Source: an uncultured Gammaproteobacteria bacterium
Lineage (GTDB): Bacteria; Patescibacteriota; Patescibacteriia; UBA2591; UBA6264
DNA length: 64,000 nucleotides
Direction of reading: 5' to 3'
Assembly: GCA_964596735.1 (NCBI GenBank)
Contig: CAZQVF010000004.1
Coordinates: 229 to 64,228, forward strand
The notes under the pieces were generated by a model. The model saw nothing but the letters and a program-made list of their open reading frames with translations, was not told the origin of the DNA and made no database searches. Position numbers and translations under genes: made by a program. Positions 1 to 64,000 of this stretch are shown here, in pieces (within the stretch, counting starts at the first letter, position 1; the number at the start of each line of letters is the position of its first letter).

Positions 1-1
1 T

Positions 2-607
2 AAAAAACCATCATTTTTAAGAAGTTTTAAAAAATTAATTTATCTTTTAGTCACCTATCCTGCTTTTACTAAACCTTTTTACAACTTTGTTTCTCTTTTT
101 GATTACGTAGAAGAGAAAAAAATATTGAAAAAATTTACCCAATATTACCACGAAGAAAAAATTGATTTACCAAAAGACGCTTTTGAAATGATTTCTCCTT
201 TAGAGGCTCGGGTCGGTCTGGTTCAGCTTAAAAAATATTCTGAAATTAAAGAAAAAAGAAAAAAAATCGCTCAATTCTATAATGACAACTTAAAAGATAT
301 TCCTGAATTAACTCTGCCGCCCATTGTCAAGGGAGCTACTTATTCTCATTATGTCCCCCGGGTACAAAATCGAGAAAAAATAGTAAAAGAAATGAAAAAA
401 CAAGGGATTCAATTAGGAACATTGATTGAATATTCTATTCCCTACATGAAAGCCTATCAAAAATACAAAGATGAAGAGTTTAAAAATTCATTAAACTTTT
501 CACAAACAGTTATTAATTTGCCAATTTACCCTAGCTTAAGAAAGAAAAATTTAAGACAAATAACAAATAAAATTAAACAAATATATGAAAATCAAACAAA
601 CAATTAA
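2..607 (+). CDS. DegT/DnrJ/EryC1/StrS-family sugar aminotransferase, C-terminal part (5' end lies outside the window)
   Basis: The ORF track begins at a TTG at 125, but the same frame is open with no stop back to position 2, so the gene enters from upstream. The C-terminal region (MISPLEARVGLVQLKKYSEIKEKRKKIAQFY ... NLPIYPSL) matches the C-terminal domain of PLP-dependent DegT-type aminotransferases. Confidence 0.55.
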   Translation, partial: KKPSFLRSFKKLIYLLVTYPAFTKPFYNFVSLFDYVEEKKILKKFTQYYHEEKIDLPKDAFEMISPLEARVGLVQLKKYSEIKEKRKKIAQFYNDNLKDIPELTLPPIVKGATYSHYVPRVQNREKIVKEMKKQGIQLGTLIEYSIPYMKAYQKYKDEEFKNSLNFSQTVINLPIYPSLRKKNLRQITNKIKQIYENQTNN

Positions 608-1697
608 AAAGATTGTTAAACGAAATAAATACCTCAAAGCTCTAGCTTTGACCTTAATTAGAACCTATACTCTTTTTCTAAAATATGAATCAAAGGGTTT
701 GTCTTTAAAAACCAAGCTTCATATTATGAAAAAATATTTTATCCAAGAAATTAAAGGATTGCCTAGGATTATTGCTTTTGAACCAATTTCTACCTGTCCA
801 TTAAATTGTGAATTTTGCATGTTAAGAGATCTAAGGACGTTTGAAAAAAGGAGAAAAGTTAGAATGTCATTTAAAGAATTTAAAAGAATTATTGATGACA
901 CTGCTTCTTTTTGCACAAATATTGAATTCAGCGGAGGAGAACCCATCCTTAATAATGATATCTTTAAAATGTTAAAATATTGCCATGAAAAAAATATTAC
1001 TACTGTCTTGGCCACTAATGCTCAATTATTAAATAAAGAAAAAATAAAACAACTTTTACAAAGTCCTCCTAATCATGTCCTTCTAGCCCTTGAATCACCT
1101 GATAGAAAAACATATGAAAAAATAAGACATTTAGGAAACTTTGAAAGACTAAATAAAAATATTCATGAATTAATCTCACAAAAAAAGAAAACCGGGCAAT
1201 TTTATCCTCTAATTACCCTGCAAATGGTTTTGACAAAGGTAAATCAATATCAGGAAAAATATTATCATCAGATTGTCTCAGATTTAGGAGCAGACTTCTC
1301 TTCAGTTAAAGCTTTTGGTATTTGGCCCGAGGGCAGTCCTGAGTATTTTGAAAAAATGGAAAAAGAATATATAGTTGATAAAAAAGACAACCCAATCTCA
1401 AGGCATTATCTTGATAACAAAGGCAAGGTGGTTTACAAAAAATTAAAAAAGGGTGATTGTCCATTAACACAAACTGCCTATATAGGAAGTGGTGGAGAAG
1501 TTTATCCGTGTTGGTATATTCTCGCCCAAAAATTTTCGCCAGGTAACGCTGTTGATAATAATTTTATCGATATTTGGAACAGTAAAACTTATAAAAATTT
1601 TAGAAAAAAAATGGTTGAAGGTGCTGCTTATCCTGGTTTATGTGAAAAATGTATCGGACTAGAATCAAGGGCCGTTGTTAAAAGGGTAAAAAAATGA
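585..1697 (+). CDS. Radical SAM protein with C-terminal SPASM-like Cys cluster
   Basis: CxxxCxxC motif (STCPLNCEFCML) followed by FSGGEP. The C-terminus is Cys-rich (CPLTQ...YPCWY...GLCEKC), typical of SPASM/twitch auxiliary Fe-S domains. The start may instead be the internal Met (MKKYF...) at about 726. Confidence 0.7.
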   Translation: MKIKQTIKKIVKRNKYLKALALTLIRTYTLFLKYESKGLSLKTKLHIMKKYFIQEIKGLPRIIAFEPISTCPLNCEFCMLRDLRTFEKRRKVRMSFKEFKRIIDDTASFCTNIEFSGGEPILNNDIFKMLKYCHEKNITTVLATNAQLLNKEKIKQLLQSPPNHVLLALESPDRKTYEKIRHLGNFERLNKNIHELISQKKKTGQFYPLITLQMVLTKVNQYQEKYYHQIVSDLGADFSSVKAFGIWPEGSPEYFEKMEKEYIVDKKDNPISRHYLDNKGKVVYKKLKKGDCPLTQTAYIGSGGEVYPCWYILAQKFSPGNAVDNNFIDIWNSKTYKNFRKKMVEGAAYPGLCEKCIGLESRAVVKRVKK

Positions 1698-1701
1698 ACA
1701 T

Positions 1702-2541
1702 ATGAAAATTTTAATTATTTGTGGTAATGACATTTTTTCTGGAATTCTCGCATATAAATTGATTAGTCAAAATCATAAATCAATTGTTGGCATACTTTTA
1801 ACTAAAAAAATGATACACAAAAAGTCTCCTTTTGGTCTTTTTAAAAAAGTTGTAAAAACCTCGGGGTTAACCTATGCTTTTTATTTGGCGAATGAATTGA
1901 TTATTTACAAAATAATTGCATTTCTTCATTATATTTTAAATTTTAACAAAAATGATAATGCGTCTTTATGTTCCATTTCTAGGCTAGCCAAAAAATATAA
2001 TATAGAAATTTCTCAAACTAAGGACATAATGGCTGAACAGTCTTTGAAAAAAATTAAAACATTAAAACCAGATTTAATAATTAGTATTAGATTGGGACAA
2101 ATTATTAAAAAAAGATTATTACAGATCCCAGCCCTAGGGGCAATTAACTTTCACGCTTCTCTACTTCCTAAATATGCTGGTCTCGGATCAGTGTTTCAGG
2201 CTGTGTTTTATAATGAAAAATATAACGGAGTTACTGTTCATTTTATGAATGAAAAAATTGATCAGGGGAAAATCATAGTTCAAGAAAAAATAAAAATTAT
2301 TCCAAACGAATCAATTAGCCGTTTGTATCTAAGGTGTCATATTAAAGGAGCTGATTTAATAAATAAAGCCGTGAAATTAGTTGAATCAGACAACAAAGGG
2401 TTTATCCCTGACCTCAAAGAAAAAAGTTATTTTTCTTGGCCAGAAAAACAAAAAATTAAAAAATTTAAAAAATGTGGTGGAAAATTTTTAAAAATTTCAG
2501 ATATCTTTTATTTATTGTTTAATTTCAAATATGAAAAATAA
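1702..2541 (+). CDS. Formyltransferase-family protein (Fmt/ArnA/PurN-like), likely a sugar N-formyltransferase
   Basis: Formyl_trans_N catalytic motif NFHASLLPKYAGLGSVFQAVFYNEKYNGVTVHFMNEKIDQGKIIVQEK (HxSLLP...G, D...G). It sits within a glycan locus. Confidence 0.65.
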   Translation: MKILIICGNDIFSGILAYKLISQNHKSIVGILLTKKMIHKKSPFGLFKKVVKTSGLTYAFYLANELIIYKIIAFLHYILNFNKNDNASLCSISRLAKKYNIEISQTKDIMAEQSLKKIKTLKPDLIISIRLGQIIKKRLLQIPALGAINFHASLLPKYAGLGSVFQAVFYNEKYNGVTVHFMNEKIDQGKIIVQEKIKIIPNESISRLYLRCHIKGADLINKAVKLVESDNKGFIPDLKEKSYFSWPEKQKIKKFKKCGGKFLKISDIFYLLFNFKYEK

Positions 2542-3187
2542 TACTAATATTGAAGAAGAAGCGTTTATTAAAACAGACCAATATATTTATAAAAATCCAA
2601 TTACTCGATTTATTACAAATCTGGGGCACAAGACTTGTACAAAGTTGAGAAAAAATAAAAATTGCCCTGTTTTAGATTTGGGGTGTGGCGCTGGAGATCA
2701 TTTTCCTTATATTCAGAACCAACAAATCATTGGACTTGATATTTCACAAAAATTATTATCTCAAGCTCAAAAAAAATATCCCCATGCTCAACTGATTAAT
2801 GGAAACATTTTTAATCCTCCATTCAAAAAAGAATCTATAAAATCAATTATTTCTTTTGCTGTTTTGGAACATCTTTCCCCCTTGGAAAAGGCCTTGGAAC
2901 AAATTAACCATGTTTTGTCAAAAGACGGCGAATTTATTTTTGCTATTCCTACAGAGGGATTTTTGTATCGCTTGGGACGCAAACTCACAACCCAAAGATA
3001 TATTGAAAAAACAACCGGGATTGATTATGAAAAACTGTTAAAAAAAGAACACGTTAATCAGTGTGTTGATGTTTTAAAATGTGTGAAAAGGTATTTTTAT
3101 TTAAAACAATTAAGAGGTGTTCCTTTTTTTATTCCTAATATAAATTTAAATTTTGTAATAGTAGGACGATGTCTAAAAAAGAAATAA
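2531..3187 (+). CDS. Class I SAM-dependent methyltransferase
   Basis: Motif I VLDLGCGAGDH; post-I IIGLDIS; acidic LEH motif. Confidence 0.6.
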   Translation: MKNNTNIEEEAFIKTDQYIYKNPITRFITNLGHKTCTKLRKNKNCPVLDLGCGAGDHFPYIQNQQIIGLDISQKLLSQAQKKYPHAQLINGNIFNPPFKKESIKSIISFAVLEHLSPLEKALEQINHVLSKDGEFIFAIPTEGFLYRLGRKLTTQRYIEKTTGIDYEKLLKKEHVNQCVDVLKCVKRYFYLKQLRGVPFFIPNINLNFVIVGRCLKKK

Positions 3188-4005
3188 AGAAAGACGGAGA
3201 AAAATTTTGGGATTCAAATCCTTGTGGCGGATCCTGGATAACATTTAAAAAAAGGCTGGATTGGTATATAAAAACAGAGCCATACATTTTAGAATATATT
3301 AATAATGATCTGCTAAAAAATAAAAGGGTACTAGATGATGGATGCGGACAGGGATTAATTCTGTCCTTAATTGCTCAAAAATGTCGAAAGGTTGTTGGGG
3401 TAGATATTAGCAAAGAGTCCTTAATTAGAGCAAAACAAGGGATTAAAGAGCTGGGCTTACAAAATGTAGAGCTAATACAGGGTGATGCTGAAAATTTGCC
3501 TCTAAAAGACGAGACTTTTGATGTTGTTTATTCTATTGGAGTTCTTCATCACACTCCAGATACTCAAAAAGGAATTGACGAAATTTATCGCGTATTGAAA
3601 AATGACGGACAAGCAATTGTTATGCTTTATCATAAATTTAACCCAAAATGGCTAGCCGTTATTATTTTACGGAAAATATCAAAAATCACTGACATAATAA
3701 ACAGACAAAATTATTTTATAAGCAATAAAATAAAAAAATCAGCCAATAAAAAAAATGAACAGGGAACTGCTTTATTAGAACTTTTTGGTTGCCCGGTTTT
3801 AAAAATGTATTCCTCCCGCCAAGCTAAAAAATTCTTTAATAAGTTCAATTATATCAAAATCAAATATCATCAATCAGGATTTGAAAGATTATCAGATTTT
3901 CTGCCCAAATCCTGTCAGAGGTTGTTCCGCCCTCTGTTGAAATTAATTGATAAAATTACAAAAAATATCTTTGGTTTTTATATGGTTATTGAAGCACATA
4001 AATAA
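3169..4005 (+). CDS. Class I SAM-dependent methyltransferase (type 11-like)
   Basis: VLDDGCGQG (motif I), VVGVDIS, FDVVYSIGVLHH, KNDGQAIV. Confidence 0.65.
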   Translation: MSKKEIKKDGEKFWDSNPCGGSWITFKKRLDWYIKTEPYILEYINNDLLKNKRVLDDGCGQGLILSLIAQKCRKVVGVDISKESLIRAKQGIKELGLQNVELIQGDAENLPLKDETFDVVYSIGVLHHTPDTQKGIDEIYRVLKNDGQAIVMLYHKFNPKWLAVIILRKISKITDIINRQNYFISNKIKKSANKKNEQGTALLELFGCPVLKMYSSRQAKKFFNKFNYIKIKYHQSGFERLSDFLPKSCQRLFRPLLKLIDKITKNIFGFYMVIEAHK

Positions 4006-5818
4006 AATTAAAATGTTTAAACAGAGAATAAAAAGATATTTTAACAATTTGTCATGGCAGGAAAAAATAAAAACTATTTTTTCTCAACCTTTTCTTATCT
4101 TAGCGTTGCCAAAAACTTATTACCGATTGTATAAAAATATCTTGAGACCAAAGAATAAACAACTTGAATTTACTACTGGATTTTCAAAAACTACCGCGCT
4201 TATTTTGACTTGGTATTTACGGGTGAATGAATGTATTGAAAAATACGGTAGAAATGGATATGTATATGAAGACGGACTTGGGTTTTCTTTAAAAGAAAGA
4301 TTTTGGCTTAATCCCCTTGCTTTAAAAATTTACGGAAAATTAAAAATTCGCAATTTTATAATCATAACCACCGTTTTATTTATACTAAGTATTGCTATTA
4401 TTGCCTATTTTCAGTCTACCTCCTTGATATTTGCTATTATATTGACAATTTCAATTATCGGAAGCTCTTTATTTCTAATTTCATTTTTCAGATTCTCAAA
4501 GCCTGAAATATTAAGCTGGGCATTATTTCCATTTGCTTTTTATGCCTTCTTTACTGAGTCATATATTATTGCTGGTATAATTGCCATTTTAATCTCTTTT
4601 TTAAATTTTACAGTTACTTTATTAATTTTAGAAACTATTATACTTTATTCTTTTTTGTCAAAAAATTTATTTAATGGTTTTTTAATTTCTATTATTCCAA
4701 TATTAAAACTCTTGAACGACTTGTTGCCCCTTTTAAAAAGTTCACTAGTTAATAAATTATTTGAAGTCTTGGGCGGAAGAAAGGCAAAATCTAGAAAAGA
4801 TAAACTTTTAAAACTGCGATTAGAAGATGTATATTTGGAATTCTTTTATATTATTTTTATCTCTATTTTTATAATCCAGAAAGCGCCATTAGTCTATACT
4901 GTTCTTTTAATTAATCCTTTAATATTGTTTATTATTAATCAAAAAATATTCAGATATGGAGATAATAATACATTTTTTCGATTTTTCTTTACCATCGCAA
5001 CGATATGCATAATTTTACATCCAACTGTTTTATCTTTTATTTTTTACCTACTATTTATTTATCTATCCCCTCTTTCCTTGCTTGATGTTTCAGAAAAAAA
5101 TCTCTCTAATTTTCCTTATTTAAAACCGTATTCTTTGGAAAAAATAAACAAATTGGTTGAAAAATTTTTTAATCAAATCCCAAACCAATCTAGAATTGCC
5201 TTTGAACGAAATGACACCGAAAAGTCAATGTCCGGATTTAGAACAATTCTTTATTACCTAGAATATATACTCTTTAAAAGAGGAATTGAATTTCTGCCAA
5301 TGGAATGGTTACGCTTTACTCAGCTAGACTATTTTATGCAAGAATATATCAAAATCAACAATCAGAGTAATAAAAAAACAATTGAAGAAAAATTTCATGA
5401 ATTGGGCGTTCAATATATTATAGCTCACTCCCCTTCTTTTATAGAAAATCTTAAAAACTGGGGCTATAAAGAGATTAATACTCTAAATTATAAAGATATT
5501 AAAAAATACTTTTGGGGCCTCAAGGGTCTCCCTGAAAAAAATCTAGTTTTATTTTTATTACCCTTTGATGTTTTTTTAACTCATCCTCATTCAATTTTAA
5601 TAAGAAAGCCTAATCAAATGAAATTTGAAGCTCAGGCAAAAACAGAATACATTGTTAAATATACTTATCACCCAGATTGGCAAGCGTCTCAAAACGGTAA
5701 AAAAATACCCGTCTATGAATCTAAAGAAAAACTTTCATATCTTGCCTTAAAAACAGAAGACAAAGGAATGGTAGAGCTACAATTCAAAACCAATAAAGAC
5801 CGTACACCTTATGTATGA
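3947..5818 (+). CDS. Large polytopic membrane protein, copy A, with a soluble C-terminal domain resembling the C-termini of GT-C/YfhO-type membrane glycosyltransferases
   Basis: About 10 predicted hydrophobic helices. The soluble C-terminal ~230 aa end in YHPDWQASQNGKKIPVYESKEKLSYLALKTEDKGMVELQF, the Y-x-P-x-W-x-A-x-x-NGK-x-IPVY...L motif typical of GT-C/YfhO family C-termini. The probable true start is ATG 4013 (MFKQRIKRYF), which aligns with the start of paralog 7293..9092. Confidence 0.5.
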   Translation: MIKLQKISLVFIWLLKHINKIKMFKQRIKRYFNNLSWQEKIKTIFSQPFLILALPKTYYRLYKNILRPKNKQLEFTTGFSKTTALILTWYLRVNECIEKYGRNGYVYEDGLGFSLKERFWLNPLALKIYGKLKIRNFIIITTVLFILSIAIIAYFQSTSLIFAIILTISIIGSSLFLISFFRFSKPEILSWALFPFAFYAFFTESYIIAGIIAILISFLNFTVTLLILETIILYSFLSKNLFNGFLISIIPILKLLNDLLPLLKSSLVNKLFEVLGGRKAKSRKDKLLKLRLEDVYLEFFYIIFISIFIIQKAPLVYTVLLINPLILFIINQKIFRYGDNNTFFRFFFTIATICIILHPTVLSFIFYLLFIYLSPLSLLDVSEKNLSNFPYLKPYSLEKINKLVEKFFNQIPNQSRIAFERNDTEKSMSGFRTILYYLEYILFKRGIEFLPMEWLRFTQLDYFMQEYIKINNQSNKKTIEEKFHELGVQYIIAHSPSFIENLKNWGYKEINTLNYKDIKKYFWGLKGLPEKNLVLFLLPFDVFLTHPHSILIRKPNQMKFEAQAKTEYIVKYTYHPDWQASQNGKKIPVYESKEKLSYLALKTEDKGMVELQFKTNKDRTPYV

Positions 5819-7280
5819 AAAATTTAAACAATTAGGTAAAGACTCTACTTTATACGGATTAGGTAGCCTAGTTGGCAAAATAGTAGGTTTCTTGTTAATT
5901 CCTATTTATACCAGAATTTTTTCTCCATCTGATTATGGGATCATTGAAATGATTGGGGTTACCTGCTCAATTATCGGCATTATTCTTTCACTTGGATTAG
6001 ATTCTGCAATGTTTATGTGTTATTATCGTACCGATGATCAAAAAGAACGTCGTCTAATAACTTCTGTTAATTTCTTTTACCAGCTCTCCGCTATTATTGT
6101 TACCTGTATTTTAATAATTTTATTCAGTTCACAAATTTCGTTATTTCTTTTTAAAAATATTGTTTATTCAAAATATATTACTGTTGCTTTCTTGGGAATT
6201 CCTTTTGTTACTCTGATATCATTTTGTACCAACATTCTTAGACTAAATTTTCAGCCAATAAAATTTATCTATATCACTCTGGGAAACTTAATTATTAGTA
6301 CTTGCCTGAGTATATATTTCGTAGTGATCGCTCGTATCGGTATTATTGGTATTTACTATGCAATTTTAATCTCCGCAGTTATTCTTTCTATAATCTCTCT
6401 TTATTTAATACGTCAATATATTAGCCCTGTTTTTTCCTTTAAAAAGTTTAAAGAATTATTAAAAATAGGAATTCCTTTAGCTCCAGTCGCTGCTTTTATT
6501 TGGATTATGGACTTTTCAGATAGATACTTTTTGACCCATTTTACTAACCTTCATGAAATTGGTCTATATTCCATCGCTAATAAATTAGCCTTGGCCTTAG
6601 CCTTAGTCATTTTGGCTTTTCGTACTGCTAACGCTCCATTTCAATTTTCTGTTCAGAAAGACAAAGAAGCAAAAAAAATCTACGCTAAAACTTTAACCTA
6701 CTATATTATTGTTACCTTTTTTGTTGCTACTGGTCTTTCTATTTTTGCTAAAGAAGCTCTTATCATTCTTGCTCCTCCAATCTATCTTGCCGCCTACAGA
6801 GTAACCGGCCTACTTGCTTTTAGTATTGTTATCTATGGTCTTTATCATTTAATAGGAATTGGTCTAATTTTAAGTGATAAAAGAAAATATTTTACTATTT
6901 CCATAGGGATTGCCTGTATTTTAAACCTCTTCTTTAATAATGCCTTTATCCCTCTTTGGGGAATTATGGGCGCAGCTCTAGCCACACTTTTGTCTTATTC
7001 CATTGGTGCCATTCTTACTTATTATTATTCTCAAAAATATTATTTTATAGGATTTGAAATAAAAAAAATACTAAAGGTTACCTTGGTAACCCTTATTCTA
7101 ACTTTTGTTGGAACATTAATTATTTTCCCTTCATTACTTTTGAGTATAGTATTTAAAATTCTTCTCATGTTCTGTCTTTCAACTTTTCTCTATTCTCTTT
7201 TAGAACCAAAGGAAATACAAAAAATTAAATCAATTTTAAAAAACATTTTATATAAATATCTCCCTAATAATATGCGTTAA
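5811..7280 (+). CDS. Wzx-like polysaccharide/oligosaccharide flippase (MOP superfamily), copy A
   Basis: 489 aa with about 12-14 TM helices. The N-terminus MYEKFKQL...GSLVGKIVGFLLIPIYTRIFSPSDYGI is typical of Polysacc_synt (PF01943) flippases. Confidence 0.65.
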   Translation: MYEKFKQLGKDSTLYGLGSLVGKIVGFLLIPIYTRIFSPSDYGIIEMIGVTCSIIGIILSLGLDSAMFMCYYRTDDQKERRLITSVNFFYQLSAIIVTCILIILFSSQISLFLFKNIVYSKYITVAFLGIPFVTLISFCTNILRLNFQPIKFIYITLGNLIISTCLSIYFVVIARIGIIGIYYAILISAVILSIISLYLIRQYISPVFSFKKFKELLKIGIPLAPVAAFIWIMDFSDRYFLTHFTNLHEIGLYSIANKLALALALVILAFRTANAPFQFSVQKDKEAKKIYAKTLTYYIIVTFFVATGLSIFAKEALIILAPPIYLAAYRVTGLLAFSIVIYGLYHLIGIGLILSDKRKYFTISIGIACILNLFFNNAFIPLWGIMGAALATLLSYSIGAILTYYYSQKYYFIGFEIKKILKVTLVTLILTFVGTLIIFPSLLLSIVFKILLMFCLSTFLYSLLEPKEIQKIKSILKNILYKYLPNNMR

Positions 7281-7292
7281 TAACTAATTTCT

Positions 7293-9092
7293 GTGAGGTT
7301 AATAAAAAAATTCAAGAAATTTTATAACATGTTCTCTTTAGAGAATAAATTAGCCACTTTTTTTTCTATTCCTTTTTTAATTTTTATTCTTCCCAGAACT
7401 TATTGGAGGCTTTTTAAAAATGTGACTATACCAAGTAAAGAAGATCATTATATAACTGGTTTTTCCTCCCATATGGCCCTTATTCTTACTTGGTATCTCA
7501 GAATCGCTGATTGCGTTAAAAAATACGGCAGACACGGATATATTTATGAAGACGGCCTGGGTTCTTCTTTAAAAGAACGATTTTGGTCGAATTCATTTTC
7601 CTTAAAAATATATAATACTCTAAAGATTAAAAAATTCACTATTTTAACTGTTGTAATTCTCCTTTTTAATATTATTTTAATTGGTTTTCTACAAAATTCA
7701 CCCTGGCCTTTAATAATCGTCCTTATTTTGCTGATTATTGGTAGTCCTCTCTTTTTAATTTCTTTTTTCAGACTATCAAAACCAGAAATTTTAAGCTGGG
7801 CTTTTTTCCCTTTAGTTATATATTTCTTTTTAAACGGCTATTATTTAGTTTCAGGATTATTTTTGATCTTTATTGCTTTTTTAAATTTTACGACCACCCT
7901 TTTAACTATTGAAACTATTTTACTATGCTCTTTGGTTTCTAATTCTTTCATTAACGGAATTCTTATTTCAATCATCCCGCTAGTAATACTGGCAATCGAC
8001 TTTATTCCCTTTCTAAGGGGCTCTATTATAAATGGTGTGTTAGAAGCACTAGGAGGAAGAAGGGCAAAATCCCGCACTGACGAGTTTCTAAGAATCCGGC
8101 TTAATGACTTGTATTTGATTTTCTTTTATCTTATCTTTATTGTTACCTTTGTTATTAAAGATGCCTCTTTTATTCACGTGGTTCTTTTGATAAATCCTTT
8201 AATTTTATTTATCATTGACCGGAATATCTTTAGATTTGCTGATAATAACACGTTCTTTAGGTTCTTTTTTGCCCTGAGCACGGTTTTTGTTTTAATGAAT
8301 CCACACTTTTTAGTATTTCTTGCTTATATTATCTTTTTATACATGTCCCCTTTAAGCATGCTTGAAGTTTTTGAAAGTATTCCCAAAGAATATCCTCATC
8401 TTAAACCCCATTCTATTAAAAAATCAAAAGAATTTTTGGAAAAAACCTTCTCTCCGATTTCCAATCAATCAAGGATTGTATTTGAAATTAAGGACACTGA
8501 AAAATCTTTATCAGGATTTTCCACCCTTCTTTATTATTTTGAATATATTTTTATTAAAAGAGGTATTGAACTTTTGCCAATGGAATGGTTAAGAATGAAC
8601 CAAACTGACTATTTAATTAATGAATACGTAAAGATAAATAAAGAAAGCGATCAAGAAACAATTGAAGAAAAATTAAAAGAGCTTGGAGCACAATATTTAA
8701 TTGCTCATTCTAGTGAATTTATTAATAAATTGAAACAATGGGGATATCAAAATGTTATTATTATTCGTTGGCAAGACATTAAAAAAACTTTATGGGATTT
8801 CAAGGGAGTACTGATCCCGGAAAAAGATTTATTTATTTTTAAAGTACCTTTTTCCACCAGTTTTATTGAGCCAGAAACCAATTTAACACGTAAACCCAAT
8901 CAAATGGAATTTAACGCCCAAGCCAACAAAGAATATATTATCAAATATAATTACCATCCTTCTTGGCAAGTTTGGCAGAACAATAAAGAAATTCCTGTTT
9001 ACAAAGCAAAAGGAAATCTTTCCTATCTGGCATTATCTCCTAAAGAAAGTGGTCAGATGGTCCTAAAATTTAATACTCATTGGTATAAATAA
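7293..9092 (+). CDS. Large polytopic membrane protein, copy B (paralog of 3947..5818)
   Basis: Collinear similarity to copy A along its whole length (ILTWYLR, LKERFW, FFRLSKPEILSWA, LEALGGRRAKSR, KPNQMEFNAQA, YHPSWQVWQNNKEIPVY...LSYLAL). Confidence 0.5.
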   Translation: MRLIKKFKKFYNMFSLENKLATFFSIPFLIFILPRTYWRLFKNVTIPSKEDHYITGFSSHMALILTWYLRIADCVKKYGRHGYIYEDGLGSSLKERFWSNSFSLKIYNTLKIKKFTILTVVILLFNIILIGFLQNSPWPLIIVLILLIIGSPLFLISFFRLSKPEILSWAFFPLVIYFFLNGYYLVSGLFLIFIAFLNFTTTLLTIETILLCSLVSNSFINGILISIIPLVILAIDFIPFLRGSIINGVLEALGGRRAKSRTDEFLRIRLNDLYLIFFYLIFIVTFVIKDASFIHVVLLINPLILFIIDRNIFRFADNNTFFRFFFALSTVFVLMNPHFLVFLAYIIFLYMSPLSMLEVFESIPKEYPHLKPHSIKKSKEFLEKTFSPISNQSRIVFEIKDTEKSLSGFSTLLYYFEYIFIKRGIELLPMEWLRMNQTDYLINEYVKINKESDQETIEEKLKELGAQYLIAHSSEFINKLKQWGYQNVIIIRWQDIKKTLWDFKGVLIPEKDLFIFKVPFSTSFIEPETNLTRKPNQMEFNAQANKEYIIKYNYHPSWQVWQNNKEIPVYKAKGNLSYLALSPKESGQMVLKFNTHWYK

Positions 9093-10564
9093 TGTATCAA
9101 AAATTTAAACAATTAATTCAACACTCTTTTATTTACATGGTTGGGACAATCTTGACTGGAATAGTTAGCTTTGTTCTCATTCCTATTTATACTCGCGTAT
9201 TCTCTACTACTGACTATGGCATTTTAGATGTTGTTTTAATTACAGCTAAGGTGGTTATTAGCTTAAGTGTGTTGGGCCTGTATGCTGGCCTAAGCATGTT
9301 TTATTTTCACGAAAAGAACGAAGAAGAAAAAAAGACCATGGTTTCTTCAAATTTTATCTTTCTTTTATCTGTTACTGTTATTCTTTGCCTGATTACTATT
9401 TTCTTTAGCAAGGAGATTGCTAACATTTTTCTTAAAAATAGTGCATATGGTATTTATTTAATTCTGGCCGTTGCCACTGTACCATTTACAACAATCATTT
9501 CCTTTTGTTCAACTCTTTATCGACTTTCTTTTCAGCCAGTCAAATATTTCTATATTATTTTAGGAAACTTACTTTTTGGAACAGTTTTAAGTATTTATTT
9601 GGTGGTATTTAAAGAAATGGGGCTCTTTGGTGTTTTATATGGATCTCTTATCTCAAGTATAATCTTTTCTTTCTGGGGTCTTTATTTAACTAAAAATCAA
9701 TTTAATTGGAACTTCTCTTTACAAAAAATTAAAGATTTACTTAAATTTGGTTTACCTTTAGCCCCAACCGGATTAATGGTTTGGGTAATTGATTCGTCTA
9801 ATCGTTATTTCTTATCTTATTTTAGAAACGTCAGTGATGTTGGGCTTTATTCTGTCGGATTTAAATTTGCGGCAATTCTTCTTCTTGTCACTAGTGCTTT
9901 CCGTTTAGCTAATGCACCTTTTCAATATTCTATTTCTAGAGAAAACCGGGTCAAAGAAATCTATGCCAAAACCCTAACCTATTATATGTTTGCTACTCTT
10001 TTTCTTGCAGTAGGTATTTCTATTTTTAGCAAAGAATTAGTTAGTCTCTTTACCCCTTTAGAATATTTAAACGGCTATCAAGTTATTGCTCCTTTGGCGT
10101 TTAGTTTTTTGGTTTTTGGAATTTACCAGATCGCCGGTATTGGTTTAATGCTCTGCAAAAAAACATATTATGTTACCTATAGCCTTGGGATTGCTTCTTT
10201 GGCTAGCGTTTTATTAAATTTCTTTTTAATCCCCTATTTTGGCATTGTCGGCGCTGCTTTTGCTAATCTTTTGGCTTATTTAATTGGACTTAGTTTAATT
10301 CATTTTTGGAATCAAAAATACTACCACATAGACTTTGAAATAAAAAGAATTGTTAAAATTTTACTTTTTTCTGTTGGTTTAATTTTGTTTGGCTTATTTT
10401 TAATACCTCCTTCAACCCTTTTTGGTCTCTTAATAAAATTTGTTTTAATTCTTTTCTTCGCCTTGGGTGTATATTTCAGCTTAGAATTATCAGAAAAAGA
10501 CAGATTAAAACTATTAATCAATGACATATCACATAAATTATCTTTTAAAAAATCAAATGACTAA
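9092..10564 (+). CDS. Wzx-like flippase (MOP superfamily), copy B (paralog of 5811..7280)
   Basis: MYQKFKQL...GIVSFVLIPIYTRVFSTTDYGI. 490 aa, multi-TM, same architecture as copy A. Confidence 0.65.
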   Translation: MYQKFKQLIQHSFIYMVGTILTGIVSFVLIPIYTRVFSTTDYGILDVVLITAKVVISLSVLGLYAGLSMFYFHEKNEEEKKTMVSSNFIFLLSVTVILCLITIFFSKEIANIFLKNSAYGIYLILAVATVPFTTIISFCSTLYRLSFQPVKYFYIILGNLLFGTVLSIYLVVFKEMGLFGVLYGSLISSIIFSFWGLYLTKNQFNWNFSLQKIKDLLKFGLPLAPTGLMVWVIDSSNRYFLSYFRNVSDVGLYSVGFKFAAILLLVTSAFRLANAPFQYSISRENRVKEIYAKTLTYYMFATLFLAVGISIFSKELVSLFTPLEYLNGYQVIAPLAFSFLVFGIYQIAGIGLMLCKKTYYVTYSLGIASLASVLLNFFLIPYFGIVGAAFANLLAYLIGLSLIHFWNQKYYHIDFEIKRIVKILLFSVGLILFGLFLIPPSTLFGLLIKFVLILFFALGVYFSLELSEKDRLKLLINDISHKLSFKKSND

Positions 10565-11723
10565 ATCGAACAAAAAAATTTGCATGACTGTTTTAAACGA
10601 CTTTACGCATGATTCGCGTGTCTTACGTGAAGCCAAGGCCCTGCAGCAAGCAGGATACCAGGTTTTTGTTTTTGCTCTTTTTGAACCAGGTTTAAAAGAA
10701 AAAGAAACTGTTGAAAATATTCAAGCAGTTCGCATACCCTTAAAAACGCGCAAAATATTAGAAAAAACAAACATTCGTTTTATCAGGTTTATCGAATTTA
10801 TGATAAGAGTCTTAGCTCACATTAAAAAAATCAATCCCCTTGTCTGCCATTGCCATGATTTTAATACTCTACCCATTGGTTATTTAGCTAAAAAACTTTT
10901 TAAAACTAAATTAATTTATGATTCTCATGAACTAGAAAGTCATAAAGCCCCAGGAGAAAAAAAAGATCCTCACTGGTTTCTCTGGCTTCATCGTCGGGCT
11001 GAACACTTTTTTATGAGAAAAGCTGATGCTATCATTACTGTTGGTGATTGTATTGCTGATTATTTGGTTAAACAAGACCATATTAAACGTCCCATTGTTG
11101 TCCGTAATATTGAAGAAGAGGCTAAGGAAATTGACTATGAAGTGATGAGAAAAAAACATTTTAATCTTTCTCAGGATTATAAAATAGTTATTTACCAGGG
11201 GGGACTACAAAAATGGCGCGGAATAGAAAGCCTGATTCAGGCTTTAAAATATTTGGACAAAAAAATTATTCTAGCATTAGTTGGTGACGGCCCTTTAAAA
11301 AAGAACTTTGAAACAATGGTTGAAAAACTTAGCTTAAGTGATAGAGTAATATTTACCGGCTGGGTTAAACCAGAAGAATTACTTTCTTATACTTTACAGG
11401 CTGATTTAGGCACTGTCTCTTCTGAAAACCTTTGTTTAAGCTATTACTACACCTTGCCCAGTAAATTTTTTCAATACATTAGAGCTGGTATTCCTTTGGG
11501 AATAAGTGATTTTCCAGATATGAAAAAAATAGTTAATAAATATGATATTGGCGTATGTTTTAACCCTAGCGACCCTAAAGACGTAGCCAAAGCCATTAAA
11601 AAAGGGTTTAAGGAGGGTTATTATAAAAAATTAAAGGAAAATGTCATTAAAATACAAGAATTATTCACTTGGGATAAAGAAAAACAAAAACTTATTGAAT
11701 TATATAATCAACTAAACAAATAA
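10521..11723 (+). CDS. Glycosyltransferase family 4 (GT-B fold)
   Basis: N-terminal GT4-like domain (ICMTVLNDFTHDSRVLREAKAL) and C-terminal Glycos_transf_1 region (IVIYQGGLQKWRGIESLIQA ... VGDGP ... FTGWV). The likely real start is ATG 10557 (MTKSNKK), overlapping the flippase stop. Confidence 0.65.
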   Translation: MTYHINYLLKNQMTKSNKKICMTVLNDFTHDSRVLREAKALQQAGYQVFVFALFEPGLKEKETVENIQAVRIPLKTRKILEKTNIRFIRFIEFMIRVLAHIKKINPLVCHCHDFNTLPIGYLAKKLFKTKLIYDSHELESHKAPGEKKDPHWFLWLHRRAEHFFMRKADAIITVGDCIADYLVKQDHIKRPIVVRNIEEEAKEIDYEVMRKKHFNLSQDYKIVIYQGGLQKWRGIESLIQALKYLDKKIILALVGDGPLKKNFETMVEKLSLSDRVIFTGWVKPEELLSYTLQADLGTVSSENLCLSYYYTLPSKFFQYIRAGIPLGISDFPDMKKIVNKYDIGVCFNPSDPKDVAKAIKKGFKEGYYKKLKENVIKIQELFTWDKEKQKLIELYNQLNK

Positions 11724-11727
11724 ACCT

Positions 11728-12369
11728 ATGTTAAATGATTTAAAAAAAATATTAGTTTTAGCTCCTCACACTGATGATGGAGAATTTGGTTGCGGAGGAG
11801 CCATTGCCAAATTTATTGAAGAAAAGAAAAAAGTTTTTTATGTTGCTTTTTCTTCAGCGGAAAAATCAGTACCAAAAGGAATGTCTAAGAATGTTCTTAA
11901 AAAGGAACTAAAAAAAGCAGCTAAGGTTTTGGGTATTCCAGAAAAAAATCTGATTTTACTTAATTATCCAGTACGGGATTTTCCAGCTCACCGCCAAGAA
12001 ATCTTGGAAGATATGCTTAAGATAGGGGAAAAAATCAAACCAGATTTAGTGCTTCTCCCCTGTTCTCACGACACCCATCAAGATCACCAAGTAATTGCCC
12101 AAGAAGGGTTTAGGGCTTTTAAAACAACTTCTATGTTGGGATATGAAATTTCTTGGAATAATTTAAGCTTTAATACTGAAGCCTTTATTTTGCTTAAACC
12201 AAAACACTTACAAAAAAAACTTCGGGCTATAAGATGTTATAAATCTCAATCAAAAAGAGCCTATGCCTCAGAGGAGTTTATTAAAAGTCTGGCTACCACT
12301 CGCGGAAGACAAATCGGTGCAGATTCTTATGCCGAAGCATTTGAAATAACTAGATGGCTGATCAAATAA
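11728..12369 (+). CDS. PIG-L/LmbE-family N-acetylglucosaminyl deacetylase
   Basis: VLAPHTDDGEFGCGG (the HPDDE-like zinc-binding motif) and HDTHQDHQ. Confidence 0.7.
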   Translation: MLNDLKKILVLAPHTDDGEFGCGGAIAKFIEEKKKVFYVAFSSAEKSVPKGMSKNVLKKELKKAAKVLGIPEKNLILLNYPVRDFPAHRQEILEDMLKIGEKIKPDLVLLPCSHDTHQDHQVIAQEGFRAFKTTSMLGYEISWNNLSFNTEAFILLKPKHLQKKLRAIRCYKSQSKRAYASEEFIKSLATTRGRQIGADSYAEAFEITRWLIK

Positions 12370-13043
12370 AAATTGGAATTCACCAACCAAATTATTTGCC
12401 CTGGTTAGGTTATTTTTACAAAATCGCTCAGGTTGATATTTTTATTCTTTTAGACAATGTCCAATATGAAAAAAATAGCTATACCAACCGATGTCAAATC
12501 AAAACCCCTCAAGCCCCATTTTGGCTAACCTTACCGATTAAAAGAAAATTTCCTCAGATGATTAATAAGGCTGAAATAACTAATTATAAACAAGAAATTC
12601 AACGACATCTTAAAACCATTAGTCAAAATTATCAAAAAGCAAAATATTTTAATGACTTATACCCGGAATTAGAAAAAATAATGAAAAAAGATTATTCTTA
12701 TTTATCAGATTTGAATATTGCTTTAATTAAATTTTTGGTAAATAAGTTAAGAATCAAAACAAAAATAAAAACTGCTTCAGATTTTCAAGTTTCTGGGGCA
12801 AGTACTGAACGATTAATTAATCTTTGCAAAAATTTTAAAGGATCTATATATCTTTCTGGAAAAGGCGGGGCTAATTATCAAGACGAAGAAAAATTTAAAA
12901 AAGCAGGGATTAATTTAAAATATACTAATTTTCAACATCCCAATTACAACCAATTGTGGAAAGAATTTGTTCCTGGAATGTCAATTATTGATTTATTATT
13001 TAATTGCGGACCAGAAAGTTTAAAAATATTATTAAAAAAATAA
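12354..13043 (+). CDS. WbqC-like family protein
   Basis: IGIHQPNYLPWLGYFYKIAQVDIFILLDNVQY matches the WbqC-like (PF08889) N-terminus found in O-antigen loci. Confidence 0.6.
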   Translation: MADQIKIGIHQPNYLPWLGYFYKIAQVDIFILLDNVQYEKNSYTNRCQIKTPQAPFWLTLPIKRKFPQMINKAEITNYKQEIQRHLKTISQNYQKAKYFNDLYPELEKIMKKDYSYLSDLNIALIKFLVNKLRIKTKIKTASDFQVSGASTERLINLCKNFKGSIYLSGKGGANYQDEEKFKKAGINLKYTNFQHPNYNQLWKEFVPGMSIIDLLFNCGPESLKILLKK

Positions 13044-13047
13044 CTTT

Positions 13048-14346
13048 ATGCCAGCCGTGCCACTACCATTATATATTGCTTATGCATTAATCGGGATTAT
13101 TGTTTTGTTTATTATTGCTTTGAAACCAAAGCTATTTTGGCCGTTTTTAATCATAGCCACTGTTGCCTTTGGCGGATTAATGATTCAAGGACACGGTTTA
13201 GTAGAAGAATACTTAGTTGATCTTATTATTTTAGGCGCTTTACTTGCCCTTTCAATTGGTGCCATTCATTTAAAAAAACAAAAAGAGAATAAATGGGAAA
13301 CCCTACATCGAGCTGTTTTTATTATTTTTATTATGTACATGCTGGTTCAAAGCGTGCGCGGACTCTTAATTTTACATGATCCTCGTATTATTCGCTGGGT
13401 ATTTTTCTATGGTTTTCTTGGTCTGTTGACCTTTATTATTACCAAAAAAGGCTTCCCAACACCAAACGCTAGAAAAACCTCAATTATTATTTCTATTTCT
13501 ACATTAATTTATTTAAGTGCCTATCTGTTAACTGGGGTTATTTATGAAGCAATAACTGGACTATCTAAATGGGATCTGCAGGGTTATGTTTGGTCCGGGG
13601 CTGCCGCAGCTGTTTTCCCCTTAGTTTTGGCTATGCCCGCCGCTCTTTTTCTAATTAGAAGTAAAATTCGTAATGATAAAATTATTGCTTGGCTGGTTAT
13701 TATAATGGGTATGGTCATCACCCACTATTACTCTGCCCGAAGCGCCGCGGTAATGATGTTTGTTTTTCTAATTGTCGCGTTGTTCACTGTAAAATTTCGT
13801 AAAGTGCTTGTTCTAATAATTCTTTTTGCAGTTTTAACTATATTTTTAGGCACTGGTGATACAATTACTCAATATACGCAAAATATTGCCAAAAGTGCAG
13901 CATTGAAATCTAAATCTGAAGCAGGTCGACTCGATTTTGTTCATGCAGCCATGAACGCTATTGAAAAAAATGTAGGCACGTTCCTTTTTGGTTATGGAAT
14001 GTACACTAATCGTTATGTAATTCCCCCATATTTATATGATATTGGTTATTTTGGTGGCGGACCCATGCCAAAAATCGCCCGCACCTCGGGTTTATCAGCC
14101 CAAATCATTGATATTGGCATAATCGGTCTTTTGTTGTTTTATTTAAATATATTTTTTGTTGCCCGAAAAACTCTTTTTCTAAAACATAACCCTAATCGTT
14201 TTAGCATTATTTTAGCCTTAGGTATAATCTGTTTTTGGCCACTTGTCTCAAATATTCATGATAATGTTTTACTTTACTTATTAATAATGCCAGCTGGTTT
14301 ATTTATCCAATTAAGTAAAACAAGTCTTCAAGAATTAACTAAATAA
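13048..14346 (+). CDS. Polytopic membrane protein, O-antigen polymerase/ligase (Wzy)-like
   Basis: 432 aa with more than 10 hydrophobic helices and a larger loop in the C-terminal third (TQYTQNIAKSAALKSKSEAGRLDFVHAAMNAIEKN), like Wzy_C proteins. Its position in a glycan locus supports the call, but it is weak. Confidence 0.4.
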   Translation: MPAVPLPLYIAYALIGIIVLFIIALKPKLFWPFLIIATVAFGGLMIQGHGLVEEYLVDLIILGALLALSIGAIHLKKQKENKWETLHRAVFIIFIMYMLVQSVRGLLILHDPRIIRWVFFYGFLGLLTFIITKKGFPTPNARKTSIIISISTLIYLSAYLLTGVIYEAITGLSKWDLQGYVWSGAAAAVFPLVLAMPAALFLIRSKIRNDKIIAWLVIIMGMVITHYYSARSAAVMMFVFLIVALFTVKFRKVLVLIILFAVLTIFLGTGDTITQYTQNIAKSAALKSKSEAGRLDFVHAAMNAIEKNVGTFLFGYGMYTNRYVIPPYLYDIGYFGGGPMPKIARTSGLSAQIIDIGIIGLLLFYLNIFFVARKTLFLKHNPNRFSIILALGIICFWPLVSNIHDNVLLYLLIMPAGLFIQLSKTSLQELTK

Positions 14347-14347
14347 T

Positions 14348-15433
14348 ATGAAATTGTGTTTTATTGCTGTAGCTAATTCAATTCATTCTGTTAAATGGAT
14401 TAATTATTTTGCTGAAAAAGGCCATGAGGTCCACTGGATCACCTTAACTCCTAAAATTAATGCAGAATATAATCAGAAAATAATCTTCCATAATTTTAAT
14501 AATTTGTCAAATTTTACTTTATTAAAACTCTGTTTTAAAGATGTTAAAAAATTAATAAGACAAATTAAGCCTGATATTGTTCACGCTCATTATGCGGGCA
14601 TGAACGGCCTTTTGGGTGCTTTGTCTAACTTTCATCCTTTTGTTGTCACTGTTTGGGGTTCTGATGTTTTAATTTCTGGGAAATCAATAATTAAAAGGCC
14701 GTTTGTTAAATATATTCTTAAAAAAGCTGATTTAATTACCACTGACGCCGACCACATGAAAGAAGCGACTGTTAAGTTAGGAATTAATCCTGATAAAATT
14801 CAGCTTATATATTTTGGAATTGACACTAGAAAATTTCATCCTGATAAAAAAAGTGATGATTTTAAGTTAAAACTGGGAATTGAAAACCGGCCAGTAGTTA
14901 TAAGTCTAAGAAATTTTGAGCCAATTTATGATCTTGAATCTTTATTGCAAGCCGTTCCTTTGGTAGTTAAACAATTTCCTCAAGCCATGTTCTTAATCGC
15001 CGGTCGCGGGCCAGAAGAAAAAAAATTAAAAAGTTTAACAAAAAAATTAAAAATTAATAACAACGTTCGCTTTATCGGCTTCGTTGCCAATGACGAGCTT
15101 CCTATTTATCTAGCCTCGGCAGACGTTTATGTTTCTACTTCTCTTTCTGACGCTGGCATTGCTGCAAGCACGGCTGAAGCCATGGCCTGTGGTACGTCTA
15201 TTGTCATCACTGATTCTGGGGAAAATAAAAAATGGGTTACAAACAATGAAAGTGGGTTTATTATTCCTATAAAAAATCCTGAACAATTAGCCCAAAAAAT
15301 AATTGAATTATTAAAAGATGAACAAAAGAGAAATTCCCTTGGTCTTGCCGGGCGCAAAATAATTGTTCAACGTAATGATTATTATGGAGAAATGAATAAA
15401 ATGGAAAAATTTTATCAAGAAATAAAAAAATAA
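14348..15433 (+). CDS. Glycosyltransferase family 4
   Basis: GFVANDELPIYLASADVYVSTSLSDAGIAASTAEAMACGTSIVITDSG is the classic Glycos_transf_1 EX7E region. Confidence 0.7.
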   Translation: MKLCFIAVANSIHSVKWINYFAEKGHEVHWITLTPKINAEYNQKIIFHNFNNLSNFTLLKLCFKDVKKLIRQIKPDIVHAHYAGMNGLLGALSNFHPFVVTVWGSDVLISGKSIIKRPFVKYILKKADLITTDADHMKEATVKLGINPDKIQLIYFGIDTRKFHPDKKSDDFKLKLGIENRPVVISLRNFEPIYDLESLLQAVPLVVKQFPQAMFLIAGRGPEEKKLKSLTKKLKINNNVRFIGFVANDELPIYLASADVYVSTSLSDAGIAASTAEAMACGTSIVITDSGENKKWVTNNESGFIIPIKNPEQLAQKIIELLKDEQKRNSLGLAGRKIIVQRNDYYGEMNKMEKFYQEIKK

Positions 15434-15435
15434 AT

Positions 15436-16521
15436 ATGAAATTTATTTATTCTTTAGCCCGATTACCAAAAAACAAAAAAGTAGTTAAAGAAGTTAACAA
15501 AGCGACAGAAAGACTATTTAACAAACTTAATAAATTAGATACTGATTCCTTATTAATTTCAGATTATACTAAAAAATATCTTGCTGGCTATTTACAAGAT
15601 TTGCAAAACCGTTTAATGGATCTTTCATATATTCTTGCCTGGGCAGTCTCTTCAACTAATTTGCCTTTAAATAAAATTACTTTAATTGATCATGGCGGTG
15701 GATCAGGCGTGCTTTCTCTTTTGGCTAAAGAGTTGAAAATAGGAAAAGTAATTTATAATGACATTTACGACATCTCTTCCCAAGATGCCGAAACCCTTGG
15801 CCAACTGACAAACAATAAGGCTGATCACTACATTTCAGGTAATATTGAGGAATTAATTGAATTTCTAAAAACAAATTCTCTTTCCTGTGATGTTCTTGTT
15901 TCTAACGATGTTATTGAACATATTTACAATGTAGATGAATTTTTTCAAAAAGTTAAATTTGTTTCAACCGGTCCCCTATCTTTAATCATGGCCTCAGGGG
16001 CTAATTCAATTAATTCTAGAATTCGAAAAAAAATTATTAAAGATCAAATCGCTTTGGAAACCCAAGACAGAAAAAAAGAATGGGGACATAAGCCAACTGA
16101 TTGTTTGCGGGCCTATTCAAAGGTTAGAAGACAAATTATTTCTCAACAAAATTATAAATTAGAACAAGAAGAGGTTGAAAAACTGGCCAAGGCTACTCGT
16201 GGCATGATCGAATCAGATATTAAAAAAAGCGTTGACAATTATTTAAAGGACAAGAAGCTCCCCCCAGAATTAAATCATCCCACCAACACTTGTGATCCCT
16301 ACACTGGAAATTGGGCTGAACATTTAATGGATTTCAAACATTTAAAACAATCTTTATTAAAGCAAGGTTTTAATGTAAAAATTATGAGTGGTTATTATGG
16401 ATATCGCCAGAATCTAATAAAAAAATATATTACTAAGATTTTAAATATATTTATTTCTATTTTTAAAAATCAAGGACTTAAATTAGCTCCCTTTTATATA
16501 ATTTATGCCAGAAAAAAATAA
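15436..16521 (+). CDS. Putative SAM-dependent methyltransferase-fold protein
   Basis: LIDHGGGSGVLSLLA (GxGxG), VIYNDI, VLVSNDVIEHI. Confidence 0.45.
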   Translation: MKFIYSLARLPKNKKVVKEVNKATERLFNKLNKLDTDSLLISDYTKKYLAGYLQDLQNRLMDLSYILAWAVSSTNLPLNKITLIDHGGGSGVLSLLAKELKIGKVIYNDIYDISSQDAETLGQLTNNKADHYISGNIEELIEFLKTNSLSCDVLVSNDVIEHIYNVDEFFQKVKFVSTGPLSLIMASGANSINSRIRKKIIKDQIALETQDRKKEWGHKPTDCLRAYSKVRRQIISQQNYKLEQEEVEKLAKATRGMIESDIKKSVDNYLKDKKLPPELNHPTNTCDPYTGNWAEHLMDFKHLKQSLLKQGFNVKIMSGYYGYRQNLIKKYITKILNIFISIFKNQGLKLAPFYIIYARKK

Positions 16522-17797
16522 AAAAGTATTAATTATTGGATTCTTTTGGCCATACCTTGATGGAAGTAAAAGAATTTTTAGTTTAGCTAATTATCTTTTA
16601 GAATTTGGGTGGGAACCAATTATACTTACTGCTCCTTTAAAGAAAAAACCTGACCAGAAATTCAGGGTAATTGAAACTGATTATCATTGTTTTTTAGGTT
16701 CATGGGTAAAATTATTTGGATTTAATCAAAAATCAGACATTAGTGACCAAATTCAAGCTCAAACTAAAAAATCATCTTCCTTAATTAAATCTATTTTAAA
16801 ATTCTTTTATTATTTTATTAGAAAATTTTTAGCCTACCCTGACGAACATTGTCGCTGGGAAAAACCTGCCTTAAAAGCCGTTGACCAGCTTTTTAAAAAA
16901 GAAAAAATTCATGGTTTAATTAGTGTTTATCCTCATACTAGTCATTTAATTGCCAAAAAAATAAAAGAAAAATATGAAATTGGCTGGATTGCCGACTTCC
17001 CTGACCTTTGGTCAGATAATGAAGCCTATGCTTATGGAAAGATTAGAAAATTACTCGACCAACGATTAGAAAGAAAAACTGTTTGTGTGGCTAATGAACT
17101 AACCACTACTTCGCCTGTATATCGACAATGGTTAAAAAATTTTCATCAAAGAGAAGATGTTGAATTAATTACTTTGGGGTTTGATCCGAAGATATTAAAT
17201 GCTCCGCCCGTTCCTTTGACTAAAAATTTTACCATTACTTATACTGGTATTTTTTATCCTCAGGTACGCGAACCTTCAAAATTTTTACAAGCTTTGGCAG
17301 AATTAATTAACGAAAAAAGGCTTGATGTTCGAGACATTGAAGTAAGACTTTATGCTCCGGCTAAAGAATATGTGGAGAAAAAAATTAAAAAATATAATCT
17401 TTCAAAGGTTGTAAAACAATTAGGCATCATTTCTTTTGAACAATGTCTTGAAAAACAAAGAGAATCACAAATTTTATTACAATTAAATTGGGAAGATAAA
17501 AAAATGGCTGGACGGGCTTTTTCTGGTAAATTATTTGATTATTTGGCAGCCCAAAGGCCTATTTTGGCCACAGGAGGAAAAAATGAAGATGTAGTTAATG
17601 GTTTAATTAATCAAACAAAAGCAGGAATATTTTGTCCTCAAATAAAAGACATTAAAAAAGCTTTACTTGATTATTATTTAGAATATAAACACAAAGGCTG
17701 TGTTTCCTATTCTGGGGACTTAAATGAAATTAAAAAACACAGTAGTAAAGAGGCAGCGAAAAATTTTGCCCAGATGTTAAATAAAATGAATAAATAA
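16505..17797 (+). CDS. Putative GT-B-fold glycosyltransferase
   Basis: N-terminal VLIIGFFWPYLDGSKRIFSLANYLLEFGWEP and C-terminal SGKLFDYLAAQRPILATGG are consistent with a GT4-like fold. The similarity is weak. Confidence 0.4.
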   Translation: MPEKNKKVLIIGFFWPYLDGSKRIFSLANYLLEFGWEPIILTAPLKKKPDQKFRVIETDYHCFLGSWVKLFGFNQKSDISDQIQAQTKKSSSLIKSILKFFYYFIRKFLAYPDEHCRWEKPALKAVDQLFKKEKIHGLISVYPHTSHLIAKKIKEKYEIGWIADFPDLWSDNEAYAYGKIRKLLDQRLERKTVCVANELTTTSPVYRQWLKNFHQREDVELITLGFDPKILNAPPVPLTKNFTITYTGIFYPQVREPSKFLQALAELINEKRLDVRDIEVRLYAPAKEYVEKKIKKYNLSKVVKQLGIISFEQCLEKQRESQILLQLNWEDKKMAGRAFSGKLFDYLAAQRPILATGGKNEDVVNGLINQTKAGIFCPQIKDIKKALLDYYLEYKHKGCVSYSGDLNEIKKHSSKEAAKNFAQMLNKMNK

Positions 17798-17801
17798 AAT
17801 T

Positions 17802-18794
17802 ATGGACAAACCCTTAGTTTCTATTATTGTTCCCTGTCGTAATGAAGAAAAATTTATTAAAAAATGTATAGATTCTATTATTCAACAAGATTATCCTCAA
17901 AATAAAATGGAAATTTTAGTAATTGATGGTATAAGCAAAGATAAAACTAGAGATATCATCAAAAAATATTCTGAAAAAAAACCCTTTATTCAATTAATAG
18001 ACAATCCTAAAAAAATCACCCCCGTCGCTTTTAACATAGGAATTAAAACCGCCAAAGGTAAAATTATTATTATCATGGGATCTCACACAATTTATCAAAA
18101 AGATTATATTTCCAAGTGTGTTGAAACCTTAATTAAACATAAAGCCGACAATGTTGGCGGCGTTTTAAAAACAGTGCCAAGTAAAAATACTATCTCAGCC
18201 AAAGCTATTGCTGCTTGTCTTTCTAGTTTTTTTGGCGTAGGAGGCTCACATTTTAGAAAAGGATTAACTAAAGTTAGAGGGGTTGATACTGTTTTTGGTG
18301 GTTGTTATCGAAAAGAAGTCTTTAAAAAATTTGGCTTTTTTAATGAAAATCTAGTCCGCAGTCAAGATATGGCTTTTAATGCAAAATTAAAAAAAGCTGG
18401 CGGGAAAATTATTCTTAATCCAAAAATCGTTGGGCTTTATCACCCGAAAGCTACTTTAACAAGTTTTTTTATTCATAATATTAAAGATGGAATTTGGGCC
18501 ATTTATCCTTTAAAATTTGTTAAAATTCCTCTTAAATTGAGGCACTATATTCCTCTATTTTTTATTCTATCTTTATTAATTAGTTTAACATTGGGCATCT
18601 TCTTCACATTATTTCTCTGGCTTTTTCTATTCATCCTTATTTTTTATTTAATAGTTAATCTTTATTTTTCTGCTAAAATTGCTTATAATAAAAAAGAGTT
18701 GGGTTATTTGTTTGTCACTCCCTTTGCTTTTATTTACCGCCATTTTGGTTATGGCATTGGTTCGTTAATTGGCTTAATTAAATTAATCTTGTAA
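17802..18794 (+). CDS. Glycosyltransferase family 2 with C-terminal transmembrane segments
   Basis: VSIIVPCRNEEKFIKKCIDSIIQQDYP, DGISKD, then a hydrophobic C-terminus. Confidence 0.7.
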   Translation: MDKPLVSIIVPCRNEEKFIKKCIDSIIQQDYPQNKMEILVIDGISKDKTRDIIKKYSEKKPFIQLIDNPKKITPVAFNIGIKTAKGKIIIIMGSHTIYQKDYISKCVETLIKHKADNVGGVLKTVPSKNTISAKAIAACLSSFFGVGGSHFRKGLTKVRGVDTVFGGCYRKEVFKKFGFFNENLVRSQDMAFNAKLKKAGGKIILNPKIVGLYHPKATLTSFFIHNIKDGIWAIYPLKFVKIPLKLRHYIPLFFILSLLISLTLGIFFTLFLWLFLFILIFYLIVNLYFSAKIAYNKKELGYLFVTPFAFIYRHFGYGIGSLIGLIKLIL

Positions 18795-18804
18795 TAAAAG
18801 GTGT

Positions 18805-19581
18805 ATGGAGAAAAGAAAAGAAAGAGAAATCTCTCATTATGATAAATTGGCTGAAAAATGGCAAAATCAACGTCTAAATAAAAATTTGCAGGCGGATATT
18901 GAAGATTATGACGTAAATATTTTCTCAAGCTATCGATTTTGTAAAAAATGGATAAAACATAATGTTAAATCAGGAATGAAATTTCTTGACTATGGTTGCG
19001 GTCATGGAATGCATACTATTTTACCGGCAAAACTCGGGGCAGAGGTTTATGGAATTGATCTCTCAAAAAAATCTTTGAAAATTGCTGAACAAAGAATAAA
19101 GAAAAAAAAATGTGGCAAAATAAAATTTATTAAAATGGATTGTGAATCATTAGACTTCTCTGATAATTATTTTGATTTTATCTGGAATAGCGGCACATTT
19201 TCTTCTCTCGACATTAAAAGGGCCTTCCCAGAATTAGCTCGCGTTTTAAAACCAAGTGGAAAATTAATTGGCGTTGAAACATTTGGTCATAATCCCCTAA
19301 CAAATCTTAAGCGTTGGATTAATAAAAAACGCGGCGTAAGAACTTCATGGGCCACAGAACATATTATCAAGAATAAAGATTTAAAGTTTGCCAAAAAATA
19401 TTTCAATATAGAAAAAATATATTATTTTCATTTATTGTCGATGTTGACTTTTCCTTTTCGTAATATTTCTGGAGGAAAAACTTTGTTTAAGTTTTTAGAT
19501 CAGATTGACCATATATTATTGAAAATCCCCTGGCTGAAAAGATACGCCTTTAAAATTGTTTTTATTTTCTCAAAAAAATGA
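18805..19581 (+). CDS. Class I SAM-dependent methyltransferase
   Basis: FLDYGCGHGMHT (motif I), VYGIDLS, KPSGKLIG. Confidence 0.65.
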   Translation: MEKRKEREISHYDKLAEKWQNQRLNKNLQADIEDYDVNIFSSYRFCKKWIKHNVKSGMKFLDYGCGHGMHTILPAKLGAEVYGIDLSKKSLKIAEQRIKKKKCGKIKFIKMDCESLDFSDNYFDFIWNSGTFSSLDIKRAFPELARVLKPSGKLIGVETFGHNPLTNLKRWINKKRGVRTSWATEHIIKNKDLKFAKKYFNIEKIYYFHLLSMLTFPFRNISGGKTLFKFLDQIDHILLKIPWLKRYAFKIVFIFSKK

Positions 19582-20171
19582 TAAAAAAACTGTTTGATTT
19601 CTTTTGTTCCCTAATAGGGGTAATTATCCTTTCCCCTATTTTATTAATTATCAGCTTGGCTATAAAATTAGGTTCACCGGGGCCTGTATTCTATCGCGGA
19701 TTAAGAGTTGGAAAAGATAAAAAACCATTTAAAATATTCAAATTTCGGACTTTAGTTATCAATGCTGATAAAATTGGTGGTCCTTCAACCTCTGATGATG
19801 ACCCTCGATTAACTAAAATTGGCAAATTCTTGCGTAAATACAAACTTGACGAATTGCCTCAATTGTTTAATGTTATTAAAGGTGAAATAAGTTTAGTGGG
19901 ACCAAGACCAGAAGTTCCAGAATACGCTAAATTATATAAAAACGAAGAACAAATTATTTTTAAAGTGAAGCCAGGGATAACTGACCTGGCTTCTCTTTGG
20001 AATGCTGATGAGGGAGCTATTTTAAAAGGTAGCTCTGACCCAGAAAAAACATATTTAGAAAAAATCAGGCCAGAGAAAGTAAGATTACAAATAAAATATG
20101 TTAAAGAAAGATCTTTTGTTGGAGATTTAAAAATAATCTTTAAAACATTAAAAAAAATACTTAATAGGTAA
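19578..20171 (+). CDS. Small polyprenyl-phosphate sugar-phosphate transferase (Bac_transf / PglC-WbaP C-domain type)
   Basis: A single N-terminal TM, then SPGPVFYRGLRVGKDKKPFKIFKFRTL ... DELPQLFNVIKGEISLVGPRP, the hallmark of PF02397. Confidence 0.75.
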   Translation: MIKKLFDFFCSLIGVIILSPILLIISLAIKLGSPGPVFYRGLRVGKDKKPFKIFKFRTLVINADKIGGPSTSDDDPRLTKIGKFLRKYKLDELPQLFNVIKGEISLVGPRPEVPEYAKLYKNEEQIIFKVKPGITDLASLWNADEGAILKGSSDPEKTYLEKIRPEKVRLQIKYVKERSFVGDLKIIFKTLKKILNR

Positions 20172-20173
20172 TT

Positions 20174-21157
20174 ATGCCCAACTCTAAATATTCTAAAAAT
20201 TTTCTTTTAGGGCTTTATAAAAAAATGCTTCGTATTCGCCTGCTTGAAGAAAGCTTTGTTGAACCAATTATTAAGGGTGAAATTAAAACTCCTTGTCATC
20301 TTTATTCTGGAGAAGAAGCTATTGCCGTGGGCATTTGTGCTAATCTTAACAAAGCGGATGTATTATTTGGTAACCATCGCTCGCATGGTCATTATTTAGC
20401 CAAAGGCGGAGATATGAATAAATTGACCGCCGAAATTTTTGGTAAAATAACTGGTTGTTCAAAGGGCAGAGGAGGGTCTATGCATGTTACTGATCCTAAA
20501 AATGGTATACTTGGGTCAATTCCTATTGTTGCCGGAACTATTTCCTTAGCTGTCGGGGCAGCCATGGCTATAAAAAATAGAAATCAAAAAAGAGTGGCCA
20601 TTAGTTTCTTTGGCGACGGAGCCACAACCGAGGGCCTACTTCATGAATCTTTAAACTTTGCCGCTCTGCAAAAATTACCTATTATTTTTGTTTGTGAAAA
20701 TAATTTCTATGCCACTCATATGCCGATTAAAGAATGTTCTGCCAATACTAATCTTTATAAGTTGGGTCAACATTTTATGCCTTCTATTAGAATAGATGGT
20801 AATGATGTTTTAAAAGTACTTGAGGGAAGTAAAAAATTAATTAAAGACGCTAAAAACAACAAAGGCCCTGCTTTTATTGAATGTCTAACCTATAGACAAA
20901 GAGGTCATGTGGGCCCAGACGACAATATCCAGGGCGAGCACACTGATATTAGAGGAGAAAAAGAAGTTAGAGCTTGGTTTAAGAAAGATCCTATTAAAAG
21001 ATTTGAAAAATATCTTTTAAATAAGAAGGTTTTAAATAAAGCGGAAAAACAAAAAATTTATCAAAAAATAAATAAAGAAATTGCCCAAGCCTACCAATTT
21101 ATGAAGAAAAGTCCTTATCCAAAGAAAAGCGACCTGTTAAAACATATTTATGGCTGA
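20174..21157 (+). CDS. Thiamine-diphosphate-dependent dehydrogenase E1 component, alpha subunit
   Basis: ThDP-binding GDG...N motif (FFGDGATTEGLLHESLNFAALQKLPIIFVCENNFYA); YRQRGH. Confidence 0.75.
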   Translation: MPNSKYSKNFLLGLYKKMLRIRLLEESFVEPIIKGEIKTPCHLYSGEEAIAVGICANLNKADVLFGNHRSHGHYLAKGGDMNKLTAEIFGKITGCSKGRGGSMHVTDPKNGILGSIPIVAGTISLAVGAAMAIKNRNQKRVAISFFGDGATTEGLLHESLNFAALQKLPIIFVCENNFYATHMPIKECSANTNLYKLGQHFMPSIRIDGNDVLKVLEGSKKLIKDAKNNKGPAFIECLTYRQRGHVGPDDNIQGEHTDIRGEKEVRAWFKKDPIKRFEKYLLNKKVLNKAEKQKIYQKINKEIAQAYQFMKKSPYPKKSDLLKHIYG

Positions 21158-22151
21158 CAAAAAAGCAAAAAAAAGACTTCTCAGTTATAGCCTAGCTATT
21201 AATGAAGCGACTCACCAAATGATGAGTCAGAATAAATCTGTTTTTATTATTGGTCAAGGAGTTAAAAGCCCTTGGTATGTTGGTAATACTTGTCAAAATC
21301 TTTTAGAAAAATTTGGCCCTAAACGGGTTATTGATACGCCCATTGCTGAAAATGCTATCACTGGTGTTGGTGTCGGGGCTGGCATTGCCGGAGCTCGTGC
21401 CATTGTCGTTCATCCGCGTATTGATTTTATGCTCTACGGATTAGATCCGATTATTAATGAAGCGGCTAATTGGCGTTATATCTTTGGTGGTCAATCAACC
21501 GCTCCAGTAATTATTCGAGGAATAATCAATCGAGGAGGAGAGCAAGGAGCCCAACACTCCCAAACCTTACAAGGAATTTTTGCTCAGGTTCCAGGGCTAA
21601 AAGTAGTAATGCCAACTACAGCCTATGATGCCAAAGGTTTGTTAATTTCAGCTATTAAAGGCAATGACCCTGTGGTCTACATTGAAGATCGCTGGCTTTA
21701 TGAACAAAAATGCCACGTGCCTAAAAAAATATATACTGTCCCAATTGGTAAAGCAAAAATTAGAAAAAAGAGCAAAGGTATCACTATAATTGGCATTTCT
21801 TATGCAATGCTGAATACGCTTGAGGCTGCCAAAGAATTAAAAAAACAGAAAATTGATGCTGAAGTGATTGATGTTCGTACTATAAAGCCATTAGATATAA
21901 ATTTAATTATTAATTCAATTAAAAAAACAGGAAAAGTAGTTATTGTTGAAGCAGACTGGAAAACTGGCGGAGTTTCAGCCGAAATTGCTGCACAAATTTC
22001 AGATAAAGCATTCTCATATCTTAAAAAACCAATAAAAAGAATTTGTTTACCCGATTCCCCTGCCCCTACAAGTAAAACATTGGAAAAAGCATATTACGAT
22101 CATATTTCAACTAATAATATTATTAAAACAGTTAAAAAATTAATAAAATAA
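21150..22151 (+). CDS. ThDP-dependent dehydrogenase E1 component, beta subunit (transketolase-like)
   Basis: Transketolase pyrimidine-binding and C-terminal domains (VIDTPIAENAITGVGVGAGIAGARAIV ... DVRTIKPLD). Confidence 0.75.
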   Translation: MADKKAKKRLLSYSLAINEATHQMMSQNKSVFIIGQGVKSPWYVGNTCQNLLEKFGPKRVIDTPIAENAITGVGVGAGIAGARAIVVHPRIDFMLYGLDPIINEAANWRYIFGGQSTAPVIIRGIINRGGEQGAQHSQTLQGIFAQVPGLKVVMPTTAYDAKGLLISAIKGNDPVVYIEDRWLYEQKCHVPKKIYTVPIGKAKIRKKSKGITIIGISYAMLNTLEAAKELKKQKIDAEVIDVRTIKPLDINLIINSIKKTGKVVIVEADWKTGGVSAEIAAQISDKAFSYLKKPIKRICLPDSPAPTSKTLEKAYYDHISTNNIIKTVKKLIK

Positions 22152-22153
22152 AT

Positions 22154-23269
22154 ATGCACAAAGTACCTTTTGTAAACTATCCCCTACATTATCAATCAAT
22201 GAAAAAAGAAATTGATGCGGCTATAAAAAGAGTTTTATCTAAAGGTGATTTAATACTCCGTGATGATGTAAAAAAATTTGAAAACAGTATCGCCTCGTTT
22301 CTAGGAGTCAAATATAGTGTAGGTGTAAATAGCTGTACAGATGCTTTAATTTTTTCATTACGAGCCGCTGGTATTAAAAGAGGTGATGAAGTTATAACCG
22401 TTTCTCATACTTTTCTTGCAACCATAGCCGCCATTGTCCACTGCGGGGCCAAACCCATCCTAATTGAAGTTGGAGATGATTACAATATGGACGCAGACGA
22501 GATAGAAGCGGCTATTACAAAGAAGACAAAAGCCATTCTTCTGGTTCATTTTAATGGTCGGGCTTGTAATATGAAAAAAATAATGAACCTTGCCAAAAAA
22601 CACAACCTAAAAGTAATTGAAGATGCGGCTCAATCTCTCGGGGCTACTTTTAATAAAAAAATGGCTGGTTCTTTTGGTCTCTCAAGTTGTTTTAGTTTTT
22701 ATCCGGCAAAAATACTCGGAACATTTGGAGACGGTGGAATGGTGTGTACAAACAACAAATCTTTTGCTCAAAAAATTATTCTTTTAAGAGATCATGGAAG
22801 AGAAACTAAAGACAAGATAGCTTGTTATGGGTTTACTAGTCGTCTAGACAATTTGCAGGCCGCTATTCTTAATGTGAAATTTAAATATTTTTCTGCTTGG
22901 ATTAAAAAACGTAGAAAATTAGCCGCTGTTTATAATCAAGGATTATCAGGAATAAAAGAAATTAAACTTCCTCCGTCTCCTCAAACAAAAGGGCCATTCT
23001 TTGATGTATACCAAAACTATGTAATCCGGGCCAAGAAAAGAAATAAGCTTGCTTTGTGCTTAAAAAATAAAGGGATTGAAACAATTATTTCCAGCCCTAT
23101 TCCAAATCATAAACAAAGGGCATTAAAAGACCTACATCATTTTCATCTTCCAAAAACAGAACAAATGGCAAAAGAGGTTATTTCTCTTCCCTTATATCCT
23201 GAATTAACCAATATGCAAATAAAATACGTTATTCAAGCTGTCCGCGAGTTTTATAAAAATAAGAACTGA
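22154..23269 (+). CDS. DegT/DnrJ/EryC1/StrS-family PLP-dependent sugar aminotransferase
   Basis: Full-length DegT architecture (CTDALIFSL ... VITVSHTFLAT ... FSFYPAKILG ... LPLYPEL). Confidence 0.8.
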   Translation: MHKVPFVNYPLHYQSMKKEIDAAIKRVLSKGDLILRDDVKKFENSIASFLGVKYSVGVNSCTDALIFSLRAAGIKRGDEVITVSHTFLATIAAIVHCGAKPILIEVGDDYNMDADEIEAAITKKTKAILLVHFNGRACNMKKIMNLAKKHNLKVIEDAAQSLGATFNKKMAGSFGLSSCFSFYPAKILGTFGDGGMVCTNNKSFAQKIILLRDHGRETKDKIACYGFTSRLDNLQAAILNVKFKYFSAWIKKRRKLAAVYNQGLSGIKEIKLPPSPQTKGPFFDVYQNYVIRAKKRNKLALCLKNKGIETIISSPIPNHKQRALKDLHHFHLPKTEQMAKEVISLPLYPELTNMQIKYVIQAVREFYKNKN

Positions 23270-23284
23270 TAAACGGTAATTCCT

Positions 23285-24442
23285 ATGAGAAAAACATTTT
23301 TATCATTTTCCCCTCCTTTAATTGGCCAGGAAGAAATTAAACAAGTTGTTAAAACGCTTAAGTCTGGCTGGTTAACTACTGGACCAAAAGCTAAAAAATT
23401 TGAAAGAAATTTTGCCAAGTTTGTTGATGCTAAATATGCCGTTGCCACCAACTCCTGCACTGCCGCTCTTCATCTTTGTTTAAAAATCATTGGTGTTAAA
23501 AGCGGTGATGAAGTTATTGTTCCCACAATGACTTTTGCGGCCACTGCTGAGGTTGTTGAACATCTTAATGCCAGACCCGTTTTAGTTGATATTAGACCCG
23601 ATACTTTAATTATCGACCCGAAACAGATTGAAAAAGCCATTACTAAAAAAACCAAAGCTATTATTCCGGTTCATCATGGTGGTCAAGCCGGTGAAATTGA
23701 TAAAATCCTTAAAATTGCCAAAAAATATAAGCTAAAAGTTGTTTGGGACGCGGCCCATGCTTTGCCCACAAAGTATAAAGGAAAAATAATTGGAAGCTTT
23801 CCTGATTTAACTTGCTTTAGTTTTTATGTCAATAAAACTCTAGCAGCTGGCCAAGGAGGAATAATAACAACTAATAATAAAAAATGGGCTGAACAAGCGC
23901 GTCTATTAAGTTTTCACGGTATTAATACAAATCCTTGGAAGCGTAGTACTGTGGGTTCTTGGTATTATGAAATTATCACTCCAGGATTTGAATGTAATTT
24001 AACTGATATTGCTGCTTCTTTAGGCTTAGTCCAGTTAAAAAGAGTTAATTCTTTTTTACAAAAAAGAAGAAGAATTGCCCAAGCATATAACCAGGCTTTT
24101 AAAAATTTAAAAGAGATTGACATTCCTGTTATTGGAAAAAACACTAAACCTTGCTGGCATCTCTATGTTATTCAATTAAACCTTAATAAATTAAAAATAA
24201 ATCGTAATCAATTTATTCAAGAATTAAAAAAACGAAACATTGGCTTTAGTGTACACTTTATCCCCTTGCATCTACACCCGTATTATAGGGAAAAATATGG
24301 ATATAAGGCTAATGATTTTCCTCATGCTTATGCTGCCTATAAACGAATAATTTCTCTACCTATTTATCCTAAAATGACTCAAAAGGATATTCGAGATGTT
24401 GTCTGGGCCGTCAAAGACATTGTTAAAAAATTTAAAAAATGA
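23285..24442 (+). CDS. DegT/DnrJ/EryC1/StrS-family PLP-dependent sugar aminotransferase (second copy)
   Basis: ATNSCTAALHLCL ... VIVPTMTFAATA ... FSFYVNKTLAAGQGG ... LPIYPKM. Confidence 0.8.
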   Translation: MRKTFLSFSPPLIGQEEIKQVVKTLKSGWLTTGPKAKKFERNFAKFVDAKYAVATNSCTAALHLCLKIIGVKSGDEVIVPTMTFAATAEVVEHLNARPVLVDIRPDTLIIDPKQIEKAITKKTKAIIPVHHGGQAGEIDKILKIAKKYKLKVVWDAAHALPTKYKGKIIGSFPDLTCFSFYVNKTLAAGQGGIITTNNKKWAEQARLLSFHGINTNPWKRSTVGSWYYEIITPGFECNLTDIAASLGLVQLKRVNSFLQKRRRIAQAYNQAFKNLKEIDIPVIGKNTKPCWHLYVIQLNLNKLKINRNQFIQELKKRNIGFSVHFIPLHLHPYYREKYGYKANDFPHAYAAYKRIISLPIYPKMTQKDIRDVVWAVKDIVKKFKK

Positions 24443-26322
24443 GTATAAAAAATAAAATTTTCACTAATATAGCTTTGAAAAGAACCATCTTCTTTTTATT
24501 AAGCGATGTTGTTTTAATTGGACTAGCTTGCTGGCTGGGTTTTTTGCTTCGTTTTGATGCAAGTATTCCTCAAAAATATTTTTTAATGATTAAAGCATTT
24601 ATTGTTTTTTGCATCCCTGTAATCATTTTTTTCTTTTTCTTAGAAAAACTTTATTCTATTTCTTGGACATTTATTAGTGTTACTGAGCTCTTTAAACTAA
24701 TCAGAGCCGTCATCATCAGTTTTTTAATCATTGGTGGTATCATATATCTTTTACGTAGCCAGCAAACAGTTTTTTCTGGGTTTCCTCGTTCAATCCTTTT
24801 TATTACCTTTAATCTTGTTCTTGGATTTACTGGGGCCTTACGTTTTGCTAAAAGAATTTATCTCCACGGATTTCAAAGAATTAGTCGAAATGGAAAAAAC
24901 ACCAAAAAAGGTAAGCCTATTCTAATTATTGGGGCCGGCGGAGCAGGAGAACAATTAGCTCGACACATTGTCTCTTCCTCTAATACTCCTTATTCTTTAA
25001 TCGGCTTTATTGATGACAGTCCCGTGAAACAAGGAATTTTAATTCATGGTATTAAAACTTTGGGAAAAATTAAGGATTTACCAAAAATTGTTAAAGAACA
25101 TCAGGTTAAAGAAATTATTATCGCCATGCCTTCTGTCTCTCGAAAAATTATTAAACAGACTGTTAATTTGTCTCGCAAGGCTGGTGTGCAAAAAATAAAA
25201 ATATTGCCAAGTACTGAACAAATTCTAGCAGAAAGAGTTAGTTTAAGTAATTTACGTGATATCTCTATTGAAGATTTACTCGGCCGAGAATCAGTAAAGA
25301 TAGACATGCGTGCTATTCAAAGCTATATTACTGGAAAAACTATCTTAATAACGGGAGCGGCTGGTTCAATTGGTTCTGAATTGTGCGAACAAGTCTTAAA
25401 ATTTAAGCCAAAAAGATTAATTGCCTTAGACCAAGGTGAAACTGGCATTTTTCATTTAGAAAGAAATTTAAATAAAGCGTTTCCACAAATTCAAAAGTCA
25501 TTTATTCTCGCTGATGTTTACGACCAAAATAAAACAAATCAAGTGTTTCATAGTCTTAAACCTGAAGTTGTTTTTCATGCTGCCGCCTACAAACATGTGC
25601 CTGTAATGGAAGCCAATCCTGAAGAGGCAATTAAAAATAATGTTTTTGGAACATTGACACTTGGTAAGGCTGCTTTAGAGAACAATGTTGAAAAATTTGT
25701 GATGATCTCTACTGACAAGGCAATTAATCCCACCTCAATAATGGGAGCAAGCAAACGAATTTGTGAAATGATCTGTGTTTGGCTTAATAAACAAAATAAA
25801 ACAAAATTCTGTGCGGTCAGGTTTGGCAATGTTTTAGGTAGCCAGGGAAGCGTTGTTCCTATTTTTGAAAAACAAATAAAAAAGGGTGGTCCTGTTGAGG
25901 TAACCCACCCTGAAATGAAAAGATATTTTATGGTCACAGCTGAATCTTGTCTCTTGGTCATGCAAGCCGGGGCCATTGGCCAGGGTGGTGAAGTTTTTGT
26001 CCTTGATATGGGTCAACCAATTAAAATTGTTGATTTAGCCAGGGAAATGATCCGCTTAGCAGGCTATCAGCCCGATGTTGACATTCCTATTGTTTTTACT
26101 GGAATCAGACATGGAGAAAAATTATTTGAGGAAATCATGACAGATAAAGAAACCCCGACTAAACATGAAAAAATATTTATTGCTCAACTCTCACAAATCA
26201 ATGAAGAAAAGCTGATTCAGTGTTTAGAAAGCTTTAAGCAGGCCCTTGAAAAAATTGATAAAGCTGCTATAATAAATACATTAAAAGACCTTGTTCCTAT
26301 GTATGAAACAGGTAAAAAATAA
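24439..26322 (+). CDS. Membrane-anchored nucleotide-sugar 4,6-dehydratase (PglF/CapD/WbpM family)
   Basis: Four N-terminal TM helices, a CoA-binding-like linker, and a Polysacc_synt_2 SDR domain (ILITGAAGSIGSEL ... YKHVP ... ISTDKA). Confidence 0.8.
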   Translation: MSIKNKIFTNIALKRTIFFLLSDVVLIGLACWLGFLLRFDASIPQKYFLMIKAFIVFCIPVIIFFFFLEKLYSISWTFISVTELFKLIRAVIISFLIIGGIIYLLRSQQTVFSGFPRSILFITFNLVLGFTGALRFAKRIYLHGFQRISRNGKNTKKGKPILIIGAGGAGEQLARHIVSSSNTPYSLIGFIDDSPVKQGILIHGIKTLGKIKDLPKIVKEHQVKEIIIAMPSVSRKIIKQTVNLSRKAGVQKIKILPSTEQILAERVSLSNLRDISIEDLLGRESVKIDMRAIQSYITGKTILITGAAGSIGSELCEQVLKFKPKRLIALDQGETGIFHLERNLNKAFPQIQKSFILADVYDQNKTNQVFHSLKPEVVFHAAAYKHVPVMEANPEEAIKNNVFGTLTLGKAALENNVEKFVMISTDKAINPTSIMGASKRICEMICVWLNKQNKTKFCAVRFGNVLGSQGSVVPIFEKQIKKGGPVEVTHPEMKRYFMVTAESCLLVMQAGAIGQGGEVFVLDMGQPIKIVDLAREMIRLAGYQPDVDIPIVFTGIRHGEKLFEEIMTDKETPTKHEKIFIAQLSQINEEKLIQCLESFKQALEKIDKAAIINTLKDLVPMYETGKK

Positions 26323-26327
26323 CCACT

Positions 26328-27272
26328 ATGGACTATCATCAATCACAATCTCAACAACATAGTCAACAAGTTAAATCTTCTTATGAAGAAGAAATTAACT
26401 TAAGAGACTATTTACAAACGATTTGGAAAAGGAAAATGAGCATTATTGCTGTTTTCTTAATAATTGTTATTCTGGGTGGAATCTTGACTTATTTTGTTTT
26501 ACCAAAAATTTATGAGAGTACATCAATTTTAAGAATAGGAAAAATTAGTGGCGAGCACATCGAAACACCCGAACAAACAGAAGTCATTATTTCTACGCTT
26601 ACTATTAATAGAGAAATAATGAGGAGATTAGATTTATTAGAGTTACCCAAAAAATCTAAAATACCAGAAGAGATAAGAATAACAAATAAAATTGATGACT
26701 TTCTAAAGGTTAAAACAACTGCCTCTACTCCTGAAAGAACGCTGGCTTTAAATGAAATTACTAATGAGATTATAATAGAGAGGCATACTGACTTAGCAAC
26801 CCAGGCTCAACTTGCTTTAAAAGAAAGTATTGAACAGATCCAAAAACAAACTAAAGACACTGAAATAGCCATGGCTGAAACATCAAAAAGAATAGAAACA
26901 GTTAACCAAGAGGCTGATAGTATTTTAAAAAAAGTAGAAGAATTAGACAAAGCTTCTACTGAAGGACAGGGTCGGGTTGTTCAGGGGTATTTAAATGCTT
27001 GGCAAGATACAAAGGCTCGAATAGGAAGTGAACAGACAAAACATGACCAGCTTAAAAACAAATTGGAAGCATTAAAAAATTCTCTGCGTGGAAAACAGAT
27101 AGAACAGGCCTATCAAGAACAGCCTACTAGCATAGAAGTTGGGCCTGCCTTGGCTAGTGGTCCGGTTAAACCAAATAAACAATTAAATTGGGTAATCACG
27201 ATTATTATCGCCTTCTTTGTTAGTATTATCTACGGTTTCATGGCCGAATATTTTAGCAAAGAAAAAGTTTAG
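26328..27272 (+). CDS. Wzz-like polysaccharide chain-length determinant protein
   Basis: The N-terminal Wzz motif (DYLQTIWKRKMSIIAVFLIIVILGGILTYFVLPKIYESTSIL), a long coiled-coil region, and a C-terminal TM. Confidence 0.6.
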   Translation: MDYHQSQSQQHSQQVKSSYEEEINLRDYLQTIWKRKMSIIAVFLIIVILGGILTYFVLPKIYESTSILRIGKISGEHIETPEQTEVIISTLTINREIMRRLDLLELPKKSKIPEEIRITNKIDDFLKVKTTASTPERTLALNEITNEIIIERHTDLATQAQLALKESIEQIQKQTKDTEIAMAETSKRIETVNQEADSILKKVEELDKASTEGQGRVVQGYLNAWQDTKARIGSEQTKHDQLKNKLEALKNSLRGKQIEQAYQEQPTSIEVGPALASGPVKPNKQLNWVITIIIAFFVSIIYGFMAEYFSKEKV

Positions 27273-27292
27273 AATAAAGAATTAATAATATA

Positions 27293-27325
27293 AAAGGACC
27301 CGTTTAAACGCGGGTCCTTTTTTTA
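27293..27325. terminator. Bidirectional rho-independent terminator between the convergent wzz-like and recA genes
   Basis: GGACCCG-tttaaacg-CGGGTCC hairpin flanked by an A-run on one side and a T-run on the other. Confidence 0.6.
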
Positions 27326-27342
27326 TATAACTATCTAACTAT

Positions 27343-28353
27343 TTACTTCTCCTCTTCTTTAATAGCTTTTAAAATATCTTTTTTTAATTGCTGGGCTAAT
27401 TTCTTATCCTCTCTTAAGCTTTGTTTGGCTTTTTCCCAACCGACTCCAAGCTTATTCTCTCCATAACTTAAAGTATTTCCTGATTTCTTAACCAAGCCAT
27501 GTTTGGCTCCTAAATTTAACAAATCTCCGGCCCAAGAAATACCTTCATCATACATAATCTCAAACTCACAAACTTTAAATGGCGGAGCTACCTTATTCTT
27601 AACAACCTTGACCTTAACCTTATTGCCAATAACATCATCACCTTTTTTCATTTGAGCTAGACGTCTGAGTTCTATTCTAACTGAGGAATAAAATTTTAAA
27701 GCCAAGCCGCCTGTTGTCGTCTCTGGATTACCAAAATAGATTCCAATTTTCATTCGAATTTGATTAATAAAAATTACCGATGTATTAGTCTTACTAACAA
27801 TACTAGTTAGTTTTCTAAGGGCTTGGGACATAAGACGAGCTTGCAATCCCATTTGAGCATCTCCCATATCTCCTTCGATTTCTTTTTTTGGCGTTAAAGC
27901 CGCCACTGAGTCAATAACAATAATATCAACCCCATTAGAACGAACCAAGGTTTCAACAATTTCTAAAGCTTCTTCAGCACAAGATGGTTGAGAAATTAAG
28001 AGATCATTAACCTTAACCCCTATTTTTTTAGAATATTCTGGGTCTAAAGCATGTTCAGCATCAACAAAAGCGGCAATTCCACCTTTTTTCTGGGCTTCAG
28101 CAATCATATGAAGAGCTAAAGTAGACTTACCAGTCATTTCATTTCCAAAAATCTCAATCACCCGACCCCTGGGAATTCCCCCCACTCCTAAGGCTAAATC
28201 TAATGATAAACACCCTGTAGAAATCGCCTCTACCTGCATTTTTTTAGCCTCTCCGAGCTTCATAATAGTTCCTTCACCAAAACGTGACTTAATCTGCTCA
28301 ACAGCCGCTTCAGTCGCTTTTTGGCGCGGAGATATATCTTTTTGTTTATTCAT
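27343..28353 (-). CDS. recA: Recombinase RecA
   Basis: [23 protein letters not shown] (Walker A) and strong full-length RecA similarity. Confidence 0.95.
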
Positions 28354-28400
28354 ATAAATATTTATTAATGTTTATATTATATATCATTAAAGGCAATTTT

Positions 28401-28429
28401 ATTATATAAAGAAAAAACTACAAAGTCAA
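28401..28429 (-). promoter_or_regulatory. Candidate sigma70-type promoter for recA
   Basis: On the minus strand: TTGACT - 17 nt - TATAAT, about 45 nt upstream of the recA ATG. Confidence 0.45.
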
Positions 28430-28430
28430 C

Positions 28431-29096
28431 TTATTTAATTATTTCTTTTTCCAATACTATTTGGCGATAAATAATTTTTTCTTTAGAATATTTCTTTTTA
28501 GCTGATATTTCAATTTGATTTAAACCAATTAAAAGATCTATTTTTTGTTCAAAAAATCCTTCCTCTGTTTGTTCCACTGGCTGGTTGTTAATAAAAATAG
28601 TCGCCCGAGGATTAGTTTTACCTTTAATTGTTAAAGATGAATTTGTTGTCACCATATCTTCAGCTGGATAAAAAATTTTAATCTCCGGACTAAATAAAAC
28701 ATTTTTAATGCCAAAACCTAAATAGAATAAAATTAAACAAAAAACTATCAAAATTAAAATAATCTTGAATTTAAACTGACTTAATTGAAACATTTCCTTT
28801 ATCTTGCTTCTCGGTTTTTTAAGTTCTCTTTCTCCATGATTATACTTTTCATCCCATTGACTAAGTATTTTTTCAAAATCTAATTTTAAAAACTCAGCAT
28901 AACGTTTTAAAAACCCACGAGCATAAGTTGGGCTTGGTAATTTATAAAAATCATCTGCCTCTAAAGATTCTAAATATTTAACCTCAATACTAATCTCCTT
29001 GGCTACCTCTTTTAAATCCAATTCTTGAGAAAGACGAGCCTTTTTTAAAAGCCCGCCTAGGGTATTTATTTTAATTTCTCGTTTAGTAAAACTCAT
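28431..29096 (-). CDS. RodZ-like protein (N-terminal HTH, one TM, C-terminal extracytoplasmic domain)
   Basis: XRE-type HTH (LGGLLKKARLSQELDLKEVAKEISIEVKYLESLE), a TM (ILILIVFCLILFYLGF), and a C-terminal beta-rich domain. Confidence 0.55.
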   Translation of the reverse strand: MSFTKREIKINTLGGLLKKARLSQELDLKEVAKEISIEVKYLESLEADDFYKLPSPTYARGFLKRYAEFLKLDFEKILSQWDEKYNHGERELKKPRSKIKEMFQLSQFKFKIILILIVFCLILFYLGFGIKNVLFSPEIKIFYPAEDMVTTNSSLTIKGKTNPRATIFINNQPVEQTEEGFFEQKIDLLIGLNQIEISAKKKYSKEKIIYRQIVLEKEIIK

Positions 29097-29105
29097 TTTT
29101 GTTCT

Positions 29106-31313
29106 CTATTCAACTTCTTCTTCATTTACTTCTTCTTCTAAACTTCGATAAACTTCTCTTGGTTTGGCTCCATCTGCTGGACCAATTATTCTTTCATTTT
29201 CTAATAAATCTAAAAGTCTAGCCGCTCTAGCATAGCCAATTCTTAAACGACGCTGTAAAAATGAAGCAGAAGCTTTACCCGCCTGAATAACTACATCCCT
29301 TGCCTCGGGTAACATTTCGTCTTCTTTTAAGTCTCCGTGTTCTAATCCTATTTCTATTTGATGACTTTTCGTAATATCTTCTTGAAAATTAGGCTCAGCA
29401 ATATTTCTTAAATATTCAACAATCCCTTTTACCTCATCATCAGAAACAAAAGCGCCTTGAATTCTTTTAGGTTTGGATAATTCTGAGGAGATAAAAAGCA
29501 TGTCTCCTCGTCCTAATAATTTTTCTGCTCCGGAAAGATCTAAAATCGTCCTGGAATCCATTAAAGAAGCAACGGAAAAGGCTATCCTTGACGTAATATT
29601 AGCCTTGATTAAACCCGTAATAATGTCCACAGAAGGCCTCTGAGTGGCCATAATGAGGTGAATACCCGTGGCTCGCGCCATTTGAGCTAAACGGACAATA
29701 CAGGCCTCTACCTCTTGAGCCGCCGTCGCCATTAAATCGGCTAATTCATCAATCATAATAACTATAAAGGGTAATTTATTTTCTGGATTAGCCTGGTTAT
29801 AGGCATTGATGTCTCTCTTTTTAGCCTCGGCCATAACATCAAAACGACGATCCATTTCGCCTACGGCCCACTTTAAAGCATTGATTGTTTTTTGCACATT
29901 AGTAATAACTGGAGTTAATAAATGAGGCAGGTCATTATAAAGAGTTAATTCAACTCTTTTTGGGTCAACCAAAATAAATCTTAAATCATCAGGCGAATTT
30001 TGATAAATCAGACTAATAATAACACTATTAAGGAAAATAGTTTTACCACTACCTGTGGAACCGGCGACTAAACAATGAGGCATTTTACCCAAATCAGCCA
30101 GCCAAATATTACCGGTGACGTCTCGCCCCAAAGCAATAGTCAAGTTTGATTTTCTGTTTTTAAAAGCATTGTCGGATAAAATTCCCCTTAATCTAATTAC
30201 GGCTACTTGTTGATTTGGGACTTCGATTCCGACCAAAGACTGCCCTGGAATTGGGGCTTCAATGCGAATAGGATGAGCCGCCAAGGCCAAGGACAAATCA
30301 TTATGCAAACCCGTAATATGGGATAATTTTACTCCATCAGCTGGCTTAAGCGTATACTGAGTTACGGTCGGGCCTATTTTAATCTCTCCCATTTCTACTG
30401 AAATATTAAAATTCTCTAAGGTTTTTTTAATAATTAACTTATTCTCTTTAATATCTCCGGCATTAGGTTTTGTTGAATCAGCTCCTAATAAGCTTAAAGG
30501 TAAATCAATTTTTTGATGCGATTTAATATAAGAAACAGACATCTCATCTTTTTTGCCCTTAGTCTTAGTAAATATATTTTTAATTTTTGGTATAATTTCC
30601 TCTTCTTCTTCATATTCTTCTTCATATTCTTCTTCGGTTGATTCAGCTAATAATTTATCTGTTGGCTCTGGCTTTAAAACTAATTTTTGTTTTCTTTTAA
30701 AAATAGATTTTAATCCACCTAAGGTCTTTTTAAATAAACCTTGCTGAATTATTTCTTCCCCCTCTTCTTCGTCCTCCTCTTCTTGTTCTCTTTTTAAGCT
30801 AACCAAGCCCGCCAAAACAATAATTAAACCAATTGTAAAGAGACCAATAAAAATCACCCAACTTGCCCAAAAGCCAAAGGTATTAACAACAAGATAACTA
30901 AGGCCATAGCCCAAATAACCTCCTCCATAATGTTCAATCAAAGCAATTTTGTCATCAACAAAATAAATATGAAAAATAGCTGATAAAACAAGAACTAAGA
31001 AAATTAATCCTCCGCAACGAGCCCCCAACGAAGGATATCTTCTGTCTAAAGCCTGGTTCATTTCTTTAATATCTTCGTATTTAAGTATTAACCAGCCAGA
31101 TAAAACCAGAACAACAGGAACCAACCAACTGGCCCAGCCAAAAAATGTTTCTAAACCTAAAACAAGAAATTCGCCAGCAACGCCAGCTAAATTAACTAAT
31201 CCTAGAAATAAAATAATCGCCAGCGTGAATAAAATTATGGCGACAATTAAGCGCTGAGTCTTTCTATTAAAAGAGAACCTAGACTCTTTTTTCTTTTTTC
31301 TTTTTTTGGCCAT
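29106..31313 (-). CDS. ftsK: DNA translocase FtsK/SpoIIIE
   Basis: N-terminal TM helices, an acidic linker, a motor domain (HCLVAGSTGSGKT, FILVDPKRVEL, MIDELADLM), and a C-terminal gamma (winged-helix) domain. Confidence 0.9.
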   Translation of the reverse strand: MAKKRKKKKESRFSFNRKTQRLIVAIILFTLAIILFLGLVNLAGVAGEFLVLGLETFFGWASWLVPVVLVLSGWLILKYEDIKEMNQALDRRYPSLGARCGGLIFLVLVLSAIFHIYFVDDKIALIEHYGGGYLGYGLSYLVVNTFGFWASWVIFIGLFTIGLIIVLAGLVSLKREQEEEDEEEGEEIIQQGLFKKTLGGLKSIFKRKQKLVLKPEPTDKLLAESTEEEYEEEYEEEEEIIPKIKNIFTKTKGKKDEMSVSYIKSHQKIDLPLSLLGADSTKPNAGDIKENKLIIKKTLENFNISVEMGEIKIGPTVTQYTLKPADGVKLSHITGLHNDLSLALAAHPIRIEAPIPGQSLVGIEVPNQQVAVIRLRGILSDNAFKNRKSNLTIALGRDVTGNIWLADLGKMPHCLVAGSTGSGKTIFLNSVIISLIYQNSPDDLRFILVDPKRVELTLYNDLPHLLTPVITNVQKTINALKWAVGEMDRRFDVMAEAKKRDINAYNQANPENKLPFIVIMIDELADLMATAAQEVEACIVRLAQMARATGIHLIMATQRPSVDIITGLIKANITSRIAFSVASLMDSRTILDLSGAEKLLGRGDMLFISSELSKPKRIQGAFVSDDEVKGIVEYLRNIAEPNFQEDITKSHQIEIGLEHGDLKEDEMLPEARDVVIQAGKASASFLQRRLRIGYARAARLLDLLENERIIGPADGAKPREVYRSLEEEVNEEEVE

Positions 31314-31354
31314 GACTTAAAATTTTTAATTTCAAGGTTCTGCGTAGCAGGTTC
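31314..31354 (-). repeat. Short intergenic element of the TAA-GAACC ... GAACCTTGAAAT family (rpoC-ftsK spacer)
   Basis: Minus sense: TAA GAACC tgctacgca GAACCTTGAAATTAAAAATTTTAAGTC ATG. It shares its framing motif with the elements at 38574, 42441 and 49036. Confidence 0.4.
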
Positions 31355-34300
31355 TTATCTTTTAGGTTTTGTTTTTTTCAATCCTGTCCCTACTGGAATT
31401 AATCTACCAACAATTACGTTTTCTTTCAAGCCCCTTAAATGATCTGGACGACCACTAATGGCGGCCTTGACCAAAACTCTTGAAGTTTCTTGAAAAGAAG
31501 CAGCTGAAAGCCAAGAGTCAGTAGAAAGGGAAACCCGAGTAATACCAGTTAATCTTTCTTCTGCTTCCGCCTGCTTTTTACCTAAAGCCTTTGCCTTTTT
31601 ATTAATTTCCCATAAATAAGACTTGGGAACTATTTCTCCTGGTAAGAGATTTGTTTCTCCCCCGTCCTTAATTAAACAACGAGAAAACATTTGACGGATA
31701 ACTATTTCCACATGTTTATCATTTAACTTCTGCGCCTGAGATGAATAAATATATTGAATTTCCTTAAGGACATATTTTTCTGTTGCTTCTCTCCCCTGTA
31801 ATTCATAGAGTTCACGTAAATCCAAACTGCCGTCTGTTAATTGTTCTCCAACCTTAACCTTGTCTCCGTCTTTAACCCAAACATTATAGCCAGTAACATT
31901 GTATTCTTCTTTGTCGTCGCGTTCATAAAAAACTTTAATCGTTCCCGTACTAAGTTTAATCTTACCTTTATGCTTAGCGGTAATCTTTCTCTTTTTAAAT
32001 GTAGCTAAAACCTCTCCTCGTTTTACTTCCTGGTCTTGTTTAACTTTAATCTTCCAGTCTTCATCTTCATCAATCAAATAAGTTTCTTGTTTTTTTCCTT
32101 TATATTTCAAGATAATTCTTTTTTTATCATCTTCTTGAACTAAATTAACCACTCCATCGTGATTAACCATCACTGCCTTTTTCTTAACCGGCCGCACTTC
32201 AAAAAGTTCTTCAACTCGTGGCAAACCCTGAGTAATATCCACTCCCGCTACCCCACCAGTATGAAAAGTTCTTAATGTTAACTGGGTGCCTGGTTCACCA
32301 ATACTCTGAGCAGCGATAACACCAACCGGAGTACCTAATTCTACGGGTTTATTATAGCCTAAATCATAGCCATAACACTTAACACAGGTGCCATGCAGTG
32401 ATTTACAACTTAAAACAGATCGAATAAAAACTTTTTCAGGATCTGCTTCGTTAATCTCTTTTGCCTTTTCCCTGCTAATCATTTCATTGGCTTTGACAAT
32501 TACTTTTTTAGTCTTTGGACGTTTAATAGCCTGAACAGCAGTACGACCAAATAATCTGCTCTGCCAATCTTCATCCATTTCCAGATTTTCCTGGCGAGTT
32601 AAGCAAATACCCTTTTTATCACCGCAATTTTTTTCAGTAATAATTATGTCCTGACAAACATCAACCATGCGGCGAGTCAAATATCCAGCACTAGCCGTAC
32701 GCAAAGCCGTATCCGCTACACCTTTTCTCGAACCATGGGTAGAGATAAAGTATTCCAAAACATTGAAACCTTCTTTAAAAGAAGATTTAATGGGTAATTC
32801 AATTAAACGACCAGTTGGGGAAGAAACAATTCCTCTCATTCCAAACATCTGAGCTAACTGAGTCCAAGAACCACGCGCTCCTGATTCAACCATGGTAAAA
32901 ATTGCCGAGACAGCTAAGGGATTCTTTTTTACAATTTCTGTAATTTTACTCTTGGCTGTCATCCAGGTCTCAATACTCTTAAGATAGCGCTCATCTTCTG
33001 CCAATAAACCCATATCATACTGAGATTGTATTTTATCAATATTTTTCTCCGCTTCCCCAATAATCTTTTCTTTTTCTGGTAAATGGGGTAAATCATCCAT
33101 GCCCCAAGAAAGACCTGAGGCAGTTAAATATGAAAGAGTCGTTTGCTTAATTTTATCTAACAATTCAACTGTTTTTTCTCGCCCATGTATTTCTATAGAT
33201 TCGATAATAAAATTTTTGAGTCTCTTCTTATCAACAACATTATCCATTTGATAAAGTCCTGGGGGTAAGATATTATTAAAAGCTAATCGACCAGCACTAG
33301 TTTCCTTTATTCTTTTACCAATTCTAACATTAATTCTTTCTTGCAAATCTATTTTGCCTGACTGATAAGCCAAAAGGGCTTCTTCGGCATTAATAAAAGA
33401 TGAAAGATGTTTTTTCTTATCCTTAAGCATGGTCATATAATAAGCACCCCAAACCATGTCTTGGGTTGGGGTAACTACTGGCTCACCAGTGGCTGGTTTT
33501 AAAAGATTATGAGTAGATAAAATAATATCTTTTGCTTCTTTTTGAGCTCTTTCCGTAATAGGAACATGCACGGCCATTTGATCACCATCAAAATCCGCAT
33601 TAAAAGCGGCACAAACTAAAGGATGAATCTGAATTGCCTTACCCTCAATAAGGACAGGTTGAAAAGCTTGAATACCTAAGCGATGTAAAGTTGGGGCTCG
33701 ATTAAGCAAAACATAAGATTTTTTAGTAATTTCTTCTAAAATTGCCCAAACGTCTTCTGCCCCGTCCTCGATTAAACGATTAGCACTGCGAACATTATGA
33801 ACCAAACCTCTTTTAATTAATTCACTAGCAATAAAAGGCTTGAAAAGCTCTAGAGCCATGACCTTGGGCAAACCACATTGGTTTAATTTTAATTTAGGCC
33901 CGACAACAATTACGGATCGACCAGAATAGTCCACTCTTTTCCCAAGTAGATTTTGACGAAATCTTCCTTGTTTACCTTTTAAAATATCTGCTAAAGATTT
34001 TAAGGGTCTGCGTTGACCAGTAGAAGCAATGGTTGTTTTGCCTGACCTCATATTGTTGTCAATTAAAGCATCGACTGCTTCTTGAAGCATTCTTTTTTCA
34101 TTACGTAAAATTACCTCTGGAGCATGTAAATCATAAAGACGCTTTAATCGATTGTTACGATTAATCACTCTTCGATAAAGATCATTTAAGTCTGATGAGG
34201 CAAAACGGCCCCCATCAAGAGGAACCAGGGGCCTTAATTCTGGTGGAACAACAGGAATTGTTTTTAAAATCATATGTTCTGGCTGAATCTTGTTGACCAA

Positions 34301-35149
34301 AAAACTTCTCAAACATTCTATTCTTTGTACTAATTTCTTTTTTTTAGTTGGATTAGTCGTTTTTCTTTTCTCTTTTTCTATTTCTTTAACTAACTTAAGT
34401 AGTTCAATGTCTTGTAAAAGTTTTAAAATTGCTTCTGCCCCAATGTCGGCAGTTAAAATATGTCCGTATTTTAAAGAAAGATCTCTATACTCAAGTTCAG
34501 TTAATAATTTTTTGAGTCGTAAATCTAAAATTTCGCGCTTAGTTTCATTATAATCTTGGGTTAATTGTTCAATTTTTTTCTCTGCACCCTCCTCCTTTTT
34601 TAATTCTTTTTTCTTTTGTTTAAACTCTTGTTCCAATTCTTCAAGCGTCTGTTGTTTTAAATCTTCTTTTATCTCAGTAATAACAAAATTAGCAAAATAG
34701 ACCACTTTTTCTAAGGTCTGAACTGACATCTCTAAGGCTAAGCCTATCCTTGATGGAACACTGCGTAAAAACCAAATATGAGTAACAGGAGCGGCTAATT
34801 GAATATGTCCCATTCTTTCGCGCCTGACCAAACTGCGAGTTACTTCAACCCCACAGCGATCACAAACAATGCCTCGATAACGAAGTTTTTTATACTTACC
34901 ACAAGCACATTGCCAGTCTTTTACTGGACCAAAAATCTTTTGACAAAATAAACCATCTCTTTCTGGTTTTCTGCTTCGATAATTAATTGTCTCTGGTTTG
35001 GTAACTTCGCCATATGACCAACCACCTTTTTCTTTTGGTCCCATTTCTTTTGAAGAAGCCAGTCGTAAAGAAATAGCATTAAAATCTAAATTCCGTCGTG
35101 GTTTATCACTTGGCAAGGTCAATGTTCCAATTGTTGATGGTGTTGACAT
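31355..35149 (-). CDS. rpoC: DNA-directed RNA polymerase subunit beta prime
   Basis: NADFDGDQMAVH catalytic motif and zinc-binding Cys clusters. Confidence 0.97.
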   Translation of the reverse strand: MSTPSTIGTLTLPSDKPRRNLDFNAISLRLASSKEMGPKEKGGWSYGEVTKPETINYRSRKPERDGLFCQKIFGPVKDWQCACGKYKKLRYRGIVCDRCGVEVTRSLVRRERMGHIQLAAPVTHIWFLRSVPSRIGLALEMSVQTLEKVVYFANFVITEIKEDLKQQTLEELEQEFKQKKKELKKEEGAEKKIEQLTQDYNETKREILDLRLKKLLTELEYRDLSLKYGHILTADIGAEAILKLLQDIELLKLVKEIEKEKRKTTNPTKKKKLVQRIECLRSFLVNKIQPEHMILKTIPVVPPELRPLVPLDGGRFASSDLNDLYRRVINRNNRLKRLYDLHAPEVILRNEKRMLQEAVDALIDNNMRSGKTTIASTGQRRPLKSLADILKGKQGRFRQNLLGKRVDYSGRSVIVVGPKLKLNQCGLPKVMALELFKPFIASELIKRGLVHNVRSANRLIEDGAEDVWAILEEITKKSYVLLNRAPTLHRLGIQAFQPVLIEGKAIQIHPLVCAAFNADFDGDQMAVHVPITERAQKEAKDIILSTHNLLKPATGEPVVTPTQDMVWGAYYMTMLKDKKKHLSSFINAEEALLAYQSGKIDLQERINVRIGKRIKETSAGRLAFNNILPPGLYQMDNVVDKKRLKNFIIESIEIHGREKTVELLDKIKQTTLSYLTASGLSWGMDDLPHLPEKEKIIGEAEKNIDKIQSQYDMGLLAEDERYLKSIETWMTAKSKITEIVKKNPLAVSAIFTMVESGARGSWTQLAQMFGMRGIVSSPTGRLIELPIKSSFKEGFNVLEYFISTHGSRKGVADTALRTASAGYLTRRMVDVCQDIIITEKNCGDKKGICLTRQENLEMDEDWQSRLFGRTAVQAIKRPKTKKVIVKANEMISREKAKEINEADPEKVFIRSVLSCKSLHGTCVKCYGYDLGYNKPVELGTPVGVIAAQSIGEPGTQLTLRTFHTGGVAGVDITQGLPRVEELFEVRPVKKKAVMVNHDGVVNLVQEDDKKRIILKYKGKKQETYLIDEDEDWKIKVKQDQEVKRGEVLATFKKRKITAKHKGKIKLSTGTIKVFYERDDKEEYNVTGYNVWVKDGDKVKVGEQLTDGSLDLRELYELQGREATEKYVLKEIQYIYSSQAQKLNDKHVEIVIRQMFSRCLIKDGGETNLLPGEIVPKSYLWEINKKAKALGKKQAEAEERLTGITRVSLSTDSWLSAASFQETSRVLVKAAISGRPDHLRGLKENVIVGRLIPVGTGLKKTKPKR

Positions 35150-35160
35150 AAAATTTAATA

Positions 35161-38100
35161 TTATCTTGTTTTAATCATTTCCACGTTTAAACCCAGTCCT
35201 TTTAATTCACGGACTAAAACGCTAAATGATTCTGGGATATAGGTTTCTCTTACTGGCAGGCCCTTAATAATTGATTCATAAGCCTTGGTTCTCCCCAAAA
35301 CATCATCCGACTTGATTGTTAACATTTCCTGTAAAGTATAAGCCGCTCCATAGCCCTCTAAAGCCCAGACTTCCATTTCCCCAAATCTTTGTCCACCAAA
35401 CTGAGCCTTTCCCCCTAAAGGCTGTTGAGTGATTAAAGAATAAGGGCCAATTGATCGTTGGTGAATTTTGTCTTCAACCAAATGGTTAAGTTTCATAAAA
35501 TACGTGTAGCCGACCGTAACTGGGTTTTTAAAAGCCTTGCCCGTGCGACCATCATAAAGAATCATTTTTCCGCTTGAAGAAAATCCTGCTCTGACTAATT
35601 CTTGTTTAATTGTCTCCTCTTTAATTCCATTTAAAGGAGGGGTGGCTGTTTTATAACCTAGTTTTTGAGCGGCTAACCCCATATGAATTTCTAAAATCTG
35701 ACCCAAATTCATTCGTGAAACAACTCCCAAGGGGTTAAGAATGATATCAATTGGAGTTCCATCTTTTAAATAAGGCATGTCTTCTTGAGAAACAACCCTA
35801 GAAACTACTCCCTTATTGCCATGGCGGCCAGCCATTTTATCCCCCACCTGAATTTTTCTTAAATCAGCAACTAAAACCTGGATTGACTTAACTACTCCTG
35901 GGGCTAATTTATCTCCTCTTTCGCGAGAAAATATTTTAATTCCAATTACTTTACCATGTTCTCCGTGTTCAAGATAAAGAGAAGAATCCCTCACGTCCTG
36001 AGCCTTTTCTCCAAAAATCGCTCTAAGTAATTTTTCTTCCGCTGTCAACTCGGCCTCTCCTTTGGGGGTAATTTTCCCAACTAAAATATCACCTGATTTT
36101 ACTTCTGCGCCAACTCTAATAATTCCTTCTTCATCAAGATCCTTTAACTTTTCTTCACTAACATTAGGAATATCTCTTGTGGTCATTTCTGGGCCAAATT
36201 TTGTTTCCCGAATATCAATGGTGTGTTCGTCAATATGCAAAGAAGTAAATTTATCCTGGTGAACCAGCCTTGAGGATATTAAAATAGCGTCTTCGTAATT
36301 ACCGCCCTCCCAAACCATAAAGGCACCTAAAATATTTTGACCTAGGGCCAACTCTCCGTTATCAATTGAAGAGCCACGAGCTAAGATATCACCAACTTTA
36401 ACAGTTTGATTTTTTACCACTGAGGGCTGTTGATTTACACAAGTATCATAATTTGAGCGAAGATATTTATCTAAATAATAAGTTTTTGTCTTGCCTGAAC
36501 GACCAGTTATACGGATATGATTAGCATCAACCTCAGTTACTTTTCCTGACTCCTTGGCAATAACTAAATGCCCAGAATCCTGCGCTATTTTACCTTCAAC
36601 TCCTGTTCCTACTATTGGAGATTCTGGCTTTATCAAAGGAACTGCCTGACGCTGCATATTAGTCCCCATCAAAGCTCTAACCCCATCATCATGTTCTAAA
36701 AATGGAATCAAAGATGTCCCAATACTAATGATTTGATTAGCCGCCACATCAGTAAACTCTACCTCTAAAACCTTACAAAAACCAGGACGACCATAAATTC
36801 TTGCTTCAACTTTTTTCTCAGTAATACGTCCTTTTTTATCAACCTCAGTAAGAAAAGGAGCAATAATATATTGTTCCTCTTCATGAGCATTAAGATAAAC
36901 TATCTGATTAGTTATTCTTCCTTTGACTACTTTTTGATAAGGGGTTTCAATAAAACCATATTCATTAATCCGAGCATAACAGGACAAATGACTGACTAAG
37001 CCAACATTTGGCCCTTCTGGCGTAGCAATGGGACAAATTTTACCATAATAGGTCCGATGAACGTCTCTTACCTCAAAGCCGGCTCTCTCTCGGCTTAACC
37101 CGCCCGGACCAGCCACGGTTAATCTCCTTTTGTGGGATAATTCAGAAAGAATATTGGTTTGGTCCATAAATTGAGATAACTGTGAAGACATGAAAAATTC
37201 TTTAATCACACCGGTAATTGGTCTAATATTAACTAACTGTCCTGGAGTTGCTTTTCCCTCTATAACGCTCATGCGATCTTTAGTAATACGCTGTAATCTA
37301 AGCATACCTACTCTCATTCTGTTTTGAACTAATTCGCCAACCGCACGGATACGACGGTTGGCTAAATGATCAATATCGTCTGGATTTCCCTGACTAATGT
37401 TAAGCTTAATAATTTCTGAAATCATTGCTTTTAAATCCTCTGGACGCAAAACCCTCTTTTCTATATTTTTATCAAGACTAAGTCGTTGATTTATCTTGTA
37501 TCTTCCTACTTTGCTTAAATCATAACGATTAGGCAAGAAAAACATGGCATAAATCAAAGATTTGGCATTGTCAACTGTAGCTAAATCACCCGGTCGGATT
37601 TTACGATAAACTTCAATTAATCCTTCTTCTTCTGAGGCAGAAGGATCTTTTTCCATTGTCGCTTTAATATAGTCTAGGGCAGAAACATCTATTTTGGGTT
37701 TTTTGCTTTTTTTGTCTAAACGAGCCTTTTTTGGAGTAAATAAATCTAAAATTTCTTTATCTGTCCCATAGCCAAAAACTCTAAGTAAGGAAGTAACGGG
37801 TGTTTTTCTTTGCCGATCAATTCTTACCCAAATTACACCCTTGGTATCTGTTTCAAACTCAAGCCAGGCTCCTCGATCAGGAATTATTTTAGCTCCGTAA
37901 AAAAATCGCCCCTTGATTGATTCTCTTGAGAAAAATACGCCGGGCGATCTAATTAACTGCTGAACAATAACCCTTTCAATGCCATTAATAATAAAAGTTC
38001 CCCTTTCAGTCATCAGGGGAATGTCGCTAAAGTAGATTTCTTGGGCAACTCTTTTTCCAGTTTTCTTATTAATTAAACGCACCTTTGCGGTTAAAGGTGC

Positions 38101-38361
38101 TTCATATGTTAAATTTCTATTCTTACTTGTTGCCTCGTCAAACTTTGGCAAACCTAAAGAACAGTTCACAAAATGTAATTCAAAATTTTTCCCCACCGAG
38201 TCTTCAATTGGAGAAAATTCTTTTATTAATTCTTTAATCCCCTTTTTCAAAAACCAAGAATAAGAAGTCTTCTGTATTTGGGTTAGATCAGGCAAGGGCA
38301 AATTGGAGCGGGATTCTGAAAAATATTTACGTTCTTCAGACATAAAATATTTTGAGGGCAA
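35161..38361 (-). CDS. rpoB: DNA-directed RNA polymerase subunit beta
   Basis: Full-length RpoB similarity. The start is a TTG at 38361; the first ATG is at 38343. Confidence 0.97.
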   Translation of the reverse strand: MPSKYFMSEERKYFSESRSNLPLPDLTQIQKTSYSWFLKKGIKELIKEFSPIEDSVGKNFELHFVNCSLGLPKFDEATSKNRNLTYEAPLTAKVRLINKKTGKRVAQEIYFSDIPLMTERGTFIINGIERVIVQQLIRSPGVFFSRESIKGRFFYGAKIIPDRGAWLEFETDTKGVIWVRIDRQRKTPVTSLLRVFGYGTDKEILDLFTPKKARLDKKSKKPKIDVSALDYIKATMEKDPSASEEEGLIEVYRKIRPGDLATVDNAKSLIYAMFFLPNRYDLSKVGRYKINQRLSLDKNIEKRVLRPEDLKAMISEIIKLNISQGNPDDIDHLANRRIRAVGELVQNRMRVGMLRLQRITKDRMSVIEGKATPGQLVNIRPITGVIKEFFMSSQLSQFMDQTNILSELSHKRRLTVAGPGGLSRERAGFEVRDVHRTYYGKICPIATPEGPNVGLVSHLSCYARINEYGFIETPYQKVVKGRITNQIVYLNAHEEEQYIIAPFLTEVDKKGRITEKKVEARIYGRPGFCKVLEVEFTDVAANQIISIGTSLIPFLEHDDGVRALMGTNMQRQAVPLIKPESPIVGTGVEGKIAQDSGHLVIAKESGKVTEVDANHIRITGRSGKTKTYYLDKYLRSNYDTCVNQQPSVVKNQTVKVGDILARGSSIDNGELALGQNILGAFMVWEGGNYEDAILISSRLVHQDKFTSLHIDEHTIDIRETKFGPEMTTRDIPNVSEEKLKDLDEEGIIRVGAEVKSGDILVGKITPKGEAELTAEEKLLRAIFGEKAQDVRDSSLYLEHGEHGKVIGIKIFSRERGDKLAPGVVKSIQVLVADLRKIQVGDKMAGRHGNKGVVSRVVSQEDMPYLKDGTPIDIILNPLGVVSRMNLGQILEIHMGLAAQKLGYKTATPPLNGIKEETIKQELVRAGFSSSGKMILYDGRTGKAFKNPVTVGYTYFMKLNHLVEDKIHQRSIGPYSLITQQPLGGKAQFGGQRFGEMEVWALEGYGAAYTLQEMLTIKSDDVLGRTKAYESIIKGLPVRETYIPESFSVLVRELKGLGLNVEMIKTR

Positions 38362-38573
38362 AAAAACCTCAGGAATGTGCTTCCTAAAAGGTTTGTTTAT
38401 TTAATTTTCTAAATCTTTTGTATTATAAAAAAATAAGATAAAAAAACGACTAAATAAATAATATCAAAAAACTCTTATTTAGTCAACTCTATCTATTGCA
38501 TTATTTTAACGCTCTATTAAGCCAAAATAGAGTTTATCCACAAATCATCCACAGGTCTATAATTGAAATGTTT

Positions 38574-38650
38574 TTTAATTTCAAGGTTCCCGCCTAAATT
38601 TCGAAGAAACTTTGGCGGGGTTCTCGCCGAAGGCGAAGTTCTTATTCTTA
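38574..38650 (-). repeat. GC-clamped hairpin repeat, copy A (identical 50-nt core at 38577..38626)
   Basis: The core aatttcaaggttCCCGCCtaaatttcgaagaaactttGGCGGGgttctcg is identical to 42444..42493. A CGCCGAAGGCG mini-hairpin tail follows and ends in the Mur-ligase TAA. Confidence 0.7.
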
Positions 38651-39967
38651 TCCCTCATCTAAAACCTCTCTAACAATTGCTCTATCGTCCCAAGCAATCT
38701 TTTGATTTTTGGGTCCCATAATCCATGGTTCACAACCTTTGCCAGTAATGATTACTACATCCCCTGCTCGAGCCAGATTTATAGCTTTTCTAATGGCTTT
38801 TTTTCTATCAAGAATCTTAATCGCCTTTTTATTTTTTATTCCTGAAATTATTTGATCAATAATTTGCTCAGGATCTTCATTATAAGAATCTTCATTAGTA
38901 ATAATTATTTCGTCTCCATATTTTTCAGCAATCTGTCCCATAATTGGCCTTTTCCATTTATCTCTTCCTCCACCAGCTGAACCTAAAACACAAATTAATC
39001 TGGGCTTCCGCCGAAGGCGGATCCGCTTCTGGCGGAGATTCTTTAAGGTTTGATAAACCTTTTCCAAGGAATCGGGAATATGAGCATAGTCAACAATAAC
39101 AGTAAATGGCTGCTTATCAACCACTTCCATGCGTCCGGGTATTTGCTCAACTTTTGTTAAAGCTTTTTGACAAATATTTAAATCAATGCTCTGAGATAAA
39201 GCCACACAAATAGCGCTTAAAGCATTTATCACATTAAATTTTCCTAGTAGATTGATTTTAAAATTAACATTATTAACTATAAATTCTGAACCATCTGACA
39301 TAGTTCTGATATTTTCCGCGCTGACAACCTTAATATCTTTCAAAATATTTCCTTCGCAAGTATAACCATATTGCTGATCAACTTTAAATTTTAAAAAATA
39401 CTCTTTGTTTTCATCATCTAAATTAACAATGCTAGCCTTATTAATTATTTTCTTATTAATCTTTTTTCTTTTACATTTACTTAAATGTTGAAAAAACTTT
39501 TGTTTAGCCTTCCTATATTTTTCAAAACTACCATGATATTCAATGTGTTCTTTTGATAAATTAGTAAAAACACCAATATCATAGTTAATCCCTAAATGTC
39601 TATATTGCTTAACCCCCTGCGAAGTTGTTTCGATCACAGCATACTGACAACCAGCTTTATACATTTGTTTTAATAATTTTTGTAAAGCAAAACGACCAAG
39701 CATGGTCATTTTATGTTTATTAATTTTTTCCTCTTTACCAATTTTAAAATTAAAAGTAGTGGTTAAACCTACTTTAAATCCAGCTTGTTCTAAAATTTGG
39801 CCGATTAAATTAACCACTGTGGATTTAGCCGAAGTACCGGTCACACCAATAACAATCATTTTATTACTGGGATGGCCATAAATAAAGGCAGCTAAGTGAG
39901 CTAAAGCCCAGTGATAGAATAATAGAACTGGCTGAGGAACTATTTTTTTTAACAATCTTTTTATCAT
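38648..39967 (-). CDS. Mur-ligase-family amide ligase, MurE-like but lacking the N-terminal UDP-binding domain
   Basis: AAFIYGHPSNKMIVIGVTGTSAKST aligns with the MurE region immediately before and including the P-loop, but only about 40 residues precede it. The middle domain has DIGVFTNLSKEHIEYHGSFEKY. The C-terminal domain has VLGSAGGGRD, ITNEDSYNEDPE, DRKKAI, and GDVVIITGKGCE. The start overlaps the upstream gene's stop (ATGA). Confidence 0.7.
   Translation of the reverse strand: MIKRLLKKIVPQPVLLFYHWALAHLAAFIYGHPSNKMIVIGVTGTSAKSTVVNLIGQILEQAGFKVGLTTTFNFKIGKEEKINKHKMTMLGRFALQKLLKQMYKAGCQYAVIETTSQGVKQYRHLGINYDIGVFTNLSKEHIEYHGSFEKYRKAKQKFFQHLSKCKRKKINKKIINKASIVNLDDENKEYFLKFKVDQQYGYTCEGNILKDIKVVSAENIRTMSDGSEFIVNNVNFKINLLGKFNVINALSAICVALSQSIDLNICQKALTKVEQIPGRMEVVDKQPFTVIVDYAHIPDSLEKVYQTLKNLRQKRIRLRRKPRLICVLGSAGGGRDKWKRPIMGQIAEKYGDEIIITNEDSYNEDPEQIIDQIISGIKNKKAIKILDRKKAIRKAINLARAGDVVIITGKGCEPWIMGPKNQKIAWDDRAIVREVLDEG
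39001..39045. repeat. GC-rich double mini-hairpin embedded in-frame in the Mur-ligase coding sequence
   Basis: cttCCGCCgaaGGCGGaTCCGCttctgGCGGAgattc. It shares the CGCCGAAGGCG unit with repeat copy A's tail and encodes the extra basic segment RLRRKPRL. Confidence 0.5.
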
Positions 39968-41523
39968 TTATTTATTTTTTTAATAAGCCTAACTATTCCT
40001 TTATTTGCATCTACCTCTACTAAATCACCGTTCCTCAGAACCCTTGTAGCTGTTTTTGTACCAACAATGCAAGGTATTTTAAGTTCGCGAGAAATTATTG
40101 CTGCATGACAGGCTAAACCACCTTCATCTGTAATAATAGCTGCAGATTTATTTACCAATGGCATAAAATCCGGCCTGGTCATAGCAGTAACCAAAATCTC
40201 TCCCTGACTCATTTTAACATTACTACGAGGGTTAAGTACAACCTTAATTTTTCCACTAACTACACCCCCTGAGGCCGTTAAGCCCTTGATTACCTTGATT
40301 CTCTGATGACTTCTCGGTTTCGCCTGAACTAATGATAATAAAAATGGATTAATATTTTTATTTAGCCACCAGATTCTTCCATTTTTATTTCTAAACTGAA
40401 CAACTAAATCAAATCGTTTCTTAATAGAATTCAGATCTATTCTTTTGTTCTGCAAAAAATCTATGAATTCGCTAGGTAACATATGATATAAAATCTTCCT
40501 AGAAATATTTTTTTCTTTAGCTGCTTTTCGAATAATCACATCTTGCCAATATGTACCAATTAGACCCGCTTTTTTTCTGCGGTCCTGCCACCCTGCCATA
40601 AAAGATATTAATTCTAATATTTTAATTTCTTGCTTGGTAAATATGTTAGCTCTTTTGATTTTTAGCTTTTCTTTCTTAATATTTCTTTTATAATCCTTGA
40701 TCTCCTCTAAGTCTTTTTTTATTTCTAACATTCCTTTAAACTCTTTGGCTGTTTTGATCTCTTTTAAGATATCTTCCTCTGTTAATGCTTTTGCTCCGAG
40801 ATAATTCGTATACAGCCAATAATATTTCTTTAGGTAGCTCCTGGCAGTACTTTCTTTATTCTTTGTAAAGGCTATTTCAAAAAGATTTTTTCTGGCGACA
40901 GAAAGAAAAGAAGACTCTTTAGGAGAAGACAATATGTTTATTTCACTATGAAGCTTTGGATATTTTTTTATCAACTTTTTAGAGATATATTCACTATAAT
41001 TTAAAAAATACTCCGGAATAATACCATAAGCCCACTGGGTTGAATGGGCATTATAAATATTAATATAGTCCAGGGTAATGTCATTTATCCCCCCTTTCTC
41101 TATCTTCTTAACCAATTCATAAAAGCGTCTTTCTTTGTCTTCCCACCGCCTGAACTCTCTATTAATAAACTTTGTGTTCTTAATCAACTCTTCTGATCTC
41201 TTAATAAGCAAAGATTTATTATAAACCCAAACAAGATTAGAGCCTTTAAAAATCGTCAAAATAAAGTCAAAATTTAACTTTATCTTTTTAGCATGTGGAG
41301 AATGTGTTAAAGGATTATCAGCAGAAAAAAACAAATGAATATTGCCCGGGAAATTAAAAACGCCAATTGACTCTAATCTCTGAAGCTTGTTTATAATCCT
41401 TTTTTCTATCTTTTGAGACATAGAAAGATAACGCTTTATCAAAGCTATTTTAATATAAAAATTTATAACGTCGTAATTGGCCTTGATTGAGTAATATAAA
41501 TCTTTCCTTTGGCAAAGGCCCAT
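39964..41523 (-). CDS. PEP-utilising-enzyme family protein, paralog 4: a ~400-aa N-terminal putative substrate domain plus a C-terminal phosphohistidine swivel domain
   Basis: The C-terminus GEILVTAMTRPDFMPLVNKSAAIITDEGGLACHAAIISRELKIPCIVGTKTATRVLRNGDLVEVDANKGIV is PF00391. The first ~20 residues of the tracked ORF overlap the upstream ATP-grasp extension in another frame, so the likely start is ATG 41421 (MSQKIEKR). Confidence 0.6.
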   Translation of the reverse strand: MGLCQRKDLYYSIKANYDVINFYIKIALIKRYLSMSQKIEKRIINKLQRLESIGVFNFPGNIHLFFSADNPLTHSPHAKKIKLNFDFILTIFKGSNLVWVYNKSLLIKRSEELIKNTKFINREFRRWEDKERRFYELVKKIEKGGINDITLDYINIYNAHSTQWAYGIIPEYFLNYSEYISKKLIKKYPKLHSEINILSSPKESSFLSVARKNLFEIAFTKNKESTARSYLKKYYWLYTNYLGAKALTEEDILKEIKTAKEFKGMLEIKKDLEEIKDYKRNIKKEKLKIKRANIFTKQEIKILELISFMAGWQDRRKKAGLIGTYWQDVIIRKAAKEKNISRKILYHMLPSEFIDFLQNKRIDLNSIKKRFDLVVQFRNKNGRIWWLNKNINPFLLSLVQAKPRSHQRIKVIKGLTASGGVVSGKIKVVLNPRSNVKMSQGEILVTAMTRPDFMPLVNKSAAIITDEGGLACHAAIISRELKIPCIVGTKTATRVLRNGDLVEVDANKGIVRLIKKINK

Positions 41524-41642
41524 TCAATATCTTGGGGAGTTTTATAATGTTTCTCAATATTTCTAACTATTTTACTTAATTTAATAATCTCAGGATTTTT
41601 TAATTTTTGTTTAGCTTGTTTTGCTTTAGGAACAGCGATATT
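41463..41642 (-). other. In-frame 59-codon continuation of the PPDK_N ATP-grasp gene beyond its TAA
   Basis: Same frame as 41643..42422. It translates to NIAVPKAKQAKQKLKNPEIIKLSKIVRNIEKHYKTPQDIEWAFAKGKIYITQSRPITTL, the conserved end of the PEP synthase / PPDK nucleotide-binding domain (IEKHYG.P.DIEWA...IVQARP). Confidence 0.7.
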
Positions 41643-42422
41643 TTAATTCTTATTCTTTGCCCATTTAATCATTTTCTCCTGTTCATTAATATTAATATCT
41701 AAAATGGTTAAAGAGTCTTTTTCAACCACATAAGCATCAGGGGTAATCATTCCCCCGACAATGGCTTCTCCTAAACCATAACCGGCTTCAATAATCATTT
41801 GATTTTTATCTTTAGTAATAGGGTGAACAGTAAAACAAATTCCTGAAACTTCTGATTGAATCATTTTTTGCACGGCTACAGCCACAGAAACACTTTTTCT
41901 TCGCATTTTTCTCTCTATCCGATAAAACAAAGCGCGAGGAGTATAAAGAGACGCCCAACATTTTTTAACATTTTTTAAAACCATTTTTTCCGTGGTATTT
42001 AAATAAGTTTCCAATTCCCCTGCCCAAGAATCAATCTTGGAATCTTCTGCTGTGGCTGAACTTCTTACGGCGACATATTTTACCTTTAACTTTTTAAATT
42101 CTTTTAATATTTCTTGTTGCATTGATTTAGGCATTTTTTTATTCATAATCAAATCTCTAAGAATTTCTGAACTTTCTTCCACTGATTCTATATCTTTTAA
42201 ATTGATTTTGTTTAACCTTGCCCTGATTTCTACATTAATATCCGTTGCTTTTAAATATTCTTCAAAAGCCAAAGCGGTAACGACAAAACCTTCTGGCACA
42301 TGAAAACCAGCTTTTGTCATTTCTCCCAGAGAGGCTCCCTTCCCTCCAACAGAATTAACATCCTTTTTTGAAATTTGATTAAAATGTTTTATAAAATCAC
42401 TCATATTGTTAAAATTTAGCAA
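41643..42422 (-). CDS. Stand-alone PEP-synthase / pyruvate-phosphate-dikinase N-terminal ATP-grasp (PPDK_N) domain protein, interrupted by an in-frame TAA
   Basis: DVNSVGGKGASLGEMTKAGFHVPEGFVVT ... VAVRSSATAEDS ... GLGEAIVGGMITPD is PF01326. The tracked start is a TTG at 42422; a good ATG (MSDFIKHFNQ) is at 42404. Confidence 0.75.
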   Translation of the reverse strand: MLNFNNMSDFIKHFNQISKKDVNSVGGKGASLGEMTKAGFHVPEGFVVTALAFEEYLKATDINVEIRARLNKINLKDIESVEESSEILRDLIMNKKMPKSMQQEILKEFKKLKVKYVAVRSSATAEDSKIDSWAGELETYLNTTEKMVLKNVKKCWASLYTPRALFYRIERKMRRKSVSVAVAVQKMIQSEVSGICFTVHPITKDKNQMIIEAGYGLGEAIVGGMITPDAYVVEKDSLTILDININEQEKMIKWAKNKN

Positions 42423-42440
42423 TAAAATATTATTTACATA

Positions 42441-42519
42441 TTAAATTTCAAGGTTCCCGCCTAAATTTCGAAGAAACTTTGGCGGGGTTCTCGACGAACG
42501 AAGTGAGGAGGGATTCTTA
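42441..42519 (-). repeat. GC-clamped hairpin repeat, copy B (identical 50-nt core at 42444..42493)
   Basis: Identical to 38577..38626. Its tail ends in the TAA of paralog 3. Confidence 0.7.
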
Positions 42520-44067
42520 TTTTTTAATAATATTAATTATACCATGTGTGGCATCAACCTCAATAATGCTCCCATCTTTTAAAACTTGAGTGGCGATCTT
42601 AGTGCCAATCACGCAAGGAATGTCTAATTCCCGACTAACAATGGCAGCATGGCAGGTTAAGCCACCAGTATCAGTAACAACAGCGGCGGCTTTTTTCATA
42701 GCAGGCACTAAGGAAGGATTAGTAATTTGAGAAACTAAAATATCACCTTTTTTCATTTTTTGCATCTCCTCTGGAATAGTAATAATCCTGACAGTGCCTC
42801 GAGCTTTACCTGGACAACCACACTCTCCACTAAGTTCACGGGTGTCTTTGAGTTTTGGCAGTGAATTTAAAATCGGCTTCATAATCTTCTGGGCCGCCTG
42901 ACCAGTATAAAGTTTAAAATCTCCGTCTTCAGCTCGATAAATTGAATATCCAAGCATTTCGTTAGCTTGCTTAACAGGAAATTTCCTCTTCTTTAAAATT
43001 TCCACTAAATCGCCATCGTGAATAATGTAAAGCTGCTTTAAAGAAATATTAAATTCTTTAGCTGCTTGTTTAAGCAGTGGTTTAATAAAACAATATGACT
43101 GATACAAGGCATCCATTCTAACCACTTTGGCATGTATTATACCGGTCATCAACTCAAATAACTTTTGCTGATCATCATCTATGTTAAGCTTGTTAATCCA
43201 ATCCTTTTTAACTGATAACAATTCATTCTGTTGTTTTTTCATCTGTCCAGCTTTTTCAGCTAAACCTTTTTTATTTAACATCCGTTTAAACAAATCAACA
43301 AAGTAATCTATCTCCCAAGCTGGACCTATCCAACTATAAGGCAACCAATAATAAATTTTGTAATGATTAACAAGCTCTTGCCAACATTCTTTAAAATCTT
43401 TTCTTAAAATCTCTTTAACTTCTTCTAAACCCTCTTTGGATTTCATGCCCTTTTTCAGCTTTGTATTCTTTTGATACTTAGCAACCAATGAGAGAAAATC
43501 GTGTTCTTCTCTCTGATTAAAACTCCATTCTTTGGGAGTAGTTAGTAATCGAAAAATCTCTTGAGCCCTGGGGTGATTGGCCTTTCTCCTAGAATCAAGA
43601 TATTCAGTTAAATAAGAAGATAATAAAGTATTATTAAGCTCCAAAAGATTAGGCACCATACCTAAACACCATAAATTATAATGTAATCTATGCCACTTGG
43701 CGAAAGTGGTTACTATTTTATTCCATGAACTTGAGGCAAAATTAATTCCCTTAATTCTCTTATTAAAAGAAAAAAGGTCTGTGGCGGCTGCCTCAATTGC
43801 TCTGAGAGCTCGAGCTAATAACTTTGGTTCTTTCTTAATTTGATTAAAATATCTTTGGCTAATCTTATTCCATTCACTTTGTGAAATATAATATCGCTGA
43901 ACACCATTTTTATACTCCCAAACTTGATTTTCACAGGCATAACCAACATTTTTCTTAAGTTCAGTATAAAGACCATAGATATATGGACTATGAAACCAAT
44001 ATAAATCATACCATTCAGCAAAACATATCCAATCATTCTTTATTCCTTTTATTTCTTTTGACGCCAT
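42517..44067 (-). CDS. PEP-utilising-enzyme family protein, paralog 3 (N-terminal domain plus phosphohistidine swivel domain)
   Basis: The C-terminus GECGCPGKARGTVRIITIPEEMQKMKKGDILVSQITNPSLVPAMKKAAAVVTDTGGLTCHAAIVSRELDIPCVIGTK. The N-terminal domain shares W-x-C-x-AE and KxYYWLPYSWIGPA motifs with paralog 2. Confidence 0.65.
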   Translation of the reverse strand: MASKEIKGIKNDWICFAEWYDLYWFHSPYIYGLYTELKKNVGYACENQVWEYKNGVQRYYISQSEWNKISQRYFNQIKKEPKLLARALRAIEAAATDLFSFNKRIKGINFASSSWNKIVTTFAKWHRLHYNLWCLGMVPNLLELNNTLLSSYLTEYLDSRRKANHPRAQEIFRLLTTPKEWSFNQREEHDFLSLVAKYQKNTKLKKGMKSKEGLEEVKEILRKDFKECWQELVNHYKIYYWLPYSWIGPAWEIDYFVDLFKRMLNKKGLAEKAGQMKKQQNELLSVKKDWINKLNIDDDQQKLFELMTGIIHAKVVRMDALYQSYCFIKPLLKQAAKEFNISLKQLYIIHDGDLVEILKKRKFPVKQANEMLGYSIYRAEDGDFKLYTGQAAQKIMKPILNSLPKLKDTRELSGECGCPGKARGTVRIITIPEEMQKMKKGDILVSQITNPSLVPAMKKAAAVVTDTGGLTCHAAIVSRELDIPCVIGTKIATQVLKDGSIIEVDATHGIINIIKK

Positions 44068-44076
44068 AAACCTATT

Positions 44077-45642
44077 CTATTTCTTTTTTAATATCTTAAC
44101 CACCCCCTTAGTCGCATCAACCTCAACTAAATCCCCATCTTTAAAAATTTTAGTAACAATTTTAGTTCCGACGATACAAGGAATGCCTAGTTCCCTGCTA
44201 ACAATAGCGGCATGACAAGACAATCCACCAGCATTAGTAACAATGGCCGCTGCATTTTTCATAGCTGGAACTAGGCTTGGATAAGTTGTTTCAGAAATCA
44301 AAATATCACCTTTTTTCATTTTCACTATATCTTTAGGATACTCAACAATCTTAATCTGCCCCTTGGCTTTACCCGGTGAAGCACAGGTTCCTTTTAGTTC
44401 ATCAACTTGCCTTTGAATAGCTAATTTTTCTTTAGGCAGTTTGTCAAAAAAATCTTGAGCCTTTTTACCAGTTAAAATCGTGGTTTTTTTAGCTGTAGTA
44501 TAAAAAATAGCGCATTTCATCCGAGCTTTAAGAACTTCTATTGTAGGAATCTTGCCATCCTTTAAGGCTTTTATTATTTCTCCATAGGTCATGGCTCTAA
44601 CATTATGGCAAGTTATTTTAAACTTTTTAGCAATTTGCCTAAAAAAGGGTTGATAACAATACATGCCGTGATAAAGAGACCCCTTTCTAAACTCCTTAAC
44701 AAAAACAATTTCTTGACATATCTTAATAAGTTTAAGTTGATAAGAATTAAATCTTAGTTTTTTAAATAAATCTCTTTGTTTTTGTTTTGTCTTTCTTTCT
44801 TTAGCTAAGATCTCTTTTAAAAGCTCTGTTGGCAAGACATTTCCCTTAATTAAATTTTGCCAGCGTTCTAAAAAATATTTAAAAGGATAAGCTGGTCCTT
44901 TATACTCATAAGGCAACCAGGTCCATTCTTTAAAATGAGCTTGCATAATTTCAAACATTTTTAAATCTACCTCCCTGAGCTTTTTGGGTAAAAGGTTTAA
45001 TTTAGTCTTTTTAAAAACCTGTTTAATTTTAGGTTGAGAATATATTTGCTGAGCAACTTTTAAAAATTCTTTTTCTTCTTTGATAACAAAACTTTTTTTA
45101 ATTGGAGTAGAAAGGACACTAAAAACATTAGCTAATTCTAATTTTAATTTTAATTTTCTTTTTTTAATCTGCTTTTCAATCATTTTTGTAACCGACCTAC
45201 TTATTCTTTCTTTGTCTGCATCAACGTGCCAGGAAACAGCTGAGCCAACTCCATGAGATAGTTCTTGCCATTTTAAAACCCGTTGATAAGCATTAAGCAT
45301 TTGTACTGAAGTCATTTTAGAAAAAGGCAAATTAAAAAATTTATTAGATTCTTTAATAAACTTGTTTGAATAAACCTCAGCTTTATCTAACATTTTTAAG
45401 GCCCAATCAGGATTGGAAATCATTTTTTTAGCTAAAAAATCTGCCGCTGCATCAAATTCAGATCTTTTATAATATAAAGCAGAAAAATCTCCTTTAAAAT
45501 AATTAAAACAAACCTTTATTTTTGATCCTAATCCTAGTCTAGGCCAACCTGTAAAGAAAAAACGAAGTGGCAGGCTAATTATAAATATTGTGTTTCTTGT
45601 AATTTCTGCAGAACAAAACCACAAATCTTTATTTTTTTTCAT
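44077..45642 (-). CDS. PEP-utilising-enzyme family protein, paralog 2
   Basis: The C-terminus GTCASPGKAKGQIKIVEYPKDIVKMKKGDILISETTYPSLVPAMKNAAAIVTNAGGLSCHAAIVSRELGIPCIVGTK. Confidence 0.65.
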   Translation of the reverse strand: MKKNKDLWFCSAEITRNTIFIISLPLRFFFTGWPRLGLGSKIKVCFNYFKGDFSALYYKRSEFDAAADFLAKKMISNPDWALKMLDKAEVYSNKFIKESNKFFNLPFSKMTSVQMLNAYQRVLKWQELSHGVGSAVSWHVDADKERISRSVTKMIEKQIKKRKLKLKLELANVFSVLSTPIKKSFVIKEEKEFLKVAQQIYSQPKIKQVFKKTKLNLLPKKLREVDLKMFEIMQAHFKEWTWLPYEYKGPAYPFKYFLERWQNLIKGNVLPTELLKEILAKERKTKQKQRDLFKKLRFNSYQLKLIKICQEIVFVKEFRKGSLYHGMYCYQPFFRQIAKKFKITCHNVRAMTYGEIIKALKDGKIPTIEVLKARMKCAIFYTTAKKTTILTGKKAQDFFDKLPKEKLAIQRQVDELKGTCASPGKAKGQIKIVEYPKDIVKMKKGDILISETTYPSLVPAMKNAAAIVTNAGGLSCHAAIVSRELGIPCIVGTKIVTKIFKDGDLVEVDATKGVVKILKKK

Positions 45643-45651
45643 AAATTTTAA

Positions 45652-47127
45652 CTAATTCTTATTTTTAATAATTCTAACCACTCCTTTATTTGCGTCTACT
45701 TTGACCAAATCCCCATCTTTCAATGCCCTAGTGGCAATTTTAGTGCCCACAACGCAAGGAATTTTTAATTCACGAGAGATAATGGCCGCATGAGAAAGTA
45801 ATCCGCCCTCATCAGTAATTATAGCTGATGCCTTTTCCATAGCCGGGACAAATTTAGGATTGGTCTTTGGGCTGACTAATATTTCTCCTCTTTTCATTTT
45901 AGCCACATCACAGTAGCTTTCTAAAACTCTGACCCTTGCTTTAACTATGCCTGAAGAAGCAGCCACTCCTTTTAGTTGATCAACTTGTTTTATCTGAGAC
46001 TCTGTCTTTCTTTTTTCTGCTTCTTCCCATTTTTCTAACTCTTTTCCCGAGTAAATTTTTATTTCTGTTCCCTGCCAAAGAATTCCATATTTTTTTACTC
46101 TTTGCTTTAATTTAACTTTTGTTCGTGAAGAGATTACGCCCTTTTTAAAAAATTCATCAATTTCTTCAAAGGCCATCTCTGCCAGCATCTTGTGACTTAT
46201 TTTCATTCTTTTAGCAAGCTCTGAATGAAGCCCCTTAAGATAATGGCTAATTAAACAACCAGCTTCATCTAAATAATTAAGGCAATGACCCCACTGTTTC
46301 AAGGTTTTTATAATAAGTTGGGCCTTTTTAGACAAATTAAGCTCCTGAATAATTTTTTGCGTCAATTCTTTATTCTTTTCTTGAATTTTGATTTTTCTAA
46401 TTTCCTCTTTTAACTCCTTAGGCAAAATCCTCTTGATTCTTTTCTCTATCTCTTTCTCTGTATAAGGTTGATAATAGTAAAAATAGTAGTTGAGAAACCC
46501 GTATTTTTTAATATGGTCCTTGATAAATCTTTGAATTCTTTTATTTTTAAAAGAAAGTTTTTTCTCTTTTACTAACTTAGCTAGTTTTAAGAGCTGAAGC
46601 CTTTCTTGTCTAATCAAAGTCGGCCTATCAAGGCCAGTTAAAATTCCAATAATCTCATTAAATCTTTTTTCGTTTTTTAGTTTTTTATTAATTTCGGCAA
46701 TCAAAACATCGGGCAAATATCGATCTATTATATAATATGTGTAATCAGGAACAAGCCATTTCTTTTTCAAATCAATAAGCTTTCTGTAGATCTTTTCAAT
46801 TCCTTGAAGCTCCCATCTCGAAAAATCAACGTCTTTATATCTCTCACAAAATTGGACAATTTCTTTATTCCTTTTTTCAAATTCTTTTCCTAATTTTAAA
46901 AGATAACCAGGACTTTTATTTTCTTTACTTTTGATTAGTTTTAAATAATCATCCCATTCTTCTTTGTTAAAATAAGTCGCGCCAAGAACCCGACGATAAT
47001 AATGAATAGTAAAATTAGCTTTTAAAAACTTTTTTAAAAGCCCTTCCTTATAGGCATAAGGAAAAATAGATATTAAAAGTAAAGGAACCCGGCCAGTTTT
47101 AGTTACTTGAACCCAATTAACAGGCAT
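45652..47127 (-). CDS. PEP-utilising-enzyme family protein, paralog 1
   Basis: The C-terminus GVAASSGIVKARVRVLESYCDVAKMKRGEILVSPKTNPKFVPAMEKASAIITDEGGLLSHAAIISRELKIPCVVGTK. Confidence 0.65.
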   Translation of the reverse strand: MPVNWVQVTKTGRVPLLLISIFPYAYKEGLLKKFLKANFTIHYYRRVLGATYFNKEEWDDYLKLIKSKENKSPGYLLKLGKEFEKRNKEIVQFCERYKDVDFSRWELQGIEKIYRKLIDLKKKWLVPDYTYYIIDRYLPDVLIAEINKKLKNEKRFNEIIGILTGLDRPTLIRQERLQLLKLAKLVKEKKLSFKNKRIQRFIKDHIKKYGFLNYYFYYYQPYTEKEIEKRIKRILPKELKEEIRKIKIQEKNKELTQKIIQELNLSKKAQLIIKTLKQWGHCLNYLDEAGCLISHYLKGLHSELAKRMKISHKMLAEMAFEEIDEFFKKGVISSRTKVKLKQRVKKYGILWQGTEIKIYSGKELEKWEEAEKRKTESQIKQVDQLKGVAASSGIVKARVRVLESYCDVAKMKRGEILVSPKTNPKFVPAMEKASAIITDEGGLLSHAAIISRELKIPCVVGTKIATRALKDGDLVKVDANKGVVRIIKNKN

Positions 47128-47166
47128 AAATTTAATAAACTTAGGGCAGAGAGCCTTTTATATCAA

Positions 47167-47240
47167 TGCCCCTGACAGGAGTCGAACCTGTGCTTTCCTC
47201 CTCCGGAGGGAGGCGTTTTATCCATTAAACTACAGGGGCC
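47167..47240 (-). tRNA. tRNA-Arg (anticodon CCG)
   Basis: Minus-strand cloverleaf: acceptor GCCCCTG/CAGGGGC plus discriminator A; D-arm GTTT-AATGGATA-AAAC; anticodon arm CCTCC-CTCCGGA-GGAGG (U33, CCG, G37); T-arm ACAGG-TTCGACT-CCTGT. There is no encoded CCA. Confidence 0.85.
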
Positions 47241-47252
47241 CTTCTTGTCCAT

Positions 47253-47792
47253 CTACTCTTCTTCGTCAATTAAAGAAGACAAAGGAATACCTTGATTAAG
47301 TCGTTCATAATCAGGCAATTCATTTAAATCTTTGACGCCTAAATGGCGGATAAAATCCAAACTGACATTATAGATCTCCTTGTCTTTGTTCTCTTCAACA
47401 ATCAACCCTTTGATTAAAAGATGGCGCAAAATAATACTACAGTTAACTCCTCTAATTTGTTCTAATTCATCTCTTTTAATTGGCCCTCGATAAGCAATAA
47501 TGGATAATGTTTCCAAAGAAGCTGGTGTTAATTCTTGATTAACTTCCTGTTTTAAAAACTTTTGAATAACTGAGCTATTTGTCGGATCAGTAACCATTTG
47601 CCATTCTTGGCCATTTTGAAGAATTTTAATGCCTCTTTCTTTGGATTCTTCGACTAATTCTTTTAAGGCTTTTTCTACTTTATCTATTTTTTGTTCTGTT
47701 ATTCTGGCCAATTCTTTTTTATTTAAAGGTCGATTAGCAATAAAAAGTAAGCTTTCAATTAATGACTTAAGATTCTGCTGTTTTGTTTCCAT
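47253..47792 (-). CDS. scpB: Segregation and condensation protein B
   Basis: ESLLFIANRPLNKKELARI ... two winged-helix repeats. Confidence 0.8.
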   Translation of the reverse strand: METKQQNLKSLIESLLFIANRPLNKKELARITEQKIDKVEKALKELVEESKERGIKILQNGQEWQMVTDPTNSSVIQKFLKQEVNQELTPASLETLSIIAYRGPIKRDELEQIRGVNCSIILRHLLIKGLIVEENKDKEIYNVSLDFIRHLGVKDLNELPDYERLNQGIPLSSLIDEEE

Positions 47793-47797
47793 ATTTT

Positions 47798-48490
47798 CTA
47801 TTTTCTTTTAATAATAATTTCCTTAAATAAGCCTGTTTGACTAATCAGAACTTGTCTTTTCTTAATTAATTCTAAAACCGCTAAAAACATTACGATTTTT
47901 TCTGGCTTTTTTCTCTTTTTAATCAATGAAACAAAATTAATTTGTGATTGTTTTTTTAAAACCTCTATCAGTTCATTGATTTTTTGTTTTAAAGAAATTG
48001 CCTTGTTTCTAAAAGTTTTCTTGGCTAATTTGGTTTGATTCAAAAGAATACCCAGAAGTTCTTTAAAATATTTTTCTAAAATCTGAGGGGTAATTTTAAT
48101 TTCTAAAGAAAATTCTGGCACTATTTGCAAGGGAATTTTATCTCGAGCAAAACTATATTTAGGGTAATTGGCTATTTTCCCTACCCTTTTAGTTGCCTGA
48201 GCATATTGTTGATAAATTTTCAATTGATTAATCAGGTCTTGACCCTCCTCTTCTTCGTCAACTAATTCTGGGATTAAAAGCCGAGATTTAATTAAAATCA
48301 ACTTAGCCGCTATTTCTAAAAAATCAGCCAACTCATAAGGCTGAACTTGTTCAACTTTTTTAAGATAATTTAAAAATTCATCAGTTACCTGAGATAAAGA
48401 GACTTCTGTAATGTCTAGCTTTTCTTTTTCGATTAATTGAAGCAATAAATTAAACGGCCCTTGAAATTTTTCAAGCTTAAGCGTGTACAT
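47798..48490 (-). CDS. scpA: Segregation and condensation protein A
   Basis: FQGPFNLLLQLIEKEKLDITEVSLSQVTDEFLNYL is the ScpA N-terminus. Confidence 0.8.
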   Translation of the reverse strand: MYTLKLEKFQGPFNLLLQLIEKEKLDITEVSLSQVTDEFLNYLKKVEQVQPYELADFLEIAAKLILIKSRLLIPELVDEEEEGQDLINQLKIYQQYAQATKRVGKIANYPKYSFARDKIPLQIVPEFSLEIKITPQILEKYFKELLGILLNQTKLAKKTFRNKAISLKQKINELIEVLKKQSQINFVSLIKKRKKPEKIVMFLAVLELIKKRQVLISQTGLFKEIIIKRK

Positions 48491-48505
48491 ATTGTTTTCA
48501 ACAAC

Positions 48506-49066
48506 TTACTTTTTTTTACCAAAACTTGCCTTAATTGGTTCCTCCAGCTTTATTAAATCCTTGGTTTTAATCTTCAAAGAAACGCCATAATCTCCAGCAT
48601 TAACAATCACTTTTACTGGCTTAAGAACAGTTTTATCAGCAAATACTGGCATACCTAGTAGTTGACCAAATGGTGGAACTACTCCTAATTTCCCTACCTT
48701 AATGTTCTTTTTCATCCATGCTTCTTTAACAAAATCAATTTTCTTAACTGCTTTTAATCCTTGTTTTTTTCTCCAGTGATTAACTGCTTTCTTAAACTTG
48801 GCCTTATCTAAATTCTTATTCGATGGTAATAGGACTAGAACGTAATCTTTATCTGTTTTAATAATCAATGTTTTAACTACCTCAGCCGGCTTTTTTAAAT
48901 GCAAGGTTTGAACCAAATCCCAGGCCGTATAAACAATACGGTGTTCAATTAATTCAAATTTAACTTTGTTTTTCTCCAAATAATTGAGGAGTTTTTTAGG
49001 GACAGCCATAAAATTTAAAATTAAATTAATTATTTCAAGACATAAATAATATACAAGGCGAAACAA
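48506..49066 (-). CDS. YbaK/ProX-type aminoacyl-tRNA deacylase domain protein
   Basis: Similarity to the YbaK/prolyl-tRNA-synthetase-associated domain. The likely start is the internal ATG at 49009 (MAVPKK). Confidence 0.65.
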   Translation of the reverse strand: MFRLVYYLCLEIINLILNFMAVPKKLLNYLEKNKVKFELIEHRIVYTAWDLVQTLHLKKPAEVVKTLIIKTDKDYVLVLLPSNKNLDKAKFKKAVNHWRKKQGLKAVKKIDFVKEAWMKKNIKVGKLGVVPPFGQLLGMPVFADKTVLKPVKVIVNAGDYGVSLKIKTKDLIKLEEPIKASFGKKK

Positions 49067-49091
49067 GGTTCTTGAGCGTAGCGAAAGGTTC
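49036..49091 (-). repeat. Intergenic element of the TAA-GAACC ... GAACCTTG family (downstream of alaS)
   Basis: Minus sense: TAA GAACC tttcgctacgctcaa GAACCTTG tttcgccttg. The shared gcgtagc unit also occurs at 31314. Confidence 0.4.
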
Positions 49092-50870
49092 TTATTTATT
49101 TAAAACCGCCTTTATTCTTCTTACTCCTGCCCCGCTCGCCTTTTCCTTAACAATTTTAAACTGACCAATCTCGTTGGTATTCTTCACGTGAGGCCCAGCA
49201 CAAATTTCTTTGGAAAAATTTCCAATAGAATAAACTTTAACTATTTTAGGGTATTTTTCTTTAAAAAAAGCTAAAGCTCCTTTTTTAATCGCTTCTTCAT
49301 AGGGCATTTCTTTCATTTGAACCTTTAATTCTTCTTTTATTTTCTGATTAACAATCTCTTCAACTTTTCTAATTTCTTCTTCAGTCATTTTTTGAGAATG
49401 AGAAAAATCAAATCTTAATCTTTCCGGGGTTAAATCAGAACCTGCCTGCTGAACATGATCTCCTAAGACCTGTTGTAAGGCTTTATGCAAAAGATGGGTA
49501 GCTGTATGATGAAGGGCTACTTTGTCTCCCCATTCACCTACTCCTCCAAATTTCTTCTTTGCCCCAGCTCGTGATATTTCTCTATGATGATCAAATTCTT
49601 TTTCAAAGGCTTTTTCGTCTATTTCAAGACCTTCCTCTTCAGCCATTTCCTTGGTCAATTCTAAAGGAAATCCATAAGTATCATATAAATGAAAAATTGC
49701 TTTTGAATCAAGAATTTCTTTCCTTTCTTCTAAGGCTAATTGAACAAGTTTTTTAAATTTTTTCAAGCCTTGACTTAGGGTCTTTTCAAATTTTTCTTGC
49801 TCTTTTTGAATAATGGTCAAAATATCACTCTGTTTGTTTCTTAATTCTGGATAAATATTATGATATTGCCTAATAACTATTTGGGCCAAAGGAATTAAGA
49901 ATCCTTTTTCTGCTTCAATTAAACGACCGTGTCTCATTGCTCTTCTAAGAATTCTTCTTAAAATATAGCCGCGATCTTCTTTGCTTGGCAAAACTCCATC
50001 AGCAATTAAAAAACAAATGGCTCTGACGTGATCGGCAATAATGCGGCTAGATTTTTGTTTAGATAAATCTGCTTTCTGAGAAGTCTTTTCAATCTCATGC
50101 ATAATTGGTAAAAACAAGTTTGTTTCATAGTCTGATTCTTTGTTTTGCAAAACACAGGCTAATCGCTCTAAGCCTGCCCCTGTATCAATGTTCTGTTTGG
50201 ATAATTTTTCATACTCACCCTTTTCTGTTTTATTGTATTCCATAAAAACTAAATTCCAAACTTCAACAAATCTGCCACAGCCACAATTGGGTCCGCACTT
50301 TGGTAATGTACATTTATTTTTTTGAAATTCCTTCCCTTGATCATAATATATTTCTGAACAAGGGCCACAGGGTCCGGTTGAACCAACTGGTCCCCAAAAA
50401 TTATCAGTTGAACCAAATTCTTTAATCTTTTTTTTGACAATACCATTTTTCTGCCAAATTTTCTCAGCCTCTTTATCACAGGGTATATTCTTTTCTCCTT
50501 TGAAAATTGTCACCCAAAGCCGATCTTTTTCTAAATGATAATTATCAACTAATAGTTCTAACGCCCATTTAATAGCTTCTTCTTTAAAATAGTCGCCGAA
50601 TGACCAATTACCAAGCATTTCAAAAAAAGTATGGTGAAACTCATCTCCAACTTTATCAATATCAGAAGTACGAAAACATTTTTGCACTGAACAGGCTCGA
50701 TTATAGGGTGGCTCTGTTTCTCCGCTTAAATAAGGAATAAATTGCTGCATTCCCGCAGAAGTAAAAAGAGCCGTTGGATCAGCCGGTATCAAAGAAGATG
50801 AATCAACTGCTTGATGCGATTTATTTTTAAAAAAATCTAAAAAACTTTGTCTTATTTGATCCGTCGTCAT
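49092..50870 (-). CDS. alaS: Alanine--tRNA ligase, short form (catalytic, tRNA-recognition and editing domains; no C-Ala domain)
   Basis: The AlaRS N-terminus MTTDQIRQSFLDFFKNKSHQAVDSSSLIP, the editing-domain HTATHLLHKAL...H, and a C-terminal CAGPHV zinc motif. It ends about 280 aa short of the canonical length. Confidence 0.9.
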   Translation of the reverse strand: MTTDQIRQSFLDFFKNKSHQAVDSSSLIPADPTALFTSAGMQQFIPYLSGETEPPYNRACSVQKCFRTSDIDKVGDEFHHTFFEMLGNWSFGDYFKEEAIKWALELLVDNYHLEKDRLWVTIFKGEKNIPCDKEAEKIWQKNGIVKKKIKEFGSTDNFWGPVGSTGPCGPCSEIYYDQGKEFQKNKCTLPKCGPNCGCGRFVEVWNLVFMEYNKTEKGEYEKLSKQNIDTGAGLERLACVLQNKESDYETNLFLPIMHEIEKTSQKADLSKQKSSRIIADHVRAICFLIADGVLPSKEDRGYILRRILRRAMRHGRLIEAEKGFLIPLAQIVIRQYHNIYPELRNKQSDILTIIQKEQEKFEKTLSQGLKKFKKLVQLALEERKEILDSKAIFHLYDTYGFPLELTKEMAEEEGLEIDEKAFEKEFDHHREISRAGAKKKFGGVGEWGDKVALHHTATHLLHKALQQVLGDHVQQAGSDLTPERLRFDFSHSQKMTEEEIRKVEEIVNQKIKEELKVQMKEMPYEEAIKKGALAFFKEKYPKIVKVYSIGNFSKEICAGPHVKNTNEIGQFKIVKEKASGAGVRRIKAVLNK

Positions 50871-50872
50871 AT

Positions 50873-51898
50873 TTATTCCCTTTTTACATTATTTTTATTA
50901 TTAACAAATTTAAAAACGTGATGAGTTAAATAATAAGCAATGATTAATAAACCAACAAAAACAAAACTAAAATCAATTAATCTAGTCATTAAGGTAAAAC
51001 TAAGACCTGTTTCTGCAGTTAATTGAACGCTTTGAAAAGCTAGAATACTTGTTCCTTCATAAATTCCTAACATTGCTGGAATAGGAATCATGCCAGAAAA
51101 TAAAGTCAAAATTCTAATTAAAAGAGCATTGGTGAAAGATACGAATTCGCCCAAAATATGAACAAAGATAACAACCTGAATCGCTCTCATTACAAAACAA
51201 AAACAGGATAGGATTGTGCTATAGAAAACTGTCTTTGGGAATTTTTGGAAAAAAATTATTATTTCTTCACGAATAAATTTAACCTTTTCAGCTAAATTAT
51301 TTTCTTCTCCATTTTTCTGAGAAAATCTTATCTTGTGCAGACGAAAAAATTTTATTAAGCCGGCCACTTTGTTGGATTTCAATAGCCTAAAAATTAAAGC
51401 GACCAAAATCAAAGGTAAAAAACCGAGAATTGTAAAAAAAAGTCCTCCAAGCAGATTTCTTTGAAAAAATAAGACAAATGCCCCTAAAAAAGCAAAAATG
51501 GCAAAAGCAAAAATTTCAATTATCCTATCTGAAACAACAGAAACCAAACCCTGCGACGTAGGAATATTTGCACTCTTTTTTAAAGCAAAAACTCTAACCA
51601 CCTCTCCTCCATAGTAAATACCCGGTGTTAAATAGCTTAAAGCCATTTCACCTAAACGAGCTCCGGCTAAGCTTTTAAAGGGCAAACCCTTAAAACCCAT
51701 GGCTTTCAGTATTAACTTCCATCGGAAAATCCAAATTGTAATCTTGGTTAATGTCAAAGCAAAAAGGACTATCATTTGTCCCCAAGTCAAAAAGCCAAAA
51801 CGCAAAAAAACATCCCTTAAACCAATTTGAGTATAAATCCAAATCGCCAGACCTAAACCGAACAATAAAGAAATGCTAAACAAAAGGATTTTTCTCAT
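50873..51898 (-). CDS. UPF0104 / lysylphosphatidylglycerol-synthase-TM-region-like polytopic membrane protein
   Basis: 8 TM helices; N-terminus MRKILLFSISLLFGLGLAIWIYTQIGLRDVF is typical of PF03706. Confidence 0.55.
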   Translation of the reverse strand: MRKILLFSISLLFGLGLAIWIYTQIGLRDVFLRFGFLTWGQMIVLFALTLTKITIWIFRWKLILKAMGFKGLPFKSLAGARLGEMALSYLTPGIYYGGEVVRVFALKKSANIPTSQGLVSVVSDRIIEIFAFAIFAFLGAFVLFFQRNLLGGLFFTILGFLPLILVALIFRLLKSNKVAGLIKFFRLHKIRFSQKNGEENNLAEKVKFIREEIIIFFQKFPKTVFYSTILSCFCFVMRAIQVVIFVHILGEFVSFTNALLIRILTLFSGMIPIPAMLGIYEGTSILAFQSVQLTAETGLSFTLMTRLIDFSFVFVGLLIIAYYLTHHVFKFVNNKNNVKRE

Positions 51899-51967
51899 AC
51901 CCGCCTAAATTTTTTATTTATTAAATTCCATATTTTCTCGCCTGTCCCTTAAAAAATTTGGGCGGGC
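51899..51967. repeat. Long imperfect hairpin with CCCGCC-TAAATTT ... AAATTT-GGGCGGG arms
   Basis: The arms are reverse complements with one mismatch. It shares the CCCGCCTAAATTT unit with repeat copies A and B. Confidence 0.5.
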
Positions 51968-51980
51968 ATAAGATGTAAAA

Positions 51981-53600
51981 TCAACTTTTATCAAAAGTGA
52001 CTGGGCCTTTTTTAATTGCCTGTTTTAAAGAAACATTTTCTAAAGGTTTTTCTGTTTGTCGAGCCTTTTTTAAGCATTTTTTACAATAAACAGGTCTTAT
52101 ACCATCTGGAATAAAAGGGACATTGATTTCAGTTCCACATCCGTCACATTTTGCTTCATATTTATCCGGGCCTGGCTGAGGCAATCCTTGTCCAGCCTCA
52201 ATCACGCCACTCCAACGAGCAATTTTTTCTTCAACGACCTTTTTGGGTTCAGCATATCTCTCACGAGAAATCTTAATAATTTTATTTTCACAATTTTGTG
52301 GGTTAGAAATGGGTGGTAGAGTAACAGCAGAAAATGGTTCAGAGGTAATTCCATCAATCATTAATTTAACGTAAATATTATACTGATCTAAATCAACTAA
52401 ATCTGTTTCATCAAAACGAGGATAAAATTCTTTAGCTAAAAATTCTGCATCTTCAGCTCCCACTCTAAAGGCTACCATTGTTCCGACATTACCAAAAACA
52501 GCATCTCTCACCTTTGTGCTATCTAAAGTTAATTGCCCAATATATTGGTGGCCAATAATTAAATTAAGGCGATATTTTCTGGCTTCTGAAAGGATATCAG
52601 CAAATGATTCAGTAGCAAAATTCTGAAATTCATCTACATAAAGATAAAAATCTCTTCTTTTATCCTCATGAATATCAACACGGCTCATGGCCGCCATTTG
52701 AATTTTAGTAATCATCATTGCCCCTAATAAAGCTGAGGCGTCTTCTCCTATTCTTCCTTTAGAAAGATTCATTATTAAAATCTTGCCTTCGTCCATAATT
52801 TCGCGCAAATTTATTTTAGAACGAACTTGACCAACAATATTTCTAATTAAAGAAGTGGACAAAAATTGTCCCACCTTATTTTGAATAGGAGCAATAGCCT
52901 CGGCACGCAGTCTTTCAGGATATCTTGGATATTCATCAACCCAGAATGATTTAACCACTGGATCTGTTAAACGGTCAACCACTTTTTTTCTAAAATCTTT
53001 ATCAACCAAAATACGCATTATACCTAAAAGCGTACTACCTGGATATTCAAGTAAAGCAAGTATGGTATTTCTAAGAACATATTCTAATCTTGGTCCCCAC
53101 GAATCTGCCCAAATCTTTTTAAATACTCCGACCAAACCAGAAGCGACTAAGTGTCTATGCTCAGGACCAACGCTTTCTAAAACATTAAAGGCAAAGGGGT
53201 ATTCTGCATCAGCCGGATTAAAATAAACAGTGTCGTTAATTCGGTTCGGAGGAATAAAATTTAGAATTTTTTCAACTGACTCGCCATGGGGGTCAATAAA
53301 AACCACTCCTCTGCCCGCCTGAATATCCTGAAGGGCCATATTTTCCATGGAGGTAGTTTTTCCAGTTCCAGTTTTACCAATTAAATACATGTGCCGACGC
53401 CTGTCTTCGGGTTTAATGCCAAACTTTTTCCGAATATTCCGGTAATTAGTCTCGGCAAAAAGCACTATTTCATCCTTTTCATGAGATAATTTTTCTTGAT
53501 TTATATTGTCCATAATCTTAAATATATTATATGTTGTATTTCCCCGATTGTCAACGCAATATTTAAAAGACAAAATCCCCAAAAAAACGGGAATTTTCAA
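51981..53600 (-). CDS. HerA/FtsK/TraG-superfamily P-loop ATPase (AAA_10-like) with a C-terminal Cys4 zinc ribbon
   Basis: Walker A LIGKTGTGKTT, Walker B LYVDEFQNF, and a C-terminal CDGCGTE...CKKC. The likely start is ATG 53513 (MDNINQEK). It ends in TGA. Confidence 0.5.
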   Translation of the reverse strand: MKIPVFLGILSFKYCVDNRGNTTYNIFKIMDNINQEKLSHEKDEIVLFAETNYRNIRKKFGIKPEDRRRHMYLIGKTGTGKTTSMENMALQDIQAGRGVVFIDPHGESVEKILNFIPPNRINDTVYFNPADAEYPFAFNVLESVGPEHRHLVASGLVGVFKKIWADSWGPRLEYVLRNTILALLEYPGSTLLGIMRILVDKDFRKKVVDRLTDPVVKSFWVDEYPRYPERLRAEAIAPIQNKVGQFLSTSLIRNIVGQVRSKINLREIMDEGKILIMNLSKGRIGEDASALLGAMMITKIQMAAMSRVDIHEDKRRDFYLYVDEFQNFATESFADILSEARKYRLNLIIGHQYIGQLTLDSTKVRDAVFGNVGTMVAFRVGAEDAEFLAKEFYPRFDETDLVDLDQYNIYVKLMIDGITSEPFSAVTLPPISNPQNCENKIIKISRERYAEPKKVVEEKIARWSGVIEAGQGLPQPGPDKYEAKCDGCGTEINVPFIPDGIRPVYCKKCLKKARQTEKPLENVSLKQAIKKGPVTFDKS

Positions 53601-53639
53601 AATTTTCTTGTTTTTTTTACTCCCAAAAAGGCTAAAAAG

Positions 53640-54725
53640 CTAACTTTTAACACTTTTTTCTTTTTTAAAAGAAAGAAGGCTAATTAAACCAATTCCGAAA
53701 ATAATTAAAACAAATAAAGCAATTATCTTGCCTCTTGTTTGTAAAAACAAAGCAATTAAGCCAAATATCAAGGCAATAGACCAGTAAAAGATGACTGCCA
53801 AACGGTGGGAAAAACCAATTTCTAATAAACGAAAATGAAAATGTTTTTTATCGCCTTTAAATGGTGAAGTATGTTCAATAAAAATCCTTTGAATAATCAC
53901 GCTAATTAAATCAATAACAGCCAAACCTAAAATTAAAAATGTGGTGGCTACTTTACCTCCAGAGATTATTGCCAAAGACCCAAGAATAAAACCAGCAAAA
54001 AGACTACCCCCTTCTCCTAGAAAAATCTTAGCCGGGTGGAAATTAAAGAATAAAAATCCTAACGCTGCTCCGGCTAAAATCAAGGCCATGGTCCCTACGT
54101 CAGGTTGATAAAATTGGGTGGCGAAACAAAGTCCAGCAATAACCAAGGCCCCGATTACTGTTATCCCAGAGACTAGACCGTCTAATCCGTCAAGAAATTT
54201 AGTAGAATACATTAAAAACATTAACCAAATAAAAGTAATAATATCAGCCCAAGGCGTTAGATAATATGGAATACCATTAAAACGGAGTATTTCAATTTTT
54301 GTATTATCAAGGTGTAAATATCCTGAACCAAAAGGATTATTAATATATTCAATACCTATTCCACTAATAATAATAACGAGACAAGCTAAAATAGGCCAAA
54401 TAATCTGCTGAATGGGTTTTAAATTATATTTGTCATCTAAAAATCCTCCGATCATCAACAAACCGCCCGCTAAAAACAAACCGATTAAATGTTTGTCTAA
54501 AACCTTATCTACTGGCCACCAAGCAGTTTGTTTGGCAATAAAAAGAATAATAAAAAAAGAAAGAAATATTACTAAACCACCCAAAAGAGGGGCGTTTTTT
54601 TTATGAATCTTTCTTTCTGATTCTCCAAAAACATCAACCACTTTTAACTTTATTGCTAAATTGCGAACCAAGGGAGTTAAAATAATAGCTAGAGCAAAGC
54701 TAATTAAGAAAAAACCAAAAATCAT
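53640..54725 (-). CDS. MraY/WecA-family polyprenyl-phosphate N-acetylhexosamine-1-phosphate transferase (WecA/TagO-like)
   Basis: The DxxxxRKxH cytoplasmic motif (DVFGESERKIHKKNAPLLGG) and FLDGLDGL. Confidence 0.7.
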   Translation of the reverse strand: MIFGFFLISFALAIILTPLVRNLAIKLKVVDVFGESERKIHKKNAPLLGGLVIFLSFFIILFIAKQTAWWPVDKVLDKHLIGLFLAGGLLMIGGFLDDKYNLKPIQQIIWPILACLVIIISGIGIEYINNPFGSGYLHLDNTKIEILRFNGIPYYLTPWADIITFIWLMFLMYSTKFLDGLDGLVSGITVIGALVIAGLCFATQFYQPDVGTMALILAGAALGFLFFNFHPAKIFLGEGGSLFAGFILGSLAIISGGKVATTFLILGLAVIDLISVIIQRIFIEHTSPFKGDKKHFHFRLLEIGFSHRLAVIFYWSIALIFGLIALFLQTRGKIIALFVLIIFGIGLISLLSFKKEKSVKS

Positions 54726-54728
54726 AAT

Positions 54729-55232
54729 TTAATTTTTATCTAAATAATCTTGTAAAATAATGCTAGCGGCCACCGCGTGATTCTGCTTTTGACCAAATGA
54801 CAGCTTGTCAGCCATTTTTGAGCTTAATCTTTCGTCAAATCTAATTATTGGAACATTTAAAAATTCTTTTAATTCCTCAATAAATTGTTCTGTTATCTTA
54901 GTTTGCTCTGTTGGTTTTCCTGACATACCAACTGGATAACCAACAATAATCTTCTGTATTTTTTCTTGATTAACAATTTTTTCTAATTCCTGAAATAAAA
55001 AATTCTGATCTTTTATATCTAAAACCTGAAAAGGCATGGCTATTTTTACTTGATCATCAGCCATGGCCAAGCCAATATATCTTTTCCCTGGATCAATGCC
55101 TAAAAATTTCATAATATTACAATGTTTTACCAATATAGCCTCGGCAATCTTTGCTTGGACAACTACATTTAAATTTAGCCCCTTCAATTTCTGTTTTATC
55201 ATAGTCGCACACAATCTCTTCGCCCGGGGCAA
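54729..55232 (-). CDS. ruvX: Putative Holliday-junction resolvase / pre-16S rRNA nuclease RuvX (YqgF)
   Basis: MKFLGIDPGKRYIGLAMAD ... IVGYPVGMSGKP. The likely start is ATG 55112, which removes the overlap with the SET gene. Confidence 0.75.
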   Translation of the reverse strand: MPRAKRLCATMIKQKLKGLNLNVVVQAKIAEAILVKHCNIMKFLGIDPGKRYIGLAMADDQVKIAMPFQVLDIKDQNFLFQELEKIVNQEKIQKIIVGYPVGMSGKPTEQTKITEQFIEELKEFLNVPIIRFDERLSSKMADKLSFGQKQNHAVAASIILQDYLDKN

Positions 55233-55494
55233 TGTCTATAATAGCAATTAAAACAACTGAGTTTTTTGTAATATTTAAAAGCGTATTTGGATTGCAGGAA
55301 TGATTAACCCAATTAAGAACCTTACTGTCAGACACATATTGTCTATTACCAATATAGATGTATCGCGGATTGGGCTTATAAGAAATATTATCTAAAGGAG
55401 CTCTATAAAATTCTTCGCCTTTTGAAATTTTTTTCTTTGTAAAAATCCCAAAACCATGTATGTGACTGAATTTCTTTTCAAGAAAATTTGTCAT
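55117..55494 (-). CDS. Minimal SET-domain protein (putative protein lysine methyltransferase)
   Basis: HGFGIFTKKKISKGE (N-SET GxG), NHSCNPN, GEEIVCDY, and post-SET CSCPSKDCRG. Confidence 0.7.
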   Translation of the reverse strand: MTNFLEKKFSHIHGFGIFTKKKISKGEEFYRAPLDNISYKPNPRYIYIGNRQYVSDSKVLNWVNHSCNPNTLLNITKNSVVLIAIIDIAPGEEIVCDYDKTEIEGAKFKCSCPSKDCRGYIGKTL

Positions 55495-55503
55495 AAATAT
55501 TAA

Positions 55504-56265
55504 CTACATTCTTGTTAAAACCTCAGACCCTTTTTTTGTCACTAAAATAGTATGTTCAAAATGAGCTGATAGACTTCCATCTTCTGTAACAATGGTCCAA
55601 CCGTCTTTAAGTGTTTTAACCGGCCAATCTCCCATATTAACCATTGGCTCAAAGGCTAAAACCATGCCTGATTTTAAAATAGGACCAGTTCCTTTTTTAC
55701 CATAATTTAAAATAGTTGGTTTCTCATGAAGCTTTTTGCCAATGCCATGTCCGGAAAGCTGGCGTACCACTGAAAACCCTTTTTTTTCAACAAAAGATTG
55801 AATCAAATAAGAAATATCGCCTAAATAAACCCCTTCTTTTATATTCTTAATAGCCAGCTCTAATGCCCCTTTAGTTGTTTTAATTAACTCTTTAGTTTTA
55901 TAAGGAATTTTTCCTACGGCTACGGTTATGGCCATATCTGAATAATATCCCTTATATTTTACCCCACAATCCAGACCAATAATATCACCATCTTTTAAAA
56001 GTTTATTTCTCTTAGGAATAGTATGAACCACTTCTTCATTAATTGACGTGCAAAGTGTCGCCGGGTAAATCTTCTTTTTGCCACTATATCCTTTAAATCC
56101 TGGCTTGGCTCCGGCCTGATAAATTAACTTCTCTGCCAATTGGTCTAATTCTAAAGTAGAAACGCCCCGACAAATATGCGGGACGATTTTTCTCATAACA
56201 TCAGACAAAATCTGACCTGCCTGACGCATGATTTCAATCTCTTTTTCATTTTTAATAGGAATCAT
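55504..56265 (-). CDS. map: Methionine aminopeptidase type I
   Basis: Pita-bread fold motifs (VVHTIP, LSGHGIG, HFEHT). Confidence 0.9.
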   Translation of the reverse strand: MIPIKNEKEIEIMRQAGQILSDVMRKIVPHICRGVSTLELDQLAEKLIYQAGAKPGFKGYSGKKKIYPATLCTSINEEVVHTIPKRNKLLKDGDIIGLDCGVKYKGYYSDMAITVAVGKIPYKTKELIKTTKGALELAIKNIKEGVYLGDISYLIQSFVEKKGFSVVRQLSGHGIGKKLHEKPTILNYGKKGTGPILKSGMVLAFEPMVNMGDWPVKTLKDGWTIVTEDGSLSAHFEHTILVTKKGSEVLTRM

Positions 56266-56266
56266 C

Positions 56267-56926
56267 TTACCCTAATTTTTTTTCTATTTTTCTCAAGGTT
56301 TCTTTAAAAACTTTTTCTACTGACTGCTCCCCATTAACCGGAACTAACATTTTACGCTGTTTATAAAACTCAACAGCTGGAACTACATGATCATGAAACC
56401 AATCTAATCTTTTTTGAATTGCTTTTTTATCTTTATCATAACCCCTGACTTTAACTAAACCACCGCAATCTGGGCATTTCTTAACTTTTCGGTTAGAAAA
56501 AATCTTACCACACTTAGAGCAAAGGGCCCGACTAAACAGTCTTTTTAAAGATTCTTTATCACTAACATTAATCCAAATAGCTAAGCTCGGTCTTTTTTTA
56601 TAACAATCTTTTAAAGCTTTTTGTAAATCCCAAGCTTGTCCAGCTGTCCGTGGATATCCGTCAATTAAAAGTCGATGTTTTTTATTAATTTTTTTGATTC
56701 TCTGTTCAAAAAGATTAAGAATAAAATCATCTGGGAAATGCATGCCCACTTTGTGCATCCAAGCAATTAATTTAGCTTGTTTACTTTTCTGTTTAGCTGC
56801 TCCCCGGACCAACTCTCCCATTTCAATTATTTTCATATTAAATTTTTCAGCCAATAAATAAGCCTGAGTTCCTTTACCTGAACCAGCCGGCCCTAAAATA
56901 ATTAAATTGAAATTCTTTTTAATCAT
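56267..56926 (-). CDS. adk: Adenylate kinase (zinc-lid type)
   Basis: IILGPAGSGKGTQA; lid CSKCGK...CPDCGG. Confidence 0.9.
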   Translation of the reverse strand: MIKKNFNLIILGPAGSGKGTQAYLLAEKFNMKIIEMGELVRGAAKQKSKQAKLIAWMHKVGMHFPDDFILNLFEQRIKKINKKHRLLIDGYPRTAGQAWDLQKALKDCYKKRPSLAIWINVSDKESLKRLFSRALCSKCGKIFSNRKVKKCPDCGGLVKVRGYDKDKKAIQKRLDWFHDHVVPAVEFYKQRKMLVPVNGEQSVEKVFKETLRKIEKKLG

Positions 56927-56941
56927 ATTTTAAAATTACTA

Positions 56942-58219
56942 TTAACCCAAGCCTTCATATTCATGCATGGCAATTTGAGCTTGAATTTGTTTAACCGATT
57001 CTAAAACCACGCTGACGACAATTAAAATAGCTGCTCCCCCAACAACAAAGGTAGAAAGTCTAAAAACATTTTGGGTAATAATGGGCAAAACAGCAATAAT
57101 TCCTAAAGATAATGCTCCGGCAAGCATAATTCTAACGCTAACCGTTGATAAATAACTAGCCGTTGGCTCGCCTGGTCTTAATCCAGGAACAAAACCTCCT
57201 TGCTTTTGCAAATTATCAGCTATTTGTTTTGGATGAAAAATAATACTAGTATAAAAATAAGTAAAAGCAACCACTAAAGTAAAATATAACAAACCATAAA
57301 TAAGTTGATTTTGAGTAATTCCCATTAAAATTTGACCAAACTTAGCCATAAAAGCTGACCCTGATCTGGATAAAAGTTGCCCTATTAAACCTGGGAAAAG
57401 AACAATGGAAATGGCAAAAATAATCGGGATCATACCGGCCTGATTTACCTTCATTGGTAAATAAGTATCTGTTCCTCCGTACATGCGGTGACCACGAATG
57501 CGTCGGGCATAAGTAACTGGAATATTGCGCTGACCTTCTGTAATAATTACCACTCCAGCAATCGTCACTAAAGCTAAGACTACTAAAACTAAAAAATTAA
57601 TGATTTGGTCTGCCGAAAAAGTAGCAATCGTTTGTTGGATAGAAATAGGAACTCGTTCAACAATTCCAGCAAAAATAAGTAAAGAAATGCCATTGCCAAT
57701 TTTCTTTTCTGTAATTAATTCTCCTAACCACATTAAAAAGACTGTCCCGGCAGTCATAACCATTAAAATATTGACTAATTCAAAGGTCGACAAAGAACCC
57801 AGGATTGGTTGACTGGACTGGCTAAAAATCGCGATCATCCCATAAGACTGGAGAATGGCCAAGGGGACTGTTAATAAACGAGAATATTGATTAATTTTTT
57901 TGTAACCACTTGCCCCCTCCTTGCTAAGCTCTTCTAAACGGGGAACAATCATAGTTAAGAGTTGCATAATAATTGAAGCGGTGATATAAGGGGCAATCCC
58001 CATGGCCACTAAGGAAAAATTAGACATGGCTCCACCGGAAAGGATATTTAACATTCCCAACATCTCATTGCGCGAGAAAAAATCTTTTAAATTAGCTATA
58101 TTTACTCCCGGGACTGGAATGTGTGCGGCAATACGAAAAATAATCAACATGGCCATAACAAAAAGAAGACTATTTCTTAAATCTTTAATTTGCCAAAGTT
58201 GTCTTATTTTTCCCCACAT
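56942..58219 (-). CDS. secY: Preprotein translocase subunit SecY
   Basis: 10-TM SecY similarity. Confidence 0.95.
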   Translation of the reverse strand: MWGKIRQLWQIKDLRNSLLFVMAMLIIFRIAAHIPVPGVNIANLKDFFSRNEMLGMLNILSGGAMSNFSLVAMGIAPYITASIIMQLLTMIVPRLEELSKEGASGYKKINQYSRLLTVPLAILQSYGMIAIFSQSSQPILGSLSTFELVNILMVMTAGTVFLMWLGELITEKKIGNGISLLIFAGIVERVPISIQQTIATFSADQIINFLVLVVLALVTIAGVVIITEGQRNIPVTYARRIRGHRMYGGTDTYLPMKVNQAGMIPIIFAISIVLFPGLIGQLLSRSGSAFMAKFGQILMGITQNQLIYGLLYFTLVVAFTYFYTSIIFHPKQIADNLQKQGGFVPGLRPGEPTASYLSTVSVRIMLAGALSLGIIAVLPIITQNVFRLSTFVVGGAAILIVVSVVLESVKQIQAQIAMHEYEGLG

Positions 58220-58246
58220 TTGAAATAATTAAAATATTTTTAATGC

Positions 58247-58699
58247 TTAAAGTTTGCTTATCTTCCCTCCTACTTTTTTAATAGCTTTTTCCGCTGCTTT
58301 TGAAAATTGATGAGCCTTAATGGTTAACTTTTTTGTTATTTTCCCTTGAGCTAAAATTTTAACCCGGCGATCTTTCTTTTTAATTAAACCACTCTTAACT
58401 AATTTGGCAAGATCAACAATCTCATTTTCTTTAAATTTGTTTTCTAAATCTTTCAAACTTATTGGTTCAATAATTAAAGACTTTCTTTTATTAAATCCCT
58501 TTAATTTGGGCATGCTTCTCAAATTGCTTCTTAGGCCTCTAATTTTAAGCCCCTTTTTTCCGCCAGATCTTGATCTCTGTCCCTTTATTCCCCGGCCAGA
58601 ATAAGTGCCTGGATCAGAAGCATTATTTCCCCGGCCAACTCTTCTTGAGCGACGCCTTGACTTGGACCCTGGTCTTAAATCAGATAATTTAACAATCAT
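58247..58699 (-). CDS. rplO: 50S ribosomal protein L15
   Basis: Gly/Arg-rich N-terminus (RGIKGQRSRSGG); KILAQGKI. Confidence 0.9.
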   Translation of the reverse strand: MIVKLSDLRPGSKSRRRSRRVGRGNNASDPGTYSGRGIKGQRSRSGGKKGLKIRGLRSNLRSMPKLKGFNKRKSLIIEPISLKDLENKFKENEIVDLAKLVKSGLIKKKDRRVKILAQGKITKKLTIKAHQFSKAAEKAIKKVGGKISKL

Positions 58700-58703
58700 A
58701 AAT

Positions 58704-59192
58704 TTAAACCTTAGGAACTTTTAAAGATTCTAAAGCCTTAAAAGTTGCCTTAACATTGTTTATTTTGCTTTTTGAACCCAGAATTTTAGCAGTAACATTT
58801 CTAATCCCTGATAAAGATAAGACTGTTCTAACGGCTCCTCCGGCGACGATTCCATGACCTTTTCTAGCTGGTCGTAATAAAACTTGGGCCGCTCCATACT
58901 TAGCCTTAACCCAATGAGGAATAGTATCGTTAACAATTGTCACTTTGATTAAATTTTTATTTGCCTTACGTACTGCTTTGTGAATAGCTCCGGCGACATC
59001 TGTCCCCTTGGCTAATCCCATTCCAATTTCTCCTTTATTATTTCCAATAACCATACAGGCACGAAAACTTAAACGTTTTCCTCCCTTAACAACTCTAGTT
59101 ACTCGAGCTAAATCAACTAATTGCTGAATAAACTCTGGCTCAGTTTTAACTCTAGGCAACCCCCTACGTTTTATTCTCTTTTCTTTTGTCAT
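58704..59192 (-). CDS. rpsE: 30S ribosomal protein S5
   Basis: GKRLSFRACMVIGNNKGEIGMGLAKG. Confidence 0.95.
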   Translation of the reverse strand: MTKEKRIKRRGLPRVKTEPEFIQQLVDLARVTRVVKGGKRLSFRACMVIGNNKGEIGMGLAKGTDVAGAIHKAVRKANKNLIKVTIVNDTIPHWVKAKYGAAQVLLRPARKGHGIVAGGAVRTVLSLSGIRNVTAKILGSKSKINNVKATFKALESLKVPKV

Positions 59193-59196
59193 TTGT

Positions 59197-59562
59197 TTAA
59201 AATTTTAGTCCGCCCTGCCTTGCTCCTTCGGCTACTGCCTTAACTCGTCCATGATATTTATATCCTCCACGATCAAAAACTATTTTTTTAATTTTCTTTT
59301 CAATCGCTTTTTTAGCTAAAATCTTTCCAACCTCTAAGGCACTATTTATATTTGAAGATTCTTTGGTTTTAGATTTTGTTTTTGGTTTTTTATCAGTAAC
59401 AGATAATAAAGTTTTTCCTTTTTTATCATCAATCAACTGCGCATAAATATATTTATTACTTCTGAAAACACAAAGTCTTGGACATTGACTTGTTCCATTA
59501 ATTTTAGCGCGAACTCGGCGATGTCTTCTTTCTCTTTGCAATTGTTTTTTTACTTGAATCAT
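59197..59562 (-). CDS. rplR: 50S ribosomal protein L18
   Basis: [18 protein letters not shown] ... [17 protein letters not shown]. Confidence 0.9.
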
Positions 59563-59574
59563 AAAAATTATCGA

Positions 59575-60141
59575 TTACGTGCCTGCTCCAGCAACCCTTT
59601 TGCCGGCTTTTCGACGAACTATCTCATCAGAATATTTAATTCCCTTTCCCTTATATGGTTCTGGTTTTTTAAACTTCCTGATTTGAGCTGCTGTTTCTCC
59701 TACTAACTGTTTATCAATACCCCGAATAACAATTGTTCTTTTTTCAACATCTGCTTCAATATTTTTAGGAATTAAATATTCTATCGGGTGGGAAAAGCCA
59801 ACGTTAAGAGTAATCTTATCTCCTTGTTTTTCTGCTCGATAACCCACTCCTACCAATTCTAGTTTTTTTTCAAATCCTTGAGTTACCCCTTGAATCATAT
59901 TAGAAATCAGCTTAGCAAATGTTCCCCAACAAGCTCTTTGTTTCTTTTCTTCAGGCTTTTTAACCAAAACTTTTAGCTGATTATCTTTTATTTCAATTTT
60001 AACAAAATCTGGCAAAAATTGCTTTAATTCGCCCTTTGACCCTTTGACTAAAATCTGTTGATCTTGTACTTTTATTTCAACGTTTTCTGGAATAGAAATA
60101 ATTTTCTTACCAATTCTTGACATAGGATTAATATATTTCAC
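59575..60141 (-). CDS. rplF: 50S ribosomal protein L6
   Basis: MSRIGKKIISIPENVEIK. Confidence 0.9.
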   Translation of the reverse strand: MKYINPMSRIGKKIISIPENVEIKVQDQQILVKGSKGELKQFLPDFVKIEIKDNQLKVLVKKPEEKKQRACWGTFAKLISNMIQGVTQGFEKKLELVGVGYRAEKQGDKITLNVGFSHPIEYLIPKNIEADVEKRTIVIRGIDKQLVGETAAQIRKFKKPEPYKGKGIKYSDEIVRRKAGKRVAGAGT

Positions 60142-60532
60142 AGATTAATTCTCCTCCCAAATTCTTCTCTCTAGCTTCTTGTCCGGTCATCAAGCCTTTG
60201 GAGGTAGATAAAATATTCATTCCCAAACCATTTAAAACTTTGGGAATTTTATCTTTTTTAACATAAATACGTTGACCTGGGCTACTGATTCTTTTTAAAG
60301 TACCAATAACTGATTGGTTGTCTTCGTTATACTTTAATTTAATTTTTATTTGCTTAAATCCTGTTTTACTTTTCGTCGCATCAATTATTTCCACTTTTTC
60401 AATCAATTTTTCTTTTTCTAATACTTTAGCAATATTAAACTTAACCTTGGAATAAGGCAAAACTATCTCTGGTTTTTTAATAGCCAAAGCATTGCGAATT
60501 CTTGTTAGCATGTCAGCAATTGGATCAGTCAT
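60128..60532 (-). CDS. rpsH: 30S ribosomal protein S8
   Basis: MTDPIADMLTRIRNA. Confidence 0.9.
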   Translation of the reverse strand: MTDPIADMLTRIRNALAIKKPEIVLPYSKVKFNIAKVLEKEKLIEKVEIIDATKSKTGFKQIKIKLKYNEDNQSVIGTLKRISSPGQRIYVKKDKIPKVLNGLGMNILSTSKGLMTGQEAREKNLGGELICEIY

Positions 60533-60559
60533 AATATTTTAACTTAATATTCTAATTAT

Positions 60560-60754
60560 TTACCAGGATGATTTTCTCACCCCTGGTATTGCGCCCTTGG
60601 TCGCTAGTTCTCTAAAACAAATGCGACAAACATCAAATTCTCTCATATAGCCACGTTTTCTTCCGCAACGCCAACAACGTCGTACTTTTCGTGTTCGATA
60701 TTTAGGCTCTTTATTTGATTTAATTATTTGTCCTTTTGTTGCCATATATTTCAA
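60560..60754 (-). CDS. rpsZ: 30S ribosomal protein S14 type Z (zinc-binding)
   Basis: 61-aa form with [10 protein letters not shown] ... CRICFRE. Confidence 0.9.
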
Positions 60755-60756
60755 AA

Positions 60757-61302
60757 TTATTCCTTTCTAAAGGGGAACCCTAATAATCTAAATAGTTCTA
60801 ATGCCTTTTCTTTGCTTTGAGTTGTTGTCGTAATTACCACCTGTAAACCATGGGTTGCCTCAAGGCTTTCCTGATTAATCTCTGGAAAAACTACCTGCTC
60901 TTTAAGGCCGATTGATAAATTCCCCTGCTGATCAATGCTCTGTCTTTTTAGTCCTCTAAAATCTCTTATTCTTGGTAGGGCAATGTTAACTAATTTATCT
61001 ATAAAATCATACATTTTTGGTCCCCGCAGAGTCGTGCTTATGCCAACTGGCATTCCTTCTCTAATTTTAAACCCGGCAATTGATTTTTTTGCTAGATTTT
61101 TAACTGGCTGTTGTCCGGTAATTTGAGCAACAGTTTTTGTAACCATGTCAACATATTTAGAATTCTTCTCTGTAGTTCCCCGGCTTAATCCAGAATTAAC
61201 AACAACCTTTTCTATCTTAGGGACAGCCATCTTGTTCTGATAATTAAATTTTTTGATCAATTCTGGAACAACTTTTTTTAAATATATTTGCTTTAAATCC
61301 AT
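60757..61302 (-). CDS. rplE: 50S ribosomal protein L5
   Basis: Full-length L5 similarity. Confidence 0.95.
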
Positions 61303-61318
61303 ATGATTAATCTATTTT

Positions 61319-61627
61319 TTAAAAGATGTCTTCACATTTTCGACAAATTCTTTTTTTTCTATTATCAGTTAAAATCTTGTATCCCACTCTAACTCTTTTT
61401 TTGCAATGAGGGCAAATCAACATTACCTTTGAAATATGCAAGGGAGTGGCCATCTTGATTCTTTGTCCCTTTTCTCCAGATTTTTTTGGCCGAACATGCT
61501 TAGTTACCACATTTAAACCCTCAACAACTATTTTGTCTTCCTGGGGTAAAGATCGGATCACTTTCCCCTTTTTCCCTTTATCTTTACCATTAATTATTTG
61601 GACTGTGTCACCTTTTTTTATTTTCAT
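61319..61627 (-). CDS. rplX: 50S ribosomal protein L24 with a Cys4 zinc-ribbon C-terminus
   Basis: KIKKGDTVQIINGKDKGKKGKV (KOW domain). The C-terminus is LICPHCKKRVRVGYKILTDNRKKRICRKCEDIF. Confidence 0.85.
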   Translation of the reverse strand: MKIKKGDTVQIINGKDKGKKGKVIRSLPQEDKIVVEGLNVVTKHVRPKKSGEKGQRIKMATPLHISKVMLICPHCKKRVRVGYKILTDNRKKRICRKCEDIF

Positions 61628-61666
61628 ATTATTATAAGCAGATTTTGAAGTTAAAAAACATCTTAA

Positions 61667-62038
61667 TTATAAAACTTCGGGGGCCAAAGAAATTATCTTA
61701 GTAAAACCTTTTTCTCTTAATTCTCGGGCAACAACACTAAAAATTCTGCCTCCCTTTGGTTCTTTGGTTTTTCTGTCAACAATCACCGCGGCATTATCAT
61801 CAAATCTGACATAAACACCATTGGCTCGACGAGTTTCCTTTTTTGTTCTAACAATGACCGCATGAATCACCTCTCCCTTTTTTACTGAGGTGTGAGGAAC
61901 AGCCTTTTTAATTGTCGCTGTAATAATATCGCCAATACGAGCATAACGCTTCCTATATCCCCCTAAAACGCGGATACACTGTATTTCTTTGGCTCCAGTG
62001 TTATCAATAACTTTTAGTCTTGTTTCTGGTTGAATCAT
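61667..62038 (-). CDS. rplN: 50S ribosomal protein L14
   Basis: [27 protein letters not shown]. Confidence 0.95.
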
Positions 62039-62053
62039 AAACCCGCTTTATAA

Positions 62054-62299
62054 TTAAATTACTTTTTTCTTAATTTCAATTAATCTCCATTTCTTATCTT
62101 TTGACAAGGGTCTGCATTCCTCAAAAATAACTTGATCACCAATTTTAGCTTCATTTTTCTGGTCATGAACCTTGTATTTTTTACTAACCCGATATCTTTT
62201 TTTATAGATAGGGTGGACTTTTGTCCGATTTATCTTAACAACAATGGTTTTATCCATTTTATCACTAGTCACTATTCCTTGAAATCTTTTTTTGGCCAT
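62054..62299 (-). CDS. rpsQ: 30S ribosomal protein S17
   Basis: GIVTSDKMDKTIVVKINRTKVHPIYKKRYRVSKKYKVHD. Confidence 0.9.
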   Translation of the reverse strand: MAKKRFQGIVTSDKMDKTIVVKINRTKVHPIYKKRYRVSKKYKVHDQKNEAKIGDQVIFEECRPLSKDKKWRLIEIKKKVI

Positions 62300-62304
62300 A
62301 GTAT

Positions 62305-62487
62305 TTATTTTTGATTAATAAATGTAAGTATTTTGGCAATTAATTTCTTTGCCTTTCTTATCTCTCTCACATTTTTTGATTGCTTCATTTGAATATCAAA
62401 ACGTAGATTACGTAGTTTCTCTCTAGAATCTTCTAATAATCTTTCTAATTCCTTTTTTGTTTTTTGTTTAAGCTCCTTTGTTTTCAT
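62305..62487 (-). CDS. rpmC: 50S ribosomal protein L29
   Basis: LKQKTKKELERLLEDSREKLRNLRF. Confidence 0.8.
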   Translation of the reverse strand: MKTKELKQKTKKELERLLEDSREKLRNLRFDIQMKQSKNVREIRKAKKLIAKILTFINQK

Positions 62488-62490
62488 TTT

Positions 62491-62910
62491 CTAAATATTA
62501 TCTTTGCTGACAAATTTAGTTTTCACTGGCAATTTATATGAAGCTGCTTTAAAGGCTTTTTTGGCCAATTCTTCATCAACTCCGGTGACTTCAAAAAGAA
62601 TCATTCCCGGTTTTACGGCAACGACATAATGGTCAACCGCTCCTTTACCCTTGCCCATAGGAACCTCTGAGCCCTTGGTGGTGACTGGTTTATCAGGAAA
62701 AATCCTAATCCAAATCTTTCCCCTTTTTTTAAATGCCCGGGTAAGTGTTCGGCGCACCGTTTCAATTTGACGAGCCGTTATCCAACGATGCTCTAATGTT
62801 TTTAATCCAAAATCACCAAAACTAACCGTAGTTCCTCTTGTTGCCTGACTTTTTGTTCGCCTTCTTCCCTTGTGGCTCTTTCTATACTTTTGTTTCTTGG
62901 GCATTAACAT
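62491..62910 (-). CDS. rplP: 50S ribosomal protein L16
   Basis: [18 protein letters not shown] ... GDFGLK. Confidence 0.95.
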
Positions 62911-62912
62911 AT

Positions 62913-63587
62913 TTATGCCTTTAAATTAACTTTTATTTGATTAGGTTTTGCTTTTTCAAATTTTTCTCCGCGATAAACCCAGACCTTAACGCCGATTGAA
63001 CCATATGTTGTTGCGGCTACGCCACGAGCATAGTCAATGTCTGCTCGCAAAGTATGAAGCGGTAAATTTCCCCAGATCAATTTTTCTGATCGAGCAATCT
63101 CAACGCCTCCTAAACGTCCACTAAGGATGATTTTTATTCCTTTAGCCTCGCTTGTTTTAGCCTGTTTAATAACTTTTTTCATCACTCGACGAAAAGGAAA
63201 TCTTTTCTCTAAATCAGCAATTGCTCCTTCTAGAATCACAGCGGCTGAAAGCATTGGCTTTTTCTCTTCAATAACATTAACCTCTAAAACAATTTTATCG
63301 CTGACAAAAACTTTTAATTCTTTTTTTAATTTTTCAATATCAAGACCTCCTCGACCAATAATTAATCCAGGCTTAGCCGTGGATATGCTGACTCTCACAA
63401 TGTTAGCCAACCTCTCAATACTAATATTAGAAACACCACAATTCTTTAGTCTTTTTGATAAAAACTCTCTAATCTGTATATCCTCTTTTAAGAATTGTTT
63501 AAATTCGTGCTTTTTGGCAAACCACTTTGATTCCCAATCTCTAATTAAGGGAATACGGAAAATTTTTGGATTTACTTTTCTTCCCAT
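62913..63587 (-). CDS. rpsC: 30S ribosomal protein S3
   Basis: [24 protein letters not shown]; KH domain. Confidence 0.95.
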
Positions 63588-63591
63588 AATA

Positions 63592-64000
63592 TTAAATGCT
63601 TTTTCTTCTAAAAACCTTTTTCAAAGCCCCGCCAAAACCCTTACCTTTTGTTTGGTCCTGGGTTGGTTTGGGGCGATGTTTTTCTTGAGGCCGACTTAAT
63701 ATTTCTTCTTCTTTCTCTTTTTCTTTTACCGGCTTTTTTTTCTCAATTTTATCTTTAGAAATAGGTTCAATTATTGGTTCTTTAATTTTTGTTTTAACAG
63801 GCCTGGTCTCTGAGCTAGGAATTTTTTCTCCTAAAATAATTTCTAAATGTGAACTTCTTTTACGAATCTGTCCGGCCCGACCAAAAGCTCTTGGCCTCCA
63901 TCTTTTAAGAGTGGGTCCTTCGTTAACAAAGATTTCTTTAATAAAAAGATTTTCTTTTTTTAAATCAAAATTATGTTCTGCATTAGCTAAGGCTGACTTT
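63592..64000 (-). CDS. rplV: 50S ribosomal protein L22 with a Lys/Glu-rich C-terminal extension (5' end outside the window)
   Basis: Minus-strand translation reads ...[59 protein letters not shown]..., then a low-complexity basic tail ending in TAA at 63592. It is not in the ORF track because its start codon lies beyond the window. Confidence 0.8.

Follow-up and report, generated by a model that had tools for sequence, protein, structure and literature searches.

The in-frame TAA codon that interrupts an ATP-grasp gene of an uncultivated member of the Patescibacteria (CPR) is, with a probability of roughly 0.87, a very recent loss-of-function point mutation that is still segregating in a nearly clonal natural population. 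It is a single C-to-T transition, CAA to TAA (Gln254 to stop), in a genome of 33% G+C. The gene lies in a 64,000-nucleotide stretch of DNA (hereafter, the window). One sample with the host population (SAMN10231904) could be traced to an oxygen-deficient marine water column, and the study labels hint at the Cariaco Basin as its possible origin. The initial annotation had proposed three options for this codon, i.e., a very recent pseudogene, stop-codon readthrough or recoding, and a sequencing or assembly error, the first of which proved to be essentially right: a single CAA-to-TAA SNP separates the interrupted gene from its intact counterpart, and the site is still polymorphic.

The nonsense codon and its reading frame

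The ATP-grasp (PPDK_N) gene is read from the minus strand, where its codons 1-253 (41646..42404, beginning with an ATG at 42404-42402; assigned by Pfam PF01326 and PDB matches) run into TAA at 41645..41643, in the context ...AAG AAT AAG AAT TAA AAT ATC GCT.... Downstream, the 59 codons of the former C-terminus (41466..41642, minus strand; NIAVPK...QSRPITTL), recognised by alignment to intact 313-aa orthologues, continue in the same frame to a second TAA (41465..41463, minus strand). The latter is the original stop of the 313-aa gene, at which both the intact allele described below and the close orthologues, all 313 aa long and ending in ...QSRPITTL, terminate. The arrangement reported in the initial annotation, an in-frame TAA inside a PPDK_N gene with 59 sense codons and a second TAA behind it, is confirmed. 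Judged from base composition, the chance of 59 open codons after a stop is P ~0.007; this value, together with the homology, indicates that the frame has not remained open by chance.

In the TAA allele, translation ends at residue 253, and the 59-codon tail is left untranslated. The tail, which had been described as lacking a start codon, indeed contains no in-frame ATG, GTG, or TTG. This bears on the notion that the gene is split by nature, with a 253-aa and a 59-aa piece synthesised independently and then joining to form a working ATP-grasp. Such an arrangement is hardly conceivable: the intact downstream frame speaks for it and nothing further does, whereas the second piece has no codon from which to start, no orthologue is split at codon 254, and, in a structure model, the break falls inside a beta-strand.

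Two alleles in one population

The exact 253-aa product was found on 13 public contigs. Ten of these loci were fetched and are 100% identical over 942 nt, TAA included. They represent five samples assembled by JGI (3300009311, 3300009314, 3300009320, 3300009405, and 3300009431), four in ENA (SAMN10231903/4 and SAMN11854493/4), and one Logan run (SRR9166041), and thus three pipelines. Listing the members of the 90% cluster that contains the truncated product yielded an intact allele (P0241; 313 aa, four JGI contigs), which carries Gln254 and is identical to the window gene in its other 312 residues. The variable base is 41645, which is T on the gene strand in the window and C in the intact allele. 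Over 16.9 kb, this base is the sole coding difference between the window and a CAA contig of the same strain (L154); a further difference, in the copy number of an intergenic repeat, also occurs among the TAA contigs. A second contig of the same strain (L155) likewise carries CAA. The samples with CAA are JGI 3300009127 and 3300009326. An uninterrupted ORF across the PF01326 domain, absent in the window (TAA at codon 254), is thus present in the allele of L154 and L155. The initial annotation had reasoned that a sense codon at 41643..41645 would mean an intact gene; CAA is indeed found there in some samples and TAA in others, i.e., both alleles exist.

These data leave almost no room for a sequencing or assembly error, according to which the codon is CAA everywhere and the T an artefact. 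It is true that CAA is seen in some samples; however, ten contigs from three pipelines carry TAA in otherwise identical sequence, the site is outside any homopolymer, and each allele is a consistent consensus in its own samples. This option of the initial annotation can be regarded as excluded by the ten identical contigs.

TAA (41643..41645, minus strand) is the derived state, and CAA the ancestral one, as judged from the orthologues and from the two same-strain contigs. Gln occupies the codon-254 column in 21 close relatives, the codon itself being CAA in four of them (L011, L012, L015, and L018), and the in-frame stop is seen in no orthologue. The comparison with orthologues that the initial annotation had called for thus returned intact relatives of 313 aa with Gln at codon 254. 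Independently broken ATP-grasp genes do occur in approximately 3 of 55 relatives, with the breaks at other positions. An exact-pattern scan of a metagenome contig collection, with the pattern verified on the fetched loci, found neither allele, and a protein-based scan of the same collection returned more distant relatives only; given the null pattern scan, the collection simply does not contain the relevant samples.

The age of the mutation follows from the comparison of the two alleles. Because there is no other coding difference from the CAA strain over approximately 17 kb, TAA must be a very young, still-segregating nonsense SNP. Moreover, dN/dS after the TAA is 0.07-0.10, which is equal to that of the upstream part and to that obtained in intact-versus-intact comparisons. 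An old, established pseudogene, decaying or fixed, is ruled out by these values together with the identity to the intact allele and the polymorphism; since the site is polymorphic and shows neither decay nor accompanying coding differences, TAA is best described as a nascent loss-of-function allele. In this respect, the case resembles ordinary bacterial nonsense pseudogenes and polymorphisms, in which one transition introduces an early stop into a gene that is intact in all other respects and the alleles coexist. It differs from them in that it has been caught unusually early, the coding sequence over 17 kb being the same in all other positions, and in that the lineage is uncultivated and known through metagenomes alone.

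Readthrough, recoding, and selection

Programmed readthrough or recoding would mean that the TAA is decoded as sense and the full-length 313-aa ATP-grasp is still made, perhaps at a low and regulated level. The 59 downstream codons are perfectly intact (dN/dS ~0.1), as are four adjoining partner genes, and the TAA allele is common across samples, all of which would fit. However, the youth of the mutation, evident from coding sequence that over 17 kb otherwise equals that of the CAA allele, fully explains this intactness; the stop is present in no orthologue, and the same strain has a CAA allele. Furthermore, TAA is the main ordinary stop in the window, where it ends 37 of 53 long ORFs, including this gene at its own natural end (TGA and TAG end eight each); an alternative genetic code was rejected on the same stop-codon usage. 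Both bacterial release factors read UAA, which therefore is the least leaky bacterial stop. RNA around the site folds no more stably than shuffled sequence (z = +0.75), no Rfam match was found, and no suppressor tRNA is encoded within the 64-kb window, the sole tRNA there being Arg-CCG. Thus, the readthrough option of the initial annotation lacks support and is very unlikely, and nothing argues for a novel instance of recoding. Basal readthrough of the TAA may nevertheless occur, as far as can be judged from sequence. The four partner genes are all intact, which is expected with a young mutation and equally if some activity persists.

One observation counts against a recent loss-of-function mutation: the TAA allele is found on more contigs (13 of 17, in three sequencing projects) than the CAA allele (4), although numbers of contigs do not equal allele frequencies, and the same reads may have been assembled more than once among the ENA and Logan entries. 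It follows that TAA is not strongly counter-selected. This raises the possibility of a selected loss or an on/off polymorphism, in which the knock-out is kept at high frequency and is advantageous under some conditions, e.g., by saving energy or by avoiding phosphorylation of a compound, with a one-step TAA-to-CAA reversion restoring the gene. The prevalence of TAA across several projects fits such a scenario, as do the broken ATP-grasp genes of approximately 3 in 55 relatives, a 1-nt deletion in paralogue 3 in one sample, and the state of the locus in sister lineages, where it is in flux, with partner genes frameshifted or truncated and a toxin-antitoxin pair inserted. However, the same findings are accounted for by drift or hitch-hiking, the population being nearly clonal, and the site has no repeat or slippage mechanism that would favour switching. 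A selected loss is very unlikely.

What the truncation removes

When read through the stop as 253 + X + 59 residues, the product matches Pfam PPDK_N (PF01326) without a gap at the stop: its residues 17-312 cover profile positions 2-311 of 328 in a single stretch (E 9.8e-98, 327.9 bits vs. a cut-off of 27). Solved structures of PEP synthases and rifampin phosphotransferase align with it over the full length of their ATP-grasp domain (E 1e-62 to 1e-68), which bears out the earlier view that the 59 codons are the C-terminal end of the ATP-grasp domain. K22 (GGKG), E294 (DIEW), and Q306 and R308 (QSRP) do not vary among 52 homologues, and the window sequence has them as well; in the TAA allele, the last three are positioned after the stop. 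E294 aligns with Glu297 of RPH-Lm, a Mg ligand (PMC4844700).

In a model of P0001, which is 96% identical to the window protein (pLDDT 89.7), the lost part consists of the last portion of strand 252-257 together with helix 270-287 and the terminal beta-hairpin (291-309), where D292-I-E294-W and Q306-S-R308-P are located. The truncation thus removes 13 of 65 family-invariant residues, including the Mg-ligand Glu and the QSRP motif. Since a strand end, a helix, and the last hairpin of the C-terminal lobe are missing, the 253-aa product is expected to be inactive. This expectation is based on the removal of whole structural elements and not on the Glu alone, because the E297A substitution by itself did not abolish the activity of RPH-Lm (PMC4844700).

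A two-component dikinase with four partners

From its domain content and neighbours, the ATP-grasp gene is identified as a putative HpeI/PpsB-like subunit of a two-component small-molecule dikinase, with four paralogues as HpeH-like partners. The 313-aa gene contains PF01326 alone and ends where the ATP-grasp domain in rifampin phosphotransferase (RPH) does, and in the adjoining partners a swivel domain with a His motif follows an RPH-like substrate-binding domain. All four lie on the minus strand and flank the single ATP-grasp gene: paralogue 1 (491 aa, 45652..47127; GGLLSHAAIISR) and paralogue 2 (521 aa, 44077..45642; GGLSCHAAIVSR), both assigned by PF00391 and family alignment; paralogue 3 (516 aa, 42517..44067; GGLTCHAAIVSR, with His473 as the histidine expected to be phosphorylated), assigned by PF00391 and a structure model; and paralogue 4 (485 aa, 39964..41421; GGLACHAAIISR), in which PF00391 covers residues 405-475. 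They are mutually 24-37% identical, and each has PF00391 and the motif GGxx[S/C]HAA. The suspicion that the automatic start of paralogue 4 at 41523 is spurious proved justified: the 485-aa form from 41421 fits the N-termini of the family, and the ENA gene calls also give 485 aa. Paralogue 4 is missing from the corresponding position in relatives. The model of paralogue 3 (pLDDT 94.4) has rifampin phosphotransferase 5fbt as its best PDB match (~470 columns, E 8e-14) and matches it over both the substrate-binding and the swivel domains.

By analogy with HpeI, PpsB, and CreI, the ATP-grasp subunit would bind ATP and pyrophosphorylate a swivel-domain histidine of a partner; the partner would in turn phosphorylate a small substrate that occupies its rifampin-phosphotransferase-like domain. 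The TAA allele would leave the four partners without a phosphate donor, unless an ATP-grasp gene is located elsewhere, outside the window; within the 64-kb window there is no second PPDK_N copy.

HpeHI, CreHI, and PpsAB (phenylphosphate synthase; PMC12167813) likewise consist of a stand-alone ATP-grasp subunit of ~313-340 aa and an adjoining subunit with an RPH-like domain and a C-terminal His swivel bearing GGxx[S/C]HAA. A model of HpeH matches RPH across the substrate-binding and swivel domains (PMC12167813), as does the paralogue modelled here. In contrast to these systems, one ATP-grasp gene is accompanied here by four divergent partners, which are shorter (485-521 aa) than HpeH (~71 kDa); the host belongs to the Patescibacteria; the neighbours are ScpAB, MurE, and rpoB and not aromatic-catabolism genes; and the ATP-grasp gene carries a nonsense codon in the window allele. 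Because the immediate neighbours are housekeeping genes, the gene context suggests no substrate.

The ATP-grasp domain in RPH-Lm (PDB 5FBS/5FBT/5FBU, 5HV1-6; PMC4844700) aligns end to end with the protein described here (E ~1e-62), 5HV6 being the ATP-grasp domain alone and ending at the same QSRPITT, and the fold of the partner matches the RIF-binding and swivel domains. However, RPH unites in a single chain of 867 aa the domains that are divided between separate proteins here, and identity in the substrate domain is only ~16%, with nothing pointing to a rifamycin substrate. PEP synthase and pyruvate phosphate dikinase share the ATP-grasp (PF01326) and phospho-histidine swivel (PF00391) domains (best matches 8a8e and 9dae); in contrast, the TIM-barrel domain that binds PEP/pyruvate is present in none of the five proteins. 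The NCBIfam scores fall well short of the equivalog cut-offs (341 vs. 598 bits and 327 vs. 740 bits), so the proteins are not PEP synthases; this identity (pyruvate, water dikinase) was rejected on both grounds. None of the five proteins has a PADLOC match to anti-phage defence. Nothing specific was found in the literature on such dikinase arrays in Patescibacteria.

Implications

For annotation, the gene should be recorded as pseudo, being the nonsense allele of a gene for an ATP-grasp protein of 313 aa, and not as a 253-aa protein, and the start of paralogue 4 should be placed at 41421. The TAA, although real, is nothing out of the ordinary, and its biological value is modest. On a bolder reading, Patescibacteria populations may switch a hub ATP-grasp subunit, which would power a whole set of divergent small-molecule dikinase partners, off and on by a one-base change, TAA or CAA being an ecologically selected state; in a weaker variant, residual readthrough may maintain a low level of the enzyme. 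The bolder reading is unlikely, but if it were true, the two codons would represent the on/off state of a multi-substrate phosphorylation system in CPR bacteria. What the allele does offer is a natural knock-out of the sole ATP-grasp subunit serving four HpeH-like partners in an uncultivated, ultra-small member of the Patescibacteria. The array is common in CPR genomes, and following TAA and CAA from sample to sample might give a clue to the conditions under which it is needed.

Premature stop codon in the ATP-grasp gene

On the minus strand, the stand-alone PPDK_N/ATP-grasp gene opens with an ATG at 42404 and terminates after 253 aa at a TAA (41645..41643; ...AAG AAT AAG AAT TAA AAT ATC GCT...), beyond which the same frame runs through 59 sense codons (NIAVPKAKQAKQKLKNPEIIKLSKIVRNIEKHYKTPQDIEWAFAKGKIYITQSRPITTL) to a second TAA at 41465..41463. 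The 313-residue read-through matches PPDK_N (Pfam PF01326) without interruption (E 9.8e-98), its residues 17-312 covering positions 2-311 of the 328-position profile, and aligns end to end with the ATP-grasp domains of PEP synthase structures 8a8e, 9dae and 2ols and of the Listeria rifampin phosphotransferase; 5hv6, the rifampin phosphotransferase ATP-grasp domain alone, has the same terminus, QSRPITT. From base composition, the probability of 59 open codons following a stop is approx. 0.007. Taken together, these data confirm that, as the initial annotation proposed, an in-frame TAA precedes a conserved ATP-grasp C-terminus and that this is not a chance arrangement. The extension was also said to lack a start codon, and indeed it contains no in-frame ATG, GTG or TTG. 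This speaks against a split gene whose 253-aa and 59-aa pieces are made separately, as does the position of the break inside a β-strand.

It had been left undecided whether the stop reflects a very recent pseudogene, readthrough or recoding, or a sequencing or assembly error. The last of these is excluded. Public data contain the exact 253-aa product on 13 contigs. The ten compared here represent five samples from JGI, four from ENA (two studies) and a single Logan run, and each of them matches the window at 100% identity across the gene and its extension (942 nt), including the TAA. It should be noted that some ENA/Logan entries may derive from identical reads assembled again, although at least three sequencing projects are involved. 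The flanks are 99.7-100% identical to the window, and the TAA contigs differ by two SNPs, an N-gap from scaffolding (L004), deletion of one nucleotide from paralogue 3 (L003), and intergenic-repeat copy number.

Ancestral state and polymorphism

The nearest relatives with an intact gene (from 96% identity downwards) all have a length of exactly 313 aa and show Gln at the stop column ("NKNQNI"), encoded by CAA in the loci L011, L012, L015 and L018; the TAA therefore originated in a single C-to-T transition. Moreover, there is no sign of relaxed constraint downstream of the TAA: in comparisons of the window with these relatives, dN/dS of the 59 codons is 0.07-0.10, equal to the values upstream (0.07-0.13) and for intact-versus-intact pairs (0.05-0.12).

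The intact allele also exists beside the truncated one. P0241, the second member of the 90%-identity cluster of the 253-aa product, occurs on four contigs from JGI, the longest reaching 310 kb; it is 313 aa long, carries Gln254 and is identical to the window reading at all other 312 residues. Its loci L154 (JGI 3300009127, a 200-kb contig) and L155 (JGI 3300009326) share the gene order of the window, paralogue 4 included. Across 16.9 kb, the only differences between L154 and the window are base 41645 (C in L154, T in the window, gene strand) and a tandem duplication of a 93-nt intergenic element, which is also duplicated in the TAA contigs L001 and L005. One JGI series holds both alleles (TAA in Ga0117906, Ga0117908, Ga0117909 and Ga0117914; CAA in Ga0117911). 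Thus, the TAA is a nonsense polymorphism of a single nucleotide that is extremely young and segregates within one population, which is nearly clonal; the pseudogene suggested initially is a CAA/TAA SNP that is still polymorphic. The TAA is present on 13 of 17 contigs, which might suggest a selected loss or an on/off polymorphism; however, drift or hitch-hiking in a clonal population explains this proportion equally well.

Programmed readthrough or recoding, the remaining proposal, finds no support. TAA ends 37 of the 53 long ORFs in the window (TGA and TAG eight each; G+C 33%) and is therefore its normal, dominant terminator, with which the ancestral frame of the ATP-grasp gene also ends. The window contains no suppressor tRNA, its sole tRNA being Arg-CCG; the 121 nt around the TAA fold no better than shuffled sequence (z = +0.75), and no Rfam family matches 38300-42600, even at E <= 1. 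The ancestral Gln codon and the CAA allele in the same population likewise argue against recoding, and the downstream frame is intact because the nonsense mutation is young.

Identity of the predicted dikinase system

Relatives derive from Patescibacteria/CPR MAGs (Buchananbacteria, Falkowbacteria, Kerfeldbacteria, and Parcubacteria), and one source sample is a marine oxygen-deficient water column. Many reference MAGs with this clearly Patescibacteria-type locus (L019, L020, L026, and others) are titled 'uncultured Gammaproteobacteria bacterium', Rhizobium or Bathyarchaeia, which look like placeholder or wrong taxonomy, unfit for inferring the host.

The gene order is ScpA, ScpB, three paralogues (45652-47127, 44077-45642 and 42517-44067), PPDK_N, paralogue 4 (39964-41421; all minus strand), MurE, and rpoB. 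All four paralogues, which share 24-37% identity, carry a C-terminal PEP-utilizers swivel domain (PF00391, E ~1e-25) and the catalytic motif GGxx[S/C]HAA[IV][IV]SR. [quoted passage not shown] The same pattern has been published for HpeH, which in the two-component dikinase HpeHI is paired with a stand-alone ATP-grasp protein, HpeI; CreHI and PpsAB are described likewise (PMC12167813). By this analogy, the locus is predicted to work like a two-component small-molecule dikinase with one 'I' and four 'H' subunits. In HpeHI-type enzymes, the ATP-grasp subunit presents ATP, whose β-phosphate is attacked by the partner histidine; the γ-phosphate is hydrolysed, and the swivel domain takes the phosphate to the substrate site (PMC12167813). 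PEP synthase identity was rejected for all five proteins, given the lack of a TIM-barrel domain and NCBIfam scores far below cut-offs, and no PADLOC defence model matches the locus.

Arrays of one ATP-grasp gene and several swivel genes are typical of the family: of the 50 loci from relatives that span 12 kb or more, 43 contain one or more adjacent swivel genes and 32 contain at least two, with a maximum of six. This one-to-many arrangement (39964-47127 in the window) is common in Patescibacteria and DPANN relatives, and no description of it was found in the literature searched. Four partner-subunit homologues (P0146, P0147, P0154, and P0158; 863-877 aa), for which PF00391 is the sole annotation, may represent two partner genes fused in tandem, or a partner fused to a domain that is not recognised.

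Predicted consequence of the truncation

In the model of P0001, a 96%-identical intact homologue (pLDDT 89.7), residue 254 lies within strand 252-257, and the TAA removes the rest of this strand, helix 270-287 and the final hairpin (291-298/301-309). With them go 13 of the 65 columns invariant among 52 homologues (K267, I283, E284, P290, D292, E294, W295, Q306, R308, P309, I310, T311, and L313). E294 aligns with the Mg2+ ligand Glu297 of RPH-Lm, in which E297A alone did not inactivate RPH (PMC4844700). Since the ATP site of HpeI lies between two lobes (PMC12167813), loss of about half of the C-terminal lobe should abolish folding or activity of the ATP-grasp subunit. No second PPDK_N copy is present in the 64-kb window, so the four partners in TAA cells are probably without a phosphate donor.

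Instability of the locus

The dikinase locus is evolutionarily unstable in this clade. With ATP-grasp intact, L012 has frameshifted or truncated partner genes (274 + 249 aa and 276 aa; region 5493-7888), and L015 retains a remnant of 346 aa and a fragment of 277 aa, while its array has gained a PhdYeFM antitoxin-like gene by insertion (region 5316-7815). Furthermore, the ATP-grasp gene is independently broken in 3 of 55 reference-genome relatives at positions other than that of the window, by a stop (L047), truncation (L069) or frameshifts (L073). The 1-nt deletion in L003 (ENA SAMN10231903) falls in a GGG run close to the 3' terminus of paralogue 3 (equivalent to window 42571) and alters the last ~18 codons (P0121, 509 aa vs. 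516 aa); it could reflect either a genuine second lesion of the system, present in one sample, or a mistake in the assembly.

Paralogue 4 separates PPDK_N from MurE in the window strain only; it is absent from L011, L012 and L015, and MurE directly follows PPDK_N in relatives of 90-96% identity. It is a partner gene that was inserted or duplicated specifically in this lineage, and its stop overlaps the MurE start (39964-39967). The 519-aa ORF that starts at 41523 runs, in a different frame, over the ancestral ATP-grasp C-terminus. The 485-aa form from the ATG at 41421 is the one called in ENA, and in an alignment with the other paralogues and 55 homologues it begins at column 1; therefore, the first 34 residues of the longer ORF are not real, and the 41523 start is spurious, as had been suspected.

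A 49-nt element (GAGAACCCCGCCAAAGTTTCTTCGAAATTTAGGCGGGAACCTTGAAATT) occurs in two exact copies (38577-38625 and 42444-42492, minus strand), none being expected by chance. The copies are direct repeats bracketing the PPDK_N-paralogue 4-MurE segment, and the element folds into a long hairpin (-21.7 kcal/mol, z = -2.8). No Rfam family matches it, it does not occur in relatives when up to 3 mismatches are allowed, and several short contigs are broken there. The 93-nt tandem duplication concerns the copy upstream of rpoB in the JGI contigs L001, L005 and L154, whereas the window and ENA contigs have one copy; this difference may reflect genuine variation or a collapse during assembly.

A recent nonsense allele is in keeping with a system that is accessory and often eroded. 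The feature has an ordinary explanation: a loss-of-function SNP has newly arisen in the ATP-grasp subunit of an enzyme system whose kind is already known, and the main value of the TAA allele lies in annotation and in its use as a natural knock-out marker.
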